Shown: positions 1-64,000 of the stretch, piece after piece
Layout of the letters: every line of letters begins with the position of its first letter
Numbering within the stretch: the first letter of the stretch is position 1
DNA from: Alphaproteobacteria bacterium
GTDB lineage: Bacteria; Pseudomonadota; Alphaproteobacteria; Bin95
Direction: 5' to 3'
DNA: 64,000 bases
Assembly: GCA_963665325.3 (NCBI GenBank)
Contig: CAXXWS020000003.1
Coordinates: forward strand, 288,001 to 352,000
Notes under the pieces: generated by a model
Databases searched by the model: none
What the model was told of the DNA's origin: nothing
The model's input: the letters and a program-made list of their open reading frames with translations, nothing else
Made by a program: the position numbers and the translations under genes

Positions 1-73
1 CCGGGCCGATTCCTTCCGCGCCGTATCGGGCGACCGCTGCCTCGGCTTCCCGGTCGGACCAGAGAGTCTTCAT
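1..73 (-). CDS. N-terminus (runs off the window edge) of a probable bifunctional class II aldolase/short-chain dehydrogenase
   Basis: ATG at 73 reads MKTLWSDREAEAAVARYGAEGIGP, resembling the usual start of this family. Only 24 codons are visible. Confidence 0.5.
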   Translation of the reverse strand, partial: MKTLWSDREAEAAVARYGAEGIGP

Positions 74-242
74 GCGGTCCCGCACCCTTCCGCTTGCCGC
101 CTGCAGGGGCTTATAGCCGCGAATGCCGTTCCTGGGCGAGCGCAACGCACGGGAAGAGGCGTGCGGGGGTCGTTCGGAGAGGCGGCACTTACCTCACGGC
201 ATGTATGCGCCTCGGAATTCGAAAACCGTTCCTCCCTCACCT

Positions 243-1421
243 TCAGTGTCGGATGAGCTTCCCGATGATCGCATCGAGCATGCGGTGCGTTCCTTTCTCG
301 TCGGAGTTCGCGCCGGCTAGGTATGCCCGGTCCAGATTCGGGGCGACCCAGATCGTTATGCGCCAGTAAGTGTTGCTGCCGTTATGGGTAAGCACGGTGC
401 CTCTGCCCCAGCTTCTCTCACGGACGCCCCAGCCGGCCGCATATCTGCCCGAATGGGGCGTTGCGAGGTAGTCCAGCCGGTTCCGATCCAGAATTGCCGG
501 CGCAGTTCCCCGGAACCAGAGCCTCACGAACTTGGCATAGTCCGCAAGCGACAGGTGCACCGTTCCCGCAGGGCCGAGCGCGGCCGCGTTGTCAATTTGC
601 TGTGCCTTCCATGCGCCATTGTCCCCGCGGCGGTGCCCCCAGGGTTGATCGGTCCTCATCCATCTGCCGGGCGCCCCGAATCCTGCTGTCGTCATTCCGA
701 GAGGCGCGAAGACGCGCTGCTTCATCAAGTCTTCCCATGCCTTCCCGGTCAGCCGCTCCGCCATCGCGCCCGCCACCATGTAGGACAGGTTCGAGTACAG
801 GAAGTCCCCGGAGGCACCCTTCGGAGGCCTCTTCAGGTTCTTCCTCAGGATCCTGTAACGCCTGTCCTTGATCTCCTTGTCCCGGGATGCCCACCAATCT
901 GCCGCATTGGGGGCAATACCCCCTCGCATCCTGAGCAAGCTGTCCAAACGAACCGACTCGTAGCCGGGATGGATTTTGCCAACCAATTCCGGGAAGACAT
1001 CACCGACGGACGTCTTCCATCCGTTTGGGAAGACGCCCTCGGCCACCAATTGCGCCAGCATGACGGATGTCATGACCTTGGTGTTCGACCCGATGTGTAC
1101 GAGATCGTCCACCGTCATTTCCTCGCTTGATCCCTGCTTGCGCACACCCGCAACGGCAATAGACCGTATCCCGTCCCCGTCAATGATCGCTGCGAACAGT
1201 CCCGGCGATCTGCCCTCGCTCACGGGACCCATCAGATACCCGGCGATCGATTGGTCAGCGCCGGCCGTTGCGGCTGGACTTTCCTGGGTGCTCTGAGCGA
1301 TTGCCGGAGGCATGCCGCCGAGTATTACCAGAATGACCGCTAGCCCCACTGCTATCGAGGGTCTCACTTCCTGTCTCCCCATCTCGGCGGAATGTAGGCT
1401 TGGCATTGTTTCAGAGGCCAA
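243..1421 (-). CDS. Serine hydrolase, beta-lactamase/AmpC-like family, probably exported
   Basis: SxxK (GSNTK), YxN (LYSN) and HxG (THNGS) motifs. Hydrophobic signal-like segment AVGLAVILVILGGMPPAIA. True start may be downstream of 1421. Confidence 0.85.
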   Translation of the reverse strand: MASETMPSLHSAEMGRQEVRPSIAVGLAVILVILGGMPPAIAQSTQESPAATAGADQSIAGYLMGPVSEGRSPGLFAAIIDGDGIRSIAVAGVRKQGSSEEMTVDDLVHIGSNTKVMTSVMLAQLVAEGVFPNGWKTSVGDVFPELVGKIHPGYESVRLDSLLRMRGGIAPNAADWWASRDKEIKDRRYRILRKNLKRPPKGASGDFLYSNLSYMVAGAMAERLTGKAWEDLMKQRVFAPLGMTTAGFGAPGRWMRTDQPWGHRRGDNGAWKAQQIDNAAALGPAGTVHLSLADYAKFVRLWFRGTAPAILDRNRLDYLATPHSGRYAAGWGVRERSWGRGTVLTHNGSNTYWRITIWVAPNLDRAYLAGANSDEKGTHRMLDAIIGKLIRH

Positions 1422-1621
1422 GGTTTCTTGCGCCTCCCATATGGGAGGAATAAACAGGAAAAGTGGCCATCGCCCGGCTCGTTCCGGCCAATTGTCATGA
1501 GGATCCGGTCGGGCGGAGACGCGAGACCCATGGCTCGGGCGGTCCGGCGGCGGACCGGAGATGCCGCGCGCCCCGGAACCCCCGGCGAAATGTCATGTTT
1601 TGTCATGGGGCGGGGTTGCGG

Positions 1622-2185
1622 TCATGGCTTGTTGCCCGCCGGGGCCCCGCTTCTTGCGCGGTCGAGACAACGGGCGATGGAGTCCTCCGTGCGTCGCCGC
1701 TGCCGCTCGCGCCATGCCCTGTATTCGGGCGTCTTCAGGTCGCCGACGAATCTCCGTCCGCTGACATTGCATTCGAGCAGCCTGTCGTCGCGGCTCCCGT
1801 CCAGCGGGACCGGCCCGACCCGGCGCTCCGGGTCTTCCAGCCATGCCTCGAACCCGGGCGTCTCCTGGCTGCCGACCCAAGCCTCGCCGCAATAGTGGAA
1901 CTCGTATTCGCCGCCGTCATAGTCGGACACCGCCAGGGGCGGCGGCTCCCACGGCTCCTCTTCGGGTTCCGGGGCCGGCTCCGGCTCGGGCATATGCGCG
2001 GCGCTCCAGTCGAGCACGGCGAGGAGTTCGCGCAGATGAGCGAGCCGTGCGCGCCCGGTGCAGTGGCATTCGGCGCGGGCGCGGTCGTCGGGCGGCGGCG
2101 GTTCGGCACCCATGTCCTGGGCATAGGTTGCTGCGAGGGCTTCGGCGGCCGGCACCAGCCTGGGGCGGGGATCGGTTGCGGTCAT
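1622..2185 (-). CDS. Hypothetical protein (187 aa) with Pro/Glu-rich linker, inside the repeat element
   Basis: ATG preceded by GGAG-acgag. Lies downstream of a promoter-like sequence. No family recognised. Confidence 0.55.
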   Translation of the reverse strand: MTATDPRPRLVPAAEALAATYAQDMGAEPPPPDDRARAECHCTGRARLAHLRELLAVLDWSAAHMPEPEPAPEPEEEPWEPPPLAVSDYDGGEYEFHYCGEAWVGSQETPGFEAWLEDPERRVGPVPLDGSRDDRLLECNVSGRRFVGDLKTPEYRAWRERQRRRTEDSIARCLDRARSGAPAGNKP

Positions 2186-2204
2186 CTCGTCTCCTAGCCG
2201 GTCC

Positions 2205-2379
2205 GGGAGCGGCGGGTCCCTTTACCGCGCGCGGTTTGCGCGCGGGTGCGGGCGCCTGTCGGCGCCGGCGCGGTTCGTGCGCCTGATTGCGCGCGCGAGC
2301 CGCAGGGCGCACCTCTCCCGTCTGTATTGCGGGTATTTTTTCGGATCGGAGGGAAGTGGCCCCGGACGCCTCTTCCCTC
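2205..2379 (-). ncRNA. Candidate structured RNA/leader, copy 1
   Basis: Minus-strand hairpins: GAGGGAAG-a-GGC/GTCCGGG loop/GCC-a-CTTCCCTC; GTGCGCCCTG...CAGGCGCAC; GGCGCC-GACA-GGCGCC; CCGCGCGC-AAACC-GCGCGCGG. Equivalent stems occur in copy 2. Confidence 0.45.
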
Positions 2380-2385
2380 AAGGAC

Positions 2386-2412
2386 AGTCTAGCACAGTTT
2401 CTCTCAGGTCAA
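2386..2412 (-). promoter_or_regulatory. Sigma70-like promoter TTGACC-N15-TAGACT
   Basis: Hexamers read directly. The spacer is short (15 bp). It sits at the same position as the copy-2 promoter. Confidence 0.4.
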
Positions 2413-2422
2413 GCCCTATTAG

Positions 2423-2437
2423 GAACAAAAAGCGAAT
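2423..2437 (+). promoter_or_regulatory. Possible alphaproteobacterial LexA box GAAC-N7-GAAT
   Basis: GAAC-AAAAAGC-GAAT, one mismatch to GAAC-N7-GAAC, next to the -35 element. Confidence 0.3.
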
Positions 2438-2492
2438 AATTTCGAATTTTCCGGGATTCGGCCGGACCGCAAATTGCTCTACTCTGGCGCCC

Positions 2493-3182
2493 ATGCCCTT
2501 CATGCCGATCCACGACGACAATGAGCGCACGCGCATCGAGACGCCGTTCGTCACCTGGGGGGCTATCCTGCTTTGCGTGGTCGCCTTCATCTGGCAGGCG
2601 GGGCTGCCGGAAGCGGTGGAATACCGCAGGCTGCTGGCGCTCGGCTTCGTGCCGGGGCGGCTGCTGGGCGATCTGCACTTGCGCCCGGACCTCGCCATCC
2701 TGCCGGCATCCTTCTCCCTGGTGACGACGCAGTTCCTGCACGGCGATTTCGCGCATCTGCTCGGCAACATGGCCTTCCTCTACATCTTCGGCGACAATGT
2801 CGAGGACGCGATGGGCCATCTGCGCTTCGCGGCTTTCTTCCTGCTTTGCGGCGTGCTCGCCGCGCTGGCGCACGGGCTGACGGACCCTTCCTCGGCAGTG
2901 CCGCTGATCGGGGCGAGCGGCGCCATTTCGGGCATATTGGGGGCCTATCTGGTGCTGAGCCCGCGCGCGCGCATCCTGGTGCTGTTCTTCGTCGTGCCGC
3001 TGCGCCTGCCGGCCTGGCTGCTGGTCGCGGGCTGGTTCGCCGTGCAGTTCTTCTTCGGGCTCTCGACCTTCGGGGAGGATGCGAAGGTCGCCTACTGGGC
3101 GCATATCGGCGGCTTCGCGGCCGGCATCGCGCTGCTGCCGTTCTTCAGGGTCGCTGCGCCACGCCCGGACGGAGCCGGGTAA
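2493..3182 (+). CDS. Rhomboid family intramembrane serine protease
   Basis: FLHGDFAHLLGNM, catalytic GASG, and AYWAHIGG motifs. Multiple TM segments. Confidence 0.92.
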   Translation: MPFMPIHDDNERTRIETPFVTWGAILLCVVAFIWQAGLPEAVEYRRLLALGFVPGRLLGDLHLRPDLAILPASFSLVTTQFLHGDFAHLLGNMAFLYIFGDNVEDAMGHLRFAAFFLLCGVLAALAHGLTDPSSAVPLIGASGAISGILGAYLVLSPRARILVLFFVVPLRLPAWLLVAGWFAVQFFFGLSTFGEDAKVAYWAHIGGFAAGIALLPFFRVAAPRPDGAG

Positions 3183-4617
3183 AAGCGAGCGCGCCGGGGT
3201 CGGCTGCCACGGGGCCCGGCGCGGCGGCGACCAGCACCTCGCCCGCGATCGGCCCGAAATCGGCGCGAAAATGCACCGAGCTCTTGAGCGCGAGGATGCG
3301 GCAGTCCGCCGGCTCCACGCCCAGATGGCGGAACATCTCCCGGTCCGCCGCCTGCACCTTGCGGCTCGCCACCGCCACCTGCACGCCGCCCGGAAGCTCC
3401 AGCAGCGCCATAGGCCCTAGCTGCATCCGGTTGCCGCCATAGAAAGGGCCGGTACAGGTGAACGTCCCGTCTCCGAGACGGCGCACCTTGGCATCGGTCT
3501 CGAACGGAGCGTCGCCCGGAATGCCGGAGCGTCCGCCGAGCGCGAGCGCGACCCGGCCGCCCGCACCGGCTTCATGCGCCGCTTCGGCCGCCTCGGCGTC
3601 GATCAGCAGGCCCAACACCGCGCCCTCCGGGCTTCGGGCCGCGAGTGCGCGCAAGAGGCCCGTCGTATCTCCGTTGCCGCCGCCGCCCGGATTGTCGCAA
3701 CTGTCCGCGATGACCGCCGGCCGGCCGGCCCGGCCCGCCCGGTTCGCACGCGCCACCGCTTCTTCGGGGGAGAGGAAATCGGCGGCAAAGCGCCCTCGCG
3801 CCGCAAGCACCTCGTCCGCCAGCGCATCCGCGGCCTCTGCGGCGCCGCGTTCGTCGCCCGCATAGGCAAGCGCCGCCGGCCCGCAATCCGGCGTGTCGGC
3901 AAGCGGGAAGCCTCCCGCAAGAGACACCGAAGCGACCGCGCCCCGTTCCCGCTCGTCGAGGCCCGCATAGAGGCCCTGCGCCGGCTCGATCAGCGTGCAT
4001 TGCGCTGTGAGCGGGATGAGGAAGGAGATCTGCCGGAACGCCTTGGCCGGTCGTCCCTCGGCGAAGATGCGTTCGAGGAGGCGGGCGGTGCGCGCCCCCG
4101 TCTCCGCCATGTCGACATGCGGATAGGTGCGGAACACGACCAGCGCATCCGCCCGGTCCGCCATCAGCGGCGAGACATTGGCGTGGAGATCAAGGCTCGC
4201 GATCAGCGGGATATCCGGTCCGATGACGGCGCGCACGCGGCGCAGCAACTCGCCCTCGCCGTCCTCCAGATGCTCCGCGACCATCGCGCCGTGCAGGTCC
4301 AGATAGACCGCGTCCACCGGCCCGGCGTCCCGCAGCTCGTCCACCATCATGCCGGCGATGCGCTCATAGGCCTCCTCCTCGACCTCCGCCGAGGGGCTGG
4401 CATTGGCCCAGACCAGCGGCGCGAAGCTGCGCCCCGAAGCGCGCGCCGCCTCCAGGAAGCCCGCCATCGGCAGGTTTATGCCGGCCGTGTCGGCGAGAAC
4501 CGCCTCGCCCCGGCAGAGGCCGGGCCAGCCGTCGGCGCGCCGGAACATCTCGAAGCTTGCCTTTGTCGGCGCAAAGGTATTCGTCTCATGGTGAAAACCG
4601 CCGACCGCAATCCGCAT
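3145..4617 (-). CDS. M81 family metallopeptidase (MlrC-like)
   Basis: MRIAVGGFHHETNTF, LDLHGAM, LDLHAN, RTYPHVD, DNPGGG and KSSVHFRA motifs. Confidence 0.92.
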   Translation of the reverse strand: MRIAVGGFHHETNTFAPTKASFEMFRRADGWPGLCRGEAVLADTAGINLPMAGFLEAARASGRSFAPLVWANASPSAEVEEEAYERIAGMMVDELRDAGPVDAVYLDLHGAMVAEHLEDGEGELLRRVRAVIGPDIPLIASLDLHANVSPLMADRADALVVFRTYPHVDMAETGARTARLLERIFAEGRPAKAFRQISFLIPLTAQCTLIEPAQGLYAGLDERERGAVASVSLAGGFPLADTPDCGPAALAYAGDERGAAEAADALADEVLAARGRFAADFLSPEEAVARANRAGRAGRPAVIADSCDNPGGGGNGDTTGLLRALAARSPEGAVLGLLIDAEAAEAAHEAGAGGRVALALGGRSGIPGDAPFETDAKVRRLGDGTFTCTGPFYGGNRMQLGPMALLELPGGVQVAVASRKVQAADREMFRHLGVEPADCRILALKSSVHFRADFGPIAGEVLVAAAPGPVAADPGALAFTRLRPGVAQRP

Positions 4618-4672
4618 GGGCCCCGACTCCATCCGCCGCCCGCGACGCTAACAGAAAGGCCGATTGCCGCCC

Positions 4673-6010
4673 ATGCGCCTGCGCCGCCGCCTCGTCCTCG
4701 GCCATCTGGCCGATCTGTACCGTCTCGCCCTGCCGGTCGTGGTCAGCCGCGCCGGCGTGCTGGCCATGACGGTCGCCGACACGGTGATCGTCGGCCGCTA
4801 TGCCTCGGTGGAACTGGGTTATCTCTCGCTCGGCGTCGCGGTCTATCTGCCGCTGCTGCTGACGGTGATGGGGCTGCTGACGGGCACCACGGTGGCGGCC
4901 GCACAGGCCATGGGGCGCGGCCAGCCGGCGGAGTGCGGAGCCGCGTGGCGGCGCGCGGTGCCGGTTGCGCTCGGCTTCGGCGCCGTCGGCGTGGCTCTCG
5001 GGCTGTTCGGGCGCGAGGTGCTCCTGCTCACCGGGCAGAGCGAAGACGTGGCGGCGGGCGCAGGCCGTGTGTTCTTCATCCTGGCACTCGGCTATCCGGC
5101 CGGCTTCCTCTATTTCGCCTCGGCCTTCTTCCTGGAGGGCATCCGGCGGCCGCGGCCGGTCGCCTGGGCCATCGTCGCCGCCAACCTGGTCAACATTCCG
5201 GCCGACCTCCTGCTCGTGCATGGCATGTTCGGCCTTCCCGAACTGGGAGCGGAAGGATCGGCCTGGGCCACCACGGTAATCCGCTGGGGCTTGGCGGCCT
5301 TTCTCTTCGCCTATGTGTTCTGGATGACCGGCCGAACGCGGCTCGGCGTCCGGACCCGCGCTGCATGGGCATGGCGGCGCTGGCGGGTGCAGCGCACGGT
5401 CGGCTATGCGGCGGCTGTGGCCATCTTTGTCGAGATGGGGGCCTTTACCGCCATTCACCTGTTCTCCGGCTGGCTCGGCACGGTTCCCCTCGCAGTATTC
5501 ACCGTCGTGCTGAATGTCCTTTCGGTGGTGTTCATGGTCGCGAACGGGGTCGGCATCGCCACCAGCGTGCGCATCGGCAACGCCTTCGGACGCGGCGACC
5601 GCAAGCGCTGGATCGCCGCCGGCTGGCTCGGCCTCGCCGTCACCCTTTGCCTCATGGGTCTTGCCGGGGCCGCCATGGCGGTCTTCGCCCGTCCTCTTGC
5701 CGGAATCTACACGTCCGAGGCGGCCGTCCTGGCGGCGACGGTGCCGGTAATGGTGCTCGCCGGGCTGATGCCGCTCTGCGACGGCGGCCAGACGCTGATG
5801 CTGAACGCGCTGCGCGGCTGCGCCGACGCGTGGATCCCGACGGCGCTGCAGGCCTTTGCCTTTATCGGCTGCATGGTGCCGCTCTCCCTCCTGCTCGCTT
5901 TCGAGTTGGAACGCGGCGTCGCGGGGCTGATCGAGGCGGTGATCGTCTCGACGGCGATATCGCTCGGGCTTCTGTGCGCGCGCTTCGTCATGCTATCGCG
6001 GCGGCCGTGA
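4673..6010 (+). CDS. MATE family efflux transporter
   Basis: About 12 TM segments; ADTVIVG, RIGNAFG and ALRG motifs. Confidence 0.9.
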   Translation: MRLRRRLVLGHLADLYRLALPVVVSRAGVLAMTVADTVIVGRYASVELGYLSLGVAVYLPLLLTVMGLLTGTTVAAAQAMGRGQPAECGAAWRRAVPVALGFGAVGVALGLFGREVLLLTGQSEDVAAGAGRVFFILALGYPAGFLYFASAFFLEGIRRPRPVAWAIVAANLVNIPADLLLVHGMFGLPELGAEGSAWATTVIRWGLAAFLFAYVFWMTGRTRLGVRTRAAWAWRRWRVQRTVGYAAAVAIFVEMGAFTAIHLFSGWLGTVPLAVFTVVLNVLSVVFMVANGVGIATSVRIGNAFGRGDRKRWIAAGWLGLAVTLCLMGLAGAAMAVFARPLAGIYTSEAAVLAATVPVMVLAGLMPLCDGGQTLMLNALRGCADAWIPTALQAFAFIGCMVPLSLLLAFELERGVAGLIEAVIVSTAISLGLLCARFVMLSRRP

Positions 6011-6468
6011 AACATCCGGTTGAGAAGATCGTTTCGGGCGGGCAGACGGGCGTGGACCGCGCCGGGCTCGACGCCGGGCTGGCGCTGGGCCTTGCGGTTG
6101 GCGGCCGGTGCCCGCGCGGACGTCGTGCCGAGGACGGTCCGATACCCGTGCATTATCCGTTGCAGGAGACGGCAAGCGCCTCTTACCGGGTGCGGACGCG
6201 GTTGAATGTCCGCGACAGCGACGCCACGCTGATCCTGTGCCGGGGCGCGCTCAGGGGCGGCACACGCCTCACCGCCGCCATTGCCCGCCGAATGGGGCGG
6301 CCGCTGCGCATTGCCGACCTCTCTCGCCGCGTGCAGGCGCCCGCCGCTGCGGCCTGGCTCAGGCGCCACGGCGTCATCCGGCTCAATATCGCCGGCCCGC
6401 GCGAAAGCCAGGCGCCCGGCATCGGCGCCGAGGCCCGGCGCTTCCTCATGCGCGTTCTGGCTCCGTGA
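6007..6468 (+). CDS. Circularly permuted YpsA SLOG family protein (putative molybdenum carrier annotation)
   Basis: KIVSGGQTGVDRAGLD, GGRCPRGRRAEDG, RTRLNVRDSDATL and LNIAGPRES. GTG start overlaps the MATE stop. Confidence 0.85.
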   Translation: MKHPVEKIVSGGQTGVDRAGLDAGLALGLAVGGRCPRGRRAEDGPIPVHYPLQETASASYRVRTRLNVRDSDATLILCRGALRGGTRLTAAIARRMGRPLRIADLSRRVQAPAAAAWLRRHGVIRLNIAGPRESQAPGIGAEARRFLMRVLAP

Positions 6469-7958
6469 ACGGGGAGGAGGCGTTCGGCGGCAAGGACCTC
6501 TCGGCGCTCCGGCGGGCGTCGATCCTCGCCGCTGTGACACTCTCAACAACGCTTTACGGCACCACCGTGCTCGTCGTCTCGACCGTGCTGCCGCAAATGC
6601 AGGGCTCGCTGTCGGCGACGCAGGACCAGATCTCCTGGGCGATGACCTTCAACATCGTCGCGACCGCCATCGTGACGCCGATGACAGGCTGGCTGACGGG
6701 GCGGTTCGGGCGCCGCGCGGTGATGCTCTGGGGCATGGCGATCTTCGGTGCGGCGACGCTCGGCTGCGGTTTCGCGACATCGCTGGAGATGCTGGTGCTC
6801 TTCCGCGTCATCCAGGGCGCGGCCGGGGCGCCGATCATCCCGCTCGCCCAGGCCATCACCCAGGACACCTATCCGCGCGCCCTGCACGGCACGGCCATGG
6901 CGGCTTTCGGCATGGGCGTCGTCGTCGGCCCCGTGATCGGGCCGGTGGTGGGCGGCTATCTGACCGAAGCCTATAATTGGCGCTGGGCCTTCTTCATGGT
7001 GGTGCCGGTGGCGGGCCTGAGCTGGCTTGCGATGTGGCTGGTGCTGACCGACGGCGGCAAGCTGCGGGCGGCGCGCCTCGACTGGACCGGCTTCCTCGCG
7101 CTCTCCGTCGCCGTCGTCTGCTTCCAGCTGATGATGGACCGGGGCGAGCGCCGCGACTGGTTCGACTCCACAGAGATCGTGCTCGAAGCCTGTTTGGCCG
7201 GCATCGGCCTCTACATCTTCCTGGCGCACAGCCTGACCACCCGGCGCCCCTTCCTGAATCTCAAGCTGCTGCTCGACCGGAACTATGCGCTCGGGCTCTG
7301 CATCGTCGGCATATACGGCATGCTGAACTTCACCCCGATGGTGATGCTGCCGCCGATGCTGCAGGACCTTGCGGGCTTCCCGAACGCCGTGGTCGGCCAG
7401 CTGGTGGCGGCGCGGGGCGTGGGCGCAATTCTCGGCTTCTTCCTCGCCATGTATGTCGGCAAGCTCGACCCGCGCATCGGCATGAGCACAGGCTTCGCCA
7501 TCATGGCGGCATCCGGCTGGATCATGATGCAGTTCGACGCCAACGCCACCTGGTGGGACGTGGCGCTGGTCTCCTGGATGCAGGGTGTCGCCGTCGGCAT
7601 CACCTGGGTGCCGCTCACGGTCGCGACCTTCTCGACCCTGCCCCCGCGCTATCTGGCGGAGACCTCCTCGGTCTATCACCTGATGCGCAATCTGGGCTCC
7701 AGCTTCTTCATCTCGGTGAGCGTGACCGTGCTGGTGCGCACGGGCGGCGAGAATTACGGGCGGCTCACGGAATTCGTCTCGCCCTATAACGAGGCGCTGG
7801 CGGTGATCGACACGGGCACGGCGTCGGGTCTCGCTGCGCTCAGCAGCGAGATCGGCCAGCAGGCCACGATGATCGGCTATCTCAACGCCTTCACCGCCTA
7901 CACCGCCGTCGCGCTCGCCGCGCTCCCGCTGTTGCTCCTGATGCGCATAAGGCGCTGA
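6465..7958 (+). CDS. DHA2 (EmrB/QacA-like) MFS transporter
   Basis: GWLTGRFGRR, FRVIQG, GPVIGPVVGG, WRWAF, MDRGERRDWFDS. 14-TM pattern. Confidence 0.92.
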   Translation: MNGEEAFGGKDLSALRRASILAAVTLSTTLYGTTVLVVSTVLPQMQGSLSATQDQISWAMTFNIVATAIVTPMTGWLTGRFGRRAVMLWGMAIFGAATLGCGFATSLEMLVLFRVIQGAAGAPIIPLAQAITQDTYPRALHGTAMAAFGMGVVVGPVIGPVVGGYLTEAYNWRWAFFMVVPVAGLSWLAMWLVLTDGGKLRAARLDWTGFLALSVAVVCFQLMMDRGERRDWFDSTEIVLEACLAGIGLYIFLAHSLTTRRPFLNLKLLLDRNYALGLCIVGIYGMLNFTPMVMLPPMLQDLAGFPNAVVGQLVAARGVGAILGFFLAMYVGKLDPRIGMSTGFAIMAASGWIMMQFDANATWWDVALVSWMQGVAVGITWVPLTVATFSTLPPRYLAETSSVYHLMRNLGSSFFISVSVTVLVRTGGENYGRLTEFVSPYNEALAVIDTGTASGLAALSSEIGQQATMIGYLNAFTAYTAVALAALPLLLLMRIRR

Positions 7959-8036
7959 CGGGCGGCGGCGAACAGCCCCCTTCCGCCCAGGCAACCGGCA
8001 TGTCAGGATTCCCGCATGCGGAAAGGAGACAGGGCG

Positions 8037-9620
8037 ATGACGCGGCGGAAGTTCTGGGGCTGGGGGAAGGTCGGCGAGGGTTTCACCGACGAGGAAATGA
8101 AGCCGTTCGAGGCGGACTATGCGGCGGTCTTCGGCGTGGACGGCTTCGAGGCCAGGCCCTTCCCGACCATCGACGAGATCGAGATCGCCCCGCCGCGCCT
8201 GGAGCCCCCGGCGTCGCTTGCGCCCGTCTGCACGGACGACAAGTGGGACCGCCTGGTCCACACCTTCGGGCGGTCCTTCCACGAGCAGGTCCGCGTCATG
8301 AACCGCGACTTCGCCGGCGCGCCCGACCTTGTCGCCCGGCCGCGCGACGAGGGCGAGGTCGCCGCGCTGCTCGACTGGTGCGGCGAAGCGGGTGCGGCCG
8401 CCATTCCCTTCGGCGGCGGCTCCTCGGTGGTAGGCGGCGTGCATCCGGATGTCGGCGGCGCGTTCAAGGCCGCGGTCTCCATCGACATGGGGGCCATGGA
8501 CCAAGTGCTGGAAATCGACCGGACATCGAGAGCGGCACGCATACAGGCCGGCGTCTACGGCCCGCACCTGGAGGACCAGCTCCGCCCGCACGACCTGACC
8601 TTGCGCTACTACCCGCAGAGCTTCGAATACTCGACCCTGGGCGGCTGGATCGCGACGCGCGGCGGCGGCCACTACGCCACCATGCTCACCCACATCGACG
8701 ACGTGACCGAGAGCGTGCGCGCGGTGACGCCGGCGGGCGTGCATGACAGCTTCCGCCTGCCGGGCTCCGGCGCCGGCCCAAGCCCCGACCGGCTGTTCCT
8801 CGGCTCGGAGGGCGCGCTCGGCATCGTCACCGAAGCCTGGATGCGCATTCAGGACCGTCCCACTTTCCGCGACGGCCGGTCGATCGAGTTCACCAGCTTC
8901 ATGGACGGCGTGGAAGCCGTCCGCGCCATTTCCCAGGCAGGCCTCTATCCCGCCAATCTGCGCCTGCTCGACCATGGCGAGGTGCGCTGGTCGGGGGCCG
9001 GGGACGGCTCGGCCGCGGTGCTGGTGCTGGGCTTCGAGGGCGCCGACCACCCGCTCGACGCCTGGATGGCGCGCGCGCTCGAATGCTGCCGGGACCATGG
9101 CGGGCGGCTTCCGGAAGAGGCCGGCGGCGGCGGGAATGCGGCCGCGCGCTGGCGCGACGCCTTCATCAAGGGCGGGCACATGCGCGAGATGCTGACCGCC
9201 CGCGCCATCATCCGCGAGACCTTCGAGACGGCGATCACCTGGGACCGGTTCGAGGCGTTCCATCGGGAGGTGGCGGGCGCGGCGGAGCGGGCGCTGCAGG
9301 AAGCAACGGGGCGGCCGGGAATCGTCGCCTGCCGCTTCACGCACGTCTATCCCGACGGGCCGGCGCCCTATTTCACCTTCATCGGTCTGGGCGAGCAGGG
9401 CCGGCTTTCGGCGCAGTACGACACGGTCAAGAACGCGGTCTCCGACGCGATCATCGAGGCCGGCGGTACCATTACCCACCACCATGCCGTCGGGCGCGAC
9501 CACATGCCCTGGTACAACCGCCAGCGCTCCGATGTCTTCGCGGCCGCATTGAAGGGCGCCAAGGCCGCACTCGACCCGGCCGGCATCATGAATCCGGGCG
9601 TCCTGCTCCCGGCGCCTTAG
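8037..9620 (+). CDS. FAD-linked oxidoreductase, alkyl-DHAP synthase-like
   Basis: PFGGGSSVVGG, PQSFEYSTLGGWIATRGGG, GSEGALG and TITHHHAVG motifs. Confidence 0.85.
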   Translation: MTRRKFWGWGKVGEGFTDEEMKPFEADYAAVFGVDGFEARPFPTIDEIEIAPPRLEPPASLAPVCTDDKWDRLVHTFGRSFHEQVRVMNRDFAGAPDLVARPRDEGEVAALLDWCGEAGAAAIPFGGGSSVVGGVHPDVGGAFKAAVSIDMGAMDQVLEIDRTSRAARIQAGVYGPHLEDQLRPHDLTLRYYPQSFEYSTLGGWIATRGGGHYATMLTHIDDVTESVRAVTPAGVHDSFRLPGSGAGPSPDRLFLGSEGALGIVTEAWMRIQDRPTFRDGRSIEFTSFMDGVEAVRAISQAGLYPANLRLLDHGEVRWSGAGDGSAAVLVLGFEGADHPLDAWMARALECCRDHGGRLPEEAGGGGNAAARWRDAFIKGGHMREMLTARAIIRETFETAITWDRFEAFHREVAGAAERALQEATGRPGIVACRFTHVYPDGPAPYFTFIGLGEQGRLSAQYDTVKNAVSDAIIEAGGTITHHHAVGRDHMPWYNRQRSDVFAAALKGAKAALDPAGIMNPGVLLPAP

Positions 9621-9689
9621 CCGACCCTGGCAACCGCCTCACTATCTTCATCCTGTCGCCATGTTCCCGTGTCGAGCCCGCGCCCACCG

Positions 9690-10421
9690 CTACCCCGGAA
9701 AGTCGCAGCGGAGCGCGGTGACCTGGACGAAGGACCGGGAACCGGCGCGGGCGGCGAAGCGGTATTCGTTGCCGGCGAAGCGCACGGAATGGTCGAGCGG
9801 CAGCTTGCCCTGCGCCTCCGTGGCGTCGCCGCCAATGGCCGTGAACCGGAGCGAGACGGGAGCCGCCGGGTCGAACCAGGCCTCGGGCAGGCCCGCCTCC
9901 GTCAGTTCCGCCGCGCCCTCGCCGGTGACCGTGATCGCGCCTTCGGCGAATTGCGCCGAGGCATTGGCGCCGTCGTGGAGAGGCGTCGCAAGCACGAACC
10001 GTTTGGTGACCGGCTCCGGGTCGCATTCCGGCTCGGGCCCGGCTTCGTTGAGGAGAAAGGCGATCCGGGCCTCGTCGAGGCCGGCGTTTATCCGCTCCAC
10101 AAGCATTTCGAAGAGTGCCTTGCGTTCGCCCGTCGGCACCTCGCGGTCGTAGCGGGCCTGAAGCGCACTCTCACCCTGGACCGCCGCAAGCCGCCGCCTG
10201 TCGAGTTCGGCCTTTTCGGCCTCCAGCCGCGCAATGTCGGCATCCTGGGCCGCCAGCCTCTCCTCCATGCGATCGATGCGGTATTGCGTGCGGGTGGCGC
10301 CCGTCTCGTAGGCGAACACGCCGACCGCAATGACCGCAGCCAGCAGCAGGATCCGCTTGACCAGAGTCCAGCGTCGGGCCTGGGCGGCCATCCTGCGGCC
10401 TTCCTTCAATCCGATCGCCAT
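9690..10421 (-). CDS. Hypothetical membrane-anchored coiled-coil protein
   Basis: One N-terminal TM, a heptad-rich segment, then a beta-rich domain with two Cys. GGAG upstream. Confidence 0.7.
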
Positions 10422-10539
10422 GCGTTCGCTCCTGCGCCGGCTAAACCGCCGCGAGGGATGTTTATCTCAAATCCCGGCCCGTTTTGACAGGCTCCGCACG
10501 GCCTGCAATGGTCTCCAACACTGGCGGAGCCGGGCGGCC

Positions 10540-11571
10540 GTGACCCTGAGCACCAGCGATTTCGATTTCGACCTGCCTTCCGAGCTGATCGCGCAGCAGC
10601 CCGCGGAGCCGCGCGACGCGGCGCGGCTGCTGCATGTGGGCGACCGCTTGGCAGACCGCAACATCGCCGACCTGCCGGCACTGCTCCGGCCCGGCGACCT
10701 GATGGTCGTCAACGACACGCGGGTGATCCCCGCCCGGCTTTACGGACAACGCCGGGAGGCCAGGGTCGAGGCCCTGCTGCACAAGCGTCTGGACGACAAG
10801 CGCTGGCTGGCCTTCGCGCGGCCCGGCAGGCGCCTAAGGGAGGGCGACCGGATTACCTTTCCCGGCGGGCTCGAAGCGGTGCTGGAGGAGCGGCGGGCGG
10901 GCGGAGAAGTCGCACTGGCCTTCTCGGCGGAGGGGGCCGCGCTGGACGCGGCGCTGGAGGCGCACGGCTCGATGCCGCTGCCGCCCTATATCAAGCGATC
11001 GAGGGGCGGCGACCCGGACGACCGGGATGCCTACCAGACCGTGTTCGCCCGCGAGCCGGGATCGGTCGCCGCGCCTACAGCCGGGTTGCATTTCAGCTCC
11101 CGGCTGCTGGCGGCACTGGAGGCGCGCGGCATCGAGCGCGCGGCCGTCACTCTGCATGTCGGCGCCGGCACCTTCCTGCCGGTTCGCACGGAGGACCCGG
11201 CTCGGCACCGGATGCACAGCGAATGGGGACGCATCACGGAGGAGACGGCGGCGCACATCCGGGAGCGCAAGGGCCGGCTGGTGGCGGCGGGCACCACTGC
11301 GCTTCGCCTGCTGGAGACGGCGGCCGATCCTTCGGGCGAGGTGGCGCCCTGGGAGGGGGAGACCGACATATTCCTGCGGCCCGGCGGCAGGCAGGTTCGG
11401 ACGGCCGACCTGCTGCTTACCAATTTCCACCTGCCGCGCTCGACGCTGTTCATGCTCGTCGCCGCCTTCGCCGGGCTTGAGCGGATGCGCGCCGCCTACG
11501 CCCATGCCGTCAGGCAGCGCTACCGCTTCTTCTCCTACGGCGACGCCTGCCTGCTGGAGCGTCGGGACTGA
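10540..11571 (+). CDS. queA: S-adenosylmethionine:tRNA ribosyltransferase-isomerase
   Basis: [56 protein letters not shown]. Confidence 0.97.
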
Positions 11572-11577
11572 TCCCGC

Positions 11578-12480
11578 TCAGCGGACCTTGGGCAGGGTGT
11601 GGCCCGCGAAGCCCTCGACCATCTGCACGATGGAGGTGATGTCCTCGCGGCCCTTGCCCTGCATGTGCCAGTGGCGGAAGAACTGGCGCACAGCCGACGA
11701 GACCCAGGACGGCACCTGGAGACGCTCAGCCTCGGCGAGCGCAAGCTCGATATCCTTCATGAGAATGTCCAGCGCCGCCCCGTAGGCGAAGGACCGGTCG
11801 AGCACCGAGGCCGGGACCTTGCCCACCGTTGCGCTGTTGCGCCCGGAGCCCGCATTGACCGCCTCAAGCATCGCCTCGAGATCGACCCCGGCCTTGGAGC
11901 CCATAACCAGCGCCTCGGAGGTAACGGCGAGCGCGGCGGCCGAGAGGATATTGTTGACGAGCTTGACCGTCTGCGCTGCGCCCGGCTCCTCGCCCACATG
12001 GACCACCGTCTTGCCCCAGCAGGAGAGCGCCGGCTGCAATTCGTCGAAGAGCGCGCGGCTGCCCGACGCCATCACCGAGAGCGTGCCCGCCTCCGCACCG
12101 GGCGGGCCGCCGCTGATCGGGCAGTCGAGCATCTCGATACCGGACTCGCCCAGCGCTGCCGCCATCTCGCGGATGAAGCCGGACCCGACCGTGCAGGTGT
12201 TGACCACCTTCGCGATCCGCCCGCCCTTCGCGAGCCCCTCCGCGCCGAGCCCGACTTCCCGCCAGGCGCCGAGCGTCGGCAGCGAGACGATCACCGTCTC
12301 CGCCAGGTCCGCGACCGCCTTCGGGCTCTCCGCCTCGCGCGCCTGCCGGGCCGCAAGCGGCGCCACCGCCTCGGCGCGGACATCGTGCACGATCAGGCTG
12401 TGGCCCCCGTCCAGAAGCCGCCCGGCCATCGGTCCGCCCATGGCGCCCACGCCTACGAATCCCAATTCCATGACCTTCAT
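11578..12480 (-). CDS. NAD(P)-dependent oxidoreductase, 3-hydroxyisobutyrate dehydrogenase family
   Basis: GFVGVGAMGGPMA, DCPISGG and KLVNN motifs. Start is 12480 or 12471. Confidence 0.9.
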   Translation of the reverse strand: MKVMELGFVGVGAMGGPMAGRLLDGGHSLIVHDVRAEAVAPLAARQAREAESPKAVADLAETVIVSLPTLGAWREVGLGAEGLAKGGRIAKVVNTCTVGSGFIREMAAALGESGIEMLDCPISGGPPGAEAGTLSVMASGSRALFDELQPALSCWGKTVVHVGEEPGAAQTVKLVNNILSAAALAVTSEALVMGSKAGVDLEAMLEAVNAGSGRNSATVGKVPASVLDRSFAYGAALDILMKDIELALAEAERLQVPSWVSSAVRQFFRHWHMQGKGREDITSIVQMVEGFAGHTLPKVR

Positions 12481-12525
12481 CCCCCTTGCCGCGAGTAGTC
12501 GTCGAGTATGCGCGCGGCGGCCCCC

Positions 12526-12768
12526 TCAGGCCAGAAGCCAGCCGAGCAGCGTGCGGTTGCCTTCCACAACCTCCGTCCAGAACTGCCACGGCCAGAGCCA
12601 GAGCCGCATGAAGGCCCACAAGGCCGCACCGCCCAGCGCGGGGCCGAATTCGCCCGGCCCGAGGCCGTGGACGACATGAACGAACATGCGCGAAAAGCCT
12701 GCGACCAGCCCCAGCAGGAAGCCGATGCCCAGATAAAGCGACAGAATGCGGCGCAACAGTCTCAGCAT
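12526..12768 (-). CDS. Small hypothetical membrane protein
   Basis: 80 aa with two hydrophobic segments and a Trp-rich C-terminal part. Host-like GC. Confidence 0.55.
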   Translation of the reverse strand: MLRLLRRILSLYLGIGFLLGLVAGFSRMFVHVVHGLGPGEFGPALGGAALWAFMRLWLWPWQFWTEVVEGNRTLLGWLLA

Positions 12769-12796
12769 GGCAGGCGGCTTACTTTCAGCGCACCGC

Positions 12797-13354
12797 CTAT
12801 TCCTTCATACTTTTCGCTTGCTCCCGTAGTCTGTCGATCTCCTCTACCGCCCTTATGGCTTCCTGAACCGGGATATGTCTCTTGAGTTCAACCAATCTCC
12901 GCGCCGCGTTGTCGACAGACAGCTGCAGCCCCTCTTCCTTCTCCTTTATGCGTACGTAAAGCGCCGTGGCCAATTTTTCCAACTCCATTACTCCTTTTGC
13001 TCCAACAGCGTTGGCGGCAAATGCAAGCCTATTCTCATATCTCCCAAGAGTCTTAGGAAACAGCTTCTGAACATTTTCAGCTTGCTCAGTGTTTTCCATA
13101 CTAGGGCCATAAAACCCTCTTGGCTGCAGAGCAATTACCGCATCCGCGCGGAGAGCAGTCAATTCGTCCCTCAGATCAAAAGAAAACGGGCCATGTTTAT
13201 AAAGAATGAATTTATATCCCAATGGCACTTGCGCCAAGGCTTGCAAAATATAGACCGCCTTTTGCAAATGAGTCTCTCCGCGCCAACTTTCCTGCTGCTT
13301 CAACCGGTCTATGAGACGGGTGAGAAGCGCTCCTCTCCTAACTCTGTCCACCAT
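12797..13354 (-). CDS. YwgA/Panacea(SocA)-like protein
   Basis: GETHLQKAVYILQ...LGYKFILYKHGPFSFDL and ELEKLATALY motifs. Overlaps the HD gene end by 17 bp. Low GC. Confidence 0.7.
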   Translation of the reverse strand: MVDRVRRGALLTRLIDRLKQQESWRGETHLQKAVYILQALAQVPLGYKFILYKHGPFSFDLRDELTALRADAVIALQPRGFYGPSMENTEQAENVQKLFPKTLGRYENRLAFAANAVGAKGVMELEKLATALYVRIKEKEEGLQLSVDNAARRLVELKRHIPVQEAIRAVEEIDRLREQAKSMKE

Positions 13355-14654
13355 TCTCCTCCTTCACTGGCTCGATGACTTTGCTGAGATTACCGTCTAA
13401 CCAACCCTTTGCTTCCAGAAAACAAGATCTATCGGCGAACACATAATCAACGGAAACTACCGGCACCTGATTGAGAGCAGTCGAAACAACCAGAGACGAA
13501 ACTACACGATCATCGCGCATCCGAACCGGGAAATCAGGACCTCCTCCCTTTTGATTGTATCTATCGTGGCGAAATTTGTGATCGCCAAATTCTTCCTTTA
13601 GTGCTCGATAAACTTGTTCACCCGCTTCCTGATTTATCGCTACATCTGCCGGATTTCTTTGATAAATCACCTTGAAATGCTTGCGTCGAACTAAGCGTTT
13701 CGCATGCAAATACCCTTTTGCGCATTTGTTGATTGATTGATTCCACAAAGCAGAAATTATTGTTTCATCCGTTAAAGCGATATGCTTGTCAAGATCAATT
13801 GAAAACACACCATTATCGAGCCACTGTTTTAGAAAATCCATTAGATGAATATCGTAAATCCTGCGTACGGGATGAAAATAAACTTGGGAATACATAAAGT
13901 ATCGAGCAAGCATAAGGGCCTCAGCTGACTGCAAACCACCTTCTTCCATACCAAGAGAAGGTTCACCTGTATCAGGTGATTGCAAAATACGCAACGTATC
14001 TATCAATCTATAATGGTCAAATTTTCCGTATGCAACTCCTGCATGATATGAATCTCTAAGCAGATAATCCATGCGGTCAACGCCAAAAGCATCTCCAACA
14101 ATAATTTCGGACAAAATTGATTCCCAGTCTGAAAATACCAGATCGTCTGCCTTTTGAGGCCCTATAGCGAGTTTCACTATATCTTCGCTGCGTAGCGGCG
14201 GTGTAACTGACTTCCAAATCTCTTCCATTTCGCGGCTGGAAATAAGCTCTCGTGTTAATCGTTCGTGATCCCAACCTTCGGGCAAGAGCTCTTTCTCGGC
14301 GGCATGAGAGAACGGCAAATGTCCTATATCGTGACAAAGGGCTGCCATTCGGATGATTCGTTTCCAATAAGCACATGCGTCTGGTCGTGAAATATGTTCC
14401 AGTCGACTCTTGATTGCTTCAGAGACGTTATCTGGGTTTGTGACGACATCGAACACCCGGCCGGCAAGGTCCATAACACCGAGGGAATGCTCAAACCGGC
14501 GATGTGTCGCGCCCGGATAAACCAGATAGGTCGTTGCAAGCTGGTGAACATGCCGCAGCCGTTGAAACGGGCGGGAGTCCAGCACCTTTCGTTCATCACC
14601 ATCCATGCGGATGAATATATGGATGGGGTCCCTGATTTCATGTATGTGCTGCAT
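13338..14654 (-). CDS. SAMHD1/YwfO-like HD-domain phosphohydrolase (putative dNTP triphosphohydrolase)
   Basis: IRDPIH, FQRLRHVHQL, YPGATHRRFEHSLGV, AALCHDIGHLPFSH, WDHE, VDRMDYLLRD, MYSQVYFH. ATG 14654 chosen over the ORF-track start. Confidence 0.92.
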   Translation of the reverse strand: MQHIHEIRDPIHIFIRMDGDERKVLDSRPFQRLRHVHQLATTYLVYPGATHRRFEHSLGVMDLAGRVFDVVTNPDNVSEAIKSRLEHISRPDACAYWKRIIRMAALCHDIGHLPFSHAAEKELLPEGWDHERLTRELISSREMEEIWKSVTPPLRSEDIVKLAIGPQKADDLVFSDWESILSEIIVGDAFGVDRMDYLLRDSYHAGVAYGKFDHYRLIDTLRILQSPDTGEPSLGMEEGGLQSAEALMLARYFMYSQVYFHPVRRIYDIHLMDFLKQWLDNGVFSIDLDKHIALTDETIISALWNQSINKCAKGYLHAKRLVRRKHFKVIYQRNPADVAINQEAGEQVYRALKEEFGDHKFRHDRYNQKGGGPDFPVRMRDDRVVSSLVVSTALNQVPVVSVDYVFADRSCFLEAKGWLDGNLSKVIEPVKEENGGQS

Positions 14655-14798
14655 CGGCGGAGCATGGCCGGGGGCGGGCAGGGCATTGGATTGAGCCGGC
14701 ACACTCGATCCAAGAAGGATGTTGAAGGGTTTCGGACGCGACCGCAAGACGGGCACGTGCCTTGAACGGCATGCGAAACACCGTTACCAGACACCCCC

Positions 14799-15290
14799 AT
14801 GACCGCCATGACCCTGGTGCTCGGCGGCGCCGCCTCCGGCAAGAGCCGTTACGCCGAATCGCTGTTTGACGGACCCGCCGTCTATATCGCCACGGCCGAG
14901 GCCGGCGACGCCGAAATGGCGGACCGCATCGCCCGGCACCGTGCCCGGCGGGGCGCTTGCTGGACAACCGTCGAGGCGCCTTGCCGACTGCCGGAAGCGC
15001 TGGCGAACGCCCGCGACATACCGGCGCTGGCGGACTGCCTGACGCTCTGGCTTTCCAACGCGCTCGCCGCCGGCCGGGAGCCCGATACCGAAGCGCTGCT
15101 GGCCGCCGTCGTCGGCCGCAACCGCCAGACGGTGCTGGTCTCGAACGAGACCGGCATGGGCCTCGTGCCCTCAACGCCTCTCGGCCGCCGCTTTCGCGAT
15201 GCCCAGGGGCAGTTGAACGAAGAGGTCGCCCGCGTCGCGGACCGGGTCGTGTTCGTGGCGGCCGGCCTGCCGCTCGTGCTCAAGCCCTGA
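14799..15290 (+). CDS. cobU: Adenosylcobinamide kinase/adenosylcobinamide-phosphate guanylyltransferase (CobU/CobP)
   Basis: GGAASGKS, RIARHRARR, DCLTLWLSN, VSNETGMG, RRFRD, AGLPL. Confidence 0.95.
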   Translation: MTAMTLVLGGAASGKSRYAESLFDGPAVYIATAEAGDAEMADRIARHRARRGACWTTVEAPCRLPEALANARDIPALADCLTLWLSNALAAGREPDTEALLAAVVGRNRQTVLVSNETGMGLVPSTPLGRRFRDAQGQLNEEVARVADRVVFVAAGLPLVLKP

Positions 15291-15301
15291 AGGCGCCGAT
15301 C

Positions 15302-16345
15302 ATGCTCAAACCGAAAATCCCGGCAACCGTCGTCACCGGTTTCCTCGGCGCCGGCAAGACCAGCCTGGTCCGCCACCTGCTGGAGAATGCCGGCGGGCGG
15401 CGCCTGGCGATTGTCGTCAACGAATTCGGCGATCTGGGTATCGACGGCGACCTGCTGCGCGCCTGCGGAATCGAGGGCTGCGAAGATGAGGACATCGTCG
15501 AGCTCGCCAACGGCTGCATCTGCTGCACGGTCGCCGACGATTTCCTACCGACCATGCAGGCGCTTCTGGACCGGCCGGACCCGCCCGACCATATCGTGAT
15601 CGAAACCTCGGGCCTCGCGTTGCCGAAACCTCTGGTGCAGGCCTTTGCCTGGCCGGAGGTGCGCTCCCGCACGACGGTGGACGGCGTGATCGCGGTGGTG
15701 GATGCCGCGGCCGTCTCGGCCGGGCGCTTTGCGGCCGATCCCGATGAGGTCGAGGCTGCACGCCGGGCCGATCCCGCTCTCGACCACGATGCGCCGCTGG
15801 AAGAGCTGTTCGAGGACCAGCTCGCCGCCGCCGACCTCGTCGTCGTCAACAAGCGCGATCTTCTGGACACGCCGGAATGGGCGGGCGTGCTGGCCCAGGT
15901 GCAGGAGGGACTGCGCTCGCCTGCGGTCAAGACGGTCGGCGCAACCGGCGGGGCGGTCGATGCGCGCCTGCTGCTCGGCCTGAACGCGGCGGCGGAAGAC
16001 GACATCGACGCACGACCTTCGCACCATGACGGCGAGGACGACCACGACCATGACGATTTCGAGAGCTTCGCCGTTGAGGCGGGGCCGGTCGATCCGGCTG
16101 CTCTCGCGGAACGCATTTCGGCGGCAGCAGAGGGCCATGACGTGCTCCGCATCAAGGGCTTCGCCGCGGTGGAGGGCAAGGCGATGCGGCTCGCGGTCCA
16201 AGGCGTCGGCGCCCGCACCGAGACCTGGTACGACCGGCCCTGGCAGGCCGGCGAGAAGCCGGCGACCCGGCTGGTGATAATCGGCTTCGCCGGTCTCGAC
16301 CGCGAGGCCGTCGCCCGGACGCTCGGCGGGCGGTGCATCTCCTAG
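15302..16345 (+). CDS. cobW: Cobalamin biosynthesis GTPase CobW
   Basis: TGFLGAGKT, NGCICCTVADDF, ETSGLALPKPL, and a His/Asp-rich HHDGEDDHDHDD segment. Confidence 0.96.
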   Translation: MLKPKIPATVVTGFLGAGKTSLVRHLLENAGGRRLAIVVNEFGDLGIDGDLLRACGIEGCEDEDIVELANGCICCTVADDFLPTMQALLDRPDPPDHIVIETSGLALPKPLVQAFAWPEVRSRTTVDGVIAVVDAAAVSAGRFAADPDEVEAARRADPALDHDAPLEELFEDQLAAADLVVVNKRDLLDTPEWAGVLAQVQEGLRSPAVKTVGATGGAVDARLLLGLNAAAEDDIDARPSHHDGEDDHDHDDFESFAVEAGPVDPAALAERISAAAEGHDVLRIKGFAAVEGKAMRLAVQGVGARTETWYDRPWQAGEKPATRLVIIGFAGLDREAVARTLGGRCIS

Positions 16346-19300
16346 CGGCAACTCCCGGCGCGGTCGAGGACGGCGAGGCGGTCGACCTCGGCCAGACGCC
16401 GGGCGACATCGCGATCCTGAGCGCCGCCGACACGGAACTCGCCCTGCTCGCCGAGGCCCAGCGAAAACGCCTTGCCGAGGACAGCCGGGCGCCGTCGCTG
16501 CGTCTCGCCAACATCATGGCGCTCGGCCACAACCTGTCTGTCGATCTGCATGCCGAGCGCGTGCTCTCCCGCGCCCGATTGGTCGTGGTGCGGCTGCTCG
16601 GCGGGCGCGGCTACTGGCCCTACGGCGTCGAGCGGCTGAGCGCGCTGGAGGCGCCGGTCGCGCTGTTGCCGGGCGACGACCAGGCGGACCCGGAACTCGA
16701 CGCCTGGTCCAGCCTCGATGCAGGCGCCTGCCGCCGCCTTTGGCGCTACCTGGCGGAGGGCGGGCCCGACAATGCGCTCAACTGCCTGCGCTACGCAGCT
16801 CACCTCCTCGGGCGCCCCGCCGCCTGGCAGGAGCCCGCGCCGATCCCCCGCGCACAGTCCTACGAGGCGGCAACAGGCGCGGGCCCGGTCGCACCGTTGT
16901 TGTTCTACCGCGCGCATCTACAGGCCGGGAATGTCGCGGCGATCGACATGCTGGCCAAGGAGATGGCGGCGGCGGGCCTCGCGCCCCGCCCGGTCGCAAT
17001 CTCGAGCCTCAAGGACCCGGACTCGCTCGGCCTGCTTCACCGGCTGTTCGCCCGCGAGCCGCCGGCCGTGATCGTCAACACAACCGGGTTCGCCGCGCGC
17101 GGCGCGGACGGGCCGGGGCCGCTCGACCGTTACGACTGCCCGGTGGTCCAGGCGGTGCTGTCGGGCGGCGCGGAGGCCGTCTGGCGCGAAGGCACGCGCG
17201 GCCTCTCCCCGCGCGACATCGCCATGAACATCGCGCTCCCGGAGGTGGACGGGCGGCTTATCTCGCGCGCGGTCTCCTTCAAGGCGCCGAGCCGGCGCGA
17301 TGCGGCGACGGAGTGCGACATTACCCGCTACCGGCCGGTGCCGGACCGGGTGCGCTTCGTGGCGCAACTCGCCGCCAATTGGGCGCGGCTCCGCCGGCCG
17401 GGCCGCAAGCGCATCGCGCTGATCCTCGCAAACTACCCGACTCGCGACGGGCGCATCGGCAACGGCGTCGGCCTCGACACCCCGGCCTCGGCGCTCGCCG
17501 TGCTACGCGCGCTCGGGGCCGAGGGGCTGCCGGCGGATGGCGACGCGCTCATGCGCCTGCTACAGGGAGCGCGGATCGGCGGGCCCGTCTTTTCGAAAGG
17601 CGCGTTCGAGGCCTTCCTGGACGACCTGCCCGAAGCCGCCACGGAAACTGTGCGCGAACGCTGGGGCCTCGACTGCCGGGACACCGTAATACCCGCGCTC
17701 CTGTTCGGCGATATCGCCGTCGCGGTGCAGCCGTCGCGCGGCTACGACATCGACCCGGCTTCCAGCTACCACGATCCCGCCCTGCCGCCACCGCCCGCCT
17801 ATCTCGCCTTCTACGGCTGGCTGAGGCGGAGCTTTGCGGCCGACGCGGTCATCCATCTCGGCAAGCACGGCAATCTGGAATGGCTGCCGGGCAAGGCGCT
17901 GGCGCTCTCCGGGGACTGCTTCCCGGACGCCGTGCTCGGGCCCACGCCGAACCTCTACCCCTTCATCGTCAACGATCCAGGCGAGGGCGCGCAGGCGAAG
18001 CGCCGCACTCATGCCGCAATCGTGGACCATCTGACCCCGCCGCTCACGCGCGCCGAGAGCCACGGACCGATGGTGGAGCTGGAAAGACTGGTGGACGAAT
18101 ATTATCAGGCAGCGTCGCTCGATCCGCGCCGCCTGCCCGTGCTGGCTTCGGATATCCGGGATCTTGCCGAGCGAGAGGGACTGGCGGCCGATTGCGGCAT
18201 CCGGCCGGAGGACGGCGAAGCGGCGGCGCTCGGCAAGCTCGACGGCTATCTCTGCGAGTTGAAGGAACTCCAGATTCGCGACGGGCTGCATGTCTTCGGC
18301 GCCTCTCCGGACGACCGCCTGCGCCGCGACCTGCTGGTCGCCGCCATGCGCTCCCGGTTGCTGCCGGCGCTCATGGCGGACCTCGGCATCGAGATCGGCG
18401 AGGACCTGGCAACGCCCTGGACCGGATCCCGTCCGGCCTTTCTCTCAGGCGACGCCCTCTGGCGCACCGCAGGCGACACGCTGGAGCGGCTTGAGGCGTC
18501 CATGACACGGCTGGCGGAAGGCGCGGAGACGGCGCCCGGCCCCGAAAGCGCCGCTGCGCTCGGCTTCCTCAGCGAAACGCTGGCTCCTGCGCTGGATTGC
18601 TCGGGCGAGGCGGAAATCGCGGGCCTCAGGGCGGGCCTTGCCGGCCGGTTCGTCGAGCCCGGCCCCTCCGGCGCTCCGACGCGGGGCCGGCCGGACGTAT
18701 TGCCGACAGGGCGCAACTTCTATTCCGTCGATACCCGCGCCGTGCCGACGCCCGCCTCCGTGCAGCTCGGATGGCATTCGGCGACCCTGCTGGTCGAGCG
18801 TCATGTCCGCGACCACGGCGAGTGGCCGCGCGCGCTCGCGCTCAGCGCCTGGGGAACCAGCACCATGCGGACCGGCGGCGACGACATCGCCCAGGCGCTG
18901 GCGCTGATGGGCGTGCGTCCAACCTGGGATGCCGCCTCCGGGCGCGTGACCGGCTTCGAGATCGTGCCGCGCGATGTGCTCGACCGTCCGCGCATCGATG
19001 TCACGCTCCGCATTTCGGGGTTCTTCCGCGACGCCTTCCCGGGGCTGATCGACCTGTTCGACAGCGCCGTGCGCGCCGTCGCCCGGCTCGATGAAGACGA
19101 TAACCCGCTCTACACGCCGGAAGATGACAGCTTCCGCGAGGCGACCTGGCGCGTGTTCGGCTCGATGCCGGGGGCCTACGGGGCGGGCCTGCAAGCACTG
19201 ATCGACGAGGGCGGCTGGGAAGGCCCCGAGGACCTCGCGCGCGCCTATGTCGCCTGGGGCGGCTACGCCTATGGCGCCGGTGAGGAGGGAAAGCCGGCGC

Positions 19301-19851
19301 ACCGCGCGTTCGAGCGCCGCCTCGCGCGCGTCGAGGCCGTGGTCCACAACCAGGACAATCGCGAGCACGACCTGCTCGACAGCGACGACTACTACCAGTT
19401 CGAAGGCGGGCTGACGGCGGCGGCGGCAATGCTCTCCGGGCGCCGTCCTGCGGTCTATCACAACGACCACACGCGCCCGGAGCGCCCGCGCATCTTCAGC
19501 CTGGAGGAAGAGATCGCCCGCACGGTGCGCGCCCGGGCCGCCAACCCCAAGTGGATCCGGGGCGTCATGCGCCACGGATACAAGGGCGCCTTCGAGATCG
19601 CCGCCACCGTCGATTACCTGTTCGCCTTCGCCGCAACGACGGGCGCGGTGCGCGACCATCATTTCGAGATGCTGTTCGACGCCTATATCCGCGACGAGGC
19701 GGTGCGGGCGTTCATGGAGCGCAGCAATCCCGCCGCGCTCCGCGAAACGGCCACGCGATTCCTGGAGGCGCTGGACCGGGGTCTGTGGCGGCCGAGGGCC
19801 AATTTCGGCTATGATCTGCTCCGGTCGCTGGCCAGCGGAGAGCCCCCATGA
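16333..19851 (+). CDS. cobN: Cobaltochelatase subunit CobN
   Basis: MHLLAA, LPEVDGR, HLGKHGNLEWLPGK, IRDGLH, LPTGRNFYS, SGFFRDAF, NPKWI. Confidence 0.96.
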   Translation: MHLLAATPGAVEDGEAVDLGQTPGDIAILSAADTELALLAEAQRKRLAEDSRAPSLRLANIMALGHNLSVDLHAERVLSRARLVVVRLLGGRGYWPYGVERLSALEAPVALLPGDDQADPELDAWSSLDAGACRRLWRYLAEGGPDNALNCLRYAAHLLGRPAAWQEPAPIPRAQSYEAATGAGPVAPLLFYRAHLQAGNVAAIDMLAKEMAAAGLAPRPVAISSLKDPDSLGLLHRLFAREPPAVIVNTTGFAARGADGPGPLDRYDCPVVQAVLSGGAEAVWREGTRGLSPRDIAMNIALPEVDGRLISRAVSFKAPSRRDAATECDITRYRPVPDRVRFVAQLAANWARLRRPGRKRIALILANYPTRDGRIGNGVGLDTPASALAVLRALGAEGLPADGDALMRLLQGARIGGPVFSKGAFEAFLDDLPEAATETVRERWGLDCRDTVIPALLFGDIAVAVQPSRGYDIDPASSYHDPALPPPPAYLAFYGWLRRSFAADAVIHLGKHGNLEWLPGKALALSGDCFPDAVLGPTPNLYPFIVNDPGEGAQAKRRTHAAIVDHLTPPLTRAESHGPMVELERLVDEYYQAASLDPRRLPVLASDIRDLAEREGLAADCGIRPEDGEAAALGKLDGYLCELKELQIRDGLHVFGASPDDRLRRDLLVAAMRSRLLPALMADLGIEIGEDLATPWTGSRPAFLSGDALWRTAGDTLERLEASMTRLAEGAETAPGPESAAALGFLSETLAPALDCSGEAEIAGLRAGLAGRFVEPGPSGAPTRGRPDVLPTGRNFYSVDTRAVPTPASVQLGWHSATLLVERHVRDHGEWPRALALSAWGTSTMRTGGDDIAQALALMGVRPTWDAASGRVTGFEIVPRDVLDRPRIDVTLRISGFFRDAFPGLIDLFDSAVRAVARLDEDDNPLYTPEDDSFREATWRVFGSMPGAYGAGLQALIDEGGWEGPEDLARAYVAWGGYAYGAGEEGKPAHRAFERRLARVEAVVHNQDNREHDLLDSDDYYQFEGGLTAAAAMLSGRRPAVYHNDHTRPERPRIFSLEEEIARTVRARAANPKWIRGVMRHGYKGAFEIAATVDYLFAFAATTGAVRDHHFEMLFDAYIRDEAVRAFMERSNPAALRETATRFLEALDRGLWRPRANFGYDLLRSLASGEPP

Positions 19852-20477
19852 GCCGAGAGTCCGGCGTCCCCGACGAGGCGGCCGTCAACGCCCGCGCCAA
19901 CGAGAAGGCCCGCAAGCGCAAGGCGGCGCGCGACCGGGTGCTGGCAACCAAGACGATCGAAAAGGGCCTGCTGATCGTCCATACCGGCAAGGGGAAGGGT
20001 AAATCGACGGCAGCCTTCGGGCTTGCCGCCCGCGCCGTCGGCAACGGCCTCAAGGTCGGCGTGGTCCAGTTCGTCAAGGGCGTGTGGCATACAGGGGAGC
20101 GGGAGGTGTTCGCCCGCTTTCCGGACCTGGTCGAGATTCGCGCCATGGGCGAAGGCTTCACCTGGGAGACGCAGGACCGGGCGCGCGACATCGCGGCGGC
20201 CGAAGCGGCCTGGGAGCTGTCGGAGGCCATGATGGCCGACCCGTCCAATGCCATGGTGATCCTCGACGAGCTGAACATCGTGCTGCGCTACGGCTATCTG
20301 GACCTCGACCGGGTGCTCTCGGCGCTGGCGAACCGCCGGGACGACCTGCATGTCGTCGTCACCGGGCGCAATGCCCGGCCGGAATTGATTGAAGTTGCCG
20401 ACCTCGTCACCGAAATGACTCTGGTGAAGCACCCCTTCCGCGCCGGCGTAAAGGCCCAGATCGGCATCGAATTCTAG
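19848..20477 (+). CDS. cobO: Cob(I)yrinic acid a,c-diamide adenosyltransferase
   Basis: HTGKGKGKSTAAFG, QFVKG, GEGFTW, LDELN, TGRNA, KHPF, GIEF. Confidence 0.96.
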   Translation: MSRESGVPDEAAVNARANEKARKRKAARDRVLATKTIEKGLLIVHTGKGKGKSTAAFGLAARAVGNGLKVGVVQFVKGVWHTGEREVFARFPDLVEIRAMGEGFTWETQDRARDIAAAEAAWELSEAMMADPSNAMVILDELNIVLRYGYLDLDRVLSALANRRDDLHVVVTGRNARPELIEVADLVTEMTLVKHPFRAGVKAQIGIEF

Positions 20478-20481
20478 GAGC

Positions 20482-21180
20482 ATGGCGCAGATGAGATACC
20501 TTCCCGCCCGACCGATCCTCCCGCTCCTCCTGGTTGCGGCCATGTGGTCGGCGCCCCTATCGGCATCGACAGACGAGACAGAAGCGAACGAGCTCGTCGA
20601 CAAGGCCCGCATTACAGTGCAGCGCCTCGGCCGAGATTCGGATGTGGGACCCAATCTCCGGCGCTTTCTCGCCCAGGCAAAGGCGGTGCTGATCTTCCCG
20701 ACCCTCATCAAGGGCGCATTCCTTCTGGGCGGCGAGGGCGGCAGCGGCTTGTTGATGGTGCGCGACGAGAAGGGATCGTGGAGCTACCCCGCGTTCTACA
20801 CCATGGCGTCGGTGAGCTTCGGCTTCCAGATCGGCGGCCAGACCGCCGAGGCGATGCTGCTGATGCGCACGGAAGGCGCCCTGAAGGCCGTGCTCGAAGA
20901 CCAGATGAAGCTCGGCGCTGATGCGTCCGTCGCCGCCGGCCCCATAGGCGCGGGCATAGAGGGCTCGACGACCAGTAATGTCGGGCCCGATATCCTCACC
21001 TTCTCGACAAGCCAGGGCTTCTTCGCTGGCGCGTCTCTCGAAGGCGCGGTGATTGCGCGCCGCCAGGACTGGAACCGGGCCTTCTACAAGGCGGGCGCAA
21101 CGCCACACGCCATCGTCATAGAGCGCACCCACGCCAACCCCGCAGCCGATGCGCTTCGCGAGACGTTGAGCCGGTTCTAG
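20482..21180 (+). CDS. Lipid-binding SYLF (Ysc84-like) domain protein, exported
   Basis: Signal peptide; [38 protein letters not shown]. Confidence 0.88.
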
Positions 21181-21224
21181 GCGGCCGAAACGCCGGGCGG
21201 GCCCAAACGCAAGGCGTCGTTCGA

Positions 21225-22655
21225 ATGACGGCCAGGGCTCTGATGGTGCAGGGGACCGGCTCGGATGCGGGCAAATCCCTCATCGTGGCGGGCCTTTGCC
21301 GGGCCTGGGCGCGGCGCGGCTTTCGGGTCAGGCCGTTCAAGGCGCAGAACATGTCGAACAATGCCGCGGTCACGCCGGAGGGCGGCGAGATCGGGCGTGC
21401 TCAGGCGCTACAGGCGCGGGCCGCCGGGGTCGCGCCCCATGTCGACATGAATCCGGTGCTGCTGAAGCCCGAATCGGAGCTCGGCGCGCAGGTCGTGCTG
21501 GCGGGCCGCGCCGTGGGCCGGGCGGACGCGAAGGACTATGCCTGCCTGAAGGGCAGCTTGCTGGAGGGTGCGCTCGACGCTTTCCACAGGCTTTCCGCCG
21601 ATGCCGACCTGGTGCTGGTCGAAGGGGCGGGAAGCGCCTCGGAGATCAACCTCCGCGAGGGCGACATCGCCAATATGGGCTTCGCCGAAGCGGCCGGGCT
21701 GCCGGTGGTGCTGATCGCCGATATCGACCGGGGCGGCGTCATCGCGGCGATTGCCGGCACGCGCCATGTGCTGGCGCCGGCCGATGCGGCCAGGCTCTGC
21801 GGCTATATCGTCAACAAGTTCCGCGGCGACCCCGCCCTGTTCGATCCGGCGGTCCCGGCGCTGGAGCGGCTGGCCGGGCTGCCCTGCCTCGGCGTACTGC
21901 CCTGGTTCGAGGACGCGCGGAAGCTGCCAGCGGAGGATTCCATGGCGCTGGAGGCGGACCGGCTCGAGACCGGCCATCCGCGTGCGGCGGCGTTCCGCTA
22001 TCCCCGCATCGCCAATTTCGACGACCTCGACCCGCTGGCCGGCGAGATCGGCGTCCGTTTCGTCGCGCCGGGCGAGGCGCTGCCGGGCGATATCGACCTC
22101 GCGGTGCTGCCGGGCAGCAAGAACACGCGGTCCGATCTCGCCTTCCTGTTCGAACAGGGCTGGGACATCGACATCCGCGCCCATCTGCGTCGCGGCGGTC
22201 GCGTGCTGGGGCTCTGCGGCGGCTTCCAGATGCTGGGCCGGCTCGTGTCGGACCCGGACGGCGTGGAAGGGCCGCCGGGATCGAGCGCAGGGCTCGGCCT
22301 GCTCGACATCGAGACGGTGCTGACTGGCGAAAAACGCACCGTGCCGGTCAGGACCGCCGACGGGCTCACCGGCTACGAAATCCATACGGGCCGCTCGTCC
22401 GGGCCCGGCCTGGCGCGTCCCTTCCTGCACCTTGACGGACGGCCGGAGGGCGCGGTTTCCGATGACGGCCTGGTGTTCGGCACCTATTGCCACGGCCTGT
22501 TCGCGAACGACGGGTTCCGCGAACGCTTCCTCGCGCGCATGGGCGCCGAACGGAAACGCGCTTACGAAGCGGAAATCGACGCCGTGCTGGACCGTCTCGC
22601 GGACCATCTGGAAGCGCATCTCGACCTGGACCGCCTGCTCGCGCTCGCCAGCTGA
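21225..22655 (+). CDS. cobQ: Cobyric acid synthase
   Basis: [52 protein letters not shown]. Confidence 0.96.
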
Positions 22656-22675
22656 GGCGAAGTGGAGCGCTGCAG

Positions 22676-23134
22676 CTACAACAACCCGAGTTCGCTGAGT
22701 TCCGCGGCGAGGCGCGGCGGGAGCGAGTCGCCCTCAGCGTCGTAGCCGGGCGGTAGATCCGGCGGCGCGTCCTCGCCGCGCAGGTAGCGCCAGCCCTGGA
22801 AGGGGCGGTGGGCGCGCGGCACGACGCGGACCAGCGCATCGTCCAGCAGGATCGCGCAACTCGGCCTGCCGCCTGCGCCCGGCGCCGGCTCGAGCGCCAG
22901 AATGCGCTGCCGCGCCTGCACGAAGCCCTTGACGACCCAGTAGATCGACCCGCCGCCATCGAGTATCTCGTCGCCGCGCCGGGGCGTCATTCGGGTGATA
23001 TGGCGTGCGATGGCACGGCCTTCCACGGTCTTCCAGTAGGCGCGGCGGCGCTCCTGCCAATCCGCCAGCCCTTCGACGCTCTCGGTGCCTACCGACAGCT
23101 TGATGAGGTGCAGCCCGCTCTTGTCCGCGTCCAT
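22676..23134 (-). CDS. DUF1489 family protein
   Basis: LHLIKLSVG, TRMTPRR, GGSIYWVVKG, RPFQGWRYL, LSELGLL. Confidence 0.88.
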   Translation of the reverse strand: MDADKSGLHLIKLSVGTESVEGLADWQERRRAYWKTVEGRAIARHITRMTPRRGDEILDGGGSIYWVVKGFVQARQRILALEPAPGAGGRPSCAILLDDALVRVVPRAHRPFQGWRYLRGEDAPPDLPPGYDAEGDSLPPRLAAELSELGLL

Positions 23135-23183
23135 GGCCCCGCTATAGTCGCCCGGTCAGCACCGAAGCAAGGAGAGCCTGCCC

Positions 23184-23675
23184 GTGTCGGACCAGAAGAC
23201 CGTCACTTTCCCGGTCGAAGGCGCGCATGTGATGATGTTCGCCCGCTCGATCGGAGACTACAACCCCGCCTATCACGATCCGGGAAATGGCGAGGGCAAC
23301 CCGATGGGCGCGCAGGTGGCGCCGCCCACCTTCCCGCAGGCGGTGGCCCAGTTCGACCCCGAATACCCGCTGCGCATCAAGGACGGCGAGGCATGGTTCG
23401 GGTCCGGCGGCACGCCGTCCGGCGTCGAGGGCAAGCCTGCCACTTCGGGCGGGCTCCATGCCGAGCAGCATTTCGAATACACGCGCCCGATCCGGCCCGG
23501 CGACGTGCTGACCGTGCGCTACAGCGAGGGCGAGACCTGGGAGAAGGAGAGCCGGCGCGCCGGCAAGCTCACCTTCACGGAGCGCCTGGTGGATTACTAC
23601 GACCAGGACGGCAACCATGTGTGCCGCGCGCGCGGCGTCGGCGTGAAGACCGAACGGCCGGTCGATCAGGGATAA
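23184..23675 (+). CDS. MaoC/hot-dog dehydratase-like subunit (N-terminal-type domain)
   Basis: FARSIGDYNP, APPTF, GLHAEQHFEYTRPIRPGD. GTG start with GGAG upstream. Confidence 0.85.
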   Translation: MSDQKTVTFPVEGAHVMMFARSIGDYNPAYHDPGNGEGNPMGAQVAPPTFPQAVAQFDPEYPLRIKDGEAWFGSGGTPSGVEGKPATSGGLHAEQHFEYTRPIRPGDVLTVRYSEGETWEKESRRAGKLTFTERLVDYYDQDGNHVCRARGVGVKTERPVDQG

Positions 23676-23689
23676 GGGGGAAACAACCG

Positions 23690-24106
23690 ATGAAAGCCAG
23701 TGAAGTCTCGGTCGGCCAGACCTTCGAGAAGGTCGTCGTCGAGGACCTGAAACGCACCCAGCTTGTCATGTATTCGGGCACCAGCGGCGACTACAACCCG
23801 CTGCACACCGACGACCTCTACTGCAAGGAGGCCGCGGGCTATCCGGGCGTGTTCGCGCACGGCATGCTGACAATGGGCATGACCGGCACGCTCGTCACCG
23901 ACCTGTTCGGGGCGGAGAATGTGCGCAAATACGGCGTGCGCTTCACCAACCAGGTCTGGCCCGGCGACACGCTGACCGCCACCGCCACGGTGCAGGAAAT
24001 CCGCGACGAGGACGGTCAGGCGATGGCGGAGATCGGCATCGAGACCAAGAACCAAGACGGCAAGACCGTCGTTCTCGGCTCCGCCACGGGCCTTCTGGAA
24101 GGCTGA
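23690..24106 (+). CDS. MaoC family (R)-hydratase/dehydratase
   Basis: Hydratase-2 motif YSGTSGDYNPLHTD, plus FAHGM and VWPGD. Confidence 0.9.
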   Translation: MKASEVSVGQTFEKVVVEDLKRTQLVMYSGTSGDYNPLHTDDLYCKEAAGYPGVFAHGMLTMGMTGTLVTDLFGAENVRKYGVRFTNQVWPGDTLTATATVQEIRDEDGQAMAEIGIETKNQDGKTVVLGSATGLLEG

Positions 24107-24136
24107 ACGAAGACCGAAGCCGGGGGACAGAACATC

Positions 24137-25621
24137 ATGACGGCATGGGATGTCGCGGTCGTCGGCTGCGGCAACGCAGCGCTTTGCGCGGCGATTTCGG
24201 CGCGCGAGCAGGGCGCCCGCGTGATCGTGCTCGAAAAGGCCACGGAGGAGGAGCGGGGTGGCAATTCCTTCTTCACCGCCGGCGGCTTCCGCTTCGTCCA
24301 TGACGGGCTGGAGGATGTCAGCACCGATGTGCTGACCGACCTCTCGGAAGCGGAGAAGGCGCGCATCGAGCTGCCCACCCATGACCGGCAGTTCTTCTAC
24401 GACACGATGATGAAGGTGACGCGCCACCAGGCCGAGGAGGACCTTGCCTGGACGCTGATCGACGATTCCCGCCCGGCCATGGCGTGGCTGCGCGGGAACG
24501 GCGTGCGCTTCGTGCCGATGTTCGGCCGCCAGTCCTACGAGGTGGACGGCAAGCAGGTCTTCTACGGCGGCGTGAATATCGAGGCCGTCGGCGGCGGGGC
24601 GGGGCTGGTGGACTTCCTGCTGCGCCGGGCCGAGGCGGTCGGCATCGAGATCCGCTACGAAACCGGCGCGACCGGCCTCGTCCAGGACGATACCGGGCGC
24701 ATCACCGGGCTCCGGCTGCGCACGCCGGAGGGCTACGAGGTGCTGGAGACCGGCTCGGTGGTGCTCGCCTGCGGGGGCTTCGAGGCCAATCCGGAGATGC
24801 GGGCGCGCTATCTCGGCCACGGCTGGGACCTCTGCCGCGTGCGCGGCACTCGCCACAATACCGGCGACGGCATCCGCATGGCGCTGGAGGCCGGCGCGCG
24901 GCCGCACGGCAACTGGTCCGGCTGCCATTCGGTCGGCTGGGACATCTCAGCCCCGCCTTACGGGGACCGCGCCGTCGGCGACAATTTCCAGAAGCACAGC
25001 TATCCGCTCGGCATCATGGTGAACCTCAGTGGCGAGCGCTTCGTCGATGAGGGCGAGGACTACCGCAACCTCACCTATGTGCGCTTCGGCCGCGCCATCA
25101 TGGGGCAGCCGCACCGCTGGTGCGCGCAGATCTTCGACGCGAAGACCGTCCACATGCTGCGCGACGAATACCGCATCCGCGAGGTCACCAAGGTGGAGGC
25201 GGACTCGATCGAGGAACTGGCGGCCGGGCTGGAGATCGACCCGGCGGCGCTTGGCCGCACGATCGGCGAATACAACGCCGCCTGCCGGTCCTCGAACGCC
25301 TACAATCCCGCCGTGCTGGACGGAGTCTCGACCGAGGGGCTGAGCCCGGACAAGACCAACTGGGCGCTGCCCCTCGACAGCCCGCCCTATGTCGCCTTCG
25401 TCACCACCACGGGCATCACCTTCACCTTCGGCGGCCTGCAGATCGACGACCGCAACCGCGTGCAGGACCTTTCCGGGCGCCCGATGGACGGGCTCTACGC
25501 CGCGGGCGAACTGGTGGGCGGCCTCTTCTTCGAGAACTATCCGGGCGGCTCGGGCCTCATGTCCGGCAGCGTGTTCGGCCGCCGCGCCGGCCGCTTCGCC
25601 GCGGAGTATGCCTGCGGGTAG
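24137..25621 (+). CDS. FAD-dependent tricarballylate dehydrogenase TcuA/CobZ-like flavoprotein
   Basis: VVGCGNAALCAA, RGGNSFFTAG, ACGGFEAN, RGTRHNTGDG, GITFTFGGL, NYPGGSGL. Confidence 0.85.
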   Translation: MTAWDVAVVGCGNAALCAAISAREQGARVIVLEKATEEERGGNSFFTAGGFRFVHDGLEDVSTDVLTDLSEAEKARIELPTHDRQFFYDTMMKVTRHQAEEDLAWTLIDDSRPAMAWLRGNGVRFVPMFGRQSYEVDGKQVFYGGVNIEAVGGGAGLVDFLLRRAEAVGIEIRYETGATGLVQDDTGRITGLRLRTPEGYEVLETGSVVLACGGFEANPEMRARYLGHGWDLCRVRGTRHNTGDGIRMALEAGARPHGNWSGCHSVGWDISAPPYGDRAVGDNFQKHSYPLGIMVNLSGERFVDEGEDYRNLTYVRFGRAIMGQPHRWCAQIFDAKTVHMLRDEYRIREVTKVEADSIEELAAGLEIDPAALGRTIGEYNAACRSSNAYNPAVLDGVSTEGLSPDKTNWALPLDSPPYVAFVTTTGITFTFGGLQIDDRNRVQDLSGRPMDGLYAAGELVGGLFFENYPGGSGLMSGSVFGRRAGRFAAEYACG

Positions 25622-25625
25622 CGCC

Positions 25626-26888
25626 TTACGGCGTGGCGGCCACCGGCAGGGATTCGAGGCCGCGCAGCACGATGCTGGGGCGGAACTCCGCCGGCGGGCC
25701 CGCAAGGCGGATCGAGGAGAACCGCTCCAGCAGCACCTCGATGGCGATGCGCGCCTCCAGGCGGGCGAGCGGCGCGCCGATGCAGGCATGGATGCCGCGG
25801 CCGAACGAGATATGGCTGTTGCCCTCGCGCCCGACATCGAGTCCGTCCGGGTCCTCGAATTGCTCGGGGTCCCGGTTGGCGCCGCCGATTAGCACCACAA
25901 TGTCCTCGCCCCGCTTCACCGGGAAGCCGTTCACGTCGCAATCCTGCACGATGCGGCGCAGGTCCAGCTGCACGGGCGAATCGTAGCGGAGAAGCTCCTC
26001 CACCGCCGACGGGATGAGCGCGGGGTCGTCCCGGAGCCGCTGCAATTGCTCGGGATGGCGTAGCAGCGCGAGCATGCCGTTGCCGATCAGGTTGACGGTC
26101 GTCTCGTTGCCGGCGACCAGCAGCAGCCGCAGCAGGGCAATCATCTCGTCCTCGTCCAGCCGGTCGCCCTCTTCCTCGGCCTGGGCGAGCCCGCTCAGAA
26201 TGTCGTCCTTGGGGTCGGCGCGGCGTTCCCTGACGAGCGGCACGAAATAGGCGTTGAGATCCTCGCCGGCGAGAACGGCGTCCGCGCGTTCCTCGGCGCC
26301 GATCGTCGGCTCCAGGATGCGCGCCCGGCGGTCGGACCAGCTCCGGAACCGGGGCCGGTCTTCCACGGGCACACCGAGCATTTCCGCGATCACGATCACC
26401 GGCAGCGGCCTGGCAACGGCCTCCATGAGATCGAAGCCGGACAGGTCCTCGATCCCGTCCAGCAGCTCATGCATGAGGCTGCGGATATGGGGCTCCCGCG
26501 CATTCACCGCCCGCGGCGTGAACGCCTTGCTGACCAGTCCGCGCAGGCGGCGGTGGTCGGGCGGGTCCAGCGAAAGCAGGGACGGCGTGCCGGGGTCCGG
26601 AATAACCGTCCGCTTGCCCGGCCTCTTGGCCTTCCTGCCGTCGCTGGAGAAGCGCTGCCAGTCGCGAAGTATCTCGTCCACATCCGGGAAGCGGCTGAAT
26701 ATCCACGCATTCAGCAGCCGGCTACGGTGCGCCTGGCCCTTGTCGCGCAACGCCGCATAAGCGGGATAGGGGTTCTGCGTGTTCCGGCGCGCCACCGGGT
26801 TGTAGGCGCGGCCGCTCTCGAGGCGCTCGCGCATGAGCATCGCCTGCATCGCGGTCTTGCGGACCGCCTGCTTCAGGGATAGCGCCAT
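25626..26888 (-). CDS. Cytochrome P450
   Basis: DPPDHRRLR, AGNETT, ExxR (EELLRYD), and heme ligand motif FGRGIHACIG. Confidence 0.96.
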   Translation of the reverse strand: MALSLKQAVRKTAMQAMLMRERLESGRAYNPVARRNTQNPYPAYAALRDKGQAHRSRLLNAWIFSRFPDVDEILRDWQRFSSDGRKAKRPGKRTVIPDPGTPSLLSLDPPDHRRLRGLVSKAFTPRAVNAREPHIRSLMHELLDGIEDLSGFDLMEAVARPLPVIVIAEMLGVPVEDRPRFRSWSDRRARILEPTIGAEERADAVLAGEDLNAYFVPLVRERRADPKDDILSGLAQAEEEGDRLDEDEMIALLRLLLVAGNETTVNLIGNGMLALLRHPEQLQRLRDDPALIPSAVEELLRYDSPVQLDLRRIVQDCDVNGFPVKRGEDIVVLIGGANRDPEQFEDPDGLDVGREGNSHISFGRGIHACIGAPLARLEARIAIEVLLERFSSIRLAGPPAEFRPSIVLRGLESLPVAATP

Positions 26889-26954
26889 CACCGTCTCCCC
26901 TGCGTGGACGCAGTCCTTATTCCGCCCCGTTCTTACTCCCGGAGCGGCCCATTA

Positions 26955-27794
26955 TCAATGCGACATCAGCACGGGCACGGTCGTGTCGCGCAGCAGCGAT
27001 TCCGTCACGCCGCCGAAGGCCCATTCGCGCATTCTGGAATGCCCCCAGGCGCCGCTGACGATGAGGTCGATGCCGCGGTCGCCCACATGCGCCAGCACGA
27101 TGTCGGAGACCGATATTCCGTCGGCGACCGTGTTCGCGGCCTCGGCATTCACGCCATGGCGGGCAAGGTGCAATGCGATGTTGGCGCTCGGGATTTCGCC
27201 GTGGTCGCCGCCGGATCCCCGGTGCGGATTGACCGACAGCACGACCACCTTTTCCGCCCGGCGCAGCAGCGGCATGGCGTCGTTGACCGCCCTGGTCGCC
27301 TCGCGGCTCGCGTTCCAGCACACCAGCACATCCCGGCCCACCGGGTCGAAACGGCCGGAGTTCGGCACGACGAGGACGGGCCTGCCGCAGCTCATGGTCA
27401 GGTCTGCCGCCAGGTCCGGATAGGGGTAGAGGTCGGGCTCGGCCGCGCTGCCCTTGCCGACCACAACGAGGTCCGCATAGCGCGCATGCATCGCGGTAAC
27501 CCGGCCGACGGGCCCGGCCGCCATGCGCCATTCGGCATGCACTCCGGCCCTGTCCGCGATCTCCTGGAAGCGCTGGCGGGCGGCATCGCCCTCCCCGCGC
27601 ACTCTCTCTACCGCGGCTTCCAGCGCGCCGACCGGCATGCCTGCGGCCATCCAGGTCGGAATCGGCTGGTCGGGGGTAACGAAAACCCCGGTCAGATGGC
27701 CATCGTCCGGCCGGGCGAGTTCGGCGGCGATGCGGATGCGTTCGCCCGCGCGCTCGCTGCCATCCACATGCACGAGAATGTTCCTGAGTTCCAT
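26955..27794 (-). CDS. Universal stress protein (tandem USP domains)
   Basis: ILVHVDGS, ARYADLVVVG, GRPVLVVP, WNASREATRA, GAWGHSR...FGGVT. Confidence 0.92.
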   Translation of the reverse strand: MELRNILVHVDGSERAGERIRIAAELARPDDGHLTGVFVTPDQPIPTWMAAGMPVGALEAAVERVRGEGDAARQRFQEIADRAGVHAEWRMAAGPVGRVTAMHARYADLVVVGKGSAAEPDLYPYPDLAADLTMSCGRPVLVVPNSGRFDPVGRDVLVCWNASREATRAVNDAMPLLRRAEKVVVLSVNPHRGSGGDHGEIPSANIALHLARHGVNAEAANTVADGISVSDIVLAHVGDRGIDLIVSGAWGHSRMREWAFGGVTESLLRDTTVPVLMSH

Positions 27795-27865
27795 CGCACC
27801 CCCTCCGGTTGCGAGCGGCAGCGACCGCTCCCTTCACCTCGATATGGTATGCCGGAGCGGCGTTT

Positions 27866-29002
27866 TTAAGCGCCGGGTATATCCCGCAGCATGGCGCGGG
27901 CGATCTGCTGCTGCTGGATCTGCGAGGTGCCTTCGAAGATGCGGAACAGCCGCGTGTCGCGGTAGAGGCGGGCGACGGCGTTCCCGGCCATATAGCCCTG
28001 CCCGCCGAGGATCTGGACCGCCTTGTCGGCGACCCGGCTCACCATTTCGGAGGCGAAATACTTGGCGCAGGCAATGTCCGCAAAGGGCAGCGGGCGCTGT
28101 TCGAACCGCCGGGCGCAGTCCAGCACCATCGCCTCGGCCGCATAGGTGTCGGCGCGCATGTCGGCGAGCATCGCCTGCACGAGCTGGTGCTCGCTGATGG
28201 CCTTGCCGAACTGGCGGCGCTCACGGGCATAGCGCACCGCCTCGACGACCAGCCGCTTCGCCTGCCCGACGCAGGTGGCGGCGACATGGGTGCGCGCATG
28301 GTTGATGCCGCGCAGCGCCGCCTTGAGCCCGAGCCCCTCCTGCCCCCCGACCAGCGCGTCCCCGGGCACCCGGCAGTCCTCCAGATAGACCTCCGAGACC
28401 CTGGACCCGCGGTGCCCCATCATCTCGACGGGCTCGCCCGCGCGAATGCCCGGCGTGCCGGCATCGACGGCGAAGGCCGAGACGCCGCCGGCGCCCGGCC
28501 CGCCCGTGCGCGCCATGACCAGGAACATGTCGGCGTCCGCCGCGTTGGTGATGTAGCGCTTGGTGCCGTTCAGCACATAGTCCGCGCCGTCGCGCACGGC
28601 CGTCGTCGCGAGGTTCGCCGCGTCGGAGCCGTAGTCGGGCTCGGTCAGCGAGAAGGCGCCGGTGCAGCGGCCTTCCGCCATGGCGGGCAGGTATTTCAGC
28701 TTCTGCGCCTCCGTGGCGAAGTCGAGGAGCGCCTGGCTGCAGAGCCCGATCGTGGTCGAGAAGCGCGCGCGGAACACGGCCGAGGCCCGGGTGAAGGCGA
28801 AGGTGAGCCGCACCTGCTGCTCCTGGCTGAGGCCGAGCCCTCCGTATTCCTCCGGGATCGAGATGGCGAAGAGGCGCATCTCGCAAATCCGCCGCACAAG
28901 GTCCTCGGGCACATGGCCCAGCTCTTCCACGCGTTCCTCGCTGGGAATCAGCTCCTCGCGCGTGAACGCCTCGACCTGGGCCAGATAAGCCTCGAAATCC
29001 AT
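27866..29002 (-). CDS. Acyl-CoA dehydrogenase family protein
   Basis: IPEEYGG, FSLTEPDYGSD, LNGTKRYITN, RRQFGK, GGQGY, RIFEGTSQIQ. Confidence 0.94.
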   Translation of the reverse strand: MDFEAYLAQVEAFTREELIPSEERVEELGHVPEDLVRRICEMRLFAISIPEEYGGLGLSQEQQVRLTFAFTRASAVFRARFSTTIGLCSQALLDFATEAQKLKYLPAMAEGRCTGAFSLTEPDYGSDAANLATTAVRDGADYVLNGTKRYITNAADADMFLVMARTGGPGAGGVSAFAVDAGTPGIRAGEPVEMMGHRGSRVSEVYLEDCRVPGDALVGGQEGLGLKAALRGINHARTHVAATCVGQAKRLVVEAVRYARERRQFGKAISEHQLVQAMLADMRADTYAAEAMVLDCARRFEQRPLPFADIACAKYFASEMVSRVADKAVQILGGQGYMAGNAVARLYRDTRLFRIFEGTSQIQQQQIARAMLRDIPGA

Positions 29003-29112
29003 GCCGTTACCCAAAGTCGTCGCCCCCCGCACACCCCGGAAGGCGTCATGATATGTCATGTTTTGTCATGAGGCCCGCCGGAAATGTCATGTTTGGAGAT
29101 TACAAAGATGAC

Positions 29113-29141
29113 TTGGCATTTTCTACCGGACTCCCTATATT
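29113..29141 (+). promoter_or_regulatory. Transposase promoter TTGGCA-N17-TATATT overlapping the left IR
   Basis: Hexamers and 17-bp spacer read directly, 27 bp upstream of the transposase ATG. Confidence 0.6.
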
Positions 29142-29167
29142 CCAAGGTGTTGAAGGGGAGAGCAGTC

Positions 29168-30145
29168 ATGGCGAAGAGCGCACCCGGAAAGGCCCACCGC
29201 GAAGGACTCACCATCGTCGAGTTGATGGATATGTTCCCGACCGAGGAAGCCGCGTCGGACTGGTTCGAGTCGGTGATTTGGCCGGACGGTCGGCACTGTC
29301 CGAAATGCGGTTGTGCGGAGACGCGCGAGGTTCCGAACGCGAAACCGATGCCTTACTGGTGCAAGGACTGTCGATCTTACTTCTCGGTGAAGACCGGAAC
29401 CGCCATGCAGCGGTCGAAAATCCCGCTCCGCAAGTGGGCAATCGCCATCTATCTCTGCCTTACTTCGCTCAAGTCGGTTTCGTCGATGAAGCTGCAACGC
29501 GACATCGGAGTTTCGCAGCCGACCGCATGGTTCATGCTTCACCGCATCCGGCAGGCATGGGCGGTTGACGACGACGACCAGTTTGACGGCCCTGTAGAGG
29601 TCGATGAGAGTTACTTCGGCGGTCGCCAAGCGAACATGCCGAAGGCAAAGCGCAAGACGCTCGCGGGCGGTGGCACGGCCCATATGACGGCAGTTAGCGG
29701 CGCGAAGGATCGCGACAGCAACGAAGTCCGGGCGGAAGTCATAACCGATACGACCAAGCCGACCTTGCAGGGTATTGTGCGCGAGCATGTCGAGCCCGGC
29801 GCGGCCGTCTATACCGACGAGCACCGCAGCTATGTCGGACTCGATGCGGATTTTGACCATGGAACGGTCAATCATCGCGTTGGCGAGTATGTGGACGGCA
29901 TGATCCACACCAACGGCATGGTGAGCTTCTGGGCCATGCTCAAGCGGGCACACAAGGGCACCTTCCACAAGATCAGCCCGAAACATCTTGAGCGTTATGT
30001 CGATGACTTTGCGGGCAAGCATAATCACTGCGAATCAGGCACCCTTGCCCAAATGCGGGATACCGTCGCCCGGCTCGTCGGCCGCCGGCTTCTCTACCGC
30101 GACCTTATCGCGGACAACGGGCTTTCGTCGGGTTCCGGGGCGTAG
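29168..30145 (+). CDS. IS1595 family transposase (third catalytic residue apparently Glu>Val)
   Basis: Zn ribbon CPKC...CKDC, SKIPLRKW, HTH TAWFMLHRIR, VEVDESYFGG, YTDE, HTNGMVSFWAMLKR. Confidence 0.95.
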   Translation: MAKSAPGKAHREGLTIVELMDMFPTEEAASDWFESVIWPDGRHCPKCGCAETREVPNAKPMPYWCKDCRSYFSVKTGTAMQRSKIPLRKWAIAIYLCLTSLKSVSSMKLQRDIGVSQPTAWFMLHRIRQAWAVDDDDQFDGPVEVDESYFGGRQANMPKAKRKTLAGGGTAHMTAVSGAKDRDSNEVRAEVITDTTKPTLQGIVREHVEPGAAVYTDEHRSYVGLDADFDHGTVNHRVGEYVDGMIHTNGMVSFWAMLKRAHKGTFHKISPKHLERYVDDFAGKHNHCESGTLAQMRDTVARLVGRRLLYRDLIADNGLSSGSGA

Positions 30146-30241
30146 CGGCTCCGTCCTACGAAATAGCGCCTTCGCCAGCGTCTCCGGCGTAGCGCCCACC
30201 AAGTCGCGGACCGGGTCCAGTATCGGAACACCTTTCGTCAT
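30035..30241 (-). CDS. Small hypothetical protein (68 aa) convergently overlapping the transposase 3' end
   Basis: GGAGG six nt before the ATG. Reads MTKGVPILDPVRDLVGATPETLAKALFRR. Confidence 0.55.
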   Translation of the reverse strand: MTKGVPILDPVRDLVGATPETLAKALFRRTEPLRPGTRRKPVVRDKVAVEKPAADEPGDGIPHLGKGA

Positions 30242-30462
30242 TTTCAGCCTCCGTTGACTCTCTGCGTTGATTCGGACGACCATCCTTCTTTCACCAATTC
30301 AAGCGCCCCGCTCTGTCGGGTCGCCTGCTGAATACAACAGCCTGACCCGGCAAGGGGGTTGCTCCCCGCGCTTGGCGAATAGGCGGGACTCTCCATTCGC
30401 TTGGATTGGTGCAACGGCCCGACGCCAGCCGGCGGCCGGGAACGAGCGGAAGGGCGATCCCG

Positions 30463-30948
30463 ATGAAGAAGCTCGTTGCGGCCTGCGCCGCAGCCATCAC
30501 CATTTATTCGGCACAGGGCCAAGCCCAGACGATCTCCAAGGACGAATATCGGGACAAGGTCCTCGTCCTGTTCGAGGAGTTCCTGCAAATGAAGACGGAT
30601 GGCGTCTTCCTGGACCAAGCGACGATCAAGGCGCTCGGACGAAACTTCAAATTCCCGAACGCCATCCGAGGCAACAATCCCCCCGGCGGGTGGTTTGCCC
30701 GCCCACCTGGTAGCGATTGGGTCAAGCGCGTCGAGGCCCTCGATGACACCGGTCACAAGTTCGTTTGCTTCGACATTCCGGCGCTGCCCAGCGAGTCGGG
30801 GGTCTGCGGTTTCGACTTGGTGTCGCTCCACACCGGTATTCTCGATCAAGGAGCGGTCAGCTTTCTCGATGCGCTTGCAGCGAAGTTCTGGCTCGCCACC
30901 ATCTGCCACCGGACCCCGGCAGCGTGCGAGCGTTACATCGACGACTAA
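30463..30948 (+). CDS. Hypothetical secreted protein (IS passenger)
   Basis: Signal peptide MKKLVAACAAAITIYSAQGQA. Four Cys in the mature part. Confidence 0.7.
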   Translation: MKKLVAACAAAITIYSAQGQAQTISKDEYRDKVLVLFEEFLQMKTDGVFLDQATIKALGRNFKFPNAIRGNNPPGGWFARPPGSDWVKRVEALDDTGHKFVCFDIPALPSESGVCGFDLVSLHTGILDQGAVSFLDALAAKFWLATICHRTPAACERYIDD

Positions 30949-31004
30949 CGCGCCGACATGTTCACCAAGCTCAATGCGGCCATCGACTGCGTGGACAAGC
31001 AGCA

Positions 31005-31487
31005 TTAGCTGCTACCCGAGCGGAGGAAGGGCGGGAGTTCTCGGCCCGCCGCCTTCGCGTATTGGACCAAGGCGGCCTTGGTGAATTGATCGTTCGCCGG
31101 GTCGGCGCCGAGCAAGAACAGCATTGCGTGGTAGGGATCACCGCTCCGGTGTTCCAGCTTCCGCTGCTTTACCGCCAGCCGTAGACGGGCCAACTCTTCC
31201 TGCACGACCGGCCGTTGCAACGAGGACTCGGTTGGCGGCAGGCCATGCCACATGCAGGCGGCGTATTTGAGCGGTAGAACATTGAATTCCTGCCAGTCCA
31301 TCGTGGCAGCCGACTGCCGTTTCCCTGAACGCAATTTGAGCCACGTCGCCCGTATTTCGTCTCGATAGACGTACGGCAGGGCTATGCCACTGATTACGGT
31401 GACGGCGACCCAAGCCCAGAGCGGAAACAGGGCAACACTCACGGATTCTGCTCCGAGAATGAAGACTGCTGGAAGCCACCGGCGCAT
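31005..31487 (-). CDS. Hypothetical membrane protein (IS passenger)
   Basis: Two N-terminal hydrophobic segments followed by a soluble domain. Starts 33 bp inside the right IR. Confidence 0.6.
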   Translation of the reverse strand: MRRWLPAVFILGAESVSVALFPLWAWVAVTVISGIALPYVYRDEIRATWLKLRSGKRQSAATMDWQEFNVLPLKYAACMWHGLPPTESSLQRPVVQEELARLRLAVKQRKLEHRSGDPYHAMLFLLGADPANDQFTKAALVQYAKAAGRELPPFLRSGSS

Positions 31488-31694
31488 CCCGTAACGCTGT
31501 CCGGATTCACGCCGTGCGTCAAGTCATCTTTGTAATCCCCTCATGTTTTGTCATGGTCCGCCGCGCCTCCCGTCCCGCCGCTGCCCGTCCGTATCCCGCA
31601 TGCCGTTCCTCCATCCTGTTTCGCTCCACTCCGTTCCCGCCGCCGCGCCGAACATTGCAGATGGCGGCGTTGACGCCGCCGCCGGCCCCTCCGT

Positions 31695-31890
31695 GCGGCG
31701 GACCCTGTTTCGCGCGTATCGCGCGCGGCCGGGCGCGCCCGTTAGCGCCGGCGCGGTTCGCGCGCCTGATTGCCCGCATGCGCCCGCACGCGCGAGACGG
31801 GCGCAGGGCGCACCCCTCCCCCTTGCTCCCTCGGGGCCTTTTCTCGCACCATCGCAACTCGAAGCGGCCTCCGGACAACCGCCTCCTCCC
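31695..31890 (-). ncRNA. Candidate structured RNA/leader, copy 2
   Basis: Minus strand: GAGGCGGTT/GTCCGGA loop/GGCCGCTTC; GTGCGCCCTG...CAGGCGCGC; GCGCT-AACG-GGCGC; CGCGC-GATAC-GCGCG. Confidence 0.45.
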
Positions 31891-31894
31891 ACTC

Positions 31895-31923
31895 CATCTA
31901 AGGCGCGGTGATGCAGATTTCAA
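31895..31923 (-). promoter_or_regulatory. Sigma70-like promoter TTGAAA-N17-TAGATG
   Basis: Read directly, immediately upstream of the first conserved hairpin. Confidence 0.45.
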
Positions 31924-32010
31924 CTCTTTTCTAGGAATTAAGACAAATTAACACGAACAAACCATAATATCCAACCACGGCCGAGCGGCCGTTGAACCCG
32001 TCTCGCCCTC

Positions 32011-32466
32011 CTACCCCGTCCCCGTAGAGCCGAAGCCGCCCTCTCCCCGCTCCGTTGCGTCCAGTTCGGCGCATTCCCGCCAGGCGACGCGGGGGAGGGG
32101 CATGAGGACGAGCTGGGCGATCTTCATGCCGCGTTCGATGCGGACGGGCTCGCTGCCGGCGTTCATCACGATGACCTGCAGCTCGCCGCGATAGTCGGAA
32201 TCGATGGTGCCGGGGCTGTTCGGCAGCATCAGCCCATGGCGGAGCGCGAGGCCGGAGCGGGGCCGTATCTGCGCCTCAAAGCCCTCCGGCACGGCGAGGC
32301 GCAGCCCCGTCGGCACGAGCGCGCGGGCGCCGGGCGCAAGCTCCATCGGCTCGTCCCCGGCAATAGCGGCCGCGATGTCGAGGCCGGCGCTGCCTGCTGT
32401 GGCGTATTCCGGCAGGCCCGGCGCATGGGGCAGACGCTGGATGCGGACCTCGACCGCCTCCGTCAT
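32011..32466 (-). CDS. dut: dUTP diphosphatase
   Basis: SAGLD, QIRPRSGLA, NSPGTIDSDYRGE, IAQL, RGEGGFGSTG. Confidence 0.97.
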   Translation of the reverse strand: MTEAVEVRIQRLPHAPGLPEYATAGSAGLDIAAAIAGDEPMELAPGARALVPTGLRLAVPEGFEAQIRPRSGLALRHGLMLPNSPGTIDSDYRGELQVIVMNAGSEPVRIERGMKIAQLVLMPLPRVAWRECAELDATERGEGGFGSTGTG

Positions 32467-33698
32467 ACGGCGGCGAAACGCCCGGCGATGCGCAGCGCGA
32501 GCCGTTCCGCCACCTCCGCCTTGCCGGCCGTCGGCCAGTGCTCCACGCCATCCTCCTCGTCGATGAGGTGGATCGTGTTGCGGTCGCCGCCGAAGGTGCC
32601 CGTGCCGGGCGACACATCGTTGGCGAGTATCCAGTCGCAGCCCTTGCGCCGGCGTTTCTCGCGGGCGTAGGCGACGACATTCCCGGTCTCGGCCGCGAAG
32701 CCCACCACCAGCGGCGGCCGGCGGTTCTCCAGATTGGCGAGCCGGTGGAGGATGTCGGGGTTCTCGGCGAGCTCGAGCGCGGGCAGTCCGCCATTCTCTT
32801 TCTTCAGCTTCTCGCCCGCGGCCTCTCGCACCCGCCAGTCCGCGACCGCAGCGGCGCAGACCGCGATGTCGGCCGGCAGCGCCGCCATGCAAGCGTCCAG
32901 CATCTCCCGCGCCGTCTCGATCCGGCACATGCCCACATTCGCGGGGTCCGGCTCGTGCGTCGGGCCGGTCACAAGCGTTACCTCCGCGCCGTGGCGGGCG
33001 AGCGCCGCCGCGACCGCATGGCCCTGCTTGCCGGAGGAGCGGTTGGCGATATAGCGCACCGGGTCGATCGGCTCCCAGGTGGGGCCGCTGGTGACGACGG
33101 CGCGCTTGCCGGCGAGCGCGCCTGAGGCGCGGCCGGCAAACGCGCCTGAGGCGCGGCCGGCGAGCACATTCTCTATCGCGACGACTATCTCTTCCGGTTC
33201 GGCCATGCGCCCGGAGCCCGTCTCGCCGCAGGCGAGGTCGCCCGCGCCCGGCCCGACGCGCAGCACGCCGCGCCGCTCCAGCAGCGCCAGATTCGCCTGC
33301 GTCGCGGCATGGCCCCACATCTCGACATTCATGGCGGGCGCGATGAGCACCGGCTTGTCGGTCGCCAGCAGCGCCGTGGAGGCGAGGTCGTCGGCGAGCC
33401 CGGCCGCCATCTTCGCCATCAGGTCGGCAGTGGCCGGCGCGACGACCACAAGGTCCGCTTCCCGCGAGAGGCGGATATGGCCCATCTCGCTCTCGTCGGT
33501 CAGCGAGAACAGGTCCCGGTAAACCTTGTCCTCGGTCAGCGCCGCCAGCGAAAGCGGGGTGACGAACTCCGCCCCGCCCGCCGTCAGCACCGAGCGCACC
33601 GCCACGCCCCGCTCGCGCAGCCGGCGCACCAGGATGAGGCTCTTGTAGGCGGCGACGCCGCCCGCGACGATCAGCAGAATGCGTTTGCCGTCCAGCAT
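32463..33698 (-). CDS. coaBC: Phosphopantothenoylcysteine decarboxylase/ligase
   Basis: GGVAAYK, HIRL, APATAD, PAMN, LACGETGSGRM, IDPVRYIANRSSGKQG, GFAAET. Confidence 0.97.
   Translation of the reverse strand: MLDGKRILLIVAGGVAAYKSLILVRRLRERGVAVRSVLTAGGAEFVTPLSLAALTEDKVYRDLFSLTDESEMGHIRLSREADLVVVAPATADLMAKMAAGLADDLASTALLATDKPVLIAPAMNVEMWGHAATQANLALLERRGVLRVGPGAGDLACGETGSGRMAEPEEIVVAIENVLAGRASGAFAGRASGALAGKRAVVTSGPTWEPIDPVRYIANRSSGKQGHAVAAALARHGAEVTLVTGPTHEPDPANVGMCRIETAREMLDACMAALPADIAVCAAAVADWRVREAAGEKLKKENGGLPALELAENPDILHRLANLENRRPPLVVGFAAETGNVVAYAREKRRRKGCDWILANDVSPGTGTFGGDRNTIHLIDEEDGVEHWPTAGKAEVAERLALRIAGRFAAV
33108..33165. repeat. 24-bp in-frame tandem duplication in the CoaBC interdomain linker
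   Basis: CGCGCCTGAGGCGCGGCCGGC at 33117 and 33141. Encodes AGRASGAF-AGRASGAL. Confidence 0.85.
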
Positions 33699-33790
33699 GG
33701 AACGGCAATCTAGTGCGGTTGAGACCGGGGGGAAAGCACTCGCGGCGCCGACGCCGTCACATCCCGGTTCGCCGCGTTCCGCGCGGCGGC

Positions 33791-35299
33791 TCAACCGAAG
33801 ACGAGCGCCGCCAGCAGGATCAGCAGCGCCAGGCCGCCCAGAAGGCCCTGAATCTGCACCGGAATGCCGCGCCTCTTCGTGGACTCGCTCTCCGCGATGC
33901 GCTCCAGCGCCCGGTCGATATGGTCCAGGGTGACGAACAGCCGGTCGAAGCGGCCGCGCAATTCCACCGCGGCGCGCTGCGCGCGCAGGACGGGATTGAC
34001 CCGGTCGAGCATCCATTCCTCGATCAGCGGGCGCGCCATCTCCCAGATATTTACATTCGGGTTCAGCCGCCGGCCCATGCCTTCGGCCATCAGCATGGTC
34101 TTCTGGAGCAGCAGCAATTGCGGCTGCGTCTCCATGTTGAACTGCGCCGTGACCTGGAAGAGCTGACGCATCAGACGGGCGACGGAAATCTCGTTCAGCG
34201 GCCGTTCGAGGATCGGCTCGCCGATGGACCGGGCGGCCTGGGCGAACAGGGCTTCGGACTGGTCGGCCGGGACGTAGCCGGCGCGGAAATGCACCGCCGA
34301 CACCCGCCTGTAGTCGCGCGAGAGGAAGCCCAGCAGCATTTCCGCCAGATATTCCCGCGTCGGACGGTCCAGCCTTCCCATAATGCCGAAATCGACCGGT
34401 ACGATGGCCCCGTCGGGCGCGACGAAGATATTGCCGGCGTGCATGTCCGCGTGGAAGAAGCCGTCCCGGAAGACCTGCTTGAAGAAGACTTCGGCGGCGA
34501 TCGCCATGATGGCGTCCGGGTCGTGCCCGGCGGCCCGGAGCGCATCCACTTCATCGACCGGCAAGCCCTCCACCCGCTCCAGCGTCAACACGCGCCGGGA
34601 GGTGCGCCGCCAGTCGACCGAAGGCACGCGGAAATGCTCCTCGTCCTCGAAGTTCGCCGCAAGCTCGACCGCGGCAGCGGCCTCCAGCCGGAGGTCCATT
34701 TCGATACGCACGCTCGCCGCGAAGGTCTGCACCACGTCGACGGGGTGCAGGCGCCTTGCGAAGGGTGCGAGGCGCTCCAGCCAGCGCGCGACCCAGAGGA
34801 ACAGGCGCAGGTCCCTGGCGATAGCCTGCTCGATTCCCGGACGCAGTATCTTGACGGCGACGGAAGCGCCCTCCGGCGTTCGGGCGAGATGGACCTGCGC
34901 TATCGATGCGGCGGCAACGGACTCGATCTCGAAATCCGAGAACAGCTCGCCGAGCGGCATCTCGAATTCCTCCTCGATGCGCTTGCGCATGGTCTCGAAG
35001 GGCAGCGCCGGAAGATGGTCCTGCAGGTCCGCCAGGTCGTCCGCCACCTCCTCGCCCAGCAGGTCGGCGCGGGTCGAGAGCGCCTGGCCGAATTTGACGA
35101 AGGTCGGTCCGAGCGCCTGCAGGGCGGCGGTGAGCCGCTCGCCCCGCCGGCGATCCGGCCGCCGCCGGCTGACGAGGCGCGCGAGCATGGCCGGGGTTTC
35201 CAGCCCGGGCGCGAGCTCCAGCGGCCAGAGCGCGTCATGGCGGGCCAGCGTCCAGCCGATGCGTCCGAGACGCAGGACGTGGCGCGCGAAATCCAGCAC
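33791..35299 (-). CDS. ubiB: Ubiquinone biosynthesis ABC1 kinase-like protein
   Basis: LGPTFVKFGQALSTRAD, AAASIAQVH, VAVKILRP, GFFHADMHAGN, DFGIMG, LLLLQKT. Confidence 0.96.
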   Translation of the reverse strand: MLDFARHVLRLGRIGWTLARHDALWPLELAPGLETPAMLARLVSRRRPDRRRGERLTAALQALGPTFVKFGQALSTRADLLGEEVADDLADLQDHLPALPFETMRKRIEEEFEMPLGELFSDFEIESVAAASIAQVHLARTPEGASVAVKILRPGIEQAIARDLRLFLWVARWLERLAPFARRLHPVDVVQTFAASVRIEMDLRLEAAAAVELAANFEDEEHFRVPSVDWRRTSRRVLTLERVEGLPVDEVDALRAAGHDPDAIMAIAAEVFFKQVFRDGFFHADMHAGNIFVAPDGAIVPVDFGIMGRLDRPTREYLAEMLLGFLSRDYRRVSAVHFRAGYVPADQSEALFAQAARSIGEPILERPLNEISVARLMRQLFQVTAQFNMETQPQLLLLQKTMLMAEGMGRRLNPNVNIWEMARPLIEEWMLDRVNPVLRAQRAAVELRGRFDRLFVTLDHIDRALERIAESESTKRRGIPVQIQGLLGGLALLILLAALVFG

Positions 35300-35300
35300 G

Positions 35301-36044
35301 TCAGAGGCGCCAGCCTCGATGCAGCGCGACGACGCCGCCCGAGAGTATGCTCCAGCGCACCCGGGCGAAGCCGGCGGCGCCCATCAGGCCGGCGAGCGCT
35401 TCCCGGTCGGGGAAGCGGGCGATGCTCTCGGCCAGGTAACGGTAGGCCTCCGCGTCCCCCGCCACCAGCGCGCCGAGGCGCGGCAGCACGCGGAAGGCGT
35501 AACGCTCATAGACGGCGCGCAGCGTCGGCGCGGCCACCTGGGAGAACTCCAGGCAGAAGAACCGGCCGCCCGGCTTCAGCACCCGGCGCATCTCGGCGAG
35601 CGCCCGCTCGCGGCCCGTTACATTCCGCAGGCCGAACGCGATGGTCACCGCGTCCTGGCTCATGTCGGGGAAAGGCAGCGCCTCGGCGTCGGCCACGGCC
35701 CAGCCGACCTCGAGGCAGCCCCGGTCGAGCGCCCGGTCGCGCCCGGCGGCGGCCATGTCCGCATTGATGTCGACGACGACCGCCTCGGCCCCCTCGGCCG
35801 CGGCGGCGACAGCGATATCGCCGGTGCCGCCCGCCACGTCCAGGACCACCATGCCGGGGCGCGGGCGCAGCGCGCGGACCAGCGCCGCCTTCCACAGCCG
35901 GTGGACGCCGAGACTCATCAGGTCGTTCATCAGGTCGTAGCGGGGCGCCACGCTGTCGAACACCTCGCGCACGAGGCCGGCCTTGTCCCCCCTCGGCACA
36001 TCCCGAAAGCCGAAATCGACCGAATCGTCCGCTCGCCCGCTCAT
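35301..36044 (-). CDS. ubiE: Ubiquinone/menaquinone C-methyltransferase
   Basis: VFDSVAPRYDLMNDLMSLGVHRLWK, LDVAGGTGD, IAFGLRNV, YLAESI. Confidence 0.96.
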   Translation of the reverse strand: MSGRADDSVDFGFRDVPRGDKAGLVREVFDSVAPRYDLMNDLMSLGVHRLWKAALVRALRPRPGMVVLDVAGGTGDIAVAAAAEGAEAVVVDINADMAAAGRDRALDRGCLEVGWAVADAEALPFPDMSQDAVTIAFGLRNVTGRERALAEMRRVLKPGGRFFCLEFSQVAAPTLRAVYERYAFRVLPRLGALVAGDAEAYRYLAESIARFPDREALAGLMGAAGFARVRWSILSGGVVALHRGWRL

Positions 36045-36121
36045 GGCCCGAAACATAATGCAGCCCCACCGGGTTCGATAGGCCATGCGCCGGTGCGCGA
36101 AACCCTCTAGCCTTCGCTCCC

Positions 36122-36952
36122 ATGCCGGAACTGCCGGAAGTCGAGACGGTGATGCGGGGGCTGGCGGGGGCGCTTGCGGGCCGGCGGCTCGCACGCGTCG
36201 AGCAGCGCCGCCCGGACCTGCGCTTTCCGCTGCCGGAGCGCTTCGCGGCACGGTTGCAGGGCCGGCGCATCCTGGGCTTCGGACGGCGCGCGAAATACAT
36301 CCTGGCCGAACTGGACGACGGCGTGACCTGGCTCTCCCATCTCGGCATGTCGGGGCGGATGATGCTGGGCGAAGGCCCGGCGCCGGAGCCGGAGCGCCAC
36401 GACCATCTGATCGTCGAGACGGACGACGGGCAGCACCTCATCTACCGCGATGCGCGGCGCTTCGGCTTCATGGACCTGATCGGGGCCGAGGAACTCGACG
36501 ACCACCCTCGCCTGGCCGGCCTCGGCATCGAGCCGCTCGGGCCGGAGCTTACCGGCCGCCGGCTGCGCGCCCTGTTCGCCGGCCGGCGCGCGCCGCTCAA
36601 GGCCGCGCTGCTCGACCAGCGGCGCATCGCCGGGCTCGGCAACATCTATGTCTGCGAGGCGCTTAACCGCGCGCGGCTCCACCCCGACCGGCCGTCCGGC
36701 AGCCTCTCGGCGGCCGAGGCCCGCGCGCTCGCAAAGGCCGTGCGCGAGACGCTGGAGGAGGCAGTGGCGGCCGGGGGCTCTTCGCTCCGCGACTATGTGC
36801 AGGCCTCGGGCGAGCTCGGATATTTCCAACACAGCTGGCGCGTTTACGGGCGCGAGGGAAGCCCCTGTCCCTGCGGGCGCAAGGACGCCATCGTCCGCCG
36901 CAGCGTCCAGTCCGGGCGGTCCACCTTCTTCTGCCCCGTCTGCCAGAAATAG
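36122..36952 (+). CDS. mutM: Formamidopyrimidine-DNA glycosylase
   Basis: MPELPEVET, HLGMSG, GLGNIY, C-terminal Zn finger CPVCQ. Confidence 0.98.
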   Translation: MPELPEVETVMRGLAGALAGRRLARVEQRRPDLRFPLPERFAARLQGRRILGFGRRAKYILAELDDGVTWLSHLGMSGRMMLGEGPAPEPERHDHLIVETDDGQHLIYRDARRFGFMDLIGAEELDDHPRLAGLGIEPLGPELTGRRLRALFAGRRAPLKAALLDQRRIAGLGNIYVCEALNRARLHPDRPSGSLSAAEARALAKAVRETLEEAVAAGGSSLRDYVQASGELGYFQHSWRVYGREGSPCPCGRKDAIVRRSVQSGRSTFFCPVCQK

Positions 36953-36970
36953 CCGGGCAGGGCCGGTGTC

Positions 36971-39364
36971 ATGACAGACCTTCCCTCCCACGCTTCCGCC
37001 GTCGTCATCGGCGGCGGCATCATGGGCTGCTCCACGCTCTACCACCTTGCCGAAATGGGTCTCGGCGACGCCATCCTGCTGGAGCGCAACAAGCTCACTT
37101 CCGGCACGACCTGGCACTCGGCGGCGCAGGTCCGCGCACTCCGCCATTCGCGCAACCTCACCCGCATGATCCGCTATTCCATCGACCTCTATTCCCGGCT
37201 GGAGCGGGAAACCGGGCAAAGCACCGGCTGGATCGGCAAGGGCTCTCTGTCCATCGCCACGACACCGGACCGGCTGACCCATATCCGCCGCCAGGAGGCG
37301 CTGGCGCACGCATTCGGCGTCGAGGCGGAGTCGATAAGCCCCGGCGAGGCGAAGGAGCGCTGGCCGCTGATGAATGCGGACGACGTGCTGGGGGCCGTCT
37401 GGTCGCCGGGCGACGGCCGGGTCGGCCCCTCGGATGTCTCGGCAGCGCTCGCCAGGGGGGCGAGGGAGCGCGGCGCCAGGCTGTTCGAGGACGCGGGCGT
37501 GACGGGCATCCTGACGGAGAACGGGCGGGTGTGCGGCGTCGAGACGACCCAGGGGGTCGTGATGTGCGAGGCGGTTGCGGTCTGCGCGGGGCTCTGGTCG
37601 CGCGAGGTCGCCGCCATGGCCGGCGCGCGGGCGCCGCTGCTCGCCTGCGAGCATTTCTACCTGCTGACCGGACCGGTGGAGGGCATCGACGGCAATATGC
37701 CGACCCTCTCCGACCATGACGGCCGGCTCTATATCCGCGACGACAGCGGCGGCCTGCTGATCGGTTGCTTCGAGCCGCTGGGGAAACCGATACCGCCGGG
37801 CGGGCTGGGCGGGAATTTCGCCTTCGACCTCCTGCCGGAGGACTGGGACCATTTCGAGCCGATGATGGTGAATGCGCTTCACCGCCTGCCGGTGCTGGAG
37901 ACCGCCGAGGCCCGGATGCTGCTCAACGGGCCGGAGAGCTTCACGCCCGACGGCATGTTCATGCTGGGCGAGACGGCGGAGACCCGCGGCCTCTTCCTCG
38001 GCTGCGGCATGAACTCGGTAGGCGTCGCCTCGGGCGGCGGGGCCGGCATGAACCTCGCCCACTGCATCGTCCACGGCCGCACCGCCTACGACCTCTCGGA
38101 AGCCGACGCCATGCGCTTTGCGCCGGTTTTCGACAGGGTAGAGCACCTGATGGCCCGCGCGCCCGAAATCCTCGGCACCCATTACGAGATCGCCTATCCC
38201 GGCCGGCAACTCGCCACCGCACGCGACCTGCGCCGCCTGCCTCTCGACGCCGAACACCGGGCCGCGGGCGCCCATATGGGGCAGTTCTACGGCTGGGAGC
38301 GGCCGCTCTGGTTCGGCAAGGCTGCCGAACCGGTCCTGCGCTTCGACCGGCCGGACTGGTTCGAGGCGGTGCAGGGCGAGGTCATGGCCGCCCATGAGCG
38401 GGCCGCGGTCTTCGACGCCAGCCCCTTCGGCAAGATCGAGGTGGAAGGACCCGGGGCGGAGGCCTTCCTCCAGCATATGTGCGCCTCGGACATGGCGCGT
38501 CCGCCGGGCGCGGCAATCTACACGGCCATCCTCAATGCGCGCGGGACCTATGAGAGCGACCTCACCGCGCAGCGCCTCTCCGCCGACCGCTACCGGCTCT
38601 TCACCGGCGCGGCGGCCATCGCGCGGGACCTCGCCCGGTTCGGGCGCCACGCCGATGGCTTCGATGTCCGGCTCCGGGACGTGACGGAAGACTTTGCGGT
38701 GCTCGGCCTGATGGGCCCCGACAGCGCCGGGATCGCCGAGACGCTGGGCGCGCCGGCGCTGAACGAGCTGGGCTATTTCCGGCACACTCATGCAACTCTC
38801 GCCGGGCGACCGGTGCGGGCCGCTCGCCTCTCCTATGTCGGCGAGGCCGGGTGGGAGCTGACCTGCCGGCCTCCCGACGCTACCGCCCTCTACGGCGCAT
38901 TGTTGGAGGCCGGCGCGGTCCCGGCGGGCCTCCATGCGCAGACCTCGATGCGGATCGAGAAGGGCTTTGCGGCGATGGGCCACGAGCTCGACGGCGATAT
39001 CGGCCCGGTCGAGGCCGGGCTCGACCGGCTGTGCTCGCGCAGGAAAAGCTTTGTCGGCTCGGAAGCGCTGGCCGAACGCCGGAAGACGGGACGGCGGACC
39101 CTGGCCACGGTCGTGCTCGACAACCCGGAGGCTGAGCCGCTCGGCCATGAGCCCGTCCGCTTCGCCCGGCGCATCGCGGGCCAGACGACCTCTGCGGCGT
39201 TCGGATACCGCATCCGGCGCCCGCTGGCGCTCGCCCATGTCTCAGGCGTGCCGGACGGCGCGGAAGTCGAGGTCGATATCGCCGGGGACCGCCGTCCAGG
39301 CCGCCTCCGGTTCGCGCCCGCCTTTGACCCCGAGGGCCGCCGGATGCGCGGCAACGGCGGGTAA
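36971..39364 (+). CDS. GcvT-family FAD oxidoreductase (dimethylglycine/sarcosine dehydrogenase-like)
   Basis: IGGGIMG, TSGTTWHSA, NGPESFTPD, GWERP, SYVGEAGWEL, RIEKG. Confidence 0.92.
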   Translation: MTDLPSHASAVVIGGGIMGCSTLYHLAEMGLGDAILLERNKLTSGTTWHSAAQVRALRHSRNLTRMIRYSIDLYSRLERETGQSTGWIGKGSLSIATTPDRLTHIRRQEALAHAFGVEAESISPGEAKERWPLMNADDVLGAVWSPGDGRVGPSDVSAALARGARERGARLFEDAGVTGILTENGRVCGVETTQGVVMCEAVAVCAGLWSREVAAMAGARAPLLACEHFYLLTGPVEGIDGNMPTLSDHDGRLYIRDDSGGLLIGCFEPLGKPIPPGGLGGNFAFDLLPEDWDHFEPMMVNALHRLPVLETAEARMLLNGPESFTPDGMFMLGETAETRGLFLGCGMNSVGVASGGGAGMNLAHCIVHGRTAYDLSEADAMRFAPVFDRVEHLMARAPEILGTHYEIAYPGRQLATARDLRRLPLDAEHRAAGAHMGQFYGWERPLWFGKAAEPVLRFDRPDWFEAVQGEVMAAHERAAVFDASPFGKIEVEGPGAEAFLQHMCASDMARPPGAAIYTAILNARGTYESDLTAQRLSADRYRLFTGAAAIARDLARFGRHADGFDVRLRDVTEDFAVLGLMGPDSAGIAETLGAPALNELGYFRHTHATLAGRPVRAARLSYVGEAGWELTCRPPDATALYGALLEAGAVPAGLHAQTSMRIEKGFAAMGHELDGDIGPVEAGLDRLCSRRKSFVGSEALAERRKTGRRTLATVVLDNPEAEPLGHEPVRFARRIAGQTTSAAFGYRIRRPLALAHVSGVPDGAEVEVDIAGDRRPGRLRFAPAFDPEGRRMRGNGG

Positions 39365-39495
39365 GTGGCGAAGGCTTGCAACGGAAGCCCGCCAGACATA
39401 CCGTTTTCCGGCCTGCGGTAGGCTGTGCCGCCGGGTACGGCCGATGTGCGAGGAAGGGGCGGTTCACCCATGACGATGTCCGGGAAGTGGCGGCA

Positions 39496-39840
39496 ATGAG
39501 GGCGGCGCTCATCTTCGTGCTTTGCCTGTTTGCTGCGGGCGTCCAAGCCGGCGAGCGTTTCGTACCGGGGTTCGAGGCCCTGCCGCTGATGGCGGGGCTG
39601 GAAGTCGAGCCGGGCTCGGCGATGGTGTTCGACAAGCCGGGCGGGCGCATCGTCGAGGCGGCGGCTAACGGCGCCGTGCCGGAGGCCCGCATCCGCAGCT
39701 GGTATGCGGAGGCGCTGCCGCAGCTTGGCTGGCAGCCGGCGGGAGAGGGCCTGTTCCGCCGCGAGGGCGAGATGCTGTCGCTCGCCGTCACCCGGGAAGG
39801 CGCGCGAGCGCGCGTCGCCTTTCGCCTCTACCCCCGGTAG
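39496..39840 (+). CDS. Hypothetical exported protein
   Basis: Signal peptide; LPLMAGL, FDKPGGRI, YAEALPQLGW, REGE. Confidence 0.75.
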   Translation: MRAALIFVLCLFAAGVQAGERFVPGFEALPLMAGLEVEPGSAMVFDKPGGRIVEAAANGAVPEARIRSWYAEALPQLGWQPAGEGLFRREGEMLSLAVTREGARARVAFRLYPR

Positions 39841-39851
39841 CGCCCGTTCGC

Positions 39852-40643
39852 CTATCGCGGCCAGTCGCGGATGGCGAGGAGGCCGGCATCGACGGGCAGC
39901 AGCAGCCCGGTGATCCAGCGCGCCTCGTCGCTCGTGAGATAGACGGCGGCCCAGCCGATATCCCAGCCCGTGCCTTCGGTGCCGAGCGGCACCATCGCCG
40001 CCCGGCGCGCACGGGCTTCCGGGCCCTGATGGGCGACCATCGGCGTGTAGATCGTGCCGACGATGATGCAGTTGCAGCGGATCGCGTCCTTGGCATAGTC
40101 GGTGGCGAGCGACATGGTGAGGCCGTGCAGACCCGCCTTGGCCGAGGCGTAGGCGACGGAGCCGGTGCTGCTCAGCAGGCCGCGCGCGCCGACCACAGAG
40201 GAGATGTTCAGGATCGACCCGCCGCCCGCGCGCTGCATGGCCGGGATGCAAGCCCGCGAGCACAGCATCGCCGAGGTGAGGTTGACGGCAATCGTCGCAT
40301 CCCACCCCTCGCGCCCGATCTCCATCACCGCGCCCTGCTGCCGGGAGCCGCCGACATTGTTGACCAGCGCGTCGATGCGCCCGAAATGCGCTTCGGCGGC
40401 CTCCGCCATCTCATTGGCGTCGGATTCCTCGGTCACATCGCCCGCGACGACAAACGCCTCGCCGCCTTCGGCGCGGATTTCCGCCGCCAGGCCTTCCGCG
40501 CGTTCGGCGGAGCGGTTGACCAGCACGACCCTGGCCCCCTCGCGCGCCGACAGGAGCGCAATCGCCTTGCCGGTGCCCACGCCCTCGCCGCGCGAGGCCG
40601 CGCCGGTCACCACCACGACTTTGCCGTCGAGCCGTCCCCCCAT
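39852..40643 (-). CDS. SDR family oxidoreductase
   Basis: TGAASRGEGVGTG, LVNNVG, and YxxxK (YASAK). Confidence 0.92.
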   Translation of the reverse strand: MGGRLDGKVVVVTGAASRGEGVGTGKAIALLSAREGARVVLVNRSAERAEGLAAEIRAEGGEAFVVAGDVTEESDANEMAEAAEAHFGRIDALVNNVGGSRQQGAVMEIGREGWDATIAVNLTSAMLCSRACIPAMQRAGGGSILNISSVVGARGLLSSTGSVAYASAKAGLHGLTMSLATDYAKDAIRCNCIIVGTIYTPMVAHQGPEARARRAAMVPLGTEGTGWDIGWAAVYLTSDEARWITGLLLPVDAGLLAIRDWPR

Positions 40644-40660
40644 TCGATCCGCCTTCCGTT

Positions 40661-42247
40661 TCAGTATCCGAGCGCGAGACCGTCCTTGCGCGGGTCCGAG
40701 CCTGCAACCAGCGTGCCCGATTCACGGTCGATCCAGATGGCCTGCCCGCCTCCATGCGGAGGGCCCACAGGCGCGAGCGTATGGCCCCGGCGGCCGAGTT
40801 CCGCACAGGCCGCCTCCGGAATGCCGCGCTCGACCGCCACCTCGCCGTCGTAAGCAAAGAGGCGCGGCAGGTCGAGGGCCGCCTGCGGGTCCAGGCCGTG
40901 GTCCAGCATGGAGGACAGCACCCACGACTGGCCGACCGGCTGGTAGTGACCGCCCATGACGCCGAACGGCATGACGGCGCGGCCGTCTTTCGCCAGCATT
41001 GCCGGGATGATCGTATGCATCGGGCGCCGGTTCGGGCGCACGGCGTTCGGGTGGCCGGGCTCGAGCGAGAAGCCGAGTCCGCGATTGTGCAGCATCACGC
41101 CCGACGCCGGCGCCAGGATCGCGCTGCCGAAAGACTTGAACAGCGAGTTGATGAACGAGCAGGCATTGCCGTCCCGGTCCACGACGCACAGATAGACCGT
41201 GTCCTCATGCGCAGGCCAGCCGGCGGCCGGCAGCGCGGCCGCGGCCCGGTCCTCGCGGATCGTTCCACGCAGCGCGGCGGCATAGTCCTTCGACAGCAGC
41301 ATATCCAGCGGAACCTCCGCGTCCGCCGGGTCGGCGACGAAGGCGTTGCGGTCCCGGTAGGCGAGGCGCGTCGCCTCGACGAGCCGGTGCATGCGGTCGG
41401 GCGAGAGCGGGTCCTCCGTCGGCTCGAAGCCCTCCAGCATGTTGAGGATAAGCAGGGCTATGACGCCGACGCCGTTGGGCGGACATTCGAAGACGGTGTG
41501 GCCGCGATAGTCCGTCGAGACCGGCTCCACATATTCCGCCTTGCGGGCGGCGAAATCCTCTTCCGTGTGCAGCCCGCCGAGCGCGCGCAGCTTGCCCACC
41601 ATGTCCGCCGCAACCTCGCCCTCGTAAAACGCGGACCGGCCCTCGCGGGCAATTCGCTGCAGCGTTCTTGCAAGCTCGGGCTGGCGGAAAATGCTGCCCT
41701 CGCAGACTGCCTTGCCCTCCGGCAGGAAGTGCGCCGCCGTGTCGGCATCGCCGGCGAGGCGCCCGGCGGCGTCCGTCCAGTCCGAAGCCGTGCGGGCATG
41801 CACGACGAAGCCGTCTTCCGCATAGCGGATGGCCGGCTGCAGCAGTTCGTCGAGGCCCTTGCTGCCGTGATCCCGCAACAGCTGTTCCCACGCATCGACG
41901 GCGCCGGGCACGGTCACCGCATGGGGGCTCGACCCGTCGAGCGCATTCACGCCGCGCTCCGCCAGCCACTCCGCCGAAAGCGCCGCCGGCGCGTGGCCGG
42001 ACCCGTTGAGCGCGATCGGTGCTTCCGCGCCCGCCGGGGTGTAGAGGCAGAAGCAGTCGCCGCCGATTCCGGTGGACTGCGGCTCGGTCACGCACATCAC
42101 CGCGCAGGCGGAGACCGCGGCATCGACGGCATTGCCGCCCGACCGCAGCACCTCCACCCCGGCCAGCGTCGCGGAAGGCTGGCTCGTGGCGACCATCGCA
42201 TTGGCCGCGCGGACAGCCGAGCGGCCCGGAAAATGGAAATCGCGCAT
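40661..42247 (-). CDS. ggt: Gamma-glutamyltransferase family protein
   Basis: GGNAVDAA, TGIGGD, TVPG, EDTVY (catalytic Thr), RPMHTIIP, GSDPRKDG. Confidence 0.92.
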   Translation of the reverse strand: MRDFHFPGRSAVRAANAMVATSQPSATLAGVEVLRSGGNAVDAAVSACAVMCVTEPQSTGIGGDCFCLYTPAGAEAPIALNGSGHAPAALSAEWLAERGVNALDGSSPHAVTVPGAVDAWEQLLRDHGSKGLDELLQPAIRYAEDGFVVHARTASDWTDAAGRLAGDADTAAHFLPEGKAVCEGSIFRQPELARTLQRIAREGRSAFYEGEVAADMVGKLRALGGLHTEEDFAARKAEYVEPVSTDYRGHTVFECPPNGVGVIALLILNMLEGFEPTEDPLSPDRMHRLVEATRLAYRDRNAFVADPADAEVPLDMLLSKDYAAALRGTIREDRAAAALPAAGWPAHEDTVYLCVVDRDGNACSFINSLFKSFGSAILAPASGVMLHNRGLGFSLEPGHPNAVRPNRRPMHTIIPAMLAKDGRAVMPFGVMGGHYQPVGQSWVLSSMLDHGLDPQAALDLPRLFAYDGEVAVERGIPEAACAELGRRGHTLAPVGPPHGGGQAIWIDRESGTLVAGSDPRKDGLALGY

Positions 42248-42301
42248 CGCAGGGGTGTCCTCGCATCGAATCGTCATATATTTCATATACTTTAGAGCCG
42301 C

Positions 42302-43336
42302 ATGAACAATCTCGCCACAGACATTCTCGACTCCCTGCCCGACCCCGTCCTGCTGCTGGACGCCGGGCGGATCGTCACGAGCATCAACCCGGCGGCGCGC
42401 GCGGTGCTGGGCGATCCCGCCCTCGGCCGGGACCTCAGCCACAGCCTGCGCCACCCGGATGCGCTCCGCGCCGTGGACGCCGTGCTGACGGAAGGCGGCC
42501 TCCACGGCGTCGAGGTCAGCCTGCCGGTACCGATCGCGCGCGCCTTCGATCTCCAGGCGTTGGCGGCCCCCGGCGGGCAGGGCGGCGCGCTGGTCATCAT
42601 GCGCGATGTCACCGCGGTCCGGCAGAACGAGCGGATGCGCGCCGATTTCGTCTCCAATGTCAGCCACGAGCTGCGCTCGCCGCTGGCGACGCTGATCGGC
42701 TTCATCGAAACCCTGCGCGGGCCGGCGGCGAACGACCCTGAGGCGCGGGTGCGCTTTCTGGAGATCATGGACGCGGAGGCCGCGCGCATGTCGCGGCTCG
42801 TGGACGACCTGCTGTCGCTGGCTCGCGTCGAGTCGCGCGAGCATATCCAGCCGGAGACGGCGCTCGAACTTGCGCCCCTGCTCGAGGGCGTCGCCGAGAT
42901 GCTGGCGCTGCGCTCGGACGTGCCGGTGGCGCTGGACATCGCAGACGGCCTGCCGCCGGTGCTGGGCGAAAAGGACGAACTGACCCAGGTATTCGAGAAC
43001 CTGCTGGACAACGCCATCAAATATGGCGGCGAGGATGTGCGTCTGGAGGCGGCGCCGGTCGCGCGCATCCCCGATATCGGCCTGCCGGGCGCCTCCATCG
43101 CCGTGACGGATGCCGGCCCAGGCATCGACGACGCCGACCTGCCGCGGCTGACCGAACGCTTTTACCGCGCGGACAAGGCCCGCTCGCGGCAACTCGGCGG
43201 CACCGGCCTTGGCCTCGCGATCGTGAAGCACATCGTAAACCGGCATCGCGGGCGCATGGCGGCAACAAGCACGGTCGGCCAGGGAAGCTGCTTCACCGTA
43301 TATCTGCCGTCCGCCGAGGGCGCGAACGCCCCTTAG
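42302..43336 (+). CDS. phoR: Phosphate regulon sensor histidine kinase lacking TM segments
   Basis: PAS domain, MRADFVSNVSHELRSPL, NAIKYG, LTERFYR, GGTGLGL. Sits directly upstream of pstSCAB-phoU-phoB. Confidence 0.88.
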   Translation: MNNLATDILDSLPDPVLLLDAGRIVTSINPAARAVLGDPALGRDLSHSLRHPDALRAVDAVLTEGGLHGVEVSLPVPIARAFDLQALAAPGGQGGALVIMRDVTAVRQNERMRADFVSNVSHELRSPLATLIGFIETLRGPAANDPEARVRFLEIMDAEAARMSRLVDDLLSLARVESREHIQPETALELAPLLEGVAEMLALRSDVPVALDIADGLPPVLGEKDELTQVFENLLDNAIKYGGEDVRLEAAPVARIPDIGLPGASIAVTDAGPGIDDADLPRLTERFYRADKARSRQLGGTGLGLAIVKHIVNRHRGRMAATSTVGQGSCFTVYLPSAEGANAP

Positions 43337-43371
43337 GCCAGTGTCGTAATTCCGTTTGGCACGGGCCGGCG

Positions 43372-43389
43372 GCGTCACATTACCGTAAT
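43372..43389 (+). promoter_or_regulatory. Pho box upstream of pstS
   Basis: GCGTCAC-ATTA-CCGTAAT with 11-bp period. A weaker copy GTGTCGT-AATT-CCGTTTG lies at 43341-43358. Confidence 0.65.
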
Positions 43390-43514
43390 GAAAATGCAGT
43401 ACCTGTGACGCGGGTTTGCAACGGCCGCATCATTGCTGCGCGGCAGGGTGGCAGCGGGCGGCCAGGCACACGCATGGCTGTCGCCGTAACCATGTCAACA
43501 AGGGACGCTCCCAG

Positions 43515-44561
43515 ATGAAAAAGACGCTGATCGCCGCGCTGTTCGCCGGCGTGGCCGTCGCGGGCGCCGCAGAGGCCCGCGACCAGATCCGCATTGTCGG
43601 GTCCTCGACCGTGTTCCCGTTCTCGACGGCAGTGGCCGAACGGTTCGGCAAGACGACCTCGTTCAAGACCCCGATCGTCGAGTCGACCGGCTCGGGCGGC
43701 GGGCTCAAGCTGTTCTGCACGGGGATCGGCGAAGGCCATCCCGACATTACCAACGCCTCGCGCCGCATCAAGGCGAAGGAAGTGAAAAAGTGCGCGGACA
43801 ACGGCATCGCCGATGTGATCGAGGTCAAGGTCGGCTATGACGGCATCGTGCTCGCCAATTCCCGCGCGACGGACCGGATGTCGTTGACCCTCAAGGATGT
43901 CTTCCTGGCGCTCGCGCACGAGGTGCCGGACGGCGCCTGCGGGAGCGCGGACGCCTGCCCGATGAAGGCGAACCCGAACAAGACCTGGAAGGACGTCAAT
44001 ACCGACCTGCCGGATGTGCGCATCGAGGTGCTCGGCCCGCCCGCGACCTCCGGCACGCGAGACGCCTTCGTCGAGCTCGCCATGGAAGGCGGCTGTAAGA
44101 CGTTCGCCGGCATCGCGGCCATGAAGAAGGCAGACAAGAATGCCTACAAGAAGGTCTGCCACACGATCCGCGAAGACGGCGCGTATATCGAGGCCGGCGA
44201 GAACGACAATTTGATCGTCCAGAAGCTGACGACCAATCCGCGCGCGCTCGGCATCTTCGGCTTCAGCTTCCTCGACCAGAACGACGACACGCTGCAGGGC
44301 AGCACGATCGACGGCGTGGCGCCGGAGTTCGAGGAGATCGCCGACGGCAACTATCCCGTCTCCCGTGCGCTGTTCTTCTATGCGAAGAAGGCGCATATCG
44401 GCGAGGTGCCCGGCATCGCCGAGTTCATCGCCGAGTTCACGAACGAGGCGACATGGGGCCCCGACGGCTACCTGGCCGACAAGGGCCTGATCCCGATGTC
44501 CGATGCCGAGCGCGAGGAGTGGCGCGCGGCGGCCAACGGCCTCCAGAACCTGTCCATGTAG
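43515..44561 (+). CDS. pstS: Phosphate ABC transporter substrate-binding protein
   Basis: Signal peptide; IVGSSTVFPF, ESTGSGGG, NASR, SGTRDAF, GENDN. Confidence 0.96.
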   Translation: MKKTLIAALFAGVAVAGAAEARDQIRIVGSSTVFPFSTAVAERFGKTTSFKTPIVESTGSGGGLKLFCTGIGEGHPDITNASRRIKAKEVKKCADNGIADVIEVKVGYDGIVLANSRATDRMSLTLKDVFLALAHEVPDGACGSADACPMKANPNKTWKDVNTDLPDVRIEVLGPPATSGTRDAFVELAMEGGCKTFAGIAAMKKADKNAYKKVCHTIREDGAYIEAGENDNLIVQKLTTNPRALGIFGFSFLDQNDDTLQGSTIDGVAPEFEEIADGNYPVSRALFFYAKKAHIGEVPGIAEFIAEFTNEATWGPDGYLADKGLIPMSDAEREEWRAAANGLQNLSM

Positions 44562-44584
44562 GGCGGGCGGTGGCGGAGCCCGGC

Positions 44585-45574
44585 ATGGCGCAAGCAGCCG
44601 CAACGGCGCAGGGCGGAACGCGCCCCTCGCTCATGGCGGCGCCGGAAGGACGGCGCGCGCGCCAGGTCCTGGGCGAGCGCGTCCTGCTCGGGCTCCTCGC
44701 CGCCAGTTCCCTCGTCGCGATCCTGACGACCGTCGGGATCGCATTGTCGCTGCTGTTCGAAACCCTTCGCTTTCTCGACGCGGTTCCGCTGTTCGACTTT
44801 CTCTTCGGGCTGAACTGGAGCCCGCAGATCGCCATCCGCGAGGACCAGGTGGGGTCGAGCGGCGCGTTCGGCGTGATCCCGCTGCTGGTCGGCACCGGAC
44901 TCATCGCCGCCGTGGCGATGACCGTCGCCGGGCCGTTAGGACTGCTTTCGGCCATCTACCTTGCGGAATACGCAAGCCCCCGGGCCCGGTCCTTCGCCAA
45001 GCCGATCCTCGAAATCCTGGCTGGTATCCCGACCGTGGTTTACGGCTTCTTCGCGGTGCTCGTCGTCGCGCCCTTCGTGCGTGACAGCTCGGAGGCCGTC
45101 GGCTTCGAGGTCTCGTCCGAGAGCGCGCTGGCCGCCGGCGTGGTGATGGGCGTGATGATCGTGCCCATCGTCTCGTCTATCGCCGACGATGTCATTTCCG
45201 CCGTGCCCCAGTCCCTGCGCGAAGGCGCCTACGGGCTGGGCGCAACCAAATCGGAGACCGTCCGGGACATCGTGCTCCCGGCCGCGCTCCCCGGCATCGG
45301 CGGCGCACTCCTGCTTGGCGTCTCGCGCGCAATCGGGGAGACCATGATCGTGGTCATGGCGGCCGGCCTTTCGGCCCACCTGACCGTCAATCCACTTCAG
45401 GCCGTGACCACCGTCACGGTGCAGATGGTCGCCCTGCTGACCGGCGACCAGGAATTCGACAGCCCGAAGACGCTGGCCGCCTTCGCGCTCGGCCTCCTGC
45501 TGTTCATCGCGACGCTGATCCTGAACCTCATCGCGCTCATGCTCGTGCGCCGCTACCAGGAACGCTATGACTGA
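44585..45574 (+). CDS. pstC: Phosphate ABC transporter permease
   Basis: LAGIPTVVYG, EGAYGLGAT, SRAIGETM, GDQEFDS. Start uncertain. Confidence 0.95.
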   Translation: MAQAAATAQGGTRPSLMAAPEGRRARQVLGERVLLGLLAASSLVAILTTVGIALSLLFETLRFLDAVPLFDFLFGLNWSPQIAIREDQVGSSGAFGVIPLLVGTGLIAAVAMTVAGPLGLLSAIYLAEYASPRARSFAKPILEILAGIPTVVYGFFAVLVVAPFVRDSSEAVGFEVSSESALAAGVVMGVMIVPIVSSIADDVISAVPQSLREGAYGLGATKSETVRDIVLPAALPGIGGALLLGVSRAIGETMIVVMAAGLSAHLTVNPLQAVTTVTVQMVALLTGDQEFDSPKTLAAFALGLLLFIATLILNLIALMLVRRYQERYD

Positions 45575-46847
45575 CCCGCGGCAGAGCCCGACCGAGACGA
45601 TCCTGGCGTCGCTGCCGCGGCGGCGGCGGGCCGAGGCGCGGTTCCACTTCTACGGTATCGCCGCCATCGGTATTGCGCTTGCCTTTCTCATCCTGTTGAT
45701 CGGCGCGATCGGCCACCAGGGTATCGGCGCCTTCTCGCAGACCGAGATCGCCCTGGACGTCACCCTGGACGAGAGCGTCCTCGACCCCTCCGGCACACGC
45801 GACCCCGAAACCCTTTCGACCGCCAACTACCGGGCCGTCGTCCGCGCGGCGCTCGGCGAAATCTTCCCGGACGCAGTGCGCAAACGCCGGGACCGGCGGA
45901 AGCTCACCGCGCTGGTGAGCGTCGGCGCCGGCTTCGAATTGCGCGAGCTGGTCCTCGAAAACCCCGGCCTGATCGGCCGGACCATGCGTGTCTGGGCGCC
46001 GGCCGACGATGAAGTGGATATGCTGTTCAAGGGCGTAACCGCCCGTGATTCCGGGCGCTTCACCGAGAAGCAATTGGGGTGGCTCGACCGGCTGGAGGCG
46101 GAAGGCCGCATCCGCAGCACCTTCAACTGGCGCTTCTTCTCCAATGGCGACAGCCGGGAACCGGAGCTTGCCGGCATTCTCGGCGCGATGTCGGGCTCGT
46201 TCTTCGCGCTCATGACCTGCCTTGTGCTGAGCTTTCCGCTCGGCGTGATGGCAGCGATCTACCTCGAGGAATTCGCGCCGCGAAACCGGTGGACCGATCT
46301 CGTCGAGATCAATATCAACAATCTCGCCGCCGTGCCTTCCATCGTCTTCGGACTGCTGGGCCTCGCAGCCTTCCTGGGCTTCATGGGGCTGGCGCGCTCC
46401 GCGCCGCTGGTCGGGGGCATGGTGCTCGCCCTCATGACCCTTCCCACCATCATCATCGTGACGCGGGCCTCGCTCCACGCGGTGCCTCCCTCGATCCGCG
46501 AGGCCGCTATCGGTCTCGGGGCCAGCCGGATGCAGGCCATGCTCCACCACACGTTGCCGCTCGCCACGCCGGGCATCATGACCGGCACGATCATCGGCAT
46601 GGCCCGGGCGCTCGGCGAATTGGCGCCGCTCATCATGATCGGCATGGTCGCCTTCATCGTGGACGTGCCCCAGGGGCCGCTCGATCCTGCATCCGCCCTG
46701 CCGGTGCAGGTCTATATCTGGGCCGACAGCCCGGAACGCGCCTTCGCCGAGAAGACCGCAGCGGCTATCATCGTGCTCCTCGCGTTCCTGGTCGTCATGA
46801 ACCTGACGGCAGTCATTCTGCGCCGGCGTTTCGAGCGCCGCTGGTAG
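45567..46847 (+). CDS. pstA: Phosphate ABC transporter permease
   Basis: [32 protein letters not shown]. Confidence 0.95.
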
Positions 46848-46867
46848 GAGGCACGATCCCGTTGGAC

Positions 46868-47641
46868 ATGTCCCCGAGCACGATCCGGCCCAAGCTGACG
46901 GCCCGCGGCGTCAATGTCTTCTACGGCGACGCCCAGGCGCTGAACCGGGTCGATCTCGACATCCGCGCACACGAGGTCACGGCGCTCATCGGCCCGTCCG
47001 GCTGCGGCAAGTCCACCTTCCTGCGCTGCCTCAACCGGATGAACGACCTGATCGACATCTGCCGGGTGGACGGCGATATCCGCCTCGACGGCGAGGACGT
47101 TTACGACCCGGCGGTGGACCTCGTCTATCTGCGCGCCCGCATCGGCATGGTGTTCCAGAAGCCCAACCCGTTCCCTAAGTCGATCCACGATAATGTCGCC
47201 TACGGGCCGAAGATCCACGGGCTGGCGCGCTCGCGCGCCGAGATGGACGACATCGTCACGTCGAGCCTGGAGCGCGCCGGCCTCTGGGAGGAAGTGAAGG
47301 ACCGTCTCGACGCGCCCGCGACCGGGCTCTCGGGCGGGCAGCAGCAGCGCTTGTGCATCGCGCGCGCGATTGCGGTGCGTCCTGAGGTCATCCTGATGGA
47401 CGAGCCCTGCTCCTCTCTCGACCCCATCGCCACGGCGCGCATCGAGGCGCTGATGGATGAGCTCAAGCAGAACTTCACTATCGTCATCGTGACCCATTCG
47501 ATGCAGCAGGCCGCGCGTGTCTCGCAGCGCACGGCCTTCTTCCACCTCGGCGACCTTGTCGAGGTCGGCGATACCGACACGGTGTTTACCCAGCCTGTCG
47601 ATCCGCGCACGGAATCCTATATTTCCGGCCGGATCGGCTGA
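46868..47641 (+). CDS. pstB: Phosphate ABC transporter ATP-binding protein
   Basis: [31 protein letters not shown]. Confidence 0.97.
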
Positions 47642-47665
47642 CGGAGGACCGGGAGAAGCCTTCGG

Positions 47666-48385
47666 ATGAATGATCGAGCCGAGCATATCCACAAGGCTTT
47701 CGACGAGGAGCTGCGCCAGCTCGACAACCGGCTGGCCGAAATGGGCGGCCTGGTGGAAGCGCAGCTTGCCGGCGCCGTGGAAGCCCTCAGGCGCGGCAAC
47801 ACCGAACTCGCCGAGCAGGTCGTCGCCCGCGACAAGGAGATCGACGCGCTCGACATCGAGATCGACCTGTTCAGCGTCCGCCTGGTGGCGCTGCGCCAGC
47901 CTGTGGCGGCGGATCTCAGGACGATCTTCGCCGCCATCAGGATCTCTTCCGATCTGGAGCGGATCGGCGACATGGCCAAGAACATCGCCAGGCGGACGCA
48001 CGCGGTAAGCCGCTTTCCGCCGCTGGCGACAACAGCCTCCATCGCGTCGATGGCGCGCGTCGTGCAGACGATGATCAAGCAGGTGCTGGACGCCTGGACC
48101 GCGCGCGACACCGAAGCTGCGGCGGATATATTCGCCCGCGATGCCGAGGTGGACCAGCACTATGCAAGCCTGTTCCGCGAACTGCTGACCTACATGATGG
48201 AGGACCCGCGCAATATCGGGCCCTGCACCCATCTGCTTTTCGTCGCCAAGAACCTCGAACGCGTCGGCGACCACACGACCAATATCGCCGAGCAGATCGA
48301 CTATGCCGTGCTCGGCACCCGGTCCGCGGAGCGGGAGACGCATGATCCCACCAATACCCACATCCCGGCGGCGGAGGGCCAATGA
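47666..48385 (+). CDS. phoU: Phosphate signalling complex protein
   Basis: QPVAADLR, DLERIGD, KNLERVGDHTTNIAE. Confidence 0.96.
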   Translation: MNDRAEHIHKAFDEELRQLDNRLAEMGGLVEAQLAGAVEALRRGNTELAEQVVARDKEIDALDIEIDLFSVRLVALRQPVAADLRTIFAAIRISSDLERIGDMAKNIARRTHAVSRFPPLATTASIASMARVVQTMIKQVLDAWTARDTEAAADIFARDAEVDQHYASLFRELLTYMMEDPRNIGPCTHLLFVAKNLERVGDHTTNIAEQIDYAVLGTRSAERETHDPTNTHIPAAEGQ

Positions 48386-49080
48386 GCGCAGACCGTCCGC
48401 ATATCCTGGTGGTTGAGGACGAGGCGCCCATCGTCGAACTGCTGCGCTACAACCTCGAGACTTCCGGCTATTCGGTGTCCGTGGCGACGGACGGCGACGA
48501 GGCGCTCGAACGGGTGGCCGAGGAGCAGCCGGATGCGGTGCTGCTGGACTGGATGCTGCCCCGCAAGTCCGGAATCGAGGTCTGCCGCGAGCTTCGCGCC
48601 AGGGCGGGCACGCGGCGGCTGCCGATCATCCTGCTGACGGCGCGGGGCGAGGAAGCCGACCGGGTTCGCGGGCTCGAAACCGGCGCCGACGACTATATCG
48701 TCAAGCCCTTCTCGCCCAGGGAGCTGGAGGCGCGCCTCAAGGCGGTGCTGCGCCGTTCGCATCCTGCGCTGGTGGAGGAGAAGCTCGAATATCGCGGCAT
48801 CGTCATCGACCTCGACCGTCACCGCGTCTCCCGCAACGGGCGCAAGGTGCATCTCGGCCCCAAGGAGTACCGGCTTCTGCGGACCTTCATGGAGAGGCCG
48901 ACACGGGTGCTGACGCGCGCCCAGCTTCTCGACTACGTCTGGGGCCGGGACGTCCATGTCGAGGAGCGCACGGTCGATGTCCATATCCGCCGGATGCGCC
49001 AGGCGCTCAACGGCGAAGGCGAGCCGGATGCGATCCGCACCGTGCGCTCCGGCGGCTACGCGCTCGACCTCGACCGCTGA
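48382..49080 (+). CDS. phoB: Phosphate regulon response regulator
   Basis: LLDWMLP, GADDYIVKPFS, RTVDVHIRR, IRTVRSGGY. Confidence 0.96.
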   Translation: MSADRPHILVVEDEAPIVELLRYNLETSGYSVSVATDGDEALERVAEEQPDAVLLDWMLPRKSGIEVCRELRARAGTRRLPIILLTARGEEADRVRGLETGADDYIVKPFSPRELEARLKAVLRRSHPALVEEKLEYRGIVIDLDRHRVSRNGRKVHLGPKEYRLLRTFMERPTRVLTRAQLLDYVWGRDVHVEERTVDVHIRRMRQALNGEGEPDAIRTVRSGGYALDLDR

Positions 49081-49155
49081 GCCGGCCGCAGCCGCCATGG
49101 CGGTGCGCCGGAGCCTCGCGCTATATTGACGGACCGCTGGCGGAGCGCCCATGCC

Positions 49156-49857
49156 ATGATCGACGCCCATTACTGGCCGACCCCGAACGGCTGGAAAATC
49201 TCTATCGCGCTTGAGGAGATGGAGCTCGACTACCGTGTCGTGCCCGTCAATATCGGGCGCGGCGGCCAATTCGAGCCGGATTTCCTGGAGATCAGCCCCA
49301 ACAACCGCATGCCGGCCATCGTGGACCACGACCCGCCGGGCGGCGGCGAGCCGGTCTCCGTGTTCGAGAGCGGGGCGATCCTGCTCTATCTCGCCGAGAA
49401 GACCGGGAAGTTCCTGCCGTCAGACCTGCGCGGGCGCATGGAGGTGATCGAGTGGGTGATGTGGCAGATGGGCGGCCTCGGGCCGATGCTCGGCCAGTCC
49501 GGCCATTTCCGCTTCTACGCCCCGGAAACGCTGCCCTATGCGGTCGAGCGCTACACCAACGAGATGCTGCGGCTCTACGGCGTGCTCGACCGGCGGCTGG
49601 AAGGGCGCGAGTTCATCGCCGGCAACTATTCCATCGCCGACATGGCCTGCTGGCCCTGGGTCATCACCTACAAGCGCCAGGAAGTCGATCTCGACAGCTT
49701 CCCGAATGTGAAGCGCTGGTACAAGGGCCTGCAACAGCGCCCGGCGCTCCGGCGCGGCTACGAGGTCGGGCGCGAGTTCGGCAAGCCGACCGGCCAGTGG
49801 GACGAAGAGGCCCGCAAGAATCTCTACGCCCACCCCAATCCGGGAGCCGCCGAATGA
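49156..49857 (+). CDS. Glutathione S-transferase family protein (YfcG-like)
   Basis: PTPNGWK, SPNNRMPAI, FESGAIL, WQMGGLGPM. Confidence 0.92.
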   Translation: MIDAHYWPTPNGWKISIALEEMELDYRVVPVNIGRGGQFEPDFLEISPNNRMPAIVDHDPPGGGEPVSVFESGAILLYLAEKTGKFLPSDLRGRMEVIEWVMWQMGGLGPMLGQSGHFRFYAPETLPYAVERYTNEMLRLYGVLDRRLEGREFIAGNYSIADMACWPWVITYKRQEVDLDSFPNVKRWYKGLQQRPALRRGYEVGREFGKPTGQWDEEARKNLYAHPNPGAAE

Positions 49858-50321
49858 TCCAGATCAACGGTATGGCGCATGTCATCCTGACCGTGAGCCG
49901 GTTCGAGGAGTCGCGCGCGTTCTACTGCGGGCTGTTGCCCTTCCTCGGCATGCAGAAGGTCTATGACGGCAATAATTTCGTCTATCACGTGGGCGGGCGC
50001 ACCGCGCTCGGCATCCAGCGCCCGGCGCCGGAACATGAGGGCGAGCGCTTCGAGCAGAACCGGGTGGGGCTGCACCATCTCTGCTTCCGGGCGCGCTCGC
50101 GCGAGGATGTGGACAAGGCGGCGGCCAAGGTCCGGGAGCTCGGCGGCAAGATCGACCGCGGCCCGCTGGAGGGCGATTTCGCGCCCGGCTACTACTATTT
50201 CGTCTTCGAGGACCCGGACGGCATCCGGCTCGAACTCAACTACGTCCCCGGCAAGGGCCTGCTCGCCACCGAAACGCCCCTGTCCCCCAGCGACGACCCC
50301 GACTGGGACCAGAACCCGTAG
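49854..50321 (+). CDS. VOC/glyoxalase family protein
   Basis: HVILTV, GLHHLCF, FEDPDGIRLE. ATGA overlap with the GST gene. Confidence 0.9.
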   Translation: MIQINGMAHVILTVSRFEESRAFYCGLLPFLGMQKVYDGNNFVYHVGGRTALGIQRPAPEHEGERFEQNRVGLHHLCFRARSREDVDKAAAKVRELGGKIDRGPLEGDFAPGYYYFVFEDPDGIRLELNYVPGKGLLATETPLSPSDDPDWDQNP

Positions 50322-50336
50322 GACGATGCCGGCTCG

Positions 50337-50789
50337 TTATCGGGCCAGCGAGTCCAGGAAGCCCTGGAGGATATAGACGGCGGCCAGCGTGTCCTTGGCG
50401 GCGCGGCGGCGGCGGCGGCTGGCATCGTCGGCCAGCATGGCGCGCTCGACGGCGTTGGTGGAGAAGCGCTCGTCCCACATCAGCGCCGGCAGGTCGCGGT
50501 GCGCCATCAGGTTCAGGGCGAACTGGCGCACCTGTCGGGCGCGCCGGCCCTCGCGGCCGTCGAGATCGAGCGGCAGGCCGACGACAAGCGCTGCCGCGCC
50601 CCGCTCGTCCGCGGCCGCAAGCAGCATCGCCGCCGTGTCCGCAAACCGCTTCGCGCGCCGGACCGCGCCCGCCGGGGAGGCAACGCGCCGGTCCGGGTCC
50701 GAAACCGCGAGCCCGACCGTCCGGTCCCCCACATCTAGCGCCATCAGCCGCCCGGCAGCCGGCAGGTCCTCAGCTTCGACGAAGGGCAT
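50337..50789 (-). CDS. ruvX: YqgF/RuvX nuclease
   Basis: ALDVGDRTVGLAVSD, VVGLP, WDERFST, AAVYILQGFLD. Confidence 0.93.
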   Translation of the reverse strand: MPFVEAEDLPAAGRLMALDVGDRTVGLAVSDPDRRVASPAGAVRRAKRFADTAAMLLAAADERGAAALVVGLPLDLDGREGRRARQVRQFALNLMAHRDLPALMWDERFSTNAVERAMLADDASRRRRRAAKDTLAAVYILQGFLDSLAR

Positions 50790-50801
50790 GAATGGGCCGG
50801 C

Positions 50802-52121
50802 TCAGTCTTCCTGCGCCAGCAATTCGCGTTGCGTGCGGCCCTTGTATTCGGTGCGGAAGCGGCCGCGGCGCTGGAGGATGGGCACCACCTGGTCCACGAA
50901 CTCCTCGATGGCGCCGGGGCTGTAGATCGACGAAAGCATGAAGCCGTCGCCGCCGGCCTCGTCGAAGAACGCCTCCATCTGGTCCGCAACGCTCTCGGGT
51001 GTGCCGACGAACTGCGGCAGGCTCACGCTCTGCCCGTGGCGGCGCGCCACCTCCGCCAGCGTCATGGGCGTGCCGTCCGTCTTGCGGAAGCGGGTGCGCA
51101 TACGCACCAGCTCCGGCTCCGGGCGCTCCAGCATGATGTCGTCGTCGCCGATGCCTGCGAGGTCCATGTTGAGATGGGCGGAAAGGATGGCCTTACCCCC
51201 CTCGACCGGCACCAGCTCGTTGTGCTCCTCCTGCTTCTCGCGCGCCTCGGCCTCGGTCTCGCCCAGGATCGGCTGCATGCCGAACAGGATGCGGCAGCTC
51301 TCGGGCCGGCGCCCGAAGCCCGCCATGCGCGCCTTGATGTCGGAGAGATAGGCGCCGGCGTCTTCCGCCCTCGGCTGGATGGCGAACACCGCATCGGCAT
51401 AGCGGGCGGCGAAATCGCGCCCGCCGGGCGAGGTGCCGGCCTGGAGGATCGCCGGGCCGTTCTGCGGCGAGCGCACCACATTGAGCGGCCCGCGCGAGCG
51501 GAAGAACTCGCCCTCATGCTCGATCCGGCGCACCTTGGAGGCATCCGCGAAGCGCGCGCCCTCACGGTCCAGCAGCACCGCGTCTTCGTCCCAGCTGTCC
51601 CAGAGCTTCTGGCAGACCTGCATATATTCGTGCGCGCGCTCGTAGCGCCGCTCCGTCGGCTCGCGCTCCGTGCCGTAATTGGCGGCCTGGTTGCTGTTGA
51701 TGGAGGTCACAACATTCCAGCCGACGCGGCCGGAGGTCATGTGGTCGAGCGTCGCCCACAGGCGGGCGGCATAGAAGGGATGCTGGTTCGAGACCGAGAA
51801 AGTGGCCGCGACGCCGATGCGCTCCGTCACCGCGCCGAGCCAGCCGAGCAGCGGCACCGGGTCGTGCTCCGGCGCCTGCACGGCATAGCGCAGCGCCGGC
51901 TCCAGCGAGCCCTGGTAGGTGTCCGAGATGTAGTTGAGGTCGGCGAAGAACACCATGTCGAACAGCCCGCGCTCGCAGGTGCGCGCGATATGCTCATAGA
52001 GGCCCGGCCGCGCCCAGTCCCATGCAGGGTCGGTCTTCGGATGCCGCCACATGGCGAGGCTGTGATAGGTGGGCCCGTGCGTCAGGAACTGGGCCAGGTG
52101 CATCATCCCGCCGCGCGCCAC
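50802..52121 (-). CDS. NtaA/DmoA family FMN-dependent monooxygenase
   Basis: ERGLFDMVFFAD, TLDHMTSGRVGWNVVTS, LWDSW, QAGTS, DGFM. Confidence 0.93.
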   Translation of the reverse strand: MARGGMMHLAQFLTHGPTYHSLAMWRHPKTDPAWDWARPGLYEHIARTCERGLFDMVFFADLNYISDTYQGSLEPALRYAVQAPEHDPVPLLGWLGAVTERIGVAATFSVSNQHPFYAARLWATLDHMTSGRVGWNVVTSINSNQAANYGTEREPTERRYERAHEYMQVCQKLWDSWDEDAVLLDREGARFADASKVRRIEHEGEFFRSRGPLNVVRSPQNGPAILQAGTSPGGRDFAARYADAVFAIQPRAEDAGAYLSDIKARMAGFGRRPESCRILFGMQPILGETEAEAREKQEEHNELVPVEGGKAILSAHLNMDLAGIGDDDIMLERPEPELVRMRTRFRKTDGTPMTLAEVARRHGQSVSLPQFVGTPESVADQMEAFFDEAGGDGFMLSSIYSPGAIEEFVDQVVPILQRRGRFRTEYKGRTQRELLAQED

Positions 52122-52131
52122 CGCCTCCTCC

Positions 52132-52800
52132 CTATCCGTCCGTCAGCGCATCGCCGCCGAAGCGCTCGCGGGTCGCAATCTCGGCGACGCCGAGGCGGCG
52201 GAGCTTCGTCAGCTGGCGGGCCGGCCTGCCCAGCGGCACGACGGCCGCCACGGCGAAGTTCGCGGGGATATCGAGCAGGCGCCTGACTTCCGGCTCCTCG
52301 GCGACCGCGAGCGTGGTGATCGTGCCGCCGAGCCCGGCCTGGCGCGCCGCCAGCAGCGTGTTCCACACGAACGGGTAGATCGACGCGCCGGAGATGACGC
52401 CGACGCGATCCAGATAGCGGTCCATCGAGGCGACAGCGCCGAGATCGACGATGAAGACCAGCACCACGGGCGCTTCCTTGAACGGCTCGGTCAGGCGCGA
52501 TGGCGGCCGCGTTGCGGCGGCTTCCTCGTCCGTGACCGCCGAGGGATGCACCGTGTTCCAGGGGCTTTCGCCGCGCTTGACCTGGGCCGCGTAGCGCTTC
52601 GCCGCCGGCTCGGCCAGCGCCGCCAGCCGGGCCTTCGTGGCCGGGTCGCGGACGACGATCACCCGGTTGCCCTGCCGGTTGCCGCCGCTCGGCGCGAAAC
52701 GCGCGACCTCGAGCAGCCGGCCGATCGTCTCGTCCGGCACCGGGTCGTCCGTGAAGTCCCGGCAGGCGAAGGTGGTCCGCATCGCCTCGTCGAGTTCCAT
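52132..52800 (-). CDS. Nitroreductase family protein
   Basis: APSGGNRQ, GASIYP, NTLLAARQAGLG, PLGRP. Confidence 0.9.
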   Translation of the reverse strand: MELDEAMRTTFACRDFTDDPVPDETIGRLLEVARFAPSGGNRQGNRVIVVRDPATKARLAALAEPAAKRYAAQVKRGESPWNTVHPSAVTDEEAAATRPPSRLTEPFKEAPVVLVFIVDLGAVASMDRYLDRVGVISGASIYPFVWNTLLAARQAGLGGTITTLAVAEEPEVRRLLDIPANFAVAAVVPLGRPARQLTKLRRLGVAEIATRERFGGDALTDG

Positions 52801-52878
52801 GGCCTTCCGTCTCCCCCAAATGCCTCGCCAAGCGGGACTCTTGCAGCAACCGCCCCGCCCGGCAAGAGAGCGCGCCTG

Positions 52879-54405
52879 TCAGGCGCCGTCGTCGATGGTG
52901 TGCAATTCCCGGCGCAGGATCTTTCCGGTCGAGTTGACCGGGAGGTCCGGGACGAACTGGATCTGCCGCGGCACCTTGTAGGGGGCCAGGTGCTTGCGGC
53001 AGTGGGCCACGATGCTGTCCACCGTCGGCTCGGCGCCTGGACGCGGCACGATATAGGCCTTGGCGAGCTCGCCCTTCTCCCGGTCCGGCACGCCGCCGAC
53101 GGCCGCCATCGAGACATCGGGATGGGCCGCCAGCACCCGCTCCAGCTCCGCCGGATAGACGTTGAAGCCGGCGGTGTTGATCATGTCCTTCTTGCGGTCC
53201 ACCACCCAGAGGAACCCGTCCTCGTCCCGGGTGGCGACATCGCCGGTGCGGAACCAGCCGTCCTCGTCGAAGGCCTCCTTCGTCGCCGTCTCGTTGCCGT
53301 AATAGCCCATGGGGACGATGGGACCGCGAATCAGCAATTCGCCCGGCTCGCCCACCGGCGCGGTCTGCCTGCTGTCCTCCAGGGCGCCGATGCGCGCCTC
53401 CACATAGGGTATGGCGACGCCGATGGAGCCGAGCCGGCGCTCGCAGGCCGAAGCATGGGTCGTGCCGGGGCCGGCCAGTTCCGTCATGCCCCAGAGCTCC
53501 AGCAAGGTCGCGCCGAACTTCTCCTCGACCTCGGCGGCGGTGGCCGGCGGGATGGTCTGCCCGCCAGTCGTCATCCGCTCGAGGCTCGACAGGTCGTACT
53601 TGCCCAACGCGGGGTCGGCCAACATGTACATGAACCCGGTCGGCACCGCTTCCAGCATGGTCGCGCGGTAGCGTTCGACCGAGCGCAGCATGGCTTCGGC
53701 CTCGAACCGCTCCAGCAGCACCATCGTCGTTCCGCAGAGCAGGCCGCAATTCATCACCACCATGCCGTAAACATGCGAGAGCGGCAGGGCGCTGACGGTG
53801 GTGTCGGCCGCCGTCCGGCCGTGCATCAGCGCGGTCCCCGCCGTGCCGACCGCGATGGCGCGGCCCGACATCATCGCGCCCTTCGGATGGCCGGTCGTGC
53901 CCGAGGTGTAGCCGATGGCACCGAGCTCATCGAGGCCGCGCGGACGCGCCTCGAACTCATCCGGCATGTTGGCGATGAACTCCTCATAGGTCACGGCCCC
54001 GGCCGGCGCCTCGTTCGCCGCGAACACGACCTGTTCCACAGCGGTCTCCGCCAGCGCCTCGAACAAGGCCTCGCCCTTGCCCGGCCCAGCCAGCAGCAGC
54101 TTCGCGCCGCAATTGCCGGCGATATAGCCGATCTCGCCTGCGGTCAGCATGGCGGTGACCGGGTTGAGCACGGCTCCGGCCTTGGCGGTGCCGTAGTAGG
54201 CCGCCATCCAGTCGAACGTATTGGGGGCGCAGAGCGTGACCCGGTCGCCGGGTTCGATGCCCGCGGCCACGAGCGCATTGGCGAAGCGGTTGGCCCGCCG
54301 GTCCAGCGCGTCGAAGCTGTAGGGCACGTCCTCGAAGATCACCGCCGGCCTGTCGCCGAACGCCGCAGCGGCCCTCGCCGGCATCTCGCCGAGTGTCACC
54401 AGCAT
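52879..54405 (-). CDS. AMP-binding acyl-CoA synthetase
   Basis: YTSGTTGHPKG, WGMTE, TGD, DRKKD, TGK. GGAGG upstream. Confidence 0.94.
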   Translation of the reverse strand: MLVTLGEMPARAAAAFGDRPAVIFEDVPYSFDALDRRANRFANALVAAGIEPGDRVTLCAPNTFDWMAAYYGTAKAGAVLNPVTAMLTAGEIGYIAGNCGAKLLLAGPGKGEALFEALAETAVEQVVFAANEAPAGAVTYEEFIANMPDEFEARPRGLDELGAIGYTSGTTGHPKGAMMSGRAIAVGTAGTALMHGRTAADTTVSALPLSHVYGMVVMNCGLLCGTTMVLLERFEAEAMLRSVERYRATMLEAVPTGFMYMLADPALGKYDLSSLERMTTGGQTIPPATAAEVEEKFGATLLELWGMTELAGPGTTHASACERRLGSIGVAIPYVEARIGALEDSRQTAPVGEPGELLIRGPIVPMGYYGNETATKEAFDEDGWFRTGDVATRDEDGFLWVVDRKKDMINTAGFNVYPAELERVLAAHPDVSMAAVGGVPDREKGELAKAYIVPRPGAEPTVDSIVAHCRKHLAPYKVPRQIQFVPDLPVNSTGKILRRELHTIDDGA

Positions 54406-54535
54406 CGCCGTCCTCCCTGCTCGATTCCCGTCCTCTTCCATCCCGAAGCCAAAGTCCGGGCGCCGGTCCAGCCTTTCCACCGGGTTCGGGCGGCCTATTA
54501 TCCCCCTCCTCCGGCTTTCGGCAGGAGCGCTCCCA

Positions 54536-56077
54536 TTGGACCGCAGCCCGCTCTACATCTGGCTCGTCACCGCGACGGGGCTGCTGGCATTCTTCACCAT
54601 GGTGTTCTCCAGCACCATGGCGAATGTTGCAATCCCGCATGTCATGGGCGCGTACGGGATCGGGCAGGACCGGGCGCAGTTCCTCGCCACCGCCTTCCTC
54701 GCCACCAACACGGCGAGCCTGCTCATCAACCGCTGGCTGGTCGCCCGCATCGGCCAGCGCAACGCCTTCGCGCTCTCGCTGATCCTGTTCACCGTCGGCA
54801 GCATGATCTGCTGGTGGGCGCCGAATTTCAGCCTGATCGTGTTCGGCCGCATCGTCCAGGGCCTGTCCTCCGGCATCGTGCAGCCGCTCGTCATGGTGGT
54901 GCTGTTCCAGGTCTTCCCGCCGAACCGGCGTGGCCTCGCCATGGGCCTGTTCAGCATGGGCGTGGTGTTCGCGCTCGGCCTCGGACCCGCGATCGGCGGC
55001 CTCGCCATCGACCTGCTGGAATGGCGCTACATTTTCATAGTGCCGCTTCCCGCTGCGGCGATCGCGTTCGCGCTCGGCTTTTTGTTCATCCCCGAGCGGG
55101 AGCAGCGCTCGCCGCCCGAGCCCTTCGACGCGCTCGGCTTCGCACTGATCGCGACCGCCATATTCCTCCTCACCACCGGCATCGCCTCAGGCCAGCGAGA
55201 GGGCTGGTTCTCGGACTACATGCTGGCGATCTGGGGCGGGTTCGTTATCTCCACCCTAGGGTTCGTGCTCTCGCAATGCCGGGCGAACGCCAGCCTGCTC
55301 GACCTCGGCCTGTTCCGGAACCTGCGCTTCGCCGCGGCCGGAACGACCAGCTTCGTCTTCGCCTTCGCCTCCTTCGGCACGGTCTATATCTTCCCCGTCT
55401 TCGGCCAGATCGTGCCGGGCTACACGGCTACGGAGGCCGGCTCCCTGCTGCTGCCCGGCTGCATCGTCGCCTCGCTGCTGCTGCCGCTCGCCGGGCGGCT
55501 TTCGGACCGTTATCCGGCGCCGCTGATCGTCTTCGGCGGCATGGCGGCGGCGTTGGTGAGCGCGGTTTTGATGGCGGGCGCGGACAGCGATACCGCCTTC
55601 TGGACCATTGCGGGCTACCTGCTGGTGAACCGGATCGGCGTCGCCTTCGTCACGCCTGCGATCAACAACACAGCGCTCGCCGCCCTCGAACCCCGGCAGC
55701 TCGACAGCGGCGCGGGCGTGGTGAACCTGCTGCTGATGCTCGGCGGGTCCTGCGGCATCAACATCCTGGTGGTGGTGCTGGAACGGCGCATCGGGCACCA
55801 CAGCGACGCCTTCGCCGCAACCCAGACGGCGGCCAACGACGCCACGCGCGAGCTTCTCGGCCAGGTTGGCGGGCTGCTCGGCCGCGCGGGCCTGCCCGAC
55901 GGTGTGCGCGAACAGGCAGCGCTCGACTATCTGGGCCACATGGTGACCGCGCAGGCGAACATGCTGGGCTTCCAGGACGGTTTCATCGCCATGGCGGTGT
56001 TCTGCCTCTTGCCGATGCTGCCCGTCTGCCTGCTGATCGGCAGCAAGCGACCGGGGGCCGCTCCTATTCGACGGTGA
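54536..56077 (+). CDS. DHA2 MFS transporter
   Basis: RIVQG, GPAIGG, WRYIF, FDALGF. 14-TM pattern. TTG start with AGGAG upstream. Confidence 0.9.
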   Translation: MDRSPLYIWLVTATGLLAFFTMVFSSTMANVAIPHVMGAYGIGQDRAQFLATAFLATNTASLLINRWLVARIGQRNAFALSLILFTVGSMICWWAPNFSLIVFGRIVQGLSSGIVQPLVMVVLFQVFPPNRRGLAMGLFSMGVVFALGLGPAIGGLAIDLLEWRYIFIVPLPAAAIAFALGFLFIPEREQRSPPEPFDALGFALIATAIFLLTTGIASGQREGWFSDYMLAIWGGFVISTLGFVLSQCRANASLLDLGLFRNLRFAAAGTTSFVFAFASFGTVYIFPVFGQIVPGYTATEAGSLLLPGCIVASLLLPLAGRLSDRYPAPLIVFGGMAAALVSAVLMAGADSDTAFWTIAGYLLVNRIGVAFVTPAINNTALAALEPRQLDSGAGVVNLLLMLGGSCGINILVVVLERRIGHHSDAFAATQTAANDATRELLGQVGGLLGRAGLPDGVREQAALDYLGHMVTAQANMLGFQDGFIAMAVFCLLPMLPVCLLIGSKRPGAAPIRR

Positions 56078-57887
56078 CGGACTTGGCGAGGTTGCGGGGC
56101 TGGTCCACATCGGTGCCCTTGGCCACCGCCGTGTGGTAGGCGAGAAGCTGCACCGGGATCGCATAAAGGATCGGCGCGACGAACGGATCGACTGCAGGCA
56201 TCTCCACCGCAGCCTCCGCATGGTCGCCCACGGCCTCTATACCGGCCGCGTCGCTCACCAGGATAACCCGCCCGCCGCGCGCCGCGACCTGGCGGATGTT
56301 GGAGGCGGTCTTGTCGAACAGCCGGTCCGAGGGCGCGATGGCGACCACAGGCACGTCTTCGTCGATGAGCGCGATGGGCCCGTGCTTCAACTCGCCTGCG
56401 GCATGGCCGGCGGCGTGGATATAGGAAAGCTCCTTGAGCTTCAGCGCCCCTTCGAGCGCGATGGCGAAGCTGGTGCCGCGCCCGATATAGAGCACATCGC
56501 GCGCGCCCGCGATGCGGTGCGCCAGCGCCTCGATGCCATCGTCCTGCTCCAGTATGTCCGCCGTGCGCGAGGGCACTTCCAGCAGCGCTTCGGTCAGCCG
56601 CCCGGCTTCCCTCCCGTCTATCGCGCCCCTCGCAAGCGCCGCCGCGATCGCAAGCGCCGCCAGCACGACGAGCTGGGTGGTGAAGGCCTTGGTGGAGGCA
56701 ACGCCGATCTCCGGGCCGGCGAGCGTGTGGATCACGGCATCGCTCTCGCGCGCAATCGCGCTCTCCGCCACATTGACGATGGAGACCGAATGAAGGCCCT
56801 GCCGGCGCGCGTAACGCAGCGCCTCCAGCGTGTCGATGGTCTCGCCCGACTGCGAGATCTGGAGCGCCATGCCGCCCCGATCCAAGGGCGGCTCGCGGTA
56901 GCGCAACTCGGAGGCGATATCGAGATCGACCGGCAGTCGGGCAAGGCTCTCCAGCCAGTATTTCCCGACCAGGCCCGCGTAATAGGCTGTGCCGCAGGCG
57001 GACGCGGTGACACGCCCCACCGAGGCGAAGTCGATGCCGAGCTCCGGGAGCGCAACCGCGCGCGTCAGCGGGTTGAACAGCGCCCGGAGCGTGTCCCCGA
57101 TCACGGTCGGCTGCTCATGGATCTCCTTCTGCATGTAGTGGCGGTAGTTGCCCTTGCCGATCATCGCGCCCGCGAGCCGATTGCGGCGCACGGGCCGTTC
57201 GACCGCGCGGCCCTCGGCATCGCGCACCTCCGCCCCGCTGCGCGAGAAAATCGCCCGGTCGCCTTCTTCGAGGAAGGCGATGCGGTCCGTGAAAGGCGCA
57301 AGCGCAAGCGCATCGGAGCCGAGGAACATCTCGCCCTCGCCCGGACCGAAGGCGAGCGGGCTGCCCCGCCGCGCGCCGATCATCAGGTCCTGCTCGCCGG
57401 CGAACAGAATGGCGAGCGCGAACGCCCCTTCCAGCCGCTTCAGCGCTGCATCGGTCGCGGAAACGGGGTCCATTCCCCGTTCGAGATTGCGGGTGATGAG
57501 CTGCGCCACGGCTTCCGTGTCGGTCTCGGTGACGAAGGTGCAGCCCTCCGCCTCGAGCTCGCGGCGCAAGGCCAGGAAGTTCTCGACGATGCCGTTATGG
57601 ACCACCGCCACGCGGCCGGTGGCATGCGGATGGGCATTGGTTTCGTTGGCCGCGCCGTGCGTCGCCCAGCGCGTATGGCCGATGCCGGAAGCTCCTTCCA
57701 CCGGCTTCGCCGCCACCAGGTCGCGCAGGCGGTCGATCTTGCCCTCCGCGCGCCGGCGGCGGATAGCTCCGTTGTCCAACACCGCGATGCCGGCGGAATC
57801 GTAGCCGCGATATTCGAGCCGCCTCAGCGCATCGATCAGCGGCCACGCGACCGGCCCGCTCCCGAGAATGCCGATAATGCCGCACAT
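56064..57887 (-). CDS. glmS: Glutamine--fructose-6-phosphate transaminase
   Basis: MCGIIG, LEYRGYDSAG, GHTRWATHG, SQSGET, PRNLAKSVTVE. Confidence 0.98.
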   Translation of the reverse strand: MCGIIGILGSGPVAWPLIDALRRLEYRGYDSAGIAVLDNGAIRRRRAEGKIDRLRDLVAAKPVEGASGIGHTRWATHGAANETNAHPHATGRVAVVHNGIVENFLALRRELEAEGCTFVTETDTEAVAQLITRNLERGMDPVSATDAALKRLEGAFALAILFAGEQDLMIGARRGSPLAFGPGEGEMFLGSDALALAPFTDRIAFLEEGDRAIFSRSGAEVRDAEGRAVERPVRRNRLAGAMIGKGNYRHYMQKEIHEQPTVIGDTLRALFNPLTRAVALPELGIDFASVGRVTASACGTAYYAGLVGKYWLESLARLPVDLDIASELRYREPPLDRGGMALQISQSGETIDTLEALRYARRQGLHSVSIVNVAESAIARESDAVIHTLAGPEIGVASTKAFTTQLVVLAALAIAAALARGAIDGREAGRLTEALLEVPSRTADILEQDDGIEALAHRIAGARDVLYIGRGTSFAIALEGALKLKELSYIHAAGHAAGELKHGPIALIDEDVPVVAIAPSDRLFDKTASNIRQVAARGGRVILVSDAAGIEAVGDHAEAAVEMPAVDPFVAPILYAIPVQLLAYHTAVAKGTDVDQPRNLAKSVTVE

Positions 57888-57900
57888 GCGCCGCCCCCGG

Positions 57901-59244
57901 TCAGTCGCCGGAGGACTGGCGGTTGCGCCGCATGCGCAGCCGGGCGGCCCAGCCCTTGCGTTCGGTCTGCTCGGCGCGTTCCACCACCAGCGCGTCCGCC
58001 TCGACATTGCGGCTGACGGTCGAGCCCGCGCCCACCACGGCGCCGGGGCCGACGGAGACGGGGGCAACCAGCGCGGTGTTGGAGCCGATGAAGGCGCCCG
58101 CGCCAATCTCGGTCCGGTGCTTGCGGAAGCCGTCATAGTTGCAGGTGATCGTGCCCGCGCCGATATTGGCACCCGCGCCGACATGGGCATCGCCGATATA
58201 GGCGAGATGGTTCGCCTTTGAGCCCGCCTCCAGCACGGCGTTCTTCACCTCGACGAAGTTGCCGACTCCGGCTCCGGGCCCGACATCGGCGCCGGGCCGG
58301 AGCCGTGCATAGGGGCCGACTCGCGCGCCGGAACGCACGACCGCTCCCTTCAGGTGGCAGAAAGCCCGGATTTCCGCGCCCTCCTCCACCGTCACCCCAG
58401 TCAGGAACACGGTGTTCGGGCCGACGGTCACATCCCTGCCGAAGCGCGTGTCGTAGCTGAGATAGACTGTTTCCGGCATCGGCATGGTGACGCCGGCGGC
58501 GAAGGCACGCTCCCGGAGCCGGCGCTGCATCGCGGCCTCGGCACCGGCGAGTTCGGCGCGCGAGTTGATGCCCAGCGCCTCCTCCTCGGCGGCTTCGACC
58601 AGCGCGGTATTCAGTCCGTCCGCCCGCGCGAGCGCCACGATGTCGGTCAGGTAGTATTCGCCCTTGGCATTGTCGTTGCCGACCCGCTCGAGCAGGGAGA
58701 AGAGGAAACGCCCGTCAACCGCCATGATGCCGGAATTGCAGACCGGCAGCGCGCGCACATCCGGCCCGGCGTCGCGCCATTCCACGATCGCTTCCGGCTT
58801 TCCCCCGGCATCCTGCACGACGCGGCCGTACTGGTTGGCGCCGGAGGGGCGCATCCCCAGCACGGCGACGGCGGCGCCGTCTGCCAGCGAATCCGCGAGT
58901 GCCTGCATTGTCGAGGCCCGGAGCAGCGGCGTATCGGCGAACAGCACCAGCACGGTCCCGTCGAAGCCGGCCAGCGCGTCGCGGGCGGCAAGCACGGCAT
59001 GGGCGGTGCCGAGGGGTTCGGCCTGCACGGCCGTCTCCGCCGGCACGGCCGCGGCCGCTACCCGGTCCATGCCGGGCCCGGTGATGCAGACCGCCCGTTG
59101 CGGCGCAAGTTCGCCCAGCGTGTCGAGCACATGGGCGATCATCGTCCGCCCCGCGATTTCATGCAGCACCTTCGGCGTGGAAGAGCGCATGCGCTCGCCC
59201 CTGCCTGCCGCCAGCACCACCGCCGCGAGCGCCCGCCGCGCCAT
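57901..59244 (-). CDS. glmU: Bifunctional GlcNAc-1-P uridyltransferase/acetyltransferase
   Basis: LAAGRGERMRS, GEYYLTD, GNFVEVK, GAGTITCNYDG. Confidence 0.97.
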   Translation of the reverse strand: MARRALAAVVLAAGRGERMRSSTPKVLHEIAGRTMIAHVLDTLGELAPQRAVCITGPGMDRVAAAAVPAETAVQAEPLGTAHAVLAARDALAGFDGTVLVLFADTPLLRASTMQALADSLADGAAVAVLGMRPSGANQYGRVVQDAGGKPEAIVEWRDAGPDVRALPVCNSGIMAVDGRFLFSLLERVGNDNAKGEYYLTDIVALARADGLNTALVEAAEEEALGINSRAELAGAEAAMQRRLRERAFAAGVTMPMPETVYLSYDTRFGRDVTVGPNTVFLTGVTVEEGAEIRAFCHLKGAVVRSGARVGPYARLRPGADVGPGAGVGNFVEVKNAVLEAGSKANHLAYIGDAHVGAGANIGAGTITCNYDGFRKHRTEIGAGAFIGSNTALVAPVSVGPGAVVGAGSTVSRNVEADALVVERAEQTERKGWAARLRMRRNRQSSGD

Positions 59245-59333
59245 GTCTGTCCCTCCGGTCTGCGAACCCGGCCCAAAACTATGCGAAACTCATTGCGGCG
59301 CAATCGGCCGCGGTTCAAGCTTTGTTGCGGATT

Positions 59334-59984
59334 ATGACAATCGAAACCGTCATCTTCGATCTCGACGGCACGCTGGTGGACAGCGCCGCGGATATCGCCT
59401 TCGCAGCGAACGCGGCGCTGACGGGCGAGGGCCTTGAACCGGTCACGAGCGAGGAGGCCGCGGGCCTGATCGGCGACGGCGCCCGCAAGGCCGTCCAGCG
59501 CGCCTTCGCGCTGCGCGGGGGCCCTGCGGACAGGGATGCCCTCGACCGCGGCGAACGCGCCTTCTCACAGGCCTATGTCGACCCCGGCCAGCCGATTCTC
59601 GGCCGGCTCTATTCCGGCGTGCCGGAGACGCTCGCGCGGATGGCCCGCGCCGGGATCGCTCTCGGTGTGTGCACCAACAAGCCGCTGGCGGCGGCCCGCC
59701 ATACGCTTTCCGCCCTGGACATTGCGGATCGTTTTGCGGTGCTGGTCGGCGGCGACTGCACATCCTTCCGCAAGCCCGATCCCCGCCATCTGCTCGCCTG
59801 TCTGCAGCCGCTCGGCGGCCGGCCCGAGACGTCCGCCATGGTCGGCGACTCGACGAATGACGAAGAGGCCGCACGCAGCGCCGGCATCGCCTTCGTCGGC
59901 GTGACTTTCGGTTACGGCCGGCTGAGCGGAGCGGCGCACGTCGTGGACCGCTTTTGCGATATTCCCGAGGCTCTCGGCCTCTGA
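59334..59984 (+). CDS. gph: HAD hydrolase, phosphoglycolate phosphatase-like
   Basis: FDLDGTLVDS, CTNKP, KPDP, MVGDS. Confidence 0.85.
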   Translation: MTIETVIFDLDGTLVDSAADIAFAANAALTGEGLEPVTSEEAAGLIGDGARKAVQRAFALRGGPADRDALDRGERAFSQAYVDPGQPILGRLYSGVPETLARMARAGIALGVCTNKPLAAARHTLSALDIADRFAVLVGGDCTSFRKPDPRHLLACLQPLGGRPETSAMVGDSTNDEEAARSAGIAFVGVTFGYGRLSGAAHVVDRFCDIPEALGL

Positions 59985-60021
59985 CCCGCGTTCCACCAGA
60001 CCGGCAAGGACCCTTCCCGCC

Positions 60022-60822
60022 ATGGCTCACGAATATGTCACCCTCGCGCGCGAGGGCCGCGTCGCGACCGTCACCTTCGACCGGGGCAACCGGCTCAACC
60101 CGCTTTCCCTTCAGGCCATCGAGGAGCTGACGGACGTTGCGCTGGGTTTCTCCGCCGATCTCGAAACCTCGGCCATCGTGCTGCGCACGCCCGACGGCAG
60201 CGGCTTCTCGGCCGGGCGCGACCTGTCGGACCCCGCGATGGAACTGCGCCGCGACAAGCCGATGCTCGCCCGGCGCCATGCGGCCGGGGCGGGCAAGCGC
60301 CTCTGCGCCGCCTGGGAGGGGCTTGAGCAGTTCACCATTGCCGCGATCGAGCGCTTCGCCATCGGCGGCGGGCTCGCGCTGGCGGCCGCATTCGACCTCC
60401 GCGTGATGGGCGCCAGCGCGCATTTCCGCGCGCCGGAGGTGGCGCTCGGCCTCTCCATGAGCTGGGGCACGATTCCGCGCCTCGTGGCGCTTGTCGGGCC
60501 GGCGCGCGCCAAGCAGATCCTCTGCCTCGGCAACGACCGCATCGAGGCGGCCGACGCGCTCGCCTGGGGGCTGGCGCAGGAGGTCGTGGAGGACGGCCAG
60601 GCGCCGACGCGCGCGCTCGAACTCGCGACCCGCGCCGCTGCCATGCCGCCCGTGCCGCTGCGCATGACCAAGACCACCGTCAACGCCATTGCCGGCGCAC
60701 TCGCCGGGGCCGCCATCCATATGGATACGGAGGAGGTCATGCTGACCGAACTGACCGAGGACTTCGCCGAGGGCGTCGCCGCCTTCCGGGAGACGCGCCC
60801 GGCCAATTTCCGGGGGGCCTGA
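60022..60822 (+). CDS. Enoyl-CoA hydratase/isomerase family protein
   Basis: FSAGRDL, AIGGG, PEVALG, EGVAAFRE. Confidence 0.92.
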   Translation: MAHEYVTLAREGRVATVTFDRGNRLNPLSLQAIEELTDVALGFSADLETSAIVLRTPDGSGFSAGRDLSDPAMELRRDKPMLARRHAAGAGKRLCAAWEGLEQFTIAAIERFAIGGGLALAAAFDLRVMGASAHFRAPEVALGLSMSWGTIPRLVALVGPARAKQILCLGNDRIEAADALAWGLAQEVVEDGQAPTRALELATRAAAMPPVPLRMTKTTVNAIAGALAGAAIHMDTEEVMLTELTEDFAEGVAAFRETRPANFRGA

Positions 60823-60987
60823 CCGGCCCGGCCACGCAGGAACGAATACGGCACGACTGGCCCCGCCCGGCCGGCCAGTGCTATGTTGCGGAGCGCCGCC
60901 GGGCGGGGAGTCCGGGCGGAAGCCCCGAAAAGGACAGCGCATGACGGACAGGATTGACGAAGGCGGCAGCGCGGCCGGCCGGCGGCG

Positions 60988-62151
60988 ATGAACGCCCCGC
61001 TTGCGCCTTACGCCGCCTCGCCGTCGGACGTGCGGGGCCGGCGCTATCCGGAACCGGAGTCCGGCGACCGCACGCCGTTCCAGCGCGACCGCGACCGCAT
61101 CCTCCATTCCACCGCATTCCGCCGCCTGCAATACAAGACCCAGGTCTTCGTCTGCGACGAGGGCGACCACTATCGCAGCCGGCTGACGCACTCGCTCGAA
61201 GTCGGCCAGATCGCGCGCGGCATCTGCCGGAGCCTCGCGCTCGAGGAAACGCTGGCCGAGACGCTGGCGCTGGCGCACGACCTCGGCCACACCCCCTTCG
61301 GCCATGCGGGCGAAGCCGCGCTGGCTGCGGCGCTCGGCGGCTTCGGAGGCTTCGACCACAATGTGCAGACGCTGCGCATCGTCACCCGGCTGGAGGCCCG
61401 CTACGCCGCTTTCGACGGCCTCAACCTGACCTGGGAGACGCTGGAGGGCCTTGCCAAGCATAACGGGCCGGTCGCGCCCGGCGCCGTTCCGGCGCCCATT
61501 GCCAACCTGGATTGCGAGCTTGGGCTCCGGCTCGATGAGTGGCCGGGACTCGAAGCGCAGGCCGCCGCGCTCGCCGACGACATCGCCTACAATAACCACG
61601 ATATCGACGACGGCGTGCGCGCCGGGCTGATAGACCTCGACGACCTGCACGACCTGCCCCTGTTCGGGACCGCGCTGGCAGAGGTGGAAGGGTGCTACGG
61701 AAAGCTGCCGCCGGCGCGCCTCATCCACGAGACAGTGCGCCGGGGGGTGCGCGCCATGGTGGCCGACACGGTGGGCGAGACCCGCCGGCGGCTCGCCGAG
61801 ACCCGGCCCGAGAGCGCCGACGATGTCCGCAGGGCAGGCCGGCCGCTGGTCGCCTTTTCGGATTCCATGGCGGAGGCGGAGCAGGCGCTCAAGAGCTTCC
61901 TGCACAAGCGGCTCTACCGCCATCCGCATGTGGCGGCGGAGACCGAGCAGGCAGGGGTCGTGGTGACGGATCTGTTCCGTTCACTCTTTGCCCGGCCCGA
62001 GGCGCTGCCCCCGGAATGGCAGAGCCGCACGGACAGCGCAAACGCCTGTCGGACGGCGCGCGTCGTGGCGGACTATATTGCCGGCATGACCGACCGCTAC
62101 GCATTCCGGGAACACGCCCGCCTCTGCAATGGAGACCGGCGACCGCGATGA
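60988..62151 (+). CDS. dgt: Deoxyguanosinetriphosphate triphosphohydrolase
   Basis: [50 protein letters not shown]. Confidence 0.95.
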
Positions 62152-63851
62152 ACGTCTTTCGCGAGCTTGGACAGGCCGTACGCGACGCCCGCAGCAATGT
62201 CGTCGGCGCACTCGATGCGCCGGCGACCGTGGAGCTGCCGCGCGACCCGGCGCATGGCGATTTCTCGTCGAATACGGCCATGACAACGGCCCGCGCCGCC
62301 GGCATGAAGCCGCGCGACCTGGCGGAAGCCCTTGCCGAACGCCTCCGCGCGGACAAGAGGTTCGCAAACGCCGAGGTGGCAGGCCCCGGCTTCGTCAACC
62401 TGCGCATGACGCCGGCTTTCTGGCAGGCGAAGGTTCCCGAAATCCTGGCGGCCGGCGAAGTCTATGGAGACTCGGACCTCGGGGCGGGCCGCAAGGTCAA
62501 TGTCGAGTATGTCTCCACCAACCCGACCGGCCCGCTGCATGTCGGCCATGCGCGCGGCGCCGTATTCGGCGATGCGCTCGCCCGCCTGCTCGCCAGGGCC
62601 GGCTATGCGGTCACCACCGAGTATTACATCAACGATGCCGGCGCGCAGGTGGATGCGCTCGCCCGCTCCGTCCACCACCGCTATCTGGAGGCGCTGGGCG
62701 CGGCGCCCGGCGCGATGACGGAGGAGATGTATCCGGGCGACTACCTGGAACCCGTGGGCGCGGCGCTCGCTAATGAATTCGGCGCGCGCTACCGGGACGC
62801 CGCCGAGAGCGAGTGGCTGGCGCCGTTCCGCGAGCGCGCCGTCGCGGCGATGATGGCGGCGATCCGCGAGGACCTCGCCGCCGCCGGCATCGAGCAGGAG
62901 GTGTTCGCGTCCGAACGCGCGCTCGTCGAATCGGGCGGCGTCGAGCGCGCCATTGCCGGGCTGGAGGAAAAGGGGCTGGTCTATTGGGGCGTGCTGGACC
63001 CGCCCAAAGGCAGGAAGCCCGAAGACTGGGAGCCCGGCCGCCGGCAGATGCTGTTCCGCTCGACCGAGGCAGGCGACGATGTGGACCGGCCGCTGAAGAA
63101 GTCGGACGGCGGCTGGACCTATTTCGCCTCCGACATCGCCTACCACATGGACAAGGCGGCGCGCGGCTTCGAGGAGTTCATAGATGTCTGGGGCGCCGAC
63201 CATGGCGGCTATGTCAAGCGGATGCAGGCGGCGGTGTCGGCCGCGACCGGCGTCGGGCTCGACGTAAAGATCTGCCAGCTGGTGCGCGTGCTGCGCGGCG
63301 GCGAGCTGGTGCGCATGTCGAAGCGCAGCGGCGACTTCGTGACCTTGAAGGAGGTGGTGGACGAGGTCGGGCGGGACGCACTGCGCTTCCTGATGCTCAC
63401 CCGCCGCAACGATGCGCCGCTCGATTTCGACCTCGCCCAGGCGGTGGCGCAGTCGCGCGACAATCCGGTGTTCTACGTCCAGTACGCCCATGCCCGTTGC
63501 TGCTCCGTGCTGCGCCACGGCGAGGGGATCGGACCGGCGGACGCAGAGGATCTTGCGCATCTGGAAGCGCCCGAGGAACTGGCGCTGATCCGCCGGCTCG
63601 CGGCGTGGCCGCATACGGTCGAATCGGCTGCCGAGGCGCATGAGCCGCACCGCGCGGCCTTCTACCTGATGGATGTCGCGACCGACTTCCACGCGCTCTG
63701 GACGAAAGGCCGGGAGAATACGCGGCTGCGCTTCATCCAGGACGACGATCCGGCCGGAACGCGCGCCCGGCTGGCGCTTGTCCGCGCGACCGCAATCGTG
63801 ATCGCCGGAGGGCTCTGGACGCTCGGCGTCGAGCCGGTGGAACGGATGTAG
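62148..63851 (+). CDS. argS: Arginine--tRNA ligase
   Basis: [33 protein letters not shown]. Confidence 0.98.
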
Positions 63852-63855
63852 GGCC

Positions 63856-64000
63856 GTGGCGGCGGCGCCCGACAGCCGACGCCACACGCTCCGGCTGGCC
63901 GGCCTGGGCGTGTTGTCGGTCGTCGCGCTCGGGGCGCTGCTGTGGTTCGGCTACCGGGCGCTGCTCGGAACGAGCGACGCCGACCTCCCCGTCGTCACGG
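63856..64000 (+). CDS. Partial membrane-anchored protein, probably SPOR-domain (runs off the window edge)
   Basis: GTG start, a TM segment ending LWFGY, then LPVV. The usual alphaproteobacterial gene after argS is a SPOR protein. Confidence 0.55.
   Translation, partial: MAAAPDSRRHTLRLAGLGVLSVVALGALLWFGYRALLGTSDADLPVVT

Follow-up and report, generated by a model that had tools for sequence, protein, structure and literature searches.

The window, a 64,000-nt stretch of alphaproteobacterial DNA, carries two intergenic copies of a repeated unit that appears to be a selfish or regulatory DNA element of an undescribed kind. The chance that this is a lineage-restricted, non-autonomous selfish cassette – spread and homogenised by DNA recombination, with arrays that serve as phased protein-binding or recombination sites – is put at about even. 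Each full copy would be a self-contained expression unit, with a strong housekeeping-type promoter, a folded leader of 200–290 nt with a Shine-Dalgarno site, an orphan protein of about 200 amino acids, and a terminal array. If so, an uncultured alphaproteobacterial clade has a self-expressing repeat of which standard annotation shows no more than "hypothetical proteins" here and there. With a selected orphan protein, a structured leader that is conserved and a site of phased direct repeats all in one unit, it would also be a compact system in which to find new DNA-binding or recombination activity.

Two copies in the window

Copy 1 is a full repeat unit of about 0.9 kb, at 1564–2450 on the minus strand. 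It runs from an AT-rich sigma70-like promoter through a structured leader of about 200 nt and a 187-aa ORF to a 3' array of CATGAC units exactly 10 bp apart. Its parts, with the evidence for each, are:

2386–2460, minus strand: AT-rich upstream region and sigma70-like promoter (conservation across aligned copies; 5' repeat edge)
2407–2412 and 2386–2391, minus strand: promoter hexamers, the -35 being the complement of the first and the -10-like hexamer that of the second, with a 15-nt spacer
2186–2385, minus strand: structured 5' leader (alignments, covariation, nhmmer)
2349–2379, minus strand: hairpin H1 (alignments, covariation; arms also found by inverted-repeat search)
2260–2326, minus strand: conserved core of the leader (alignments)
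2191–2194, minus strand: Shine-Dalgarno GGAG, read on the complement (alignments)
1622–2185, minus strand: 187-aa ORF (P0001) of an orphan family (126 relatives, alignment, AF2 model)
1591–1625, minus strand: 3' array (motif search, reading, repeat search; repeat units in other genomes finish with this array too)
1591–1607 and 1620–1625, minus strand: array units, two CATGAC units 10 bp apart in the first interval and a third, ATGAC, in the second (reading, motif search)
1564–1578, minus strand: flank motif past the array, the CCGGAA part of which recurs after arrays elsewhere

The stop codon of the ORF sits inside the third array unit (1620–1625). The first bases of the ORF recur at 1606–1625, and a repeat search reports a direct repeat between 1607–1625 and 2167–2185.

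Copy 2 keeps the promoter, leader and arrays, lacks the ORF, and has one array split by an insertion sequence (IS):

29027–29094 and 31541–31960, minus strand: copy 2 overall, with an IS1595-family insertion splitting one array
31896–31960, minus strand: promoter region, with the -35 as the complement of 31918–31923, the -10-like hexamer as the complement of 31896–31901, and a 16-nt spacer
31700–31895, minus strand: leader (alignment; nhmmer core match at 31742–31825, E = 1e-12)
31557–31699, minus strand: middle without ORF (sequence comparison finds no match to the copy 1 ORF)
31541–31556, minus strand: upstream half of the split array (motif search, IS removal)
29027–29094, minus strand: flank motif (29027–29041), three-unit array (29045–29070) and downstream half of the split array (29080–29094)
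29095–31540, plus strand: IS1595-family insertion sequence, which interrupts copy 2 and is separate from the element (DDE_Tnp_IS1595 and Zn_ribbon_IS1595 domains)

An earlier note on this DNA had described two loci that share the same ordered parts, and the features listed next were found where it placed them. A 29-nt leader block is in both copies (2262–2290 and 31745–31773; none expected by chance), as is the flank motif (1564–1578 and 29027–29041). The two loci also have in common a 17-nt array core at 1591–1607 and 29054–29070, with a two-mismatch copy at 31539–31555 and no match in any of 100 shuffles. By reading, TCAA-N7-TAGGAA is at 2409–2425 and TCAA-N8-TAGGAA at 31920–31937, and the 187-aa ORF is present on the minus strand at 1622–2185 as the note had it. 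When copy 1 was compared with the window by blastn, copy 2 was the only match, aligning 2209–2301 with 31695–31784 (76%, E = 7e-13) and 1564–1611 with 29027–29074 (77%, E = 1e-4).

Inverted repeats of 21 nt bound the IS in copy 2 (29095–29115 and 31520–31540), and an 8-bp duplication flanks it (29087–29094 and 31541–31548). Deletion of the IS and one of the duplicates restores the 22-nt terminal motif of copy 2, in agreement with the 22 of 22 identical positions claimed earlier.

The leader of copy 2 is the most diverged of 20 compared (54–64% identity), and carries an insertion also present in the L021/L023 subfamily (L001–L034 are labels of loci from the genome scan). A short GC-rich dispersed repeat in its middle, at about 31640–31690, also occurs by reading in L014 and L016. 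The middle of the element had been taken for a variable ORF; it is instead one conserved protein family, and copy 2, judged by its sequence, is a derivative of another subfamily in which the ORF is absent and a short REP-like repeat stands in its place.

Promoter and leader

The TTGA core of the -35 hexamer is invariant in all 20 aligned copies and the T-rich block upstream of it is nearly so. Conservation in 19–20 aligned copies extends to the promoter, the Shine-Dalgarno site and the start codon. A strict sigma70 scan of 1400–2600 calls no promoter because the hexamer spacer is 15 nt, and the promoter assignment therefore rests on conservation, not on the scan. A terminator scan of 1400–2600 gives one terminator-like site (plus strand, 2317–2333), with 1.1 expected by chance. 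Candidate words for LexA-type and CtrA-type operators in the AT-rich upstream region were dropped by eye, being unconserved across copies.

In 10 copies from one genome the 5' edge of the repeat falls within the promoter region. The promoter, which lies upstream of the transcript, is itself part of the repeat; copying through RNA was rejected for this reason, and the cassette would have been spread and homogenised at the DNA level.

Leader length across full copies ranges over 200–290 nt. The hairpin H1 is 93% paired and has 17 double-change cells, against 7.2 +/- 2.7 in shuffles, of which none in 500 reached 17; the nhmmer match to the leader core of copy 1 has E = 1e-17. A conserved second leader hairpin was left uncounted – the two subfamilies fold differently there and are out of register in the alignment. 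At the gathering score, Rfam 15 has no match in the whole window to riboswitches, leaders, group II introns, or retron- or IS-associated RNAs, and at an E-value threshold both copies gave chance-level matches only (E >= 0.06).

The earlier suggestion of an RNA-associated element thus keeps one covarying leader hairpin in its favour, but Rfam is empty and neither the window ORFs nor the neighbour proteins, as far as scanned, include an RNA-guided enzyme. One such reading would make the leader a guide or bridge-type RNA for a nuclease or recombinase whose gene lies somewhere else in the genome. This would agree with a leader that, right behind a strong promoter, has a long conserved core and one or more covarying hairpins, and that is retained in ORF-less derivatives (copy 2 and L034). 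However, no Rfam family appeared even at permissive thresholds, the copy 1 leader has by eye no stretch complementary to the array, and a Shine-Dalgarno site and start codon directly follow the leader as in an ordinary 5' UTR. No IS110-, TnpB- or IscB-type gene was found among the window ORFs scanned or in 96 of the 147 neighbour proteins, and very little credence is given to an RNA-guided element.

The orphan protein

With 126 relatives found, the 187-aa ORF represents a real lineage-restricted orphan family. Its product in copy 1 has an N-terminal domain of two helices, then a linker rich in Pro and acidic residues, and two repeats that each consist of a beta-hairpin plus a helix. The AF2 model of the 187-aa protein (pLDDT 74) is mostly helices plus two small hairpins. 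Rates of change by codon position in the N-terminal domain (.124/.117/.234) have the third-position excess that indicates purifying selection. This excess is absent in the C-terminal half (.286/.303/.314), which appears to evolve almost neutrally. The ORF is still open in most of the diverged copies.

Searches with the orphan protein gave no match in Pfam, NCBIfam or PADLOC, and only weak matches in PHROGs, to families of unknown function (best E = 2e-4). Foldseek gave no fold match in PDB (best E = 0.87), a profile search of PDB sequences had 0 matches, and the best ESM Atlas score, 0.86, was below the useful range. A profile search of 1.84 billion representatives returned 100 matches, mostly short; the few examined belonged to the orphan family itself, as fragments or frameshifted copies. 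Longer, fused forms were not found, which is weak evidence. Neither a plasmid DNA search with the element nor tblastn of the protein against phages and plasmids gave a match.

The orphan protein could itself be a transposase or recombinase of a new kind, with the arrays as its recognition sites, in which case the element would be minimal and autonomous. It is the sole protein always carried, its N-terminal domain is conserved, and no other recombinase recurs nearby (96 of 147 neighbours scanned). A possible degenerate array-like unit at the 5' edge of the element, together with the 3' arrays, would give directly repeated ends. Against these points, the Foldseek and PDB profile searches gave no likeness to a catalytic fold, the model consists mostly of helices and two small hairpins, and the C-terminal half is nearly neutral. 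The protein alignment has 11 invariant columns, with no invariant Ser, Tyr or acidic triad prominent among them. An autonomous element is considered very unlikely.

Arrays at the end of the unit

The array of full copies has 2–4 CATGAC units at the 3' end with a strict 10-bp period, made up of a 6-bp core and a variable 4-bp spacer. Nearly all array clusters (42 of 43) are co-oriented with the neighbouring element. The array motif is translated in two frames, giving different C-termini, and is therefore conserved as nucleic acid rather than as protein. In the selfish-cassette reading the arrays would be same-face protein-binding sites that serve for recombination or recognition, and the two-repeat protein of the cassette itself, or else a recombinase from another locus, would most likely bind them.

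Some loci have units that end in the same short array sequence, in places stacked in tandem in one intergenic region (L002, L005, L008, L016 and L020–L027). It is possible, though unlikely, that the CATGAC arrays are recombination sites of an undescribed cassette system. Modules – the promoter-leader, the ORF and small non-coding units – would then be inserted, stacked and exchanged at the 10-bp-phased direct repeats, the agent being the element's two-repeat protein or an unrecognised recombinase. This would amount to a mobile system comparable to integrons or att accretion, with a new type of site and no known enzyme.

Arrays are also found outside the ORF unit, for example at L001 8394, just past a host gene, and at L013 8184, and may have a function of their own. 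In another reading the unit is a mobile regulatory module: the promoter-leader, the array or both would be selected before host genes, through promoter reuse (documented in prokaryotes, at least in the cases described in PMC3575422) or as a regulon operator bound by a host factor of the response-regulator type, with the ORF a passenger. The ORF-less copy 2 keeps its promoter, leader and arrays and points toward an acyl-CoA dehydrogenase gene about 45 nt beyond its array, other arrays without an ORF unit stand before host genes, and the gene downstream of an array is co-oriented with it in 29 of the 40 cases with a called gene (heuristic gene caller). In the other 11 cases, however, the array points at the 3' end of the next gene or at its opposite strand, which also weakens the idea that arrays are strict promoter elements of downstream genes. 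The functions of the neighbours have no common theme, the ORF remains open in most of the diverged copies, and the array period is 10 bp rather than the 11 bp of Pho boxes. A regulatory module is thought quite unlikely. For a selfish cassette, the placing of a promoter and array beside host genes would be a side effect, as with the pair in copy 2 upstream of the acyl-CoA dehydrogenase gene. Strong promoters placed beside host metabolic genes would matter for reading these genomes.

Distribution, edges and decay of the copies

A genome scan found at least 34 loci in at least eight alphaproteobacterial MAGs, at least 12 of them on one 3.99-Mb contig, with all copies in intergenic DNA. Copy number among related genomes varies from 2 to 12 or more. 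The earlier proposal was of a dispersed family of constant order and orientation, missed by annotation, to be given up if the motifs did not co-occur in a fixed order. In all 25 loci with both parts, the leader is upstream of the array on the same strand, and the proposal stands. The element breaks MAG assemblies – in 12 of the 34 listed loci a contig end falls at or near a copy.

Across 10 copies from one contig, column identity is about 90–98% inside a stretch of about 935 bp, and about 40% outside. Many copies, shared edges and unrelated flanks mark this as a dispersed repeat. One orthologous site is empty: about 1203–1275 of L005 corresponds to a 1.36-kb stretch in L012, with both flanks 88–89% identical. 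A clean single-insertion reconstruction is impossible there because the filled site in L012 is a composite of several repeats.

Identity within one genome is 87–99% among the 10 CB copies (L002–L010 and L016), to which L001 is 78–82% identical. Between genomes, copies that share a site are 72%, 72%, 78% and 61% identical, while the flanks compared are 79–92% identical, which would make the element a clear example of a dispersed gene homogenised within genomes. The same site is occupied in different species at L008/L018/L031, L007/L029 and L009/L022. Such insertions must be either old or re-targeted; mobility may thus be very low, which counts against a selfish cassette.

Decay and internal deletion are common among the copies. 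The L016 copy and many database relatives are frameshifted or, among the latter, truncated, and derivatives that keep both ends include L034, L028 and copy 2. The loci are mosaics of several small repeats in both orientations, and IS insertions are also present.

The 96 of 147 called neighbour proteins that were scanned are mostly ordinary metabolic enzymes, with a few that have no family. The claim that no transposase belongs to the element held for the element ORF, which has no such domain, and for recurrent neighbours; three mobile-type matches did occur in two loci, since L034 has an integrase and an IS, and L014 a fragment of a transposase. Nor was a recombinase found inside the element or recurring beside it in the same scan. 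An inverted-repeat search of copy 1 and of L005 gave only weak GC-rich pairs at the ends, none of them shared. One inverted pair around copy 1 (1540–1559 and 2450–2469, 75% complementary) was taken as chance, having no counterpart in L005. No repeated flank word indicating a target-site duplication was seen by eye in the flanks of 10 aligned copies from one genome. Both absences agree with the earlier note. Its mobile cassette is favoured by the repeat edges, the one empty site and the copy-number differences. Against the selfish-cassette reading, the analysis saw neither movement nor a target duplication, copy 1 and L005 have no terminal inverted repeat in common, and among the neighbours scanned no recombinase recurs beside the element.

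An ordinary host multigene family is distinctly less probable, though a serious contender. It would encode a DNA-binding regulator or nucleoid-type protein of about 200 amino acids with the CATGAC arrays as its operators, and its copies would have arisen by duplication and been kept alike by gene conversion, with no transposon-type mobility. Clustering by genome is a classic signature of gene conversion, orthologous sites are occupied in different species, and two protein repeats beside 10-bp phased DNA repeats suggest a protein-and-site pair. Purifying selection on the N-terminal domain and the conserved promoter, Shine-Dalgarno site and start codon would fit a useful host gene family equally well. 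On the other side are the range of copy number among related genomes, the many copies that are frameshifted, truncated or deleted, the lack of a third-position excess in the C-terminal half, and at least one empty orthologous site. The sharp unit also includes a promoter and 3' array, and lies amid other small repeats and IS insertions.

Comparison with known systems

MITEs and other non-autonomous IS derivatives resemble the element in their dispersed, sharp-edged intergenic copies with no internal transposase, in deletion derivatives that keep both ends, and as repeats that break short-read assemblies. The element differs from MITEs in having neither a shared terminal inverted repeat (two copies examined) nor a visible target duplication. 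At about 0.9 kb it exceeds a typical MITE and holds a complete gene with its own promoter, and no parent IS with the same ends was found near it.

Integron cassettes and integrase-less attC clusters likewise consist of 0.6–1 kb units, mostly of orphan or non-coding content, that are co-oriented and sometimes in tandem, and each unit of the element ends in the same short recombination-site-like sequence. That end is a direct-repeat array, however, and not an attC-type imperfect palindrome; the main element carries its own promoter, and copies are scattered through the chromosome rather than gathered on one platform. No integron integrase was found near the element in the 96 of 147 neighbours; the sole tyrosine recombinase is the phage-type integrase of L034.

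MraZ, the plasmid omega repressor and MetJ are small repeat-binding regulators that bind operator arrays cooperatively. The element similarly has short direct repeats in helical phase and a small protein with duplicated putative DNA-binding modules, but the orphan protein has no sequence match to them (Pfam, NCBIfam, PDB profile search) and no Foldseek fold match. The Pho box, the PhoB operator, consists of direct repeats of a half-site with an 11-bp period; the array units resemble this half-site, but their period is 10 bp in the array clusters listed.

REP/REPIN sequences and rhizobial intergenic mosaic elements are also intergenic repeats that persist as populations within genomes (REPIN persistence is among the subjects of PMC8049555), and the loci of the element are mosaic as well. 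Those repeats are non-coding palindromes of tens to about 200 nt, whereas the element amounts to a whole gene with a key repeat that is direct. The TAACTGA heptamer sets of Beggiatoaceae and cyanobacteria are intergenic short direct repeats; as presented in PMC4679880, they have 2–6 copies, are mostly intergenic and near start codons, and are patchy in phylogenetic spread, with a mechanism that is not known. The arrays of the element share these traits, but their 10-bp period combines a 6-bp core with a variable 4-bp spacer, whereas the heptamer is contiguous, and they mark the 3' edge of a larger repeat. Near-identical, promoter-bearing upstream regions before unrelated genes are described, in the cases given in PMC3575422, as reused or "mobile" prokaryotic promoters. 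Copy 2 of the window is of that type, but the promoter of the element usually travels with the leader, ORF and terminal array as a unit.

Two copies of the element and the parts of copy 1

Two intergenic loci had earlier been described as copies of a dispersed, possibly mobile element with a promoter, a leader, a variable ORF and terminal repeats, and the window contains both. Apart from these two loci, a search of the window found neither the array core nor the leader block, and none was expected by chance. A blastn search with 1300–2700 against the whole window (68% G+C) gave two matches above noise, at 31695–31784 (76% over 93 nt, E=7e-13) and 29027–29074 (77% over 48 nt, E=1e-4), and no others. 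Copy 1 is a full cassette of ca. 0.9 kb.

Features of copy 1 (window positions)
2386–2460, minus: AT-rich stretch with a -35/-10-like pair, spacer 15 nt
3' of the promoter, minus: leader of ca. 200 nt, GGAG 6 nt ahead of the start codon
2349–2379, minus: leader hairpin H1 (repeat search)
2260–2326, minus: conserved leader core (leader-core profile)
1622–2185, minus: ORF of 187 aa
1620–1625, minus: ATGAC unit, with the ORF stop codon inside it
1591–1607, minus: two CATGAC units, 10 bp apart
1564–1578, minus: flank motif

A strict scan makes no promoter call in copy 1 because the spacer is 15 nt. A rhomboid protease gene lies upstream and a serine beta-lactamase-fold hydrolase gene downstream. 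By reading, the sequence before the array, from 1625 down to 1606, equals the start of the ORF from 2185 down to 2161 (20/20 with a 5-nt gap); the repeat search gave 84% ungapped. This echo of ca. 25 nt makes the C-terminal tail resemble the N-terminus in some copies, and may have been left by a tandem or circular intermediate, or reflect what remains of an array at the start codon. Just beyond both ends of copy 1 is an inverted pair of 20 nt (1540–1559 and 2450–2469, 75% complementary), probably a chance feature of GC-rich DNA, since it has no counterpart in L005, another copy of the element.

Distribution of the family

At E≤0.001, 126 relatives of the 187-aa protein were found, most of them 190–215 aa long; several share the same long contigs. 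Among 1.84 billion cluster representatives, a profile search matched only 100 (48 at E≤1e-10), most of them short. The small number read or scanned were members of this family, either fragmentary or frameshifted, with no meaningful known domain, and no longer fused form of the protein was found. At least 34 loci were found by genome scan in at least 8 MAGs named 'Alphaproteobacteria bacterium', with at least 12, 4, 2, 2, 4, 5, 3 and 2 loci per MAG. In twelve of the 34 listed loci the contig stops at or near the element, as expected of a repeat that breaks assemblies. Nothing similar to the element was found in plasmid and phage collections.

Ten copies on one 3.99-Mb contig have ca. 90–98% column identity over ca. 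935 bp; past either edge it falls to ca. 40% in the space of a few bases. Copying must be at the DNA level, because the promoter lies inside the repeat. The leader-core profile matches 30 of the 34 listed loci, always on the ORF strand, and arrays are present in 28. Both features are present in 25 listed loci, and in every one the leader lies upstream of the array and shares its strand, in agreement with the fixed order and orientation claimed in the earlier note; where one or the other is lacking, the locus is a fragment or is truncated by a contig end.

The encoded protein

The protein alignment has a conserved N-terminal domain, a variable acidic, proline-rich linker with length changes that are in-frame, and two copies of a repeat of ca. 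30 aa, seen by repeat search at the DNA level in copy 1 (1711–1747 and 1840–1876). A short subfamily has only one of these repeats, and its tail is rich in Lys, Arg and Glu. The AF2 model (pLDDT 74, pTM 0.31) combines two helices at the N-terminus with two modules of a beta-hairpin plus a helix, and no fold or family match to the protein was found in the searches made. Among nine copies, differences at the three codon positions were.124/.117/.234 in the N-terminal domain,.20/.31/.45 in the linker and.286/.303/.314 in the C-terminal part, so the N-terminal domain is constrained at the protein level and the rest of the protein little or not at all. Purifying selection on this domain keeps alive a reading of the loci as a plain gene family.

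The leader

The 20 leaders compared (54–94% pairwise identity) have an invariant core and the -35 core in common, and RNAalifold predicted 28 pairs. Hairpin H1, directly after the promoter, is 93% paired, with three pairs changed on both sides; when the partner was slid as a control, pairing was 49–62%. H1 has 17 double-change cells against 7.2 ± 2.7 in shuffles, none of 500 reaching 17, statistics to be read with the relatedness of the sequences in mind. The second leader hairpin differs in form between two subfamilies and cannot be counted in register; a short stem ahead of the purine-rich core seems, by eye only, to covary. No Rfam family matches the leader. Opposite the leader, on the plus strand at 2317–2333, is a terminator-like hairpin and T-run that is the stem ahead of the core in antisense; chance alone would give about one such site in that region.

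The arrays

The arrays are the most distinctive part of the element. Many relatives end in one of two alternative C-terminal peptides, both encoded by the same array DNA in two frames, which means that conservation of the array is at the nucleic-acid level. There are 43 array clusters in the 353,730 bases of the listed loci and the window, where our composition-based estimate of chance is ca. 0.03, and 42 have the orientation of the neighboring element (the exception is on the minus strand of L003 at 4429). The period was 10 bp in the clusters seen, with variable 4-bp spacers. Three units therefore put TGA and ATG in all three frames, noted here as a property of the array without functional claim.

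Other short conserved contexts, too, are followed by arrays, 0.6–3.4 kb downstream of the cassette, and one array (L001 8394) is directly behind a host gene. In L002 a unit of ca. 570 bp with its own terminal array lies between the cassette array and the flank, while in L006 that same flank adjoins the cassette array directly; site-level exchange or stacking would produce these layouts. The 5' edge of some cassettes has a possible degenerate array unit, weak and seen by eye. Because the arrays mark the 3' edge, are found again after other small units, keep helical phase and accompany a protein with two repeated modules, they are putative protein-binding sites used in recombination or control.

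A second array-bearing unit consists of ca. 48 conserved nt (with a small palindrome in some) and two or three CATGAC units, without an ORF. In L003 two of these units, inverted and 83% identical over 92 nt, flank the cassette.

Sites of the second array-bearing unit (locus positions)
L002 6187
L003 5731
L003 4429, minus
L004 6347
L005 6322
L006 4579
L008 6614
L014 6453
L016 6321

Copy 2 and its insertion sequence

Copy 2 (29027–29094 and 31541–31960, minus strand) keeps the promoter and the leader, the most diverged of the 20 compared (54–64%), with an insertion common to L021 and L023. The ORF is absent, and the middle of ca. 140 nt holds a short GC-rich repeat also found in L014 and L016. 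Two arrays ca. 31 nt apart follow, as in L011, L015 and L018, and an acyl-CoA dehydrogenase gene starts ca. 45 nt beyond them. One array is split by an insertion sequence:

29095–31540: IS1595-family insertion, 2,446 bp, with DDE_Tnp_IS1595 and a zinc ribbon, 21-nt inverted repeats and an 8-bp duplication

Alongside its transposase gene, the insertion has two passenger ORFs (30406–30948, plus; 31005–31487, minus), neither with a Pfam or PADLOC match.

Filled and empty sites, decay and neighborhood

Positions 3137–4338 and 5701–8499 of L012 match 1–1202 and 1276–4074 of L005, from another genome, at 88–89% identity. Between them L012 is filled by 1.36 kb (other repeats, cassette, array and ca. 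95 nt), and L005 is empty, with 73 bp and no array. The right junction of L012 is common to L021, and at other sites (L008/L018/L031, L007/L029 and L009/L022) two or three genomes have a copy. Within one contig, ten copies are 87–99% identical and an eleventh, L001, is 78–82% identical to them. Same-site pairs are 72% (L008 and L018), 72% (L007 and L029), 78% (L009 and L022) and 61% (L012 and L021) identical, with compared flanks at 79–92%. Copy identity tracks genome, not site, which requires gene conversion or repeated replacement.

Some copies are decayed. The L016 copy is frameshifted; an internal deletion in L034 joins codon ~41 to the array; and the L028 copy has its promoter fused to codon ~35, with an IS4-like transposase fragment inside and the last unit and flank retained. 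The long holding of sites is a further point for a plain gene family, but sharp edges, variable copy number, decay and the filled-versus-empty site tell against it and favor a selfish cassette.

In its workings the locus most closely resembles a non-autonomous element or cassette system. Unlike an IS or MITE, it has no inverted ends common to copy 1 and L005, and no duplication was seen in the flanks of ten copies; unlike an integron cassette, it has no attC, and no integron integrase was found among the 96 neighboring proteins scanned. By these tests it belongs to neither class. It has features in common with reused promoters (PMC3575422) and with unexplained short intergenic direct-repeat sets (PMC4679880). 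No description of this element was found in the limited set of literature searched, which cannot show it to be unpublished.

In other genomes, too, ISs have entered cassettes or lie next to them: L028 5165–5760 has the IS4-like transposase fragment, and in L034 5358–8626 a DDE_Tnp_1 transposase gene precedes one for a phage-type integrase that has an arm-binding domain. Added to the IS1595-family insertion in the window, these suggest that cassettes are frequent IS landing sites. Of 147 neighboring genes called heuristically, 96 were scanned: most encode ordinary metabolic enzymes, a few have no family, and the mobile-type ones are a transposase fragment (L014) and the IS and phage-type integrase of L034.

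The intergenic regions around cassettes are mosaics of several small repeats. A GC-rich dispersed repeat occurs in both orientations (window ~31640–31690; L014 6100–6160; L016 5680–5740 and 5960–6000), and a Gly-rich palindrome-like word is found in L013, L014 and L016. Elsewhere in the window, ca. 2 kb (12772–14758) is missing from the otherwise syntenic L004, with 87–88% identity on both sides. Two ORFs lie in it: one encodes an HD-domain protein of 472 aa that weakly matches a defense dGTPase model, and the other, of 185 aa, has a weak DarG-like match. Both fail the third-position G+C filter for native-looking genes, and the region may therefore be an acquired islet.

Follow-up and report, generated by a model that had tools for sequence, protein, structure and literature searches.

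A foreign-looking insert of two genes in the window (the whole stretch of DNA analysed, 64,000 nucleotides) encodes what is, by sequence and modelled fold, a SAMHD1/EF1143-type HD enzyme, a putative (d)NTP triphosphohydrolase, together with a small protein whose profile matches and fold make it a homologue of the toxin-binding (DarT-binding) C-terminal domain of the antitoxin DarG. Nucleotide depletion by SAMHD1-like enzymes is a defence common to animals and bacteria, and we regard it as an even call that the pair is a self-contained mobile module for a toxin-antitoxin-like defence of this type. A broader proposal, made more tentatively and falling somewhat short of even, is of an unnamed immune module that is widespread among bacteria and archaea: a free-standing protein of the DarG-domain (Panacea-like) type would keep a SAMHD1-type dNTPase inactive until infection releases it. 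The module would work like a type II toxin-antitoxin or abortive-defence pair, with the co-translated small protein binding to the C-terminal lobe of the enzyme and so holding it inactive; release of the HD enzyme would follow from a phage signal or from the partner being lost, and the enzyme, unrestrained, would starve DNA synthesis, most likely by dNTP hydrolysis. In this scheme we infer what the enzyme acts on, that the partner inhibits it (as opposed to activating it or acting as a sensor), that it is toxic, and that the pair protects from phage.

The composition of the island is strikingly unusual for its surroundings. Its GC content is 47.7%, versus 70.7% in the flanks, and it coincides with the window's GC minimum over 1.9 kb (47%; window mean 68.3%, sd 3.8), the next-lowest such stretch elsewhere being at 59.8%. 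GC at third codon positions (GC3) is 0.41 in the HD gene and 0.52 in the small gene, versus 0.87 in cobU. The local GC counts given in a previous sequence-only reading of this DNA are exact on recount (20/60 at 13741-13800 and 26/60 at 13621-13680), and its description of two overlapping, co-directional genes inserted before cobU is correct: both genes lie on the minus strand and share 17 nt, and cobU (14799-15290, plus strand) is divergent from the HD gene. The corresponding site is empty in 11/16 other genomes of the genus, in the alignments of which window positions ~12759-12778 are joined to ~14742-14759 with only ~45-65 nt between. Public runs contain contigs of both the occupied and the empty forms, e.g. 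a metagenome contig from run X8 (side 255), in which 12769 is joined to 14759 with 68 other letters between, and one from run X3 (side 30), in which 12778 is joined to 14759. The flanking genes in the window, including cobU, cobW, cobN, a dehydrogenase, and queA, are housekeeping genes. The leader contains conserved blocks common to the three occupied sites of the genus; a scan of the island for consensus promoters and terminators gave no more matches than expected by chance. An imperfect direct repeat of 15 nt (12764-12778 / 14661-14675) was rejected as evidence of a target-site duplication, since it could occur by chance and native sequence resumes further to the right.

Table 1. Features of the inserted island; coordinates are positions in the window.
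Feature	Coordinates	Strand	Basis
Whole inserted island, ~1.98 kb	12779..14758	n/a	Missing from relatives with an empty site
Small gene, 185 aa; winged-helix and helical protein, putative binding partner/antitoxin	12797..13354	-	DarG profile matches, fold match
Overlap of 17 nt, HD stop codon / small-gene start	13338..13354	-	Sequence
HD gene, 438 aa; SAMHD1/EF1143/2HEK-type HD phosphohydrolase (HD + HD_assoc_2), putative (d)NTP triphosphohydrolase effector/toxin	13338..14654	-	Pfam, PDB sequence search, Foldseek, motifs
Leader/promoter region of the pair, reaching the right-hand junction with native sequence	14655..14758	-	Conserved blocks

The assignment of the larger gene product as a SAMHD1-like enzyme, proposed in the sequence-only reading, is borne out by the agreement of fold, nearest structures, and intact motifs. 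The protein matches the Pfam families HD (3e-8) and HD_assoc_2 (1.4e-14), both over their cut-offs, and a sequence search of the PDB gives 2hek (3e-58), 2o6i (1e-31), and SAMHD1 (~1e-23). With the model of the protein (pLDDT 86.9), Foldseek returns 2hek at E 1e-22 (TM 0.75/0.89) and EF1143 and SAMHD1 at TM 0.72-0.75, the common fold extending over the whole catalytic core of SAMHD1, EF1143, and Aquifex Aq_1910 (2HEK), with TM values of 0.73-0.75 for the three; the last of these, the nearest solved relative, was deposited as a hypothetical protein. The HD catalytic motifs are intact, as had been stated, with R53, H56, H108, D109, H112, H117, D193, D196, Y197, R200, and D201 all invariant in 25 homologues, and they align with those of EF1143 and SAMHD1, the three proteins having FQRLR, RFEHSLGV, HD-GH-PFSH, and D-DY--RD in common. 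We know of no protein partner of this kind for SAMHD1, EF1143, or Aq_1910. The HD open reading frame (13338-14756) starts at a GTG, but the conserved start is the ATG at 14654, where it had previously been placed; homologues open with M-x-K-x-x-HEIRDPIH, and in most loci tblastn matches begin at query residues 1-6. The genome also has the separate housekeeping dgt that had been noted, located at 60988-62151 (NF002328, 509.7 bits, cut-off 467). The HD_assoc_2 family is found in 9/14 control genomes, B. subtilis among them.

The small protein matches the PADLOC DarG profile (7e-9, profile positions 166-311 of 329) and, at 31.8 bits versus a cut-off of 250, the NCBIfam model antitoxin_DarG (8.5e-8), the matches being confined to the C-terminal part of the models. 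Its own model (pLDDT 95) finds 7yk3 by Foldseek (E 7e-5, TM 0.68), and VIA-align superimposes it on 7yk3_D, the DarG chain of the DarTG complex, over 167 aa with a Z score of 17.0 and an rmsd of 3.6; the next fold match after DarG is a generic winged helix (Z 9.4). No Pfam family was matched at E ≤ 0.01, 25 relatives likewise have none, and a PDB sequence search with the small protein gave nothing at E ≤ 1. The proposal that the partner is an antitoxin of the Panacea/SocA type stands in part: homology to the toxin-binding domain of an antitoxin is found, but Pfam PF13274 (SocA_Panacea) was matched by 0/25 members of the small-protein family at E ≤ 1. Since this is so, the link of the small protein to Panacea is only indirect, i.e. 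via the DarG domain, via passages of PMC13621843 in which DUF4065 proteins are given as homologous to the C-terminal domain of DarG, and via one Atlas neighbour cluster in which 13% of members carry PF13274. Two weak paralogues from the genus (L007, L009), considered as a bridge to Panacea, have no Pfam family in either case.

The pairing of the two genes is strict. The HD gene is directly upstream in 78/80 loci found via the small gene, and of the 76 loci found via the HD gene that have it intact, 74 carry a complete small gene immediately downstream and the other 2 a split one, with none lacking it; a more distant type (25-31% identity) is likewise paired in 7/7 loci. The gap between the two tblastn matches at homologous loci is mostly -13 to +29 nt, and the 17-nt overlap in the window suggests translational coupling. 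No third conserved gene was found beside the pair at the homologous loci. Fused forms are limited to three longer proteins, two with HD_assoc_2, all of which are singletons and may be frameshift artefacts. Adjacent, co-directional genes that overlap or are closely spaced and are kept as a pair constitute the layout of type II toxin-antitoxin systems, and in DarTG the toxin gene is upstream of the antitoxin gene, the order also of the putative toxin and antitoxin genes here. The two genes decay unequally, in the manner expected if the HD protein is the toxin and the small protein the antitoxin. Of 77 assessable loci with an intact small gene, 9 have only a partial HD gene or none and 8 others a frameshifted one, i.e. 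9/77 (17/77 with frameshifts) versus 0/76 (2/76 split) in the opposite direction (Fisher p=0.003 and p=0.0003), with p ~0.02 after correction for gene length, the loci counted being mutually related, mostly from metagenome bins, and not phylogenetically independent.

Direct binding of the small protein to the HD protein is predicted. Modelling of the complex, which the sequence-only reading had suggested, gives a score of 0.85 (three runs, 0.84-0.86), with 0.00 for the best of 3 controls; the mark used for such scores is reached by 58/80 solved complexes and by 2/110 mismatched pairs. In the predicted complex the partner has a pLDDT of 88, and at least 90% of contacts are the same from run to run. 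The modelled contacts are of partner residues 48-84 and 91-102 with enzyme residues 335-343, 367-401, and 429-434. The small-protein side of this predicted interface comprises 41 residues and holds 14/35 of the invariant residues (7.8 expected, p=0.006), including conserved residues of the winged-helix region, versus 1/100 of the invariant residues on the HD side (8.9 expected).

The available evidence supports the pair being accessory and horizontally spread. True orthologues are present in 2/16 other genomes of the genus, at the same site, and in 0/44 genomes from elsewhere in the class (other genera and families); the pair is present in 12/201 genomes of another phylum. A scan of ~185,000 species genomes found it in at least 400 to ~570 of them (at least 572 loci by HD gene), the hosts belonging to many phyla and including methanogenic and methanotrophic archaea. 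Its GC content is below that of the flanks in 72/74 loci (median -8 points), and on the tree of the HD protein 22 phylum changes are required (the minimum being 10), archaeal sequences branching among bacterial ones. The distribution is patchy, with empty sites, foreign GC, and a tree indicating cross-phylum transfer. Cross-phylum identity of the two proteins (~50% and 55-70%) is unusually high for defence genes, and both genes are under purifying selection (dN/dS 0.065 for the HD gene relative to the copy in genome G007, and 0.092 for the small gene). Searches of phage and plasmid collections for the pair gave nothing close; for the small protein, 50,697 phage records gave no match and 72,556 plasmid records a single distant one, beside a DNA polymerase and without an HD gene.

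A check of homologous pairs for defence-island enrichment had also been suggested. Some homologous loci recur in the hmaA-hmaB hotspot; in the window the flanks are housekeeping genes and do not form a defence island. The pair is directly behind a gene for an HmaA-like SNF2 helicase, on the same strand, in 9/80 and 9/80 loci of two sets, which when combined give 142 distinct loci, 14 of them hmaA-adjacent as a raw count. In the hmaA-adjacent loci hmaB comes directly after the pair in 6/9 and 5/9 cases, and hmaC then follows in 5 loci of the first set. The resulting order, hmaA - HD - small gene - hmaB - hmaC, with gaps of 12-26 nt, recurs in a number of distant lineages, among them archaea with an HmaA of only 33-34% identity, and Hma-associated pairs occupy at least four places in the HD tree. 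According to PMC11232893, the gap between hmaA and hmaB is a hotspot into which defence systems insert, Septu, PARIS, and Ppl among them. The 137 immediate neighbours of homologous pairs are mostly ordinary genes, with Hma parts and a few restriction-modification parts recurring; no integrase or transposase is among their top 25 families. No clear Hma system was found in the genome containing the window, where matches to HmaA are only at a generic helicase level; the HmaA model also matches in 11/14 control genomes.

The pair resembles several characterized systems in part. The C-terminal domain of DarG (7yk3), the fold of which is shared by the small protein over its whole length, binds and inhibits the toxin DarT, as described in sections of PMC13621843 and PMC8832971. 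By contrast with DarG, the small protein lacks an N-terminal macrodomain, corresponding at 185 aa to the C-terminal part only, and the upstream gene encodes an HD hydrolase rather than the ADP-ribosyltransferase DarT. A general precedent is PanAT (Panacea/DUF4065 antitoxin domain; Kurata et al. 2022), in which, according to sections of PMC8832971, toxins of unrelated families are each paired with, and neutralized through direct binding by, a small domain of antitoxin type; phosphohydrolase, SAMHD1, YwgA, 'HD domain', and dNTP do not occur in the main-text portion of that source. A functional parallel would be Clover (CloA dNTPase and CloB), likewise a two-gene defence system in which, from the relevant passages of PMC12265719, the gene next to that of a dNTPase effector provides its restraint, which is lifted on infection. 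There, however, restraint is by a small nucleotide, p3diT, made by a nucleotidyltransferase, whereas in the present pair it would be by direct protein binding; CloA is of the Dgt type, unlike the HD protein, and CloB is a Pol-beta-type nucleotidyltransferase, not a winged-helix/helical DarG-domain protein. The single-gene anti-phage dGTPases (Tal et al. 10.1101/2021.04.26.441389; Vdg, PMC13519002), as far as the cited texts describe them, also deplete nucleotides by means of an HD-superfamily enzyme, but of a different family. In keeping with this difference, the HD protein matches PADLOC dGTPase at 35 bits over the N-terminal 105 residues only (19-123), antiphage_dGTPase NF041026 at 20.7 bits (cut-off 400), and TIGR01353 at 32.6 bits (cut-off 152). 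The pair as such is unmatched in PADLOC 2.0, a match to PDC-M19A (1.2e-6) covering the N-terminal 70 residues only, and a PHROGs search gave weak matches only, to families of unknown function. In the literature searched (main text for PMC8832971 and PMC11232893), no paper on the pair was found.

How so dangerous an enzyme is restrained is the central question for SAMHD1-like defence, to which the known bacterial answers are self-contained dGTPases and the inhibitory nucleotide of Clover. If the defence reading is correct, a third answer would be an inhibitor protein derived from the antitoxin fold of DarG/Panacea, solving with a protein the problem that Clover solves with a nucleotide. The pair would then be the first toxin-antitoxin pair with a SAMHD1 homologue as toxin, the toxin range of the DarG/Panacea fold would be wider, and a function would be provided for a family kept as a pair in several hundred species genomes. 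The pair is small (1.9 kb) and self-contained and is therefore easy to test.

It may alternatively be that the pair is a regulated nucleotide-pool enzyme without an immune role, trimming dNTPs or damaged nucleotides (e.g. in non-growing cells), with the small protein as its regulatory subunit; in the genome of the window it would be an optional supplement to the housekeeping dgt. The neighbouring ywfO and ywgA genes of Firmicutes may be a parallel case. Several homologues of the small protein carry the JGI name 'uncharacterized protein YwgA', a likeness to B. subtilis ywfO-ywgA by name; portions of PMC3814617 and PMC4993169 treat YwfO-type proteins as core genes in Firmicutes, unlike the accessory pair, and give co-evolution with PolC and retention in a minimal genome for YwfO. 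Together with these properties of YwfO, the housekeeping flanks, the high conservation of both proteins under strong purifying selection, the occurrence of HD_assoc_2 in control genomes including B. subtilis, and the absence, or near absence, of the small protein from phage and plasmid records would all fit a non-immune enzyme; they also count against a defence role, as do the ordinary neighbours at homologous loci, the lack of a clear Hma system here, and the poor conservation of the HD side of the predicted interface. We nonetheless regard a non-immune role as unlikely, given the patchy spread within and beyond the class, the clean empty sites with both forms in public runs, the consistently foreign GC, the transfer across phyla and domains, the repeated embedding in the Hma hotspot, the homology of the partner to an antitoxin domain, and the asymmetric decay of the two genes.

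The Hma-associated loci could also be taken to mean that the pair belongs, as an accessory, to restriction-like systems of the Hma/DUF499 type (BREX-related), the HD enzyme being a back-up effector acting on nucleotides or nucleic acids, and the solitary copies remnants or free-riders. The tight and recurrent gene order in distant lineages, at several places in the tree, speaks for such a role. It is, however, improbable, because 128/142 distinct loci have no adjacent HmaA-like gene, a clear Hma system is lacking from the genome studied here, purifying selection acts on solitary copies, and the hmaA-hmaB gap, as portrayed in parts of PMC11232893, takes in unrelated, independent defence systems; the pair is also not one of the three Hma proteins. 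Very improbable, in our view, is that the small protein is merely a winged-helix transcription factor that autoregulates the operon and makes no contact with the enzyme. Its N-terminal half is indeed a generic winged helix (Z 8-9.4 to MarR and PadR-type regulators), but the protein as a whole matches the DarG domain far better (Z 17), a confident complex is predicted versus null controls, and conserved residues of the winged-helix region fall in the predicted interface. Regulatory and binding roles of the small protein are in any case compatible, since many antitoxins also repress their own operon.

Dating of the insertion by dS gave ambiguous results, which are confounded by differences in codon bias: relative to genome G007, dS is 0.57-0.83 for the island and 0.34-0.44 for the flanks, and relative to G014 it is 2.3 or saturated for the island and 0.55-0.66 for the flanks. 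RNA-library runs X1 and X2 contain contigs that may come from DNA carry-over or from another host of a near-identical island, and that provide a weak hint of expression only; a part without cover is uninformative here, and three short contigs, covering parts only, map to the pair, including the gene-gene junction, and none to the flanks.

The two genes overlap by 17 nt and lie in an island of ~1.98 kb whose GC content is 47.7%, against 70.7% over 9.6 kb of flanks. It is the window's lowest-GC stretch at the 1.9 kb scale, and the spot counts given for it in the sequence-only reading (20/60 and 26/60) were reproduced exactly; GC3 is 0.41 in the HD gene, 0.52 in the small gene and 0.87 in cobU. 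A longer GTG ORF, reaching up to 14756, was rejected as the extent of the HD gene because homologue N-termini, of the form M-x-K-x-x-HEIRDPIH, agree with the ATG at 14654. The flank genes are all ordinary, cobU being followed by cobW and cobN on one side and a small hydrophobic ORF, a beta-hydroxyacid dehydrogenase gene and queA lying on the other, and the copy in the window is solitary amid housekeeping genes. The separate dgt that had been claimed for the window is a true one (NF002328, 509.7 bits, cut-off 467). The 80-aa hydrophobic ORF has no NCBIfam family and is kept as left flank across the genus.

Features of the island and its surroundings (window positions)
Feature	Position	Strand	Remarks
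80-aa hydrophobic ORF	12526-12768	-	directly downstream of island
Direct repeat, left copy	12764-12778		ends at left junction of island
Island	~12779-14758		
Small gene	12797-13354	-	185-aa product
HD gene	13338-14654	-	ATG start; 438-aa product
Direct repeat, right copy	14661-14675		just upstream of HD start codon
cobU	14799-15290	divergent from HD gene	then cobW, cobN
cobU-cobW gap	15290-15301		10 nt
Second-lowest GC stretch	28850-31000		~59.8% over 1.9 kb; window mean 68.3%
dgt	60988-62151		

Comparison within the genus shows the island to be inserted and polymorphic: of the 16 other genomes, 11 have an empty site (G001, G002, G004, G005, G006, G008, G009, G011, G012, G013 and G016), in which ~12759-12778 is joined to ~14742-14759 with ~45-65 nt between, and in two the site is occupied by the pair, namely in G007 (identity 92% for the HD protein, 84% for the small protein) and G014 (75% and 56%); three are outside the count (G015, where the contig ends; G003, whose locus lacks the left flank; G010, with no cobU match). 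A leader sequence is common to all three occupied sites. With the query used, no orthologue turned up among 20 genomes from two further genera within the family, or among 24 from other families in the class. Both forms of the site are present in public assemblies: in run X8 a contig links 12769 to 14759 across 68 other letters (side 255), with lower-depth island contigs alongside, and in run X3 a contig of depth 10.7 links 12778 to 14759 (side 30, borderline), the occupied contig having a depth of 25.7. Purifying selection acts on both genes (dN/dS 0.065 for the HD gene and 0.092 for the small gene, window genome versus G007); synonymous divergence is higher in the island copies than in the flanks, a difference that has no clean interpretation because codon bias differs between them. 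Two metatranscriptome runs of one study gave three short contigs on the pair (152-296 nt, 98-99% identical), one of them crossing the start of the small gene, and neither run has any contig on the island flanks; these contigs are a weak hint of expression of the pair. The imperfect 15-nt direct repeat (13/15) could be chance, or the trace of an insertion or deletion event. The cobU-cobW gap itself varies, being ~730 nt in G012 (loci L104/L108) and ~80 nt in G001.

More widely, 1,957 relatives of the small protein are found in a 90%-identity collection, with identity of ~50% across phyla, and its profile reaches 1,917 clusters formed at 50% identity, including 404 with E<=1e-30, nearly all ~180 aa. 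With one genome per species, 406 stretches hold a relative of the small protein and at least 572 a relative of the enzyme. Of 80 loci found via the small gene, among which no third gene recurs with the pair, 78 have the HD gene directly upstream, and the same order is seen in 7/7 loci of a farther type (small protein 25-31%, enzyme 35-41% identical). The GC content of the pair is below that of its flanks in 72/74 loci (median -8 points). A FastTree phylogeny built from 56 HD proteins requires 22 phylum changes (least possible 10, shuffled mean 32), and places archaea among bacteria; the nearest to the window copy are from Bryobacterales, Latescibacterota and an alphaproteobacterial bin. Single placements are weak, since bins may be contaminated, a reservation that does not extend to the overall mixing. 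On these comparisons the pair is both conserved and mobile.

The enzyme has the Pfam domains HD and HD_assoc_2, and its closest PDB sequences are Aquifex 2HEK (3e-58), EF1143 (1e-31), 9mr6 (2e-25) and SAMHD1 (~1e-23). Its model (pLDDT 86.9) superposes over the whole core on solved relatives with TM 0.72-0.75; the motifs FQRLR, RFEHSLGV, HDIGHLPFSH and VDRMDYLLRD line up with EF1143 and SAMHD1, and the key motif residues do not vary among 25 homologues. The substrate is putative, being read from family membership. To judge from model scores, the enzyme is not in the Dgt-type anti-phage dGTPase family, the PADLOC model giving 35 bits over 105 residues and that of NCBIfam 20.7 bits (cut-off 400).

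Neither the small protein nor any of 24 relatives has a Pfam family, and a PDB sequence search gave no match. DarG models match it by their C-terminal parts (PADLOC 7e-9, NCBIfam 8.5e-8), and its model (pLDDT 95), a winged helix and then a helical part, superposes along its full length on the DarG chains in 7yk3, a DarTG complex (Foldseek E 7e-5, TM 0.68; VIA-align Z 17.0 over 167 aa, rmsd 3.6, the next entry having Z 9.4). In passages of PMC13621843 and PMC8832971 the DarG domain in question is described as binding and inhibiting the toxin DarT, and homology to it is stated for DUF4065 (Panacea) proteins. The earlier description of the partner as Panacea-like therefore holds for fold and superfamily, and fails for the Pfam family.

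A complex of the two proteins is predicted with a score of 0.85 (0.84-0.86 over three runs), and none of three controls exceeds 0.00; the tool's mark is attained by 58/80 solved complexes and 2/110 mismatched pairs, a calibration that is only rough here because own alignments were used. The partner has pLDDT 88 in the complex, and contacts agree by at least 90% between runs. On the partner the predicted interface comprises the conserved stretch 48-84, plus 91-102 and 122-126, and is enriched in invariant residues (14/35 among 41 interface residues, 7.8 expected, p=0.006); on the enzyme it comprises the C-terminal lobe (335-343, 367-401, 429-434) and loops 166-179 and 227-233, and is depleted in them (1/100 among 39 interface residues, 8.9 expected). 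The predicted contact site on the enzyme is away from the catalytic centre, so any inhibition by the partner would be allosteric or via assembly. Alongside this predicted contact, that the winged-helix partner is a mere transcription factor is highly improbable. Decay of the loci bears on what the contact may be for. Among 77 assessable loci with an intact small gene (three more are truncated at contig ends), 9 have a partial or absent HD gene and 8 others have one split by a frameshift; in a second set of 80 loci, found via the HD gene and including 62 new places, 76 have an intact HD gene, and a complete small gene is directly downstream in 74 of these, split in two and absent from none. Fisher tests gave p=0.003 and p=0.0003, and the counts are still unlikely under disruption scaling with gene length (p ~0.02), for loci that are mutually related, with 18 places common to both sets, and many of which come from long-read metagenome bins, in which frameshifts may reflect errors. 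Such asymmetry is what would be expected of an enzyme harmful without its partner. A regulated nucleotide enzyme with no immune role is rather unlikely; a toxin-antitoxin-like defence role for the pair, close to what the sequence-only reading had proposed, is an even call.

The surroundings of homologous pairs bear on the same choice. In 9/80 loci of the first set the pair is directly behind a PADLOC HmaA match (2e-186; SNF2 and NOV_C), the measured gaps being 12-26 nt; in most of the nine an HmaB match (6e-114; DUF1156 methylase) directly follows the pair, and in five HmaC (DUF499) is next. The second set adds five new cases, giving 14/142 distinct places, which include archaea and lineages with HmaA only 33-34% identical and fall in at least four places in the HD tree. 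The gap between hmaA and hmaB/hmaC is described, in the relevant part of PMC11232893, as a hotspot taking inserted defence systems (Septu, PARIS, Ppl), with insertions in 66.5% of hma systems; excerpts of PMC8565338 and PMC12839542, respectively, present Hma as proposed and as re-read as a DUF499-centred BREX-related system. This embedding is the specific defence-context signal. In raw counts among 137 of 141 immediate neighbours (two each of loci L001 and L035 were dropped for size and duplication), recurrent families were Hma parts (DUF1156 7, NOV_C 6, SNF2 4-5) and a few restriction-modification parts (N6_N4_Mtase 3, HSDR_N 3, N6_Mtase 2, Methylase_S 2, AAA_21 2), the others were ordinary genes, and the top 25 families held no integrase or transposase. 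No clear Hma system was found in the genome of the window, and that the pair is an Hma accessory is improbable. In a Chromatiaceae bin (L080/L162) Hma-like helicase and methylase genes adjoin the pair on the opposite strand, and in a Latescibacterota locus (L010:7765-8676) a DUF5131 gene directly upstream has PADLOC matches of ~1e-100 to the candidates PDC-M41B and PDC-M30B.

Read as toxin-antitoxin-like defence, the module would act like a nucleotide-depleting effector and a type II toxin-antitoxin pair at once, and by their definitions it belongs to neither family. It resembles anti-phage dGTPases and Clover in its putative nucleotide-depleting effector; the former differ in that the enzyme falls short of the dGTPase models, whereas Clover, in the account excerpted from PMC12265719, has a nucleotidyltransferase as partner where a DarG-domain-like protein is found here. 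With type II systems having a DarG/Panacea-type neutraliser it may share the arrangement of an enzyme and a DarG-fold partner; the small protein does not match Panacea (PF13274), and both the macrodomain of DarG and its partner DarT in DarTG are absent here. PADLOC 2.0 has no model for the pair, and no paper on it was found in a literature search beyond which supplements or papers could hold one.

Farther relatives of the small protein were also seen. Paralogues lie elsewhere in the genus (L009:1357-2010 in G014 and L007:1054-2022 in G008); neither has a Pfam family, and for that of L009 the hhalign probability is 96% (E 1.9e-9). A genome of another phylum, G062, has two small-gene copies (L110 and L122), a distant-type copy with an HD gene upstream and a close-type copy with none there within the 1 kb available. 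On a Methanomethylovorans plasmid (L123; NC_019972.1, 236475-237020) a relative of 28% identity follows a DNA polymerase gene instead of an HD gene.
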